Shown here piece by piece: positions 1 to 32,000 of a stretch of 32,000 nucleotides of DNA; the first letter of the stretch is position 1; every line of letters starts with the position of its first letter. Source of the stretch: Candidatus Paracaedimonas acanthamoebae. Lineage in GTDB: Bacteria; Pseudomonadota; Alphaproteobacteria; Caedimonadales; Caedimonadaceae. The stretch is from positions 630,001 through 662,000 of the forward strand of contig CP008936.1 of NCBI GenBank assembly GCA_000743035.1. Reading direction: 5' to 3'. Under the pieces are notes generated by a model. That model ran no database searches, was not told the DNA's origin, and saw only the letters and a list, made by a program, of their open reading frames with translations. The position numbers and the translations under genes were made by a program.

Positions 1-209
1 GCAAGTACGACTCTTTTTTCTAATTTATGCAGGTCATTTGTAAGGGTATTGACAAGTTGAGTAGGGTTTAAGTGACGAATGACAAGCGTAATACCAATGA
101 GAACAAGTCCAAAAATAATTACATTCGCTATAATTGCTTTTTTTAAAAAGTTAGAGCCAGGATACTCGGATTCTAACTCTATTGAGGCTTTTTTTTCTTG
201 AGCTTTCAC
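1..209 (-). CDS. Partial CDS (N-terminal ~69 codons, runs off the window): membrane-anchored protein downstream of hemD, possibly HemX/alpha-Mic60-like
   Basis: My own translation of the minus strand from GTG 207-209 gives VKAQEKKASIELESEYPGSNFLKKAIIANVIIFGLVLIGITLVIRHLNPTQLVNTLTNDLHKLEKRVVLA with no stop to the window edge. It has one clear TM helix followed by a coil-like segment. Its GTG overlaps the hemD TGA as GTGA. It is not in the ORF track, presumably because it has no stop. Confidence 0.4.
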   Translation of the reverse strand, partial: MKAQEKKASIELESEYPGSNFLKKAIIANVIIFGLVLIGITLVIRHLNPTQLVNTLTNDLHKLEKRVVL

Positions 210-922
210 GGGATGTCCCCCTTTTTTAGATCCCTTAGAATTTTAATGACCTCCTGTCGAGTTGGGGATGTTGCTATATAAAGTTCTTTCCACTGTATTT
301 TCGAAACAATATTCGCAATTTCTGAACTTAAGCAAACCCCATAAAGAAACTGACATAAGCCTTTACTATTCTCAACCAGCTTAGCAAATATTTGTGCGTT
401 GCGGGGAGAAAAAAATGATACTGCTGAAATTGTTTTATTTTCTAATAATTGTTGAGTTTGATGGCTGAGAGATGAACATTCAACAGTATTATAAGCAATA
501 ATTCGTCTTGCAGAGAAACCTAGCTCAATAAGGGGCAATATAAGGTCTGTGTGGATATGATCTCCTGTGATATAAGCAATTTCTTTTTTTGTATGAGAGC
601 AGACTCCTCGTATAAGAGGCAAAAGAGAGAGAGCAGTTCCATTCCCTTGGATAATTTCTTTGAAATGGAGAGAAGAAGCTAATTTCATAGATTCTTGTCC
701 TACGACAAAGAGAGGAAGTGATCTTTCTTGGCTTTGTGCCGCGAAACAACGTATGCCATTGATGCTTGTAATAACGAGAGCTTGGACATGCTTTAGGTCA
801 TATTGAAAAGGCTTTGATTCAATCTTAATCAAAGGATTGATGTGACTTTCAATACCGTAAGCCAGTAGATCATTAGCAAGCTCTTCGGAATCGTATTGAG
901 GGCGTGTAAGTAGAACCTTCAT
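206..922 (-). CDS. hemD: Uroporphyrinogen-III synthase
   Basis: 238 aa. The MKVLLTRP start, two-lobe HemD-like layout and length are typical of the HEM4 family. Confidence 0.75.
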   Translation of the reverse strand: MKVLLTRPQYDSEELANDLLAYGIESHINPLIKIESKPFQYDLKHVQALVITSINGIRCFAAQSQERSLPLFVVGQESMKLASSLHFKEIIQGNGTALSLLPLIRGVCSHTKKEIAYITGDHIHTDLILPLIELGFSARRIIAYNTVECSSLSHQTQQLLENKTISAVSFFSPRNAQIFAKLVENSKGLCQFLYGVCLSSEIANIVSKIQWKELYIATSPTRQEVIKILRDLKKGDIP

Positions 923-1016
923 TTCATTAAGTTAAGCTCATATAATATTGATAAATAGGTTTTACTAAAGTTAAAAATATGTAAAATAACCACTATTTCT
1001 AATTTACTTAAGGATA

Positions 1017-1976
1017 ATGAGCTTGCTTTTAAAGAACTACAAGAAAATTCTGGTCATTAAACATGGGGCTCTTGGAGATTTAATAAATGCCATGGGAGCG
1101 TTTGAGGCTATCCGGCATAATCATCGTCAAGCCCATATTATCCTTTTAACGAGCCCAGCTTACATCAACTTGATGACTGAAACAGGTTATTTTGATGAAA
1201 TTGTAGGAGATGCACGGTCCCGAAATCCTTTAACAACATGGAAGCTACGGTCTCGTCTTTTAAAATTGAATGTCGAACGAGTATACGATTTACAAAATTC
1301 AGACAGGACCGCTCTTTATTTTAAGTTGTTAGGTCCTGGAAAACGACCAGAATGGTCGGGCGTTGCTACAGGATGTTCGCATCCTCAAATGCGTAAAGAT
1401 CATAAGCAGCTTCATGCTTTCGTGAGGTTTGCTAAGCAATTAAAAATAGCTGGACTTGATCTTAAAGGACAAGATGAACTTTTTCCTGATCTATCGTGGT
1501 TAAAAAAAGATGTAAATCATCTTAATCTTCCTGAAAATGCAGTACTTTTAGTGCCTGGAAGTTCATTGAGAGGAGCTTATAAAAGATGGCCAGCTGAAAA
1601 GTATGCTGAACTAGCACTATGGCTTAAAAATGAGGGATTTAATCCTGTCTTGTTGGGTGGACCTGATGATATTGAAGTCGTGAATCGTATTATAAAAATT
1701 TTCCCAACTATTCATAATTTAAGCCAAAAAATTAATTTCTTTGAAATAGGAGCATTGGCTTGCAAAGCACTTGCTATTATCGGGAATGATACAGGGGCAA
1801 TACATTTGGCTGCTGCAATGAAATGCCCAACCTTGATTTTGTGGCCGCATCCATTGGCTCCAGAACTCTATGCGCCTCGAGGAAAGCATGTGAAAGTATT
1901 ACGTTTGCCGAATTTGTCTGATTCAAATCTTAAAGAAGTCCAAGAAGCGGTACGAGAAATTTTAATGCATAATTAG
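1017..1976 (+). CDS. Glycosyltransferase family 9 (ADP-heptose:LPS heptosyltransferase-like)
   Basis: 319 aa. It has the N-terminal ILVIKHGALGDLI motif and the C-terminal GNDTGAIHLAAA motif characteristic of GT9 heptosyltransferases. Confidence 0.8.
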   Translation: MSLLLKNYKKILVIKHGALGDLINAMGAFEAIRHNHRQAHIILLTSPAYINLMTETGYFDEIVGDARSRNPLTTWKLRSRLLKLNVERVYDLQNSDRTALYFKLLGPGKRPEWSGVATGCSHPQMRKDHKQLHAFVRFAKQLKIAGLDLKGQDELFPDLSWLKKDVNHLNLPENAVLLVPGSSLRGAYKRWPAEKYAELALWLKNEGFNPVLLGGPDDIEVVNRIIKIFPTIHNLSQKINFFEIGALACKALAIIGNDTGAIHLAAAMKCPTLILWPHPLAPELYAPRGKHVKVLRLPNLSDSNLKEVQEAVREILMHN

Positions 1977-2045
1977 CTGAATGATAGGAAAATTCAAAAA
2001 TTAAGTGTGTTTACTGTTCATGTTTTTGAATTCTTAGATCTTAGT

Positions 2046-2504
2046 CTAAAAACGCATATCATGCGTAATCGTAAAGTTCCAAAAAGACTCAAGACGAGCA
2101 AGTAAAGAGTTAAGATTTTTTAGATCTTGTTCAGCAATGCCATTATGTTTCATGTTTTTAACATGTTCAGAAAGAATTTGATCAAATCTTTGATACAGCT
2201 TTAACCCTTTTTCTGAAAGCTGAATGTGGCTTGAACGACGATCATGAACGGATTTCTCTTGCATTAAATAGCCTGTTTCAATCATTTTTTTAAGATTATA
2301 AGTTACATTGGAACCAAGATAATATCCACGATTAGAAATTTCACCTACCGTAAGGTGGCTTTCCCCTATATTATAAAGGATAAAACATTGAACGTTATTA
2401 ATATCTTTAATTTTTAAACGGTCTAGCTCAATTCGGATGACTTCAAGGAAAAGGCGATGGAGCCGTTCAATCACCATAATTGAGTCAAAATAGATATTTT
2501 TCAT
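2046..2504 (-). CDS. MarR-like winged-helix transcriptional regulator
   Basis: 152 aa. The central segment LTVGEISNRGYYLGSNVTYNLKKMIETGYLMQEKSVHDRRSSHIQLSEKG matches the MarR HTH-plus-wing pattern (DRR wing). Confidence 0.6.
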   Translation of the reverse strand: MKNIYFDSIMVIERLHRLFLEVIRIELDRLKIKDINNVQCFILYNIGESHLTVGEISNRGYYLGSNVTYNLKKMIETGYLMQEKSVHDRRSSHIQLSEKGLKLYQRFDQILSEHVKNMKHNGIAEQDLKNLNSLLARLESFWNFTITHDMRF

Positions 2505-2652
2505 TAGTTTATCCCTAACCTATCTCATGTTAATTTTAGAATAATAGAAGATGAGTTAAATTTTAATTAATGTAATGCTTTTTCTTGATATAAATTCTCC
2601 ACAAATTTTATAAATTATTGAAAGAGGGGGATCAGCAAACAAGCATGCTTAA

Positions 2653-4008
2653 TCATTTCATGTAACATCTTGGTTTTTGAAGGAGGATAGCAAGTATCCC
2701 AGCTATTCCTAAGGTATAACAATAATAAACATGGGGAATAATTTCTAAAGGAGAGAGCCCCGCGATCGAGCCAGCTAGTAAGATTTGTGCACTATAGGGT
2801 AGAATGCCTTGAAATACGCATGAAAAGAGATCAACAAGCGTTGCGGTGCGGGCAGAGCTAAGGTTGTATTTTTTTGCAAGCTCACAAGTTGCGTCCCCTG
2901 TAAGTATGATTGCAATCGTGTTATTCGCTGTGCAAATGTCACCTACACTTACAATTGAGGCAATAGCTACTTCAGCAACTATTTTTGTCCTCTTTTTAGA
3001 AAATTTGTGTACAAAACGACTTGCTAGATCTATTAAAAAGCGCAATCCCCCTTGAATTTTTGTGAGATGACTTAAGCCTCCAATAAGTAAGGATAAGACA
3101 AGGATTTCTTGCATGCTGCCATATCCTTGGTAAATATTTTTAGCATAGGTAACAAGACTATAGTTGACAGTAAAGCCAAGTCCAATAATGCCAGCTGATA
3201 GAATCCCAAGGATCAGCACAAGAAATACATTAACACCTGAAATGGCAAGAGCTAAAACAAAGAAATAGGGCGTACTTACAATCCATTGAGACTCAGTTAT
3301 CTTGACGCAAGATTGACATGGGGTGTTAAAGCCATAGGCTATCAAAATGATCAAAGTTATAAACATAGCTGGTAATGCTATTAAGCTATTGATTTTGAAT
3401 TTTTCCTTAAGAGTTCCTCCTTGAGTTTGCACGGCTGCGATGGTCGTATCTGAGATTAAGGAAAGATTATCACCAAACATTGCGCCGCCGACAACAGTTC
3501 CCATTGTAAGGGGAATTGAAAGGTCGGTGGCGTGAGCAATTCCAAAAGCAATAGGCGCCATTGCTGCAATAGTGCCCATTGATGTTCCCATCGCTGTCGC
3601 AATAAAGGCGCTAAGAAGAAAAATCCCAGGAAGCGTGGCTTGCATTGGAAGAAAGGAGAGGGTTAGATTAACTGTTGCTTCAACGCCGCCGATACCTTTT
3701 AAAACTTCTGTGTAAGCGCCAGCTAATAGATAGATCATACACATCGTAATGATACTACTGTCTCGAACTCCTTCGATAAAGTTGTCGAGTTTTGTTGTAA
3801 AATTTCCTTGGCCAAATCCAATCGCTAGGATGATTGCGGGTAGAATTGCAACGGTTGCTGAAACTTGATAAAAAGCAAAAGGGGTTCCTTGAAGACTAAA
3901 GTAAACGCCGCTGCCTATAAAAAGGATGAGAAATAGGAAAATTGGAAAGAGGGCATAACCACCCGAAAGTTTAAATTGGTGAATGAAGGTATTCCTCATC
4001 TTTAACAT
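2653..4008 (-). CDS. nhaC: NhaC-family Na+/H+ antiporter
   Basis: 451 aa and polytopic. It has the GGAMFGDNLSLISDTTI motif typical of the NhaC family. Confidence 0.8.
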   Translation of the reverse strand: MLKMRNTFIHQFKLSGGYALFPIFLFLILFIGSGVYFSLQGTPFAFYQVSATVAILPAIILAIGFGQGNFTTKLDNFIEGVRDSSIITMCMIYLLAGAYTEVLKGIGGVEATVNLTLSFLPMQATLPGIFLLSAFIATAMGTSMGTIAAMAPIAFGIAHATDLSIPLTMGTVVGGAMFGDNLSLISDTTIAAVQTQGGTLKEKFKINSLIALPAMFITLIILIAYGFNTPCQSCVKITESQWIVSTPYFFVLALAISGVNVFLVLILGILSAGIIGLGFTVNYSLVTYAKNIYQGYGSMQEILVLSLLIGGLSHLTKIQGGLRFLIDLASRFVHKFSKKRTKIVAEVAIASIVSVGDICTANNTIAIILTGDATCELAKKYNLSSARTATLVDLFSCVFQGILPYSAQILLAGSIAGLSPLEIIPHVYYCYTLGIAGILAILLQKPRCYMK

Positions 4009-4556
4009 TCTATCATCATCAGAATATTATATCTCATTTCATCCGTTTGAATGTAAATAACTTTTTTAAATCCAGCTCTTCCATAGCATTTGACTGCGCG
4101 CTTATTTGCGCTATCTGGGGCGACCATAATTTTATTAAATTTTTTAAAAGCAATATCTTTTAAGAATTGTTGAATTAAAAGGATACTATATCCTTTTGAA
4201 AAAAATTCTAGATTACCTATAAAAAGGTCAATTGAGCCAAGTATATTTTCGGGTGCTACATATTGTTTAAGATTATAATTATCTCGAGGAACGTCAAAAG
4301 CATTATAGAGTTGAATGTAACCAAAAGGAACTTTTTCATCGTAAACAAGCATAGCTTGAATGGGCTTTTTTACACCGTTGACCAATTTGTATCCTTGAAC
4401 ATAAGAAGTGTATTTTGTTGTGATAGTAGCTAATGTTGATTCTTCTTAAGCTCTATACCATTGTTTTACATGAGGTTTATTTAACCAACTGTTTAACAGT
4501 TGAAAATGTTTTATTTCTAAAGGCTTGAAATGGATTAAGTCCAAAGTGAAATCCAA
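4002..4556 (-). pseudogene. GNAT (AAC(6')/Acetyltransf_8-like) N-acetyltransferase split by an in-frame TAA
   Basis: The track ORF 4002-4385 encodes only the C-terminal GNAT core (..FSKGYSILLIQQFL..NKRAVKCYGRAGFKK). Reading upstream in the same frame gives (TTG)DFTLDLIHFKPLEIKHFQLLNSWLNKPHVKQWYRA-TAA(4446-4448)-EESTLATITTKYTSYVQGYKLVNGVKKP. This is the expected N-terminal part of the same family. Confidence 0.6.
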
Positions 4557-4768
4557 TTATTTTCAGCAATCCAATAGACAAATGCCGATAAGATAAAGGC
4601 AATCACAGTGGTGATCAGTGATTTCATGCTTAGATCATGGTTGGAAGGCGCTCCTCTATCATGACCTTTAAGAGGATTATTTTCTTTTTTGAGTCCTAAG
4701 GGAAGAAGAGAAAAAAAAGCCAGCCACCAGAAAAGCGTGAAAACGATAATAAGGGAAATAAAGCTCAT
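4535..4768 (-). CDS. DUF1467-family small membrane protein
   Basis: 77 aa with two TM helices flanking a ..GHDRGAPS.. loop. This is the pattern of the small alphaproteobacterial DUF1467 proteins. Confidence 0.55.
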   Translation of the reverse strand: MSFISLIIVFTLFWWLAFFSLLPLGLKKENNPLKGHDRGAPSNHDLSMKSLITTVIAFILSAFVYWIAENNWISLWT

Positions 4769-4780
4769 TTGAAGCCTGCC

Positions 4781-5251
4781 TTAGGTTAGATTTTGTTCTT
4801 CTGCTAAATCTAGATTGCTAATAAAGTTTTTAAAATCACCCGGGACATCGAAATCTTGATAAACTGAAGCAAAACGAACATAGGCAACTTTATCAAGTTC
4901 ATAAAGAGATTGCATCACAATTTCACCAATTTTAGTTGAGGGAATTTCAGTCTCACCACAAGATTCAAGTTGCCTAACAATACTGCTAATGACGCGTTCT
5001 CGTCGTTCTGCATCAATAGGGCGTTTGTGAAGCGCTAATTCCATCGAATGGCAAAGTTTCTCACGGTCAAAAGGTTCAAGCTCACCATTTTTTTTGATAA
5101 TTTTTAAAGGCAGAAGCTGAATGCGCTCAACGGTGGTGAAGCGGGCGCCACAATCTGTACAATGTCTGCGACGACGAATGCCTACGTTTTCTTCAATAGC
5201 ACGTGAGTCTTTGACGGCAGTATCAGGATGACCACAAAAGGGACAGCGCAT
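4781..5251 (-). CDS. nrdR: Transcriptional repressor NrdR
   Basis: 156 aa. It has the MRCPFCG...CTDCGARFTT zinc ribbon plus an ATP-cone. The stop/start junction with glyA is at 5251. Confidence 0.9.
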   Translation of the reverse strand: MRCPFCGHPDTAVKDSRAIEENVGIRRRRHCTDCGARFTTVERIQLLPLKIIKKNGELEPFDREKLCHSMELALHKRPIDAERRERVISSIVRQLESCGETEIPSTKIGEIVMQSLYELDKVAYVRFASVYQDFDVPGDFKNFISNLDLAEEQNLT

Positions 5252-6540
5252 TAAAAATCCTTATAAAGTGGAAAAGATTGACAAAGTTCAGCAACTTTTT
5301 GGCGAATCTTTTGTTGCGTGGTCTCAATATCCTTATGTGGAAGACTTTTGAGAAGTTCAGCAATCATAAAACCAATTTCTTCAAATTCTGCTTCCTTCAT
5401 GCCCCGCGTGGTAAGAGCAGGAGAGCCTAAACGGATGCCTGAGGTCTTTAAGGGAGGCAAAGGATCAAAAGGAATACCATTCTTATTGCATGTAATTCCT
5501 GCATGCTCAAGTGCATCACAGGCTTCTTGACCTGTTAATTTTTGTTGTTGCAAATCGACAAGTAAGAGATGGCAATCTGTTCCTTGTGTGGTGATATTGA
5601 AGCCTTGCTCGTTCAGTGTCTTTACGAGAGCTTTAGCGTTTTTAACAACTTGCTCAGCATATTGTTTGAAAGCAGGAGAGAGGGCTTCTTTAAAAGCAAC
5701 AGCTTTTGCCGCAATAATATGCATCAAGGGGCCGCCTTGAGCGCCAGGAAAGATGGCTGAGTTAAGCTTTTTCCCAATATCAAGGTCATTGGAAAGGATC
5801 ATCCCACCCCGTGGACCACGTAAAGTTTTATGCGTCGTAGTTGTAACCACATGAGCATGGGGAAGGGGGGAGGGAAGGACGCTACCCGCAACTAAACCTG
5901 CAAAATGAGCCATATCAACCATTAAATAAGCTCCAACCTGATCGGCTATCTTTCTAAAACGGGCAAAATCAATAGTGCGAGGGTAGGCGGAACCTCCTGC
6001 AATAATAAGCTTAGGTTTATGCTTAAGGGCGAGCTCTTCGATCAGCTCATAATCTAAAAGATGGGTCTCTTTATGAACGGGATAACTAACCGCATTAAAC
6101 CATTTTCCTGACATATTAACGGGTGAGCCGTGCGTCAAATGCCCGCCACAGTTAAGATCCATGCCTAGAAAAGTATCGCCTGGTTGCAAGAGGGCTAGAA
6201 ACACTGCTTGGTTTGCTTGAGAGCCAGAATGGGGTTGAACATTCACATAGGTACAATTAAAAAGTTGTTTAGCGCGCTCAATGGCAAGCGTCTCAACCTG
6301 ATCGACATAGGTACATCCTCCATAATAACGGCGCCCAGGGTAACCTTCAGCATATTTATTCGTCATAATGCATCCTTGAGCTTCTAGAACGGCAGGTGAA
6401 ACAAAATTTTCTGAAGCGATCATTTCAAGTTGATTTTGCTGGCGATGGAGTTCCTGCTCAATGGCATTAAAAACATTTGCATCTTGAAGGGGAAGAAATT
6501 TAAATTCCGTCATTGAGGGGCTCCTTTTCTTGGTGGCCAA
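5251..6540 (-). CDS. glyA: Serine hydroxymethyltransferase
   Basis: 429 aa. It has the [17 protein letters not shown]-lysine motif and full-length SHMT-like sequence. Confidence 0.95.
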
Positions 6541-6632
6541 AGACTAACAGAGAAAATATAAAGCTTCTAGAGTTTCTCTTCCTTTTTTAAGAAAATTTTC
6601 GTATACTATAATTGTTAGGATTTCCTAACTAT

Positions 6633-6960
6633 GGCGATAAACGCGCTACGGAATAGGTGGGACGGACCCGGGGGCGGTACCCGGCGCCTCCACCAAACCT
6701 GTGAAAGGCTTGAAGCGCACAGCTTTCATGGGGGCGAAATAGGATCGACGTACGCTCAAAGGTAGAGGCTTTCGCTCGACATGGTACCGTCGTAAATGGA
6801 CTAAAAATAGTAAATGGCAAATCAAAATTTGCTCTTAATGGTAATGTACCTCAAGCCATCAATAACAATGGTGTAGGGGCTGCAGTTGCACAAGCTGCTT
6901 AATTATCGTTAGCGGTTCGAGGGGCACCGGGCAACAGAAGCCCCTCACTTTAATTATCGA
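6633..6960 (+). ncRNA. ssrA: Two-piece (circularly permuted) tmRNA: acceptor piece ~6633-6695, intervening segment 6696-6729, coding piece 6730-~6960
   Basis: The T-arm is ccggg/GGCGGTA/cccgg (6668-6684). The 3' acceptor strand CGCCTCC, discriminator A and encoded CCA end at 6695. The downstream 5' strand GGGGGCG (6730-6736) pairs with it to give a 7-bp stem with a G3:U wobble, followed by GAAATAGGATCGACG. An AAAAATAGT element precedes a tag frame that ends ..AAVAQAA-TAA (stop 6900-6902). Outer boundaries are approximate. Confidence 0.8.
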
Positions 6961-7081
6961 CCGATTTTATTTTTTAAGTTCTTGAATATAAAATTTGCTT
7001 ACGTCATTTTAAAAATAATAGCGCTTTTTTGAGCGGCATTAATTTTTTTGAAATGGTTTCAAGATAAGATGGTGATATAGC

Positions 7082-7582
7082 ATGACAGATATAGAGAATA
7101 AGGAAAAAGACGTGAGCCGCAATAAAGCTTTTGATTATGATGAAATGGTGCAAGCTGCCTTAAGAGGGGTGGTTCGTAACGCGTTGCAGAAAGCCAGCAA
7201 AGAAGGACTTTCAGGAAGACACCATTTTTATATTACCTTTGAATCCAGTCGCCCAGATGTGAAAGTGCCAGAATATCTTCGGAAGCAGCATCCCGAAGAG
7301 ATTACGATTGTTCTACAACACCAATTTTGGGACCTTAAAGCGGATGATAAGGGATTTTCAGTTTTGTTGAGTTTTAATGAAGTTCAAGAACGTATTGAAG
7401 TAAGTTATGCAGCGTTGATTAGCTTCTTGGATCCTTCAGTGAAATTTGGATTGCAGTTTGAGCCAAGTCCTCCTGTTCTTGCTGAAAAGAGGGGTAAGAA
7501 AGAAAAAGTCAGCGACACGAAGAGCACAGAAGATGGCGCTAAAAAAGTTGTTGCTTTGGACACCTTCCGTAACAAAAAGTAA
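7082..7582 (+). CDS. sspB: SspB-family ClpXP adaptor (alphaproteobacterial type)
   Basis: 166 aa. It has MVQAALRGVVRNAL...HHFYITF...TIVLQHQFWDL...FGLQF, then a disordered K/E-rich linker and a C-terminal LDTFRNKK that resembles a ClpX-binding tail. Confidence 0.7.
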   Translation: MTDIENKEKDVSRNKAFDYDEMVQAALRGVVRNALQKASKEGLSGRHHFYITFESSRPDVKVPEYLRKQHPEEITIVLQHQFWDLKADDKGFSVLLSFNEVQERIEVSYAALISFLDPSVKFGLQFEPSPPVLAEKRGKKEKVSDTKSTEDGAKKVVALDTFRNKK

Positions 7583-7693
7583 AACGACTTTTTAAAATTA
7601 GTAGGCAGAGGTTCTCCGTATCTTGAGTGAAAAGAGAGGTAGCTTTTTTATAGGAAGTTTGCTATAGATTAGCCATATTTTATGGAGGGCCAA

Positions 7694-8245
7694 ATGCAGA
7701 CATCTCAAAAAATGAATCTTTTAAAGGCAAGTATACAATCAAATAGTCTACAAGTGGCATTGGGTGTTATGCTCCTTTTTGCCTGCTCTCAAATTCAAAT
7801 TCCATTAAAGCCTGTCCCCATTACATTGCAGACCTTAGCTGTTATATTGATTGGTTTAACCTATAAATCCCGACAAGCATTTGAAGCTGTTTTTGCTTAT
7901 CTTTTGTTGGGGGCTGTTGGAGCACCGGTTTTTGCTCAGTTTTCAGGAGGGCATGCTAGCTTATTTGGTCCAACAGGTGGTTTTTTAGCAGGTTTTTTGG
8001 TGGCTGCACCCTTAACCGCGTGGGTATTTTCAAAGTTTACCCAAAAGACGTGGGGCGCAATCTTTGTAAGTTGTGTCGTTGGTCAAGCAATGATTTATGT
8101 TCTTGGTGTGCTATGGCTTGAAAAATTTGTAGGATTTGAAGCTTCTCTTAAAGCAGGAGTGCTGCCTTTTATTTTGCCAGGGGTTGTTAAGACAGTAATC
8201 TTAGCAAGCATTATTAGAACCTTAAGAGGTGTTTTGCAAAGGTAG
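7694..8245 (+). CDS. bioY: Biotin transporter BioY
   Basis: It has the BioY motifs PITLQTLAVILIGL and GPTGGFLAGF. I prefer the ATG at 7694, which has GGAGG 5 nt upstream, over the track start at 7682. Confidence 0.85.
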   Translation: MQTSQKMNLLKASIQSNSLQVALGVMLLFACSQIQIPLKPVPITLQTLAVILIGLTYKSRQAFEAVFAYLLLGAVGAPVFAQFSGGHASLFGPTGGFLAGFLVAAPLTAWVFSKFTQKTWGAIFVSCVVGQAMIYVLGVLWLEKFVGFEASLKAGVLPFILPGVVKTVILASIIRTLRGVLQR

Positions 8246-8258
8246 GGAAATAGCTAAC

Positions 8259-8672
8259 ATGCTGAATTTTCGCCCTCATCACTTCATGTGTACGCTAGGG
8301 TTTGTTGGAGAAGGCTATTCGCCTAATTTCATTAAGAATTATGCAGCGATCGCTAATAGGCTTATAAAAGACGAAAATACGCCTATAAAAGTTAACTTCG
8401 GGACGGATTCTATTTGTGTGGCCTGTCCTCATAAGCTTGCACGTGATTTGTGCACCAGTCAAAAAGTGGTTGATCCGTTGGATCAAGCCCATGCCAATAT
8501 TTTAGGCTTGAAAGACGGAGAAGTCCTTACTTGGGGGCAAGCGAAAAGACGCATTGTGAGAAAAATGACCTTCAAAAATTTCTATCTCGCCTGTAAGGGA
8601 TGTTCTTGGAAAAATATGGGGGTTTGTGAGAGAGCCCTAAGGAAACTAAAAGCTGCGTCTTCCTTAAGCTGA
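8259..8672 (+). CDS. DUF1284-family Cys-rich protein
   Basis: It has an MLNFRPHHFMC start plus CVACPH and CKGC motifs typical of DUF1284. The track ORF starts at GTG 8229 inside bioY, so I prefer ATG 8259. Confidence 0.65.
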   Translation: MLNFRPHHFMCTLGFVGEGYSPNFIKNYAAIANRLIKDENTPIKVNFGTDSICVACPHKLARDLCTSQKVVDPLDQAHANILGLKDGEVLTWGQAKRRIVRKMTFKNFYLACKGCSWKNMGVCERALRKLKAASSLS

Positions 8673-8955
8673 ATATTTATGGAATTCTCTGCAATTTATT
8701 TGTAAATCTTTTCTATAAAGGACAGACTCTCATAGAGAATTTTCATAAAATCAAACCATTTTGATGCCATTAAATTCATCTGTTTTAATTTGATTGATAA
8801 AGAGTATTAACCATAGTTTTAATTTCTCTCTATTTATGAAGGAGTAGGTATAGCTGCTATCCGCTCTTGATTAAGCGCCAATCTTTTGCAAATGCATCTT
8901 TTCAAGATTTATGATTGCAAATAACATTGAGTGCCAAATGGATAACATTGCTCAT

Positions 8956-9420
8956 TTATATCATCACGCTATGTAATACATTAGAAGAAGAGCTCTTTAA
9001 CCATAGTGGGACAAGAGTTTTAAAGGGCTCAGCCCTCAAATCAATCTCAGCTATTTGGGAGAGCGGCATCCAAACTAATTCAATATGTTTTTCAAGCTGA
9101 GGAAGCTTATTACAGACCGTTAAGGTTTCAGCTTCTGCTTCGAAAACGAAGTTATACTCATGATTATGACACTTGCTGTTATGCCCTGGGGTAAAGCTAT
9201 ATTCAAGGCATCCTAAAAGTCTTTTAATGCAAGCTTTAGCACCAGTTTCTTCATCTAATTCGCGCAAGAGTGCTGCTTCAGCTGATTCTTCATGCTCAAT
9301 ATGTCCTCCTGGAAGAAAGTAAAAATTGACAGAAAGATCAGCTGTTTTGCATAATAAGAGATGATTTTGATCGATGATAACTGCTCGGCTTAGAACATGA
9401 ATGTTATTTATGTTGCTCAT
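8956..9420 (-). CDS. NUDIX hydrolase
   Basis: It has the Nudix box GGHIEHEESAEAALLRELDEETGA. I prefer ATG 9418-9420, which is preceded by GGGAGG, over the TTG at 9438. Confidence 0.75.
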   Translation of the reverse strand: MSNINNIHVLSRAVIIDQNHLLLCKTADLSVNFYFLPGGHIEHEESAEAALLRELDEETGAKACIKRLLGCLEYSFTPGHNSKCHNHEYNFVFEAEAETLTVCNKLPQLEKHIELVWMPLSQIAEIDLRAEPFKTLVPLWLKSSSSNVLHSVMI

Positions 9421-9522
9421 TTTCTGCGCCTCCCACAAGTTTAATCACGCTACTATTGATTATTTATAATTTTATATCAAGAGCTCTTTCCTTCATTTTT
9501 TTGTAAGATTCATTGAAAGCTC

Positions 9523-9549
9523 TTGACTTCCGCCTACAAGAATTATACT
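9523..9549 (+). promoter_or_regulatory. Candidate sigma70-like promoter upstream of rplU-rpmA
   Basis: TTGACT (9523-9528) and TATACT (9544-9549) are present, but the spacer is only 15 nt, which is suboptimal. Confidence 0.2.
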
Positions 9550-9653
9550 GAAAAGTATCGTAAGCCGAATATAGGTTTAAAAATTAGTTTTTACTTGGTG
9601 CTTAAGTGTGTTAAAGAAGCACGAGCTTATAAATTTAAATAGATGGATTGAAA

Positions 9654-10196
9654 ATGTTTGCAGTCATTAAGACAGGTGGAAAGCAATATAAAGTCTCAAA
9701 TGGAGACGTCGTTAAAGTTGAGCGTTTGGAAGGTGAGGCAGGAGCAACTCTTCATTTAAGCGATATTTTAATGCTTGGTGAGGAAAACAAGATGACTGTC
9801 GGTGCGCCCGCCGTGCAAGATGCAGCAGTTCGCGCAACCATTTTAGAACAAGCGCGTGGCGATAAGATAATTGTTTTTAAAAAGCGCCGTCGCCAAGGAT
9901 ATCGTCGCAAAGCTGGTCATCGTCAAGATTTAACAGTGCTACGTATTGAAGAAGTAATTGCTTCTGGTGCAAGTACACTACCTGAGTATACTGCCCCTAA
10001 AAAAGCTGCTGTAAAGCAAGGTGATGAAAAAGCAACAAAAGGTGCTGTAACACTAAAGGCGGCTAAAGAAGAAAAAGTAGCGCCTGTTAAGAAACAAGCT
10101 GAAGCGAAAGACGCAACAAAAGCAACTGCAAAAGAAAAACACGCAGGTGAAGAGAAAGCTAAAAAAGCCCCTGCTAAAAAAGAGACAAAGAAGTAG
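9654..10196 (+). CDS. rplU: 50S ribosomal protein L21 with a long Lys/Ala/Glu-rich C-terminal tail
   Basis: It has the canonical [14 protein letters not shown] start at ATG 9654, and the core ends around residue 100. About 75 further residues follow ([15 protein letters not shown]...[10 protein letters not shown]). Confidence 0.9.
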
Positions 10197-10206
10197 GAGA
10201 TTTTAG

Positions 10207-10461
10207 ATGGCACATAAAAAGGCTGGTGGTAGTTCTCGGAACGGACGTGACTCCAAGGGACGTCGTTTAGGCGTTAAAAAATATGGTGGTGAATCTGTGA
10301 TTCCAGGGAACATCATTGTTCGTCAAAGAGGCACGAAGTATCACCCTGGTAAAAATGTTGGGATTGGAACGGATCATACTCTTTTTGCTACTACTGAAGG
10401 TAAAGTGAAATTTTCTTCAGGAATAAAAGGTCGCACTTACGTTTCAATCGTTACTCAGTAA
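10207..10461 (+). CDS. rpmA: 50S ribosomal protein L27
   Basis: 84 aa. [24 protein letters not shown] is the canonical L27 N-terminus. Confidence 0.95.
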
Positions 10462-10483
10462 CATATCTACGAATAAAGATCAT

Positions 10484-11541
<1,058 letters not shown>

Positions 11542-11604
11542 TTCTATAAATTCATTTTTGTTTAGGTCAAGATTAGAGTATAATAAAAATATAGAGCATA
11601 GAAG

Positions 11605-12006
11605 ATGATGAAAATAAACTCGAAAATAACTACCCATTCTCAAGTTCTTGATACAAATCTTATTCATTTCATTATGGCTTTTTTAGAAGATCATAAAGTT
11701 GAGAACCTTGTTACAATTGATCTCTTCAATAAATCCGTGATGTCTGACTATTTAATTATTGGAAGTGGGCGTTCTCAAAAACATGTAAGAATGAGCATTG
11801 AGATTTTGCACTTGGAGCTCGCGAAACAAGGATATAAACAAATTATTGTTGAAGGGTTACCAAATAGCGAGTGGGTGCTTTTAGATGTAGGTTCGGTCAT
11901 TGTGCATCTTTTTACCCCTGAAATGCGAGGTTTTTATAATCTTGAGAAAATGTGGTCAAGTGATTTCAGGCCATCTCATCATCAAGAAGAAAAGATGGGG
12001 GCTTAA
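11605..12006 (+). CDS. rsfS: Ribosomal silencing factor RsfS (iojap family)
   Basis: 133 aa. It has DYLIIGSGRSQKHV and WVLLDVGSVIVHLFTPEMRGFYNLEKMW. Confidence 0.85.
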   Translation: MMKINSKITTHSQVLDTNLIHFIMAFLEDHKVENLVTIDLFNKSVMSDYLIIGSGRSQKHVRMSIEILHLELAKQGYKQIIVEGLPNSEWVLLDVGSVIVHLFTPEMRGFYNLEKMWSSDFRPSHHQEEKMGA

Positions 12007-12012
12007 GCTAGA

Positions 12013-12357
12013 ATGAGTGATTATGAAAGCAATCCTAGCGTTGAAGAAGAAAATTCTTCTGAACAAAAGGGATATATCGATACTGAAGGTAATGAAAAGT
12101 GCCAAAAAGAAAAGAAAGCACAAATAGCATTTTTAAAAGAGCGAGATGAAAAAAGGAAAAATGCTAAAGCGTCTTATCAAGCTTATATAACCAAGATTAC
12201 AGAATATGTTGCGAGTCATGATGCTGATTGTACCAGTGGAACAGCAACTTCTACATCTCGGTCGGAAACGTGTTCAAACGCTCGTCTTGGAGAAGATGGA
12301 GGAGATATTGAAGAGATTTCATCAGAAGGAGCTGGGGATCCAACCTCAGAGGAATAA
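12013..12357 (+). CDS. Hypothetical acidic, low-complexity protein (orphan)
   Basis: 114-aa ORF, rich in E/D/S/T, with no motif I recognise and no convincing Shine-Dalgarno sequence. Overlapping ORFs are open in other frames, so coding status is uncertain. Confidence 0.3.
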   Translation: MSDYESNPSVEEENSSEQKGYIDTEGNEKCQKEKKAQIAFLKERDEKRKNAKASYQAYITKITEYVASHDADCTSGTATSTSRSETCSNARLGEDGGDIEEISSEGAGDPTSEE

Positions 12358-12387
12358 GCAGGCGAGATTAATAAGGAGCCAAGTAAA

Positions 12388-12915
12388 ATGAATAACTCTT
12401 TTGAAATTGGTGAGCTTAAAAAAATACCAGAAGCGAGGTATGTGTATGCGGGTTTCTGGGTTCGTACCATGGGATGGGTTTTAGATACAATAATATTAAC
12501 ACTTATTTTAACACCAATTTTTATAAGTTTAATGACCTTAGCTGGCTATAATAATGAGCTATCAAGTCAAGCAAAGCAGATTTCAGCGCCACTACAATTG
12601 ATAGCGAATTTTTCATTCATCTTTGTGGCTTATATTATTCCATTATTTATTCAATGGTTATACTTTTCTCTTCAATATTCTTCAAAGCACCAGGCAACCC
12701 TTGGTATGAGGGCACTCGGTCTTAAAATAATTTCAGAAACTGGAGGAACCGTCAGTTTTAGTCGTGCAACAGGCCGATATTTCGCTTCATTCTTATCAGG
12801 ATTAATTTTTTTCATTGGTCGACTTATGGTGGCTTTTACGCCACGTAAACAGACTTTACATGATATTATGGCGGGCACTTATGTGATCCGTAAAGTAGAA
12901 ATTGAAAAAAATTGA
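12388..12915 (+). CDS. RDD-family membrane protein
   Basis: 175 aa. It has YAGFWVRTMGWVLDTIIL at the N-terminus, ...TLHDIMAGTYV at the C-terminus, and 3 TM helices. AAGGAG lies upstream of the ATG. Confidence 0.75.
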   Translation: MNNSFEIGELKKIPEARYVYAGFWVRTMGWVLDTIILTLILTPIFISLMTLAGYNNELSSQAKQISAPLQLIANFSFIFVAYIIPLFIQWLYFSLQYSSKHQATLGMRALGLKIISETGGTVSFSRATGRYFASFLSGLIFFIGRLMVAFTPRKQTLHDIMAGTYVIRKVEIEKN

Positions 12916-12964
12916 TTTGTTAAAGTTGAGAAATAAAAAAGAAGTTGATAGAAGTAAAAAGAGA

Positions 12965-13331
12965 CTCGAAGGTCGGATGATCGCTTCTAATAAATTTAGA
13001 GGAGGAAAGTCCGGGCTCCACGGAAAGAGGATGCTGGATAACGTCCAGCGAGGGTAACCTTAGGGAAAGTGCCACAGAAAATATACCGCCAGCTTTTGTC
13101 TGGTAAGGGTGAAATGGTGCGGTAAGAGCGCACCGCACCTCTGGTAACAGAGGTGGCAGGGTAAACCCCATCCGGAGCAAGACCAAATAGGGACGATAGT
13201 TAGGGAAACCTAAAGGCGACTTTCCGCGTTATCGTCCGGGTAGGTCGCGTGAAGCTTTTGGTAACAAAAGCTCCAGATGAATGATCATCCCTGGTCATAC
13301 CAGGACAGAACCCGGCTTATAGACCTTCGAG
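12965..13331 (+). ncRNA. rnpB: RNase P RNA, bacterial type A
   Basis: The conserved GAGGAAAGTCCGGGCTCCA, GGGTAAACCCCA and ACAGAACCCGGCTTA blocks are present. P1 pairs ctcgaaggtc (12965-12974) with gaccttcgag (13322-13331). Confidence 0.9.
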
Positions 13332-13383
13332 CTTATATTTTGTTTGTAGCCCAAGATACAGCGCAGGCTTAACCTATAACCTC

Positions 13384-14340
13384 ATGGTATTGATGAACCA
13401 ACTCTCTGTTTTCAAAACAGCTTTTTCACCACTTCGTCCAACGGATACGGTGGCTGTTGTTGCTCCCTCTTTTGGTGCTGTTGATGGGCTTCTTGAGAAG
13501 GCACGTTTATTTTTATCTAGCTGGGGATTACGTATGAAGGTTCACTCTGATCTCTATGGAGATGATCTTCTCTATGCTAATACCGATGATAAGCGCTTTC
13601 AATGCTTGATGGATGCCTTTTATGATGAAGACGTTAAGGCTGTTTGGTGTCTACGGGGCGGGGCCGGATCTAAACGTTTGATCCCACTGCTTGAAAAAGT
13701 AGAACGACCTTCTACAGAAAAGCTATTTATTGGATTAAGTGATATTACAGCACTTCATACCTTTCTTCATCAAGTCTGGGGTTGGATGCCAATTCATGGA
13801 TTTACTTTAAGTCATCTGGTTAAAGAAGACGCGAATCCTACAATAATAAAAGAGATGCAAGATATTCTTTTTGGGAATCAACAGCAGGTTATTTTTAATA
13901 ATTTAGTCCCTTTAAATCAACAAGCTCGAAATCTTCAAGACTTAACGGCACCTTTGGTGGGGGGGAATCTAGCCGTTTTGCAATATAGCCTTGGGACAAG
14001 TTGGCAGATTCAAACCAATGGGAAAATATTGCTGTTAGAGGATGTGAACGAGAAACCTTACCGGGTTGCTGAGTATTTAGAACATTTTAGGCAAACTGGC
14101 GTTTTAGAGGGGCTTAAAGCTCTCTTTTTAGCTGATTTCACCTACGACATGCCTGAACAAAATCAAAGTTCTTTGTTACAAGAAGTTTTTAAAAAGTTCG
14201 CATCTGAGGTCCAATTTCCTGTTTTTCGGATGACAGGTGTCGGTCATGGGCTTATCAGTCGACCTTTTATGGTTGGAGGGACTGCAACAGTAAATGGACA
14301 GGAGCAAAAACTGATATGTTTTTTTCCTACAATCTCATAG
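13384..14340 (+). CDS. ldcA: LD-carboxypeptidase (peptidase S66, muramoyltetrapeptide carboxypeptidase)
   Basis: 318 aa. It has VAVVAPS, a GLSDITALH nucleophile motif and a GVGHG histidine motif. Confidence 0.8.
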   Translation: MVLMNQLSVFKTAFSPLRPTDTVAVVAPSFGAVDGLLEKARLFLSSWGLRMKVHSDLYGDDLLYANTDDKRFQCLMDAFYDEDVKAVWCLRGGAGSKRLIPLLEKVERPSTEKLFIGLSDITALHTFLHQVWGWMPIHGFTLSHLVKEDANPTIIKEMQDILFGNQQQVIFNNLVPLNQQARNLQDLTAPLVGGNLAVLQYSLGTSWQIQTNGKILLLEDVNEKPYRVAEYLEHFRQTGVLEGLKALFLADFTYDMPEQNQSSLLQEVFKKFASEVQFPVFRMTGVGHGLISRPFMVGGTATVNGQEQKLICFFPTIS

Positions 14341-14357
14341 CATATAAGGTCTATCTC

Positions 14358-14855
14358 TTAAGAAGCAAAGGCTCTATTAGGATTTTCAATTTTCAATAAA
14401 AAGGCTTTGGTCTCAAGCCCTCCTGCAAACCCAGTTAATTCACCATTAGAACCAATAACGCGATGGCAAGGGGCAATAATGGAAATAGGATTTTTCCCAT
14501 TGGCAGCGCCAACAGCACGAACAGCCTTTGGATTGCCAATTTGTTTGGCGATTTGAGCATAACTACGCGTCTCTCCAAAAGGGATCGTTAATAAGGCTTG
14601 CCAAACCTTTTTTTGAAATTCAGTGCCTATAAAATCAAGTTTTAAAGAGAATTCTTTTAGTTTGCCAGTGAAATAATCTCTTAATTGTTGTTCAGTTTCA
14701 AGAAGGAGAGGGTGGTTTTTATCTTCTGTCATGGAAGTAAAGGGGGTACGTTGAGGAGAATCATTTTCCCATAAAATGCCTGCTAAACCTTTATCGCTAG
14801 AGATTAACTTTAAAATGCCGACCGGCGAGTTCATTGTTTTATAAACATAGGTCAT
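14358..14855 (-). CDS. ogt: Methylated-DNA--protein-cysteine methyltransferase
   Basis: 165 aa. It has the PCHRVIG active site and the YAQIAKQIGNPKAVRAVGAANGKNP helix-turn-helix. Confidence 0.9.
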   Translation of the reverse strand: MTYVYKTMNSPVGILKLISSDKGLAGILWENDSPQRTPFTSMTEDKNHPLLLETEQQLRDYFTGKLKEFSLKLDFIGTEFQKKVWQALLTIPFGETRSYAQIAKQIGNPKAVRAVGAANGKNPISIIAPCHRVIGSNGELTGFAGGLETKAFLLKIENPNRAFAS

Positions 14856-15222
14856 GATTAACTTCCAAAATATAACGAAAAAATAACAAAGCCATCAATT
14901 AATAGGTATTATAGCTAAGGAGAAAATTTTTTCAATTTTGAAGTAAAGATTCAATTGGATGTTTAAGTAGGGGAGATATTTCTAAGTATTACCAAGAGCC
15001 ACAACTTTTTTAAATCATGGCTCTTTAAAAAAGATTTTAAAGTTCTTTTTAAGGATGATGGTGCATCATTTGTTGAATATTAATATCAAGTATCAAATCA
15101 CGCATCCTTACTCATTTTCATCTTTATCACGGTGCTCTTTATCAATAAGCTTGCCAGAGATAAGAAAAACATGCGTTCTTGTTCCTTTGGGAATTGTATG
15201 CTGATCAGCTCTTGTTGTAATT

Positions 15223-15726
15223 TTAATTCTTAATTCTTATTAAGTTAGGTTCTATCACTGAGCTAAACTCATCTATTAAAGCTTGATAAGTCTTTCGCTT
15301 AAAAGAAATGGCAAGAACAGGTAACTCTTCAATACGTATCCACTGCCAATCACAGAATTCTGGATGTTCGGTGGCAATATTGATTTCTGTGTCTTCACCG
15401 AGAAAGCGCATTAAAAACCATTTCTGACGTTGACCACGATAGTTTCCCCCCCATAATTTACCGATTAAATATGGGGGAAAATCATAGGTGTGCCAGGTGT
15501 GGGATGCAGCCAAAATTTGAACGTTATTTGTCCCAATTTCTTCTTTTAGTTCCCGAAAAGCAGCGGTTTCAGGTGTCTCTCCTTCATCAATGCCTCCTTG
15601 AGGCATTTGCCAGGCTTTTGTCGCAGGAACAATGCGTCTTGCTACAAAGACTTTATTTTCTTTGTTTAAGAGCATAACTCCAACCCCGTTACGATAGGGG
15701 GGAAGAAATTTTTTTGTATGCTTCAT
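15223..15726 (-). CDS. rppH: RNA pyrophosphohydrolase (Nudix)
   Basis: 167 aa. It has PYRNGVGVMLLN and the Nudix box GGIDEGETPETAAFRELKEEIG. Confidence 0.85.
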   Translation of the reverse strand: MKHTKKFLPPYRNGVGVMLLNKENKVFVARRIVPATKAWQMPQGGIDEGETPETAAFRELKEEIGTNNVQILAASHTWHTYDFPPYLIGKLWGGNYRGQRQKWFLMRFLGEDTEINIATEHPEFCDWQWIRIEELPVLAISFKRKTYQALIDEFSSVIEPNLIRIKN

Positions 15727-15781
15727 TTATTTTTTCTTCCTGCCTCAGTCAAAAACAGCCATTTTTGAATTGATGAATCTT

Positions 15782-17182
15782 TTACTTACCTTTCTTAAGC
15801 TGATCGATGTATTTCCCTGGTTGAAGTTTCTCGTAAAGGCTCATTGCTTTTAAAAGGCTGAAAGCTTGTTTAAGTTGATAGTCAGGAACATCCTTCAGGA
15901 TATTTTCTTCTTTCTTGTTTTTTTTATCTACTTTTTGAGGAGTTGTGGGCGTAGGGGCTCCAAGTTTATCAGAAATGATCGAAGGTAACGCTCCAATTAA
16001 ATTGTTTTCTCTTAAACGTTTATCTTCATTAACTGTTTTAAGATCAATATGCTGCTCAATTTTAATATCGGGTGCGATACCATTTTTTTGAATCGTTTTA
16101 CCTGAAGGTGCGTAGTAAAGGGCAACAGTCAGTTTAATAGCGCCTTTATTGGTGAGCGGGATGACACTTTGAACAGACCCTTTTCCAAATGATTTTGTTC
16201 CAACAATGACAGCTCTTTTATTATCCTGAAGGGCTGCCGCAACAATTTCTGCAGCAGAAGCAGTTCCGCTATTAATAAGAACCATTAAGGGGGCGCTGCT
16301 TGTGAAATCACCTGGGTTTGCAGTAAAATGGAGCTCTTTTTTGGGGTCTCTTCCACGAATAGAAACAATCTTACCACCATTCAAAAAGACATCACTCACG
16401 GAAACAGCTTCGTCAAGTAAGCCACCGCTGTTATTACGTAAATCGAGAATATAGCCTGTGAGTTCTTCCTTATCTATTTTTTTCTTAATTTCTCGAATTG
16501 CCTTTAAAAGTTCTTTCGTTGTTTCTTGGTTGAAGGTCGAAATGCGGATATAGGCAATATTATCTTCAATGTGCCATTTGATAGGACGAGTATTGATGAT
16601 AGCTCTTTGTAGAGTAAGGTCAAAAGGCGCTAATTTTTCACGCTTTATTGAAATTGTAACTTCAGTACCAGGCTCTCCACGTAGTTTTTCAGCAGCTTCA
16701 AGGGACTTCATTTGGTAAGTAGCTTCTTTATTAATCGCAATAATTTGATCTCCTGGTAAGACACCAGCTTTTTGAGCAGGAGACTCATCAAGAGCTGAGA
16801 TAACATGAATAACACCATCTTCCATCACCATTTCGATTCCAAGGCCTCCATAATGACCTTGTGTTTGCTTCTTAATATTTTCATATTTTTCAGGGTCGAG
16901 ATAAGCTGAATAAGGATCTAAAGAAGACAAAATACCGTTTAGGGCACCCTCTAATAATTTTGTATCATTAACCTTTTCAATATATTCTCTCTTAACACGA
17001 TCAGTAACGTAGCTATAAAAGAGTGCAGCCTCCTTAGCAGAGAGGGAAGAGGGATTAGTGCTGGTTTTATCTTTATCTTTATCTTTGGCGGCGCTACATC
17101 CTGTAACCAAGATGGTAAACGAAAAGATCAAACAAGCCCACAATTTACAGCAATAAAATTTAGGAGAAATAGAGGCTAACAT
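15782..17182 (-). CDS. ctpA: Carboxy-terminal processing protease (S41), probable lipoprotein
   Basis: 466 aa. It has a lipobox LVTGC, a PDZ segment, and the S41 motifs DLRNNSGG and GTASAAEI. Confidence 0.9.
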   Translation of the reverse strand: MLASISPKFYCCKLWACLIFSFTILVTGCSAAKDKDKDKTSTNPSSLSAKEAALFYSYVTDRVKREYIEKVNDTKLLEGALNGILSSLDPYSAYLDPEKYENIKKQTQGHYGGLGIEMVMEDGVIHVISALDESPAQKAGVLPGDQIIAINKEATYQMKSLEAAEKLRGEPGTEVTISIKREKLAPFDLTLQRAIINTRPIKWHIEDNIAYIRISTFNQETTKELLKAIREIKKKIDKEELTGYILDLRNNSGGLLDEAVSVSDVFLNGGKIVSIRGRDPKKELHFTANPGDFTSSAPLMVLINSGTASAAEIVAAALQDNKRAVIVGTKSFGKGSVQSVIPLTNKGAIKLTVALYYAPSGKTIQKNGIAPDIKIEQHIDLKTVNEDKRLRENNLIGALPSIISDKLGAPTPTTPQKVDKKNKKEENILKDVPDYQLKQAFSLLKAMSLYEKLQPGKYIDQLKKGK

Positions 17183-17253
17183 AACTTTCCTTTATTCTAA
17201 GTCAACTTACCTTATAGTTTATAGCAAGCTCTGTCTTTATTAAATACATTAAA

Positions 17254-18792
17254 CTAAAGATTTTTTAATAAAGATTTTCCTGTCATCTGCGGTGGTTTAG
17301 GCAATCCTAATATCTCTAATATTGTTGGTGCTATATCCGATAGTTTTCCATCAGATAAAAAAGCTCCCTGGAGGGCATTGTTGATACACAAAAAAGGGAC
17401 AGGGTTCATGGTATGAGCTGTGTGCGCTTCTTTTAAAATCTCATCATAAACTTGTTCAGCATTACCATGATCTGCAGTGATTAGAAGGGTTCCATTAAGA
17501 GATAATACTGCTTTTTCAAGCTCTCCTAAGCATTGATCAACGCATTCTACTGCTTGAATAGAGGCTTTGAGGTCACCTGAGTGCCCAACCATATCGGTAT
17601 TCGCATAATTCACAACGACAAGATCGTAGGATGTTTTATGTATAGCAGAAATAAGTTCTTGCGTTACTTCCTTAGCAGACATCTCTGGCTGTAAATCATA
17701 AGTGGCAACCTTTGGGGAAGGCACAAGGATGCGATCTTCTTGAGGGAAAGGTGCTTCTTGGCCTCCATTAAAGAAGAAAGTGACGTGCGCATATTTTTCT
17801 GTTTCTGCAATACGCAGTTGCTTAAATCCAGCATTTGCAACTACTTCGCCCAAACTATTATGAATCTCAATAGCAGAAAAGAGCGCAGAACAGTAATTAT
17901 TTAAATTTTCAGAATACTCAACAAGGCCTAAAGCTGCTGAGAATTTAACAATCTTACTTCTCTGAAAATTTTGAAAGTCTTGCAACACAAGAGCACTTAA
18001 AATTTGACGGACTCGATCGGCACGAAAATTTGCGATAAATAACCCGTCTCCATCGTGCATTCCTTGATAGTCTTGGAAAAGAGCAGGAGGGATAAACTCA
18101 TCGGTGATCTTAGATGTATAGTTTTCCTCAACATAGGTTAAGGGGTCATTAAAGATAGGTCCTTGTGCTGCTGTTATGACTTGATAGGCTTTTTCAACTC
18201 GATCCCAACGCTTATCGCGATCCATTCCAAAGTAGCGTCCCCCTATTGTTGCAATTTTAATAGAAGGAATAGTATCAATTTCGTTCACTAAGTGCTTTAG
18301 GTATTCTTTCCCTGAATTAGGGGATGTATCTCGTCCATCAAGGAAAAGATGTAAATAAATAATCAACCCCTCATTTGCAAAAGCCTTTGCTAATGCAATG
18401 ATATGGTTTTGATGTGAGTGAACGCCTCCGGGAGATAGAAGACCTAAAAGGTGCACCACACCGGTTCCTTCTTGTACTTTTTTGGTAAAATTTTGAAATT
18501 CGGTAAGATGTATGATTTCATTATTATTAAGAGCTGCATCAATGCGTGGTAGGTCTTGCATGATAATGCGTCCAGCTCCGATGTTCATATGTCCAACTTC
18601 AGAATTGCCCATTTGGCCTTCAGGAAGTCCAACATCATGGGCTGATGCCTTAAGGAGTGAATGAGGATAATTTTTTAGAAAACGATCAAAATTAGGGGTT
18701 TTTGCTTGTGCAATTGCGTTATGATTTATTTCCTCACGATGTCCCCATCCATCTAAGATGCATAAAATTATAGGGGAATGATTATCTTTCAT
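17254..18792 (-). CDS. gpmI: 2,3-bisphosphoglycerate-independent phosphoglycerate mutase
   Basis: 512 aa. It has ILDGWG, MGNSEVGHMNIGAGR and ADHGNAE motifs. Confidence 0.95.
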   Translation of the reverse strand: MKDNHSPIILCILDGWGHREEINHNAIAQAKTPNFDRFLKNYPHSLLKASAHDVGLPEGQMGNSEVGHMNIGAGRIIMQDLPRIDAALNNNEIIHLTEFQNFTKKVQEGTGVVHLLGLLSPGGVHSHQNHIIALAKAFANEGLIIYLHLFLDGRDTSPNSGKEYLKHLVNEIDTIPSIKIATIGGRYFGMDRDKRWDRVEKAYQVITAAQGPIFNDPLTYVEENYTSKITDEFIPPALFQDYQGMHDGDGLFIANFRADRVRQILSALVLQDFQNFQRSKIVKFSAALGLVEYSENLNNYCSALFSAIEIHNSLGEVVANAGFKQLRIAETEKYAHVTFFFNGGQEAPFPQEDRILVPSPKVATYDLQPEMSAKEVTQELISAIHKTSYDLVVVNYANTDMVGHSGDLKASIQAVECVDQCLGELEKAVLSLNGTLLITADHGNAEQVYDEILKEAHTAHTMNPVPFLCINNALQGAFLSDGKLSDIAPTILEILGLPKPPQMTGKSLLKNL

Positions 18793-18840
18793 TTAAAACT
18801 CCATATGGTCAGGCCTTTAAGCACTTTTATAATGGTATTA

Positions 18841-19311
18841 TTATTTAGGTTTTGTGAGTGAATATCCTAAATTTTTTGCAACTTTATCAAGATAACTATT
18901 AACGAATCCTGGTTCTTTCCCTTCGAAAAAACCATGAGTAATATCAACATATTCTGAGATAATAACCGGTGCAGGAATTGTTGTTAATTTTCCTAAGAAT
19001 TCAGCTGTAGCAACTTGTAAAATAGCTTTTAAAATTGATTCTAAGCGTTCTATAGACCACTCTTGGCTAAGATTTGCGAGAATGAGATCGGTGATATCTT
19101 GTCGTCTTTCATGAGCTGTTGTTATGAGATTTCTAAATAAAGAGATATCTACACTGACAGGGTAATCACCTGAATTAAAACGGTGAAGGATAAATTCCTC
19201 TATCACAGCAGAGGCTGTTTCTTCTGTCTCAGAAATTTGGTAGAGCGCTTGAACTGCCGCAAGTCTTGCAGCGCGGCTTTTTTCAAAATGATTACGATGA
19301 GGTTGTGCCAT
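18841..19311 (-). CDS. nusB: Transcription antitermination factor NusB
   Basis: 156 aa. It has RSRAARLAAVQALYQ and a NusB-like helical layout. Confidence 0.85.
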   Translation of the reverse strand: MAQPHRNHFEKSRAARLAAVQALYQISETEETASAVIEEFILHRFNSGDYPVSVDISLFRNLITTAHERRQDITDLILANLSQEWSIERLESILKAILQVATAEFLGKLTTIPAPVIISEYVDITHGFFEGKEPGFVNSYLDKVAKNLGYSLTKPK

Positions 19312-19402
19312 TCTTCATTTTCAAAGATGATTAATTAAAAAATATTAATGCCGATAGATGGAAAGAAAGGCAAGCATTCTCTGAAGATGATAAAATTTTA
19401 TT

Positions 19403-19441
19403 GTAAAAAAGATTCCCGGAGACTCAAGTCTCAGGGAATCT
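19403..19441 (-). terminator. Rho-independent terminator, read on the minus strand ~230 nt downstream of dps
   Basis: The hairpin is AGATTCCC-GG-AGAC-tcaa-GTCT-CA-GGGAATCT (19410-19441). On the minus strand it is followed by TTTTTT (19405-19410). Confidence 0.5.
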
Positions 19442-19668
19442 TTCTTGCTCACTTCCAACCTATATGAAGTAAACATGCTGCTGAATAATCAATCTAAAAT
19501 CTTTGGAGAAACTGTACATTGTCCCTAAGGTTTATACTTGAGACTTAGTCCAAGAACCTTTCCCCTTTGTCTTATTATTTTTTTTATTACTTACAAGATT
19601 ATTATATTCAAAAAAGGTTAACAAAGAGTAAAGGCTTCAAGAAAATCTGGTTCTTTTGAATTTAATTC

Positions 19669-20157
19669 TTAAAAAACGAGATGGCTTCTAAGCATCCAGG
19701 ACGCTTTTTCATGTTCTCTAAGGCGACCAACAAGAAAATCGATGGTTCCTTCGTCAGGGATAAAGTCCACCAGATCTTTATCATTATTTAAATTGAGATC
19801 TTGAAGAACTTGACGAAGCTGTTCTATAAGTTTTTCATTATCATTTAGAAGGGCTGTAATCATCACTTCGGCTGTTTTCATATCATCATTTTCGGCTAAA
19901 GTAGCAAGCTTTAAAAACTCATGAAATGTCGCAGGAGCTCTTTCTCCCAACATTCGAATTCGCTCAGCAATCTCATCTATAGCGTCCGAGAGGATCTCAT
20001 ATTGATTTCCAAAAAGCTCATGGAGCATAGAAAAATTAGAGCCCGTAACATTCCAATGACAATTCTGAGTTTTAAGAGCAAGTAAATAAGTGTTTGCAAG
20101 CAATGTTTTTAGGTGCTCTACAGATTTTAAGCAAATTAAGCTATTCAATGTAACCAT
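19669..20157 (-). CDS. dps: Dps-family DNA-binding ferritin-like protein
   Basis: It has KTQNCHWNVTGSNFSMLHELF...DEIAERIRMLG ferroxidase-centre motifs. I prefer ATG 20155-20157, which has AAGGAG 6 nt upstream, over the track start at 20163. Confidence 0.85.
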   Translation of the reverse strand: MVTLNSLICLKSVEHLKTLLANTYLLALKTQNCHWNVTGSNFSMLHELFGNQYEILSDAIDEIAERIRMLGERAPATFHEFLKLATLAENDDMKTAEVMITALLNDNEKLIEQLRQVLQDLNLNNDKDLVDFIPDEGTIDFLVGRLREHEKASWMLRSHLVF

Positions 20158-20181
20158 CCCCATCTCCTTTAAATCAATAAT

Positions 20182-20199
20182 TTATCATATATCAGATAA
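20182..20199. promoter_or_regulatory. Inverted repeat TTATC-N8-GATAA just upstream of dps (candidate Fur/PerR-like operator)
   Basis: ttatc (20182-20186) and gataa (20195-20199) flank atatatca. The surrounding sequence is AT-rich, so a chance match is plausible. Confidence 0.15.
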
Positions 20200-20324
20200 T
20201 ATTTATGAATGGTAAAAAGCAGGTAGGATTAAAAAGACTTTTTATAAAAAATGGCCAAAGATCGTAGGAAAATATCATTAATATCATATAGTTAATGTAT
20301 TTATATTTTAATATACTAATATTA

Positions 20325-22898
20325 TTAATGATCAGATGTCAAAGGAATTTCTGTTTCTGTCTCTTTAGCCTTTACTTTATCATGTGATAAATTTACTGGG
20401 TGCTTATTATTACCAAGTGTTGATAGTGTTTCATGAAGTAGATCAACATGTTTATGATATAAGATATCCTGTTGTGAAGGAAATAATGGTGACTTTAAAC
20501 CATATGTAGAAGGAAATTTAGTACTAACTTGTCTAGTCCTTGAAAAGTCATCTAGAACATCACTGATCTCTCGAGTTTTCTTTCCTTTTGATTTAGATTG
20601 GCCATGAGAAGTAAGTTTGAATGTTGGAGGTGAATCTTCTAAATCAAAGGCAGGTTCTAAGCTTATGCTAGTTGCAACGTAAGCGGTGCTTACATCATCT
20701 TGAGCCAGTGTAGGAGTAGCAGCTGAACCATTTATAGCTTGTTTTCTATAGTAGTCAAAGTCTGTATCTGCGATACTTTTTTGCAGCTCAGAAGGTTTTG
20801 GAGTCCGTCTTCTCTTTAAAGGCGGTTGGTTAGGAGAAGTTGAAGCTTGGTTAGAACTTGAGGAGGCGGCCAGCCTTTCTTCAGCTATAGACTCATCTAC
20901 ACTAGAGGCAGTTTCTGATGCATCAGAGTCAGGTTCTGAGCTTATGCTAGCTGCAACGTAAGTGGTGCTCATATTATCTTGAGCTAATGGAAAAGCAACA
21001 GCTGAACCACTGCTAGAGCTTACCCCAGCTTGTCTTTCATAATAAGCACGCTGAGAAGCTTCGAGGCTTGTTTGAAATTTCCGAGGTATTGGAGTTCGTC
21101 GTCTTTTTAAAAGTGGTCGACTAAGAGAAGTTGGGGCTGAAGTTTGGTGAGGGCTTAAGGAGGTTGCCAGTCTCTCTTCAATTTCAGCACAAGAGATAGA
21201 ACCTTTTTCCAATGGAGAGGTAGAGCGTAAGTGTCTCTCCATATAGATGAGAAAGGGGTCCAATGTTGATTTCATAGAATCTTTAGAATAAGTCCATCTA
21301 TCATCTAAAGTTGGGTTATAACCTCGAACCAATGTGGGGGGCACTAAAGAACTGCTTATAGAAGTTATCCCAGCTTGTCTCAAAAGGGAGTCATATGTTG
21401 TTTGTATATGACCTTTAGACTCAACCCATCCATCTAAAGGTGGGGCGCTAGAAGAAGTTGTTGTAGATGTTGGGTGATGCTTTGAGCTTTTTCCAGCTTC
21501 AGCAAGAGAAGAATTTGCATCGCTACTTTGATCTGCCATGGAAGAAGGAACAGCAGCTTGTATTACAGATACTGCAGAGAACGGTGTTGCTGCCATAGTA
21601 CTATGAGTGCTTGAGCTGGTTGCTGGTGCAGGAGTTAGAGTACTTGTGCTACTGTTCACAGGCACAGAAGGAAGAGCAGGTGTTGGTATGGTTAGGGCTC
21701 CACTATTAAGTGGTGACGTTGACTGAGTATTGCTAGCAAGTGGATTGGCTACCGTTACTAAAACCTGGGCATTTGTGCTACTGCCTCCAACTATAGGAGA
21801 AGGAATAGTTACAGGTAAAGTTGCAGTTGCTACGTATCCTGGAATATTGCTAGCTATCTGTATTGGAGAAGTACTTGTCCTACTGCTCACAGGTGTAGAA
21901 GAAAGAACAGGTGTTGGTACCATAGGTACAAGATTAAGGAGTGTTGCTGCCATAGTACTATGAGTGCTTGAGGTGGTTAGTGTCACCGGAATTGGAGTGC
22001 TTGCACTGCTGCTTGCAGGTAGAGAAGGAAGGACAGGAGTTGATGAGATTGGTGCGCTACTATTGAGTGATAATGTTGCTTGAATATTGTTGGTGCTTGA
22101 GATGGTTGCCATAGCAACCGGCGCGCTTACGACTCTGTCCTCTGGTATAGAAAGAAGAGCTAGCTCTGGCACAACTGGTGCTATAGTAAGGGCTGGGGTT
22201 TCCTCACTATTTTTAGCGATTGAGCCGGGTATGATAACAGGAAACGGCGTATACGTCCTTTCTTGGCGAGGCATAGAAGAAAAAGCAAGCTTGTTTTGCG
22301 AAATCTGAGGACTAAAAGTTTTTTCTTTATCTGAGCATACATTTTCTAAATCCAAAGCCCTCTTTTTTTCTAGAGAGAATGCTTCTTCAGTCTTGTTTAC
22401 AGCATTAAAAAAGAATGGATTATCAAGGGAAAAAAGGATGTTGTCATCTAAAGACAAAAAAGAGGGTGTAAAATCAGTATGTTCTTCCATATTTTTTGTT
22501 GTGAGTTCTTTCTCAAGTTTAAAAGGAGGTTGAAAGTTTAAGTAGCTGATAATTCTTCTTTTTATTTTAAAAAATGCAATCTTTTTAAGGGGATTAAAAA
22601 CAATATTTCTACGTAAAAGTCGAAAGTGAGAGTCCTTGAGCCATTTAAATTGAGAAGTAAAGCCGAAATTTATCTTATGAGGCCTGAATTTATAAGACTG
22701 AGGTAAAAATAGAGAAGTATTTTGATAAAAAAAATGGCGTTTAGTTCCTTTTAAATTAATCGTTTCTCTTCTCGTAATTAAAAAAGAAATAGGTTTTTCT
22801 TGAGGTAGAAGATTGAACGCGGATAGTGTCGAAGAAGTTTGGTCAGGGGTATTTAACCCTAAAACAGCGATAAGAGAAAGCAACAACTTTGTTAGCAC
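20325..22898 (-). CDS. Orphan 857-aa Ser/Thr/Pro-rich repeat protein with a hydrophobic N-terminus
   Basis: This is a long uninterrupted ORF in a ~35-40% GC genome. It has a GTG start with AGAGG 9 nt upstream. The N-terminus MLTKLLLSLIAVLGL resembles a signal peptide. The layout is a basic Phe-rich N-domain (aa ~40-230), an STPAV low-complexity core (aa ~240-490) and a duplicated C-terminal module. I recognise no family. Confidence 0.7.
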   Translation of the reverse strand: MLTKLLLSLIAVLGLNTPDQTSSTLSAFNLLPQEKPISFLITRRETINLKGTKRHFFYQNTSLFLPQSYKFRPHKINFGFTSQFKWLKDSHFRLLRRNIVFNPLKKIAFFKIKRRIISYLNFQPPFKLEKELTTKNMEEHTDFTPSFLSLDDNILFSLDNPFFFNAVNKTEEAFSLEKKRALDLENVCSDKEKTFSPQISQNKLAFSSMPRQERTYTPFPVIIPGSIAKNSEETPALTIAPVVPELALLSIPEDRVVSAPVAMATISSTNNIQATLSLNSSAPISSTPVLPSLPASSSASTPIPVTLTTSSTHSTMAATLLNLVPMVPTPVLSSTPVSSRTSTSPIQIASNIPGYVATATLPVTIPSPIVGGSSTNAQVLVTVANPLASNTQSTSPLNSGALTIPTPALPSVPVNSSTSTLTPAPATSSSTHSTMAATPFSAVSVIQAAVPSSMADQSSDANSSLAEAGKSSKHHPTSTTTSSSAPPLDGWVESKGHIQTTYDSLLRQAGITSISSSLVPPTLVRGYNPTLDDRWTYSKDSMKSTLDPFLIYMERHLRSTSPLEKGSISCAEIEERLATSLSPHQTSAPTSLSRPLLKRRRTPIPRKFQTSLEASQRAYYERQAGVSSSSGSAVAFPLAQDNMSTTYVAASISSEPDSDASETASSVDESIAEERLAASSSSNQASTSPNQPPLKRRRTPKPSELQKSIADTDFDYYRKQAINGSAATPTLAQDDVSTAYVATSISLEPAFDLEDSPPTFKLTSHGQSKSKGKKTREISDVLDDFSRTRQVSTKFPSTYGLKSPLFPSQQDILYHKHVDLLHETLSTLGNNKHPVNLSHDKVKAKETETEIPLTSDH
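20619..21188 (-). repeat. Tandem duplication inside the orphan gene (units aa ~571-668 and ~670-760, offset 93-97 codons)
   Basis: IEERLATSLS..LLKRRRTPIPRKFQTS..YYERQAG..LAQDNMSTTYVAASISSEPD aligns with IAEERLAASSS..PLKRRRTPKPSELQKS..YYRKQAI..LAQDDVSTAYVATSISLEPA. At DNA level, a ~57-nt near-identical stretch starts at 20651 and again at 20930. Confidence 0.8.
21549..22070 (-). repeat. Duplication inside the STP-rich core of the orphan gene (offset 119 codons)
   Basis: The exact 32-nt repeat gtgttgctgccatagtactatgagtgcttgag occurs at 21584-21615 and 21941-21972. It encodes SSTHSTMAAT in both units. The flanking NSSAPISSTPVLPSLP and NSGALTIPTPALPSVP segments also align. Confidence 0.85.
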
Positions 22899-22976
22899 CT
22901 TATCGTACCTCTAATGAATGGCTTACCTAAATGAACTATTTTTTCGTAGATGAAAATCGCCTAAAAAGCAAGAAAA

Positions 22977-22997
22977 TTATTAATATTCTATTAATAA
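22977..22997. promoter_or_regulatory. Perfect 9-bp palindrome TTATTAATA-ttc-TATTAATAA ~80-100 nt upstream of the orphan gene start
   Basis: Read directly from the sequence. It is entirely A/T in an AT-rich spacer, so significance is weak. Confidence 0.15.
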
Positions 22998-23150
22998 ATA
23001 GTATCGTTTTCAATGAATTATTACTATAGATTTTTGTCTATTAAAGGTTGTAGTCGTATTGTTTTTTGCCTATTATCTTGCCTTTTAAAGGACTTTTTTA
23101 AAGAATCTTCGTTGAATTTCAAATTTATAAAATGTTGAAAATGAATAGAT

Positions 23151-23185
23151 AAAAAGAGCAAGAAAATTGTTTTCTTGCTCTTTTT
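23151..23185 (-). terminator. Rho-independent (bidirectional-looking) terminator after the peroxiredoxin gene
   Basis: AAAAAGAGCAAGAAAA-ttg-TTTTCTTGCTCTTTTT forms a 12-bp perfect stem flanked by A- and T-runs. It lies 13 nt downstream of the stop at 23198. Confidence 0.65.
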
Positions 23186-23197
23186 ATAAGCTTGTCT

Positions 23198-23734
23198 TTA
23201 AGCTACCTTTACGTGGTCTTGACCTTTTTGCCAGTTGCAGCCACAAAGCCCCTCGGATTGTAAACCATCAAGAATACGGAGCGTTTCTTCAACGTTGCGA
23301 CCAACTGAAAGATCATTAATCGACACGTGACGAATAATGCCATCTGGGTCAACTAAATATGTCGCGCGCAAACAAACACCTTCTTGTTTATGAAGAATCC
23401 CTAAAGCATGCGAAAGTTCTTTCCGAATATCAGAAAGCCATGCAAAAGGACTATTGTTAAGGCCTTCATGATGTTTACGCCAGGCAACATGAACAAAGTC
23501 AGAATCTGTGCTGCATCCATAAATTTCACAGTTTCTTTCTTTGAATTGCGTATAGAGATCACCATATCCCATAATTTCTGTAGGGCAGATGAAGGTAAAG
23601 TCTTTTGGCCAAAAGAAGAAAAGCTTCCACTTCCCGTTATCGCTTTGATCTGTGACGAGAGGGAAGTCACCAATCTCAGAAGACCTAACAGCTTTTAGCG
23701 AAAAAGCAGGGAATTTATCACCAACAGTAAGCAT
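23198..23734 (-). CDS. 2-Cys peroxiredoxin (AhpC/Prx1 subfamily)
   Basis: MLTVGDKFPAF..., the FTFICPTE peroxidatic Cys motif and a C-terminal GLCGCNWQKG are present. I prefer the internal ATG (residue 51 of the track ORF), which has AAGGAG upstream. The longer track ORF overlaps the upstream gene. Confidence 0.9.
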   Translation of the reverse strand: MLTVGDKFPAFSLKAVRSSEIGDFPLVTDQSDNGKWKLFFFWPKDFTFICPTEIMGYGDLYTQFKERNCEIYGCSTDSDFVHVAWRKHHEGLNNSPFAWLSDIRKELSHALGILHKQEGVCLRATYLVDPDGIIRHVSINDLSVGRNVEETLRILDGLQSEGLCGCNWQKGQDHVKVA

Positions 23735-23753
23735 TTTAACGCTCCTTTCGTTT

Positions 23754-25151
23754 TTAGTTTCCAGTTTGTAAACGTTCAATAAGTTGTTTAACCGTAGGTA
23801 TAAAGCCATCGGCATAAAATGGATCAGAAGCAAAGCGGTAGGCATTGTGCCCAGCAAACATAAGCTGCTGGTTAATATCGCCACCGTGTGAAATTTCTTG
23901 GAGCGTCTTTTGAATGCAGAATGAGCGAGGATCTGCCTTTCGGCCCGTTGTATAGGGATCAGTTTGTTGCCAATTACTAAAGAGACAAGCGCTTAAACAA
24001 CCCATACAATTAATTTGATCAGTCAGAATTTGGTTAGCATCTTCAGGCGTTACAAAGATAAGCGTACTATCAGGAGTCCTTAAACCTTCGGTAAAGCCTT
24101 GTGCAACCCATTGTTCAACATGCGTAAGATCATGTGCCGTCAGGTAAACAAGCCTTTTCCGTGCACCAACCTCATAAGGGCGTTCATGATCACCAACAGG
24201 GGCAGTTGTATAAGCAACCTGGCGTTGTGAACGTGCATGAAGTTCATTTAAGAAGTCGTTTTTAACCGCAGAAGAATAAAAACCGGTTGGGCTAAAGCGA
24301 TTTAAGAAAACATCGCCTTGCTTTAAGGTCAAAAGCTTCTGTTTCCATTCCGATGAAATTGGACTTTCTTGGGTAAGAAGGGGCCTTGTTCCAAATTGAA
24401 AGGCAATAGGACCAAGGTCAGGATTATCAATCCAATCTTCCCATTCCCTTAAGAACCATACGCCGCCGGCCATAATAATGGGTATATTATTGAGGCCAAA
24501 TTCAACCATTTGTTTCCTTAAAGCAAGAACACGCTCATAAGGAGGTTGGGGATGGGTTGGGTCTTCACTATTACTTAAACCGTTATGCCCTCCAGCAAGC
24601 CAAGGATCTTCGTAAACAACCGCTCCGAGTTTGTCGGGGAATTTGTGATAAGCTCTTTTCCATAAAGCATTAAAGGCACGTGCAGAGGAGACAATTGGAT
24701 AATAAAATATATTATAACGTGCTGAAATTTCAGCGACTTTATAAGGCATCCCAGCACCACATGTCACGCCATGAATAAGGCCTTGGGTGCCTTCAAGAAC
24801 GCCATGCAAGATTTCTTCACAAGCAGCCATCTCCCATAAGACATTCATATGAAGACGGCCTTGTCCATTTCGCATCTCATGCGCAATCTTTGCCTGTGCA
24901 ATGCCACCTTTTATGGCGTAAGCAACAAGTTCATGATGTCGTTCGCGCCTTGTTTTCCCATGATAAACAACTGGGATCAAATCTCCATTTTCATCGTAGG
25001 CATCGGCATTAACACCTGAAAAAGTACCAACACCGCCTGCAGCAGCCCAGGCACCTGAACTTTCACCATTGGAAACAGAAATCCCTTTCCCTCCCTCAAT
25101 AAGAGGAAGAACTTCTTGACCAGACATAAGAATAGGATTAAGGGACTTCAC
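23754..25151 (-). CDS. Nitronate monooxygenase / 2-nitropropane dioxygenase-family FMN oxidoreductase (long form)
   Basis: 465 aa. LPLIEGGKGISVS, GVTCGAGMP and IIMAGGV are consistent with an NMO TIM barrel. The stop lies ~19 nt from the peroxiredoxin ATG, so the two are probably co-transcribed. Confidence 0.6.
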   Translation of the reverse strand: MKSLNPILMSGQEVLPLIEGGKGISVSNGESSGAWAAAGGVGTFSGVNADAYDENGDLIPVVYHGKTRRERHHELVAYAIKGGIAQAKIAHEMRNGQGRLHMNVLWEMAACEEILHGVLEGTQGLIHGVTCGAGMPYKVAEISARYNIFYYPIVSSARAFNALWKRAYHKFPDKLGAVVYEDPWLAGGHNGLSNSEDPTHPQPPYERVLALRKQMVEFGLNNIPIIMAGGVWFLREWEDWIDNPDLGPIAFQFGTRPLLTQESPISSEWKQKLLTLKQGDVFLNRFSPTGFYSSAVKNDFLNELHARSQRQVAYTTAPVGDHERPYEVGARKRLVYLTAHDLTHVEQWVAQGFTEGLRTPDSTLIFVTPEDANQILTDQINCMGCLSACLFSNWQQTDPYTTGRKADPRSFCIQKTLQEISHGGDINQQLMFAGHNAYRFASDPFYADGFIPTVKQLIERLQTGN

Positions 25152-25205
25152 TAATTTCTCTCAAAGTTAACTTAGGTTATACTCTATTTTTTATAAATCT
25201 TCTAA

Positions 25206-27311
25206 CTAGCCTTCAATTTCTTGACCAGACTCTTGTTCAACAACTTTCATGCTTAGTTTAGCTTTACCACGATCATCAAAGCCTAATAGCTTAACATAAA
25301 CAGTATCGCCAACTTTAACGACATCGTCAACTTTCTCAACTCTTGTTGCTGCCAATTGACTCACATGAACAAGGCCTTGACGCTCGCCATAATATTCAAC
25401 GAAAGCACCAAAATCCATGATTTTAACGACAGAAGCTTTATAAATTGCGCCAACTTCAGGGTCGCCAGCCACAGCTTTTATTCTTTCAATAGCGGCTTCA
25501 ATATTAGCTTGATTGGAGCTTGAAATATCAACCTTTCCATCTTCAGCAATATCAATCTTAGTTCCTGTCGTTTCACAAATCTCTCGAATGACCTTGCCAC
25601 CTGGTCCAATAAGGTCACGAATGCGCTCTTTATTAATTTGGATACTGACAATCCGAGGTGCATTGTCTTTAACTGATGTCCTGGATTGATTAATTGCTTT
25701 TTCCATTTCTTTAAGGATATGAAGACGTCCTTCATGAGCTTGCTCAAGCGCAACTTTCATAATGTCTTCAGTAATGCTGGTGATTTTTAGGTCCATTTGA
25801 AGTGCAGTGATGCCACGAGATGTTCCTGCAACTTTAAAGTCCATATCTCCTAAGTGATCTTCATCACCTAAAATGTCTGTCAAAACAGCAAACTTATCTT
25901 TTTCTTTTATAAGCCCCATCGCAATACCTGCAACAGGTTGATTAAGAGGAACACCTGCATCCATTAAAGCAAGAGAGCTTCCACAAACTGTTGCCATTGA
26001 AGAAGAACCATTGGACTCTGTAATTTCAGAGACAACGCGAAGAGTATAAGGAAATTGATCTTTTGACGGAAGAAGCGGGTTTATAGAACGCCATGCAAGC
26101 TTCCCATGTCCAATTTCACGGCGTCCTGGAGAAGAAACGCGTCCTGCTTCGCCAACTGAATAAGGAGGAAAATTATAATGCAACATGAATCTTTGACGAC
26201 TTTCACCTTCAAGGGCATCAATGATTTGTTCATCTTGTGCAGTGCCAAGCGTCGTTACGACAAGCGCTTGTGTTTCACCTCGGGTGAAAAGAGCACTTCC
26301 ATGAGCTCTTGGGAGAAGACCAACCTCAACTTCAATAGAGCGGACAGTTTTTAGATCTCTTCCATCAATACGACGGCCTTGTTCTAAGATATCGCCGCGG
26401 ACAATCTCTTCTTCAAGTTTCTTAAACTGCGCATTTAAAACATCTTCAGGATGTGCATCCGCACTCAGAGCTTCAAATGTAGCGTGACGAACGCTTTCAA
26501 TTCCGGCGTAACGGATTTGCTTCTTTGTCTCTTGATACGCCTTCCGTAGATCATTTTTAGCAAAATTTTTAATTTGGGTAAAAACTGCTTTTTCCATCAC
26601 ACTATGATCAACGGTCTTCCATTCAGGCTTTCCAGCATCTTTCTTAAGCTTTTGGATAGTGTTAACAACCTTTTGAAATTCACTATGACCAAACATAACA
26701 GCATCAAGCATGGTTTTTTCAGAAAGCTCATGAGCTTCAGATTCAACCATAAGGACACCTTCTTCAGTTCCAGCTACGACAAGCTCAAGAGCGGATCCTT
26801 CGAGGTCTGCATAGGTGGGGTTTAAGATGAATGACCCATCTTTATAACCAACCTTAGCAGCAGCTAAAATTTGGTGCACAGGCAAGCCTGAGATGGCTAA
26901 AGCTGCAGACGCACCGATAATAGCCACTATATCGGGATCATTCTCAAGATCATGGCTTAAGAGCGTACAAATAATTTGTACTTCATTATAAAAGCCTTCA
27001 GGAAAGAGAGGGCGAATAGGGCGATCAATCAGTCTTGAGGTTAAAACTTCTTTCTCGCTTGGTTTGCCTTCACGTTTAAAAAAACCGCCAGGAATTTTAC
27101 CTGCTGCAAAAGCTTTTTCTTGGTAATGAACGGTCAAAGGAAAAAAATGTTGTTCCTTTGAGACATCCTTAGCACCGACGACAGTACAAAGAACACTTGT
27201 CTCGCCATAAGTTGCAACGACAGCTCCATCTGCTTGACGAGCAATTTTTCCTGTCTCGAGAACAAGCTGACGCCCTCCCCAATCCAGTTCTTGGCGGTGA
27301 ATTGTAAACAT
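25206..27311 (-). CDS. pnp: Polyribonucleotide nucleotidyltransferase (PNPase)
   Basis: 701 aa with two RNase PH domains, a KH domain ([10 protein letters not shown]) and an S1 domain ([14 protein letters not shown]). Confidence 0.97.
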
Positions 27312-27352
27312 ACTTTTATTTATTCCTTTCTGAAGCCTTATAGAGGCATTTT

Positions 27353-27622
27353 TTAACGGCGCAATCCAAGGCGCTTAATAATCGTTTCATATCTTTCAAA
27401 ATTACTTCTTTTTAGGTAATCAAGCAGCCGGCGGCGACGGTTGACCATGATTAAAAGTCCACGACGTGAATGGTGGTCTTTGACGTGGGATTCAAGGTGC
27501 TTACTTAATTCTTTAATCCGGGTTGTTAAAAGAGCAACTTGTACTTCAGGAGATCCTGTATCATTTGTAGCAGTTGCGAAGTCTTTAATGATTTGTTGCT
27601 TTTGTTCATTTTGTAACGACAT
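27353..27622 (-). CDS. rpsO: 30S ribosomal protein S15
   Basis: 89 aa. It has [17 protein letters not shown]...[12 protein letters not shown]. Confidence 0.95.
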
Positions 27623-27641
27623 CGTGCATTCCTTTCTTTCG

Positions 27642-28529
27642 TTAATTTAATACAAATACGCGTTTGGGCAGAATCCTTACGCCCTTTATATGTGCAATCG
27701 CAATGGGGTTCTCTGCGGTATGAAGGCAAAGAAGACAAAGCTCGCCAGAAAGTGAAAGAGAGGTGTGGAGTTCTTGACCACAACGAACTTTCTCAACTTC
27801 CTGTTCGTTAATCATTACAGCCGGGATGTCGTCCAGCCCTGCAATGAGATTTTGCACATGGTCTCTTTTTAGAATCTTTTCATCACAAATTGCAAGCGTT
27901 TCATACGATAAAGCTGTATCTTTATAAAAAGAGCCGACAGCCGTTCGATCAATCATGCTCGCAAACCCATATGTTCCTAGGGATTTTGCCATATCGCGTG
28001 CAAGGCTTCGCACATAGGTTCCTTTTCGGCATTCCACTTCAAATTGCGCAATATCAGAAGATTTAACCTCAAGCAGCCTCAAAGAGTAAATTTGAGCTGG
28101 GCGAGGAGGAAGTGAAAAATCTTCACCACTGCGGGCTAAATTATAAGCCCTTTTCCCTCCGATTTTGATGGCAGAAAATCGCGGCGGAGCTTGGCTAATT
28201 TGACCGGTAAATTGCGGCAAGATCGCGATTATTTCTTCTTCAGAGGGGCGATAACATGAGGTCAGCATGGTATCACCTTCCGCATCATCTGTGGTTGTTT
28301 GCTCACCCCAAGTCACCTCAAAACGGTATGTTTTCTTTTGCTCTGAGAGATAAGGGATTGTTTTTGTTGCTTCTCCTAAAGCAATAGGCAGAATGCCTGT
28401 TGCTAAAGGATCTAACGTTCCAGCATGCCCCACTTTTGTTTTGGGGAATTTTCGTTTAATTGTGCGCACAACATCGGTTGATGTCATGTTAAGCGGTTTA
28501 TCAATAATAATCCATCCGTGGACAGACAT
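27642..28529 (-). CDS. truB: tRNA pseudouridine(55) synthase
   Basis: It has [13 protein letters not shown] and the [22 protein letters not shown] catalytic Asp motif. I prefer the second ATG, at 28527-28529, which has GGAGG upstream. Confidence 0.9.
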
Positions 28530-29046
28530 AAAAGCCTCCATTATTAAATTGTTTTTATAATTATTTACTGTTCAAGGGAAAAGACCCTAAATTTATGTTA
28601 TTGGCACTTCTGTATCTCCTTTATTTATTCTGTTTATAATCTTCCTTCAAGCGCTCGTATAAGGAAAAGAATTCAAATACTTATGATGATTTACGTTTAC
28701 CTTTATAGAATAACACAGTATGTTACTTTTTTCAAGAAAATTTGATAAAAAAAGGGTTTATTTTCAATAAAAAATGCTCTTATTAGTTAAGAGAAGAATA
28801 AAGGTTTTAGACGAGGTTAGACCGCCTAACGAAACTCTTGAACTTGCGCTTAAGATATTCAAGAAGGTTGTTCGGTTCTTTATGTCCGCTTTATTGTAGT
28901 AAGATCATTTATCATACTGATATACTTGTTTGCCTATACCACGATTTTTTCACCCATAAGCATTCTACCGTTAATTAATGCTTTTTGGAAATTTGTATCC
29001 CCAAAAATGTGATCATGTCTAGTTTTGAGTAACGTACAATCAGTAA

Positions 29047-29067
29047 TACAATTGGATTTTAATTGTA
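29047..29067. promoter_or_regulatory. Inverted repeat TACAATT-N7-AATTGTA ~50-70 nt upstream of the MFS gene (candidate operator/promoter)
   Basis: 7-bp perfect arms at 29047-29053 and 29061-29067. (G)TACAAT occurs three times between 29034 and 29086. No adjacent regulator gene is visible. Confidence 0.2.
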
Positions 29068-29115
29068 ACTTACGAAAGGTACAATGCTAGAACGAATCGA
29101 TTAGGAGAGCTTGTA

Positions 29116-32000: not shown

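Follow-up and report, generated by a model that had tools for sequence, protein, structure and literature searches.

IM40_03420 of Candidatus Paracaedimonas acanthamoebae, a candidate host-facing protein of predicted disorder that combines an export-type leader with duplicated basic modules

What does an amoeba symbiont encode in a long reading frame that is placed among housekeeping genes and that the initial annotation described as an orphan, disordered repeat protein with nuclear localisation signal (NLS)-like runs? We addressed this question for IM40_03420 (AIL12787.1) of Candidatus Paracaedimonas acanthamoebae, annotated in the record as a hypothetical protein and corresponding to the ORF 20325..22898 (minus strand) of the window, the whole 32,000-nt stretch of DNA analysed. 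P. acanthamoebae is a symbiont of Acanthamoeba living free in the host cytoplasm, with 1.7 Mb and 38% GC, an endosymbiont identity that agrees with the reduced alphaproteobacterium presumed as the source from the DNA alone (PMC11909080).

Gene identity, relatives, and selection

As first described, a single ORF separates dps (19669..20163) from the peroxiredoxin/NMO pair that lies beyond it (ahpC/NMO), all on the same strand. It encodes 857 aa plus stop from a GTG start; the NCBI start is placed four codons downstream, giving 853 aa. We prefer the 857-aa version because its start codon is aligned in all six orthologues (GTG; ATG in one).

An exhaustive HMMER scan together with locus look-ups revealed five more family members (449-771 aa) in related symbiont genomes and MAGs, and their loci (L001, L002, L010, L011, and L013) were compared with IM40_03420. 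All six members sit between ahpC and dps and are the sole true matches among 1.84 billion representative proteins; the distant Dps loci L003-L009 are non-syntenic and contain no homologue. Since five syntenic orthologues exist, the label orphan was too strong. Comparison of the dps-prx intervals did show the gene to be lineage-specific, with the syntenic members confined to related symbionts, and as far as these searches reach its distribution is limited to one small clade of symbionts resembling Paracaedimonas. No match was obtained with the protein in Pfam and NCBIfam at E ≤ 10 or in PHROGs, and scans of metagenomes and viral_contigs, run with the protein and with its C-terminal module, gave no additional relatives; a phage or giant-virus origin was discarded, there being no homologue in PHROGs or viral_contigs. 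Pfam searches of all six members returned only entries that were treated as chance matches (DASH_Duo1, E = 0.0065, two members; GLD-3 KH domain, E = 0.059, one member), and chance matches were also all that PDB profile searches with N-terminal, C-terminal, and module alignments produced (adenovirus hexon, E = 0.29; mL125, E = 0.23; Spire 'SRPPLKK', E = 2.6 over 7 residues). When aa 30-245 and aa 480-857 served as queries in word-index protein searches, the output was empty; it is considered uninformative rather than negative because even the query protein itself was absent. The remark that the basic, Phe-rich segment can be placed in no family holds for the whole protein across Pfam, NCBIfam, PHROG, and PDB.

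Identity between family members amounts to 25-41%, rising to 66% for the closest pair, compared to 92-98% for AhpC. Their dN/dS of 0.4-0.65 exceeds that of the neighbouring genes dps (0.09-0.2), ahpC (0.01-0.04), and nusB (0.05-0.13). By region, dN/dS was 0.39-0.46 in the basic N-segment and 0.58 to 0.92 in the acidic segment (aa 136-245); in the closest pair, it was 0.92 in the Ser/Thr/Pro/Ala/Val tract and 0.78 over aa 1-390 versus 0.23 over the C-terminal 167 aa. Judged by substitution rates, the C-terminal part with its modules is the most constrained region and the functional core of the protein. All six ORFs (449-857 codons) are open in AT-rich lineages whose flanking genes show a synonymous divergence of about 0.5-2.6. 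The open frame in six lineages argues that the gene is real, and on this comparative evidence IM40_03420 is a genuine, vertically inherited gene with no characterised function.

Upstream of the ORF, the sequence TTGCTT (22966-22971) is followed after a 17-nt spacer by TACGAA (22943-22948), forming a putative promoter at 22943..22971 (minus strand). TTGCTT is invariant in 6/6 loci, with TAnnnA after 17 nt, which suggests that this element may serve as the promoter of IM40_03420; the ribosome-binding region and an upstream block are conserved among the orthologues as well. We recovered the perfect 9-bp palindrome noted previously at 22977..22997 (unstranded; TTATTAATA GAA TATTAATAA, with a 3-nt spacer) as a single occurrence in the window (chance expectation with up to 3 mismatches, 0.12 per shuffle). 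Only its TTAAT cores are conserved, in 4/6 loci, and it overlaps a second promoter-like site (TTGAAA-17-TAGAAT); being single-copy in the window and absent upstream of ahpC and dps, it was dismissed as a shared operator. A terminator-like perfect 18-bp hairpin with a T-run (23149..23187, minus strand) follows ahpC, separates it from the ORF, and is conserved in L001 and L011. The Rfam search detected no RNA family inside or adjoining the ORF.

The leader and the predicted disordered body

The leader (aa 1-26; 22821..22898, minus strand) consists of MLTK, the core LLLSLIAVLGL, and a polar stretch ending in LSA, and is signal-peptide-like. Sec/SPase I signal peptides combine a basic n-region, an h-region of 7-15 residues, and small residues at -3/-1. 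The n-region (K4) and the h-region (L5-L15) are present and conserved in the IM40_03420 family, with a core that is short (11 residues) and an ambiguous cleavage region in which the candidate sites [VSA]-L-[GS] or L-S-A were assigned by eye only. In keeping with the hydrophobic N-terminus described before, the conserved, export-signal-like LLLSLIAVLGL is the most hydropathic 11-residue stretch of the protein (2.92), with a value within the range of the CtpA, MFS, and TadF N-termini of the same window and well above its cytoplasmic proteins. In 6/6 orthologues, among them an out-of-frame copy in L001, the codons of the leader have changed synonymously and its protein sequence is conserved; AlphaFold2 (AF2) predicts a helix at aa 2-12 (pLDDT 80). 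The best 19-residue hydropathy is 1.36, and every hydrophobic segment is too short to form a transmembrane helix.

A lipoprotein was rejected, since the leader of bacterial lipoproteins closes with a lipobox (L-[AS]-[GA]-C) and the first 40 residues are free of Cys in all six members. An autotransporter or outer-membrane beta-barrel was also set aside, the AF2 model lacking any beta strand and Pfam giving no match. Neither an anchor, nor an outer-membrane translocation domain, nor an adjacent secretion system was recognisable in the protein and the window. We infer that the leader may act as a Sec-type export signal, and export, location, and partner are all proposed. In L001, a 2-nt deletion throws the leader out of frame and a 771-aa body remains open; therefore, the leader may be dispensable there.

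The leader is followed by the basic, Phe-rich segment that had been noticed initially (aa 34-135; 22494..22799, minus strand; pI 11.15, 14% Phe, 14% Lys), in which the orthologue alignment shows the invariant motif T46-x-N-L-K-x-x-K-R54 and AF2 places a single low-confidence helix (aa 103-119). A weakly conserved acidic segment (aa 136-245; 22164..22493, minus strand; pI 4.65) leads to the Ser/Thr/Pro/Ala/Val tract, which had been estimated at about 250 aa with an internal duplication and which we delimited to aa 246-485 (21444..22163, minus strand; S 22%, T 15%, A 12%, P 12%). The duplication is marked by an exact 32-nt repeat, at 21584..21615, encoding part of SSTHSTMAAT, and at 21941..21972, 357 nt apart (both unstranded), embedded in a 149-nt repeat (D2) of 76% identity; an exact 14-mer repeat or longer arose in only 3/200 shuffles. 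The tract is predicted to be disordered (pLDDT about 30) and varies in length among the orthologues. AF2 gave no fold for the full-length protein, with isolated helices only (pLDDT 38.5, pTM 0.22), and the C-terminal part alone reached a pLDDT of 50.8 and a pTM of 0.18. The leader and the module helices were the only confident elements, and neither model contained a packed domain. The protein is predicted by these models to be almost wholly disordered.

C-terminal modules and their basic runs

The modules follow the consensus S-P-S-R-P-P-L-K-R-[RK]-x-T-P, continued by a helix that ends in [RK]-Q-A-G. Module 1 (aa 482-513; 21360..21455, minus strand; PPLDGWVESKGHIQTTYDSLLRQAGI) is of a W-type without the basic run; it was detected by the module HMM with an i-Evalue of 2e-14, is modelled by AF2 as helical over aa 489-508 (pLDDT up to 81), and is found in four orthologues. 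Module 2 (aa 591-628; 21015..21128, minus strand; SLSRPLLKRRRTPIPRKFQTSLEASQRAYYERQAGV) has its helix at aa 605-623 (pLDDT up to 88), and module 3 (aa 688-725; 20724..20837, minus strand; SPNQPPLKRRRTPKPSELQKSIADTDFDYYRKQAIN) at aa 702-723. Their KRRR runs lie exactly where they had been reported, at 21096-21107 and 20805-20816, respectively, and the reported duplication of the C-terminal module is visible in the DNA as two 95-nt copies, 20643-20737 and 20922-21016, that are 81% identical. Modules are recognisable in 6/6 members; as the initial annotation suggested checking, their number varies between relatives, from one to three copies. In this genome, the intragenic duplication units measure 279-291 nt; they are shorter in L001 (222 nt) and L010 (171 nt), and no such duplications were found in L002, L011, and L013. 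Lineage-specific duplications have changed the module copy number.

The KRRR runs, to which an NLS-like character had been attributed, are only partly conserved. A classical monopartite NLS is a conserved, exposed basic cluster of the pattern K-[KR]-x-[KR], and the pattern occurs twice in this protein and once in L001; KRKP and KRKV, found elsewhere, fail the strict pattern, and L010 has none in its modules. The four-basic run is limited to this genome and one of the two L001 modules, the L010 modules being without any such run, and the basic patch is kept in 5/6 orthologues. The rest of the window (about 7,900 aa of ORFs) contains only two [KR]4 runs, in the ORFs 4781..5251 and 9648..10196, the latter matching ribosomal protein L21. 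We had also considered the module helices to be amphipathic, a claim that was dropped because their hydrophobic moments were not above those of shuffled sequences. WH2 and beta-thymosin domains place an LKK[TV] motif behind an amphipathic helix, and the LKKT...KQAG resemblance suggested such a relationship. It was rejected: hhalign against beta-thymosins gave a probability of 0.5%, Pfam showed no WH2/Thymosin match at E ≤ 10, and the order of the elements is reversed in the modules.

The C-terminal tail (aa 760-857; 20328..20621, minus strand) is predicted to form two helices, and its end, E-[IL]-P-x-x-x-D-H, is conserved in part. The E-blocks of Dot/Icm (type IVB) effectors are Glu-rich and located within the C-terminal ~30 residues, and the ETETE stretch had been likened to them. 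This likeness did not survive comparison, as ETETE is present only in this genome and the orthologues end in KKKNQELPSNTDH, NTEIELPIYCS, KRTKMSIEPE, and NTLEESN. With no Glu-rich block conserved among the orthologues, a Dot/Icm effector was rejected, and we know of no Dot/Icm-type system in this symbiont group.

Possible roles and known systems

Its fast evolution, predicted disorder, export-type leader, and duplicated short basic modules make the IM40_03420 product a reasonable candidate for a host-facing role, albeit an unproven one. The reading that we favour, to which we give slightly less than an even chance, is that of an exported disordered protein binding a partner multivalently through its short C-terminal modules. 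The leader would carry the protein out of the bacterial cytoplasm, and the disordered spacer would keep the modules at a distance from the N-terminal region. With one to three copies per protein, the modules would make multivalent contacts with the partner, either at the symbiont envelope or within the amoeba cytosol directly around the bacterium, each recognition module being composed of the proline-flanked basic patch L-K-R-[RK]-x-T-P and one helix. Points against this reading are the short hydrophobic core with its ambiguous cleavage region, the lack of a recognisable anchor, outer-membrane translocation domain, or neighbouring secretion system, the open L001 body behind an out-of-frame leader, and module helices that are not significantly amphipathic.

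A periplasmic or envelope housekeeping spacer that never meets the host, with the N-segment bound to the anionic envelope and the tract spanning the periplasm (TonB/TolA/FtsN-like), is rather unlikely and still carries appreciable weight. The apparent Sec-type leader unaccompanied by an outer-membrane export module, the housekeeping neighbourhood, strict vertical inheritance, the gene's own conserved promoter-like block, and the aromatic-rich N-segment of pI 11 are all consistent with it; however, the protein has no transmembrane anchor or folded C-terminal domain and matches no envelope family, and its extreme divergence and module turnover would be unusual for core envelope machinery. Instead, the product might be a nucleomodulin, released to the amoeba cytosol and acting in the host nucleus with KRRR as a monopartite NLS for importin-alpha, which we consider improbable. 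Its two KRRR runs fit K-[KR]-x-[KR] within the most constrained region, five of the six orthologues preserve a basic patch, P. acanthamoebae is found free in the cytoplasm of its host (PMC11909080), and the same order offers a precedent in Holospora PRP1, a periplasmic protein that bears a signal peptide and is released into the nucleus of the host (PMC9866348). Yet the four-basic run is replaced by KRKP or KRKV elsewhere and missing from the L010 modules, and Pfam revealed no DNA- or chromatin-binding domain in the six members. One-step delivery (T4SS or T6SS), as is typical of nucleomodulins, is also a poor match for the putative Sec-type leader. A new nucleomodulin type that exits by Sec rather than type III, IV, or VI secretion, with the NLS-helix independently duplicated for import avidity, seems highly improbable; in that reading, slippage in the T-run just after the leader could also turn export on and off, as the 2-nt deletion in L001 hints.

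If the N-terminus were no export signal, the basic patches could bind nucleic acid or a bacterial partner in the cytoplasm. The L001 body, open without an in-frame leader, and the remaining [KR]4 runs of the window, in ORF 4781..5251 and in L21 (9648..10196), are compatible with such a protein, but the leader is kept with synonymous changes in six lineages, out-of-frame L001 included, and is far more hydropathic than the window's cytoplasmic proteins, so that we regard this as quite improbable. That the ORF is decaying or open by chance could be argued from the dN/dS near 0.9 over N-terminal and central parts in the closest pair and from the frameshift in one lineage; the probability is nonetheless minimal given frames of 449-857 codons open in six AT-rich lineages despite the flanking synonymous divergence (about 0.5-2.6), a C-terminal dN/dS of 0.23, and the conserved start codon, ribosome-binding region, and upstream block.

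A conserved position with very fast divergence, an export-type leader, and constrained modules of variable copy number make IM40_03420 a good first test case; as a purely periplasmic spacer, it would be an ordinary lineage-specific envelope protein of little wider interest. TonB and TolA have an N-terminal transmembrane anchor, a long proline-rich extended region, and a folded C-terminal domain (TonB_C or TolA_C). IM40_03420 resembles them in its hydrophobic N-terminus and the long, extended part rich in proline behind it, and a spanner of this kind was rejected on the best 19-residue hydropathy of 1.36, the lack of a folded C-terminus, and the lack of a family match. The P-x-L-K-R-R-R-T-P of the modules is, like the PKKKRKV-type NLS of SV40 large-T, a proline-flanked fit to K-[KR]-x-[KR], although here it is a pattern match alone and the four-basic run is not family-wide. 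The tandem-repeat proteins of Ehrlichia (TRP32, TRP47, and TRP120), which stand beside similar disordered effectors in obligate intracellular bacteria, are acidic, lack a Sec leader, and use type I secretion, and some are nucleomodulins. IM40_03420 is likewise Ser/Thr-rich, disordered, fast-evolving, repeat-bearing, and lineage-restricted, but it differs in having a leader, basic modules, and one to three non-tandem copies of them.

To our knowledge, the Caedimonadaceae have no experimentally characterised effector, and for the order as a whole there is little molecular information on host interaction, Holospora PRP1 being among the few examples. PRP1 of Holospora obtusa is a 63-kDa periplasmic, DNA-binding protein with a putative signal peptide and a D5_N domain (PMC9866348). 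A PRP1-like DNA-binding protein was excluded here, with no Pfam D5_N match in any of the six members; unlike PRP1, the IM40_03420 protein has no Pfam domain, and no sequence relation to a described family was detected. Holospora stores PRP1 outside its own cytoplasm and releases it to the host, whereas release is only proposed for IM40_03420. What the two have in common is that each is a lineage-specific protein of a protist endosymbiont with a putative signal peptide.

Genomic setting and family of gene X

Gene X, the one open frame at window positions 20325..22898, is read from the minus strand with a GTG start, encodes 857 aa and is flanked by dps (19669..20163) and ahpC/NMO, with all genes on the same strand. 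The product is identical to IM40_03420 (AIL12787.1), annotated as a hypothetical protein in Candidatus Paracaedimonas acanthamoebae; this member of the Caedimonadaceae lives as a symbiont in the cytoplasm of Acanthamoeba and has a genome of 1.7 Mb at 38% GC (PMC11909080). The protein matched no family in Pfam, NCBIfam, PHROG or PDB. A full-length search returned one relative, P0002 (771 aa, 34% identity), and three more, P0003 (609 aa), P0004 (449 aa) and P0005 (541 aa), came from an exhaustive HMMER scan with an N-terminal profile, which gave no other credible relatives among 1.84 billion representative proteins. A sixth member (557 aa) was taken directly from the MAG 'Caedibacter sp. 37-49'; scans of JGI metagenome and viral contigs with the protein and its C-terminal module gave no additional members. 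All 6 members occupy the ahpC-dps interval of a conserved gene order, PNPase-NMO-ahpC-X-dps-nusB-gpmI. More distant Dps loci showed no synteny with the X locus. X is thus not strictly the orphan of the initial annotation, since it has 5 syntenic relatives; these results show a clade-restricted gene of an uncharacterised family with six known members.

The start codon aligned across all 6 loci (GTG, or ATG in L002, the locus of a related symbiont). NCBI places the start at a TTG four codons downstream (853 aa; window 22887-22898); the 857-aa start is better supported because the GTG at 22898 aligns with the GTG/ATG starts of all 5 orthologues. The ribosome-binding region and an upstream block (TTGCTT, a 17-nt spacer, then TAnnnA) also align in the 6 loci. 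As a perfect 18-bp hairpin terminator follows ahpC ahead of X, the gene probably has its own promoter. An arm of this hairpin (AAAGAGCAAGAAAA / TTTTCTTGCTCTTT; 23149-23187) recurs at 22963-22981, 84-89% alike, and the recurrence (AATAATTTTCTTGCTTTTT) coincides with the conserved -35-like block. The 9-bp inverted repeat at 22977-22997 is unique within the window, with no further copy upstream of ahpC or dps. No terminator-like site was seen after X, so read-through into dps is possible; a promoter-like site facing dps (TTGACA, 18-nt spacer, TAGTAT; 10/12 matches; 20313-20342) spans the X stop codon. Rfam gave no match at the locus.

Several neighbouring features were also observed. The mechanical ORF for ahpC (23198-23884; GTG start, 228 aa) extends into the end of NMO, and AhpC in all orthologues has 178 aa and starts MLT[VI]GDKF, equivalent to the ATG at 23734. 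Only the L002/L013 sub-clade carries a small gene between ahpC and X (L002:3755-4060 and L013:5450-5848; 101 or 132 aa), its product having a signal-peptide-like leader and a C-terminal ...GTKYKF; no trace of it was found in the window or other loci. Compared with its L001 orthologue, Dps (19669-20163) carries 9 inserted residues in the NDKDLVDFIP region. The window also holds a permuted (two-piece) alphaproteobacterial tmRNA gene (6575-6993; tag peptide GKSKFALNGNVPQAINNNGVGAAVAQAA; ARAGORN, Rfam RF01849/RF04321), a class A RNase P RNA (12965-13335; Rfam, 332 bits) and two TadE/TadF-like pseudopilin genes of a Tad pilus cluster (30821-31919), about 8 kb from X and with no evident link to it; Tad, TadE and prepilin peptidase are present on the syntenic L001 contig.

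Selection, leader and predicted disorder

X is a real gene. Its frame is open in 6/6 members (449-857 codons), at a synonymous divergence of about 0.5-2.6 for flanking genes and up to about 4 for X itself; in the closest pair, dS was 0.33 for X against 0.5-1.0 for neighbours. Amino-acid identity between lineages ranged over 25-41%, reaching 66% for the closest pair, compared with 92-98% for AhpC, 76-92% for NusB and 64-88% for Dps, and dN/dS was 0.4-0.65 for X versus 0.01-0.2 for neighbours. Within the closest pair (L002 vs L013), aa 1-390 were nearly neutral (dN/dS 0.78) and the C-terminal 167 aa clearly under purifying selection (dN/dS 0.23).

The hydrophobic N-terminus reported earlier is present, and its leader M-[LV]-x-K-LLL[SL]L[IF]xxL[GS][LF] is kept in 6/6 members. 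At 2.92, its 11-residue hydropathy is on a par with that of window proteins known to be exported or membrane proteins (CtpA lipoprotein leader 2.65, MFS 2.55, TadF 3.05), compared with values mostly <1.8, with a maximum of about 2.1, for cytoplasmic proteins of the window. The hydrophobic core falls short of transmembrane-helix length, the leader lacks a lipobox, and no hydrophobic segments occur elsewhere in the protein. In L001, which carries the closest full-length relative, a T-run has lost 2 nt (L001:10055-10075, corresponding to window 22780-22790; window ATTTCTTTTTTAATT vs L001 ATT--TTTTTTAATT), so that the conserved leader (MIAKLLFILITALGLN...) and the 771-aa body lie in different frames; the gene caller takes as start an overlapping ATG that is in frame with the body, not the leader start. 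Three contigs carry this called protein. Candidate explanations for the deletion are a fixed mutation, slippage-driven phase variation and recoding.

We located the basic Phe-rich segment at aa 34-135 (pI 11.15), the Ser/Thr/Pro/Ala/Val tract at aa 246-485, and the exact 32-nt repeat at 21584 and 21941 (spacing 357 nt), which forms part of a 149-nt repeat (76% identical). Run with the family alignment, AlphaFold2 gave a mean pLDDT of 38.5 and a pTM of 0.22, with 719/857 residues <50 and confident elements limited to the helix of the leader and isolated helices at aa 489-508, 605-623, 702-723 and 808-829; a separate run on aa 480-857 returned the same unpacked helices (pLDDT 50.8, pTM 0.18). 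With such low pLDDT and lone helices, the protein is predicted to be intrinsically disordered with a few short helical elements.

C-terminal modules

The duplicated C-terminal module (a 95-nt repeat, 81% identity) and the KRRR runs (nt 21096-21107 and 20805-20816) were recovered. A small HMM identified three modules in the window protein (aa 482-513, 591-628 and 688-725), three in L001, two in L010, one each in L002 and L013, and one plus a degenerate basic remnant in L011. The consensus is S-P-S-R-P-P-L-K-R-[RK]-x-T-P ... Q-x-S ... Y ... [RK]-Q-A-G, and a second variant has P-P-L-D-x-W ... T-Q-x-T-Y in place of the basic run. The intragenic DNA repeat units differ in length (279-291 nt in the window gene, 222 nt in L001, 171 nt in L010), and that of the window includes LAQD..ST.YVA.SIS.EP, a stretch in no orthologue; module copy number has thus changed through lineage-specific duplication. 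Amphipathicity of the module helices was not significant. A possible resemblance to beta-thymosin/WH2 motifs, suggested by a Spire match of 7 residues (E=2.6), was rejected by hhalign (probability 0.5%).

Possible function and comparison with known systems

X combines a constrained C-terminal modular part, a conserved leader and module turnover, and we tentatively read it as an exported protein of the host interface, a plausible assignment held with some doubt. The leader would direct Sec export, the Ser/Thr/Pro tract would be a flexible spacer able to drift in sequence, and the modules may bind a partner multivalently, either on the envelope of the symbiont or in the cytosol of the amoeba around this non-vacuolar bacterium. 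A purely periplasmic spacer seems rather unlikely, a cytoplasmic protein is quite improbable, and a non-functional ORF is barely credible.

The initial annotation proposed a host-targeted nucleomodulin-like effector or a mucin-like surface protein. This is partly supported: all its sequence features are present, but KRRR is only partly conserved and the ETETE 'E-block' is unique to the window genome among orthologues. The NLS-like reading is a pattern match to the two KRRR runs of the window protein; among orthologues, the basic run is KRKP and KRRR in L001, KRKV in L002 and L013, and RRTHKRR in L011, and the L010 modules have no basic run. This partial conservation argues against the specific nucleomodulin version, which we consider improbable. 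A Sec-type leader is unusual for effectors with one-step delivery by type IV or VI systems. To our knowledge, no effector has been characterised in the Caedimonadaceae, and experiments on host interaction in this family could sensibly begin with X.

Type VI is the most conserved secretion system of the order (PMC11909080). Holospora PRP1, from the same order, is periplasmic, bears a signal peptide and is released into the nucleus of the host (PMC9866348); it offers a precedent for such release, yet its sequence is unrelated to X, and it has a D5_N domain that X lacks. Nothing in the X data points to a new kind of system; X fits a familiar class of proteins from obligate intracellular bacteria that are lineage-specific, disordered, repeat-bearing and exported.
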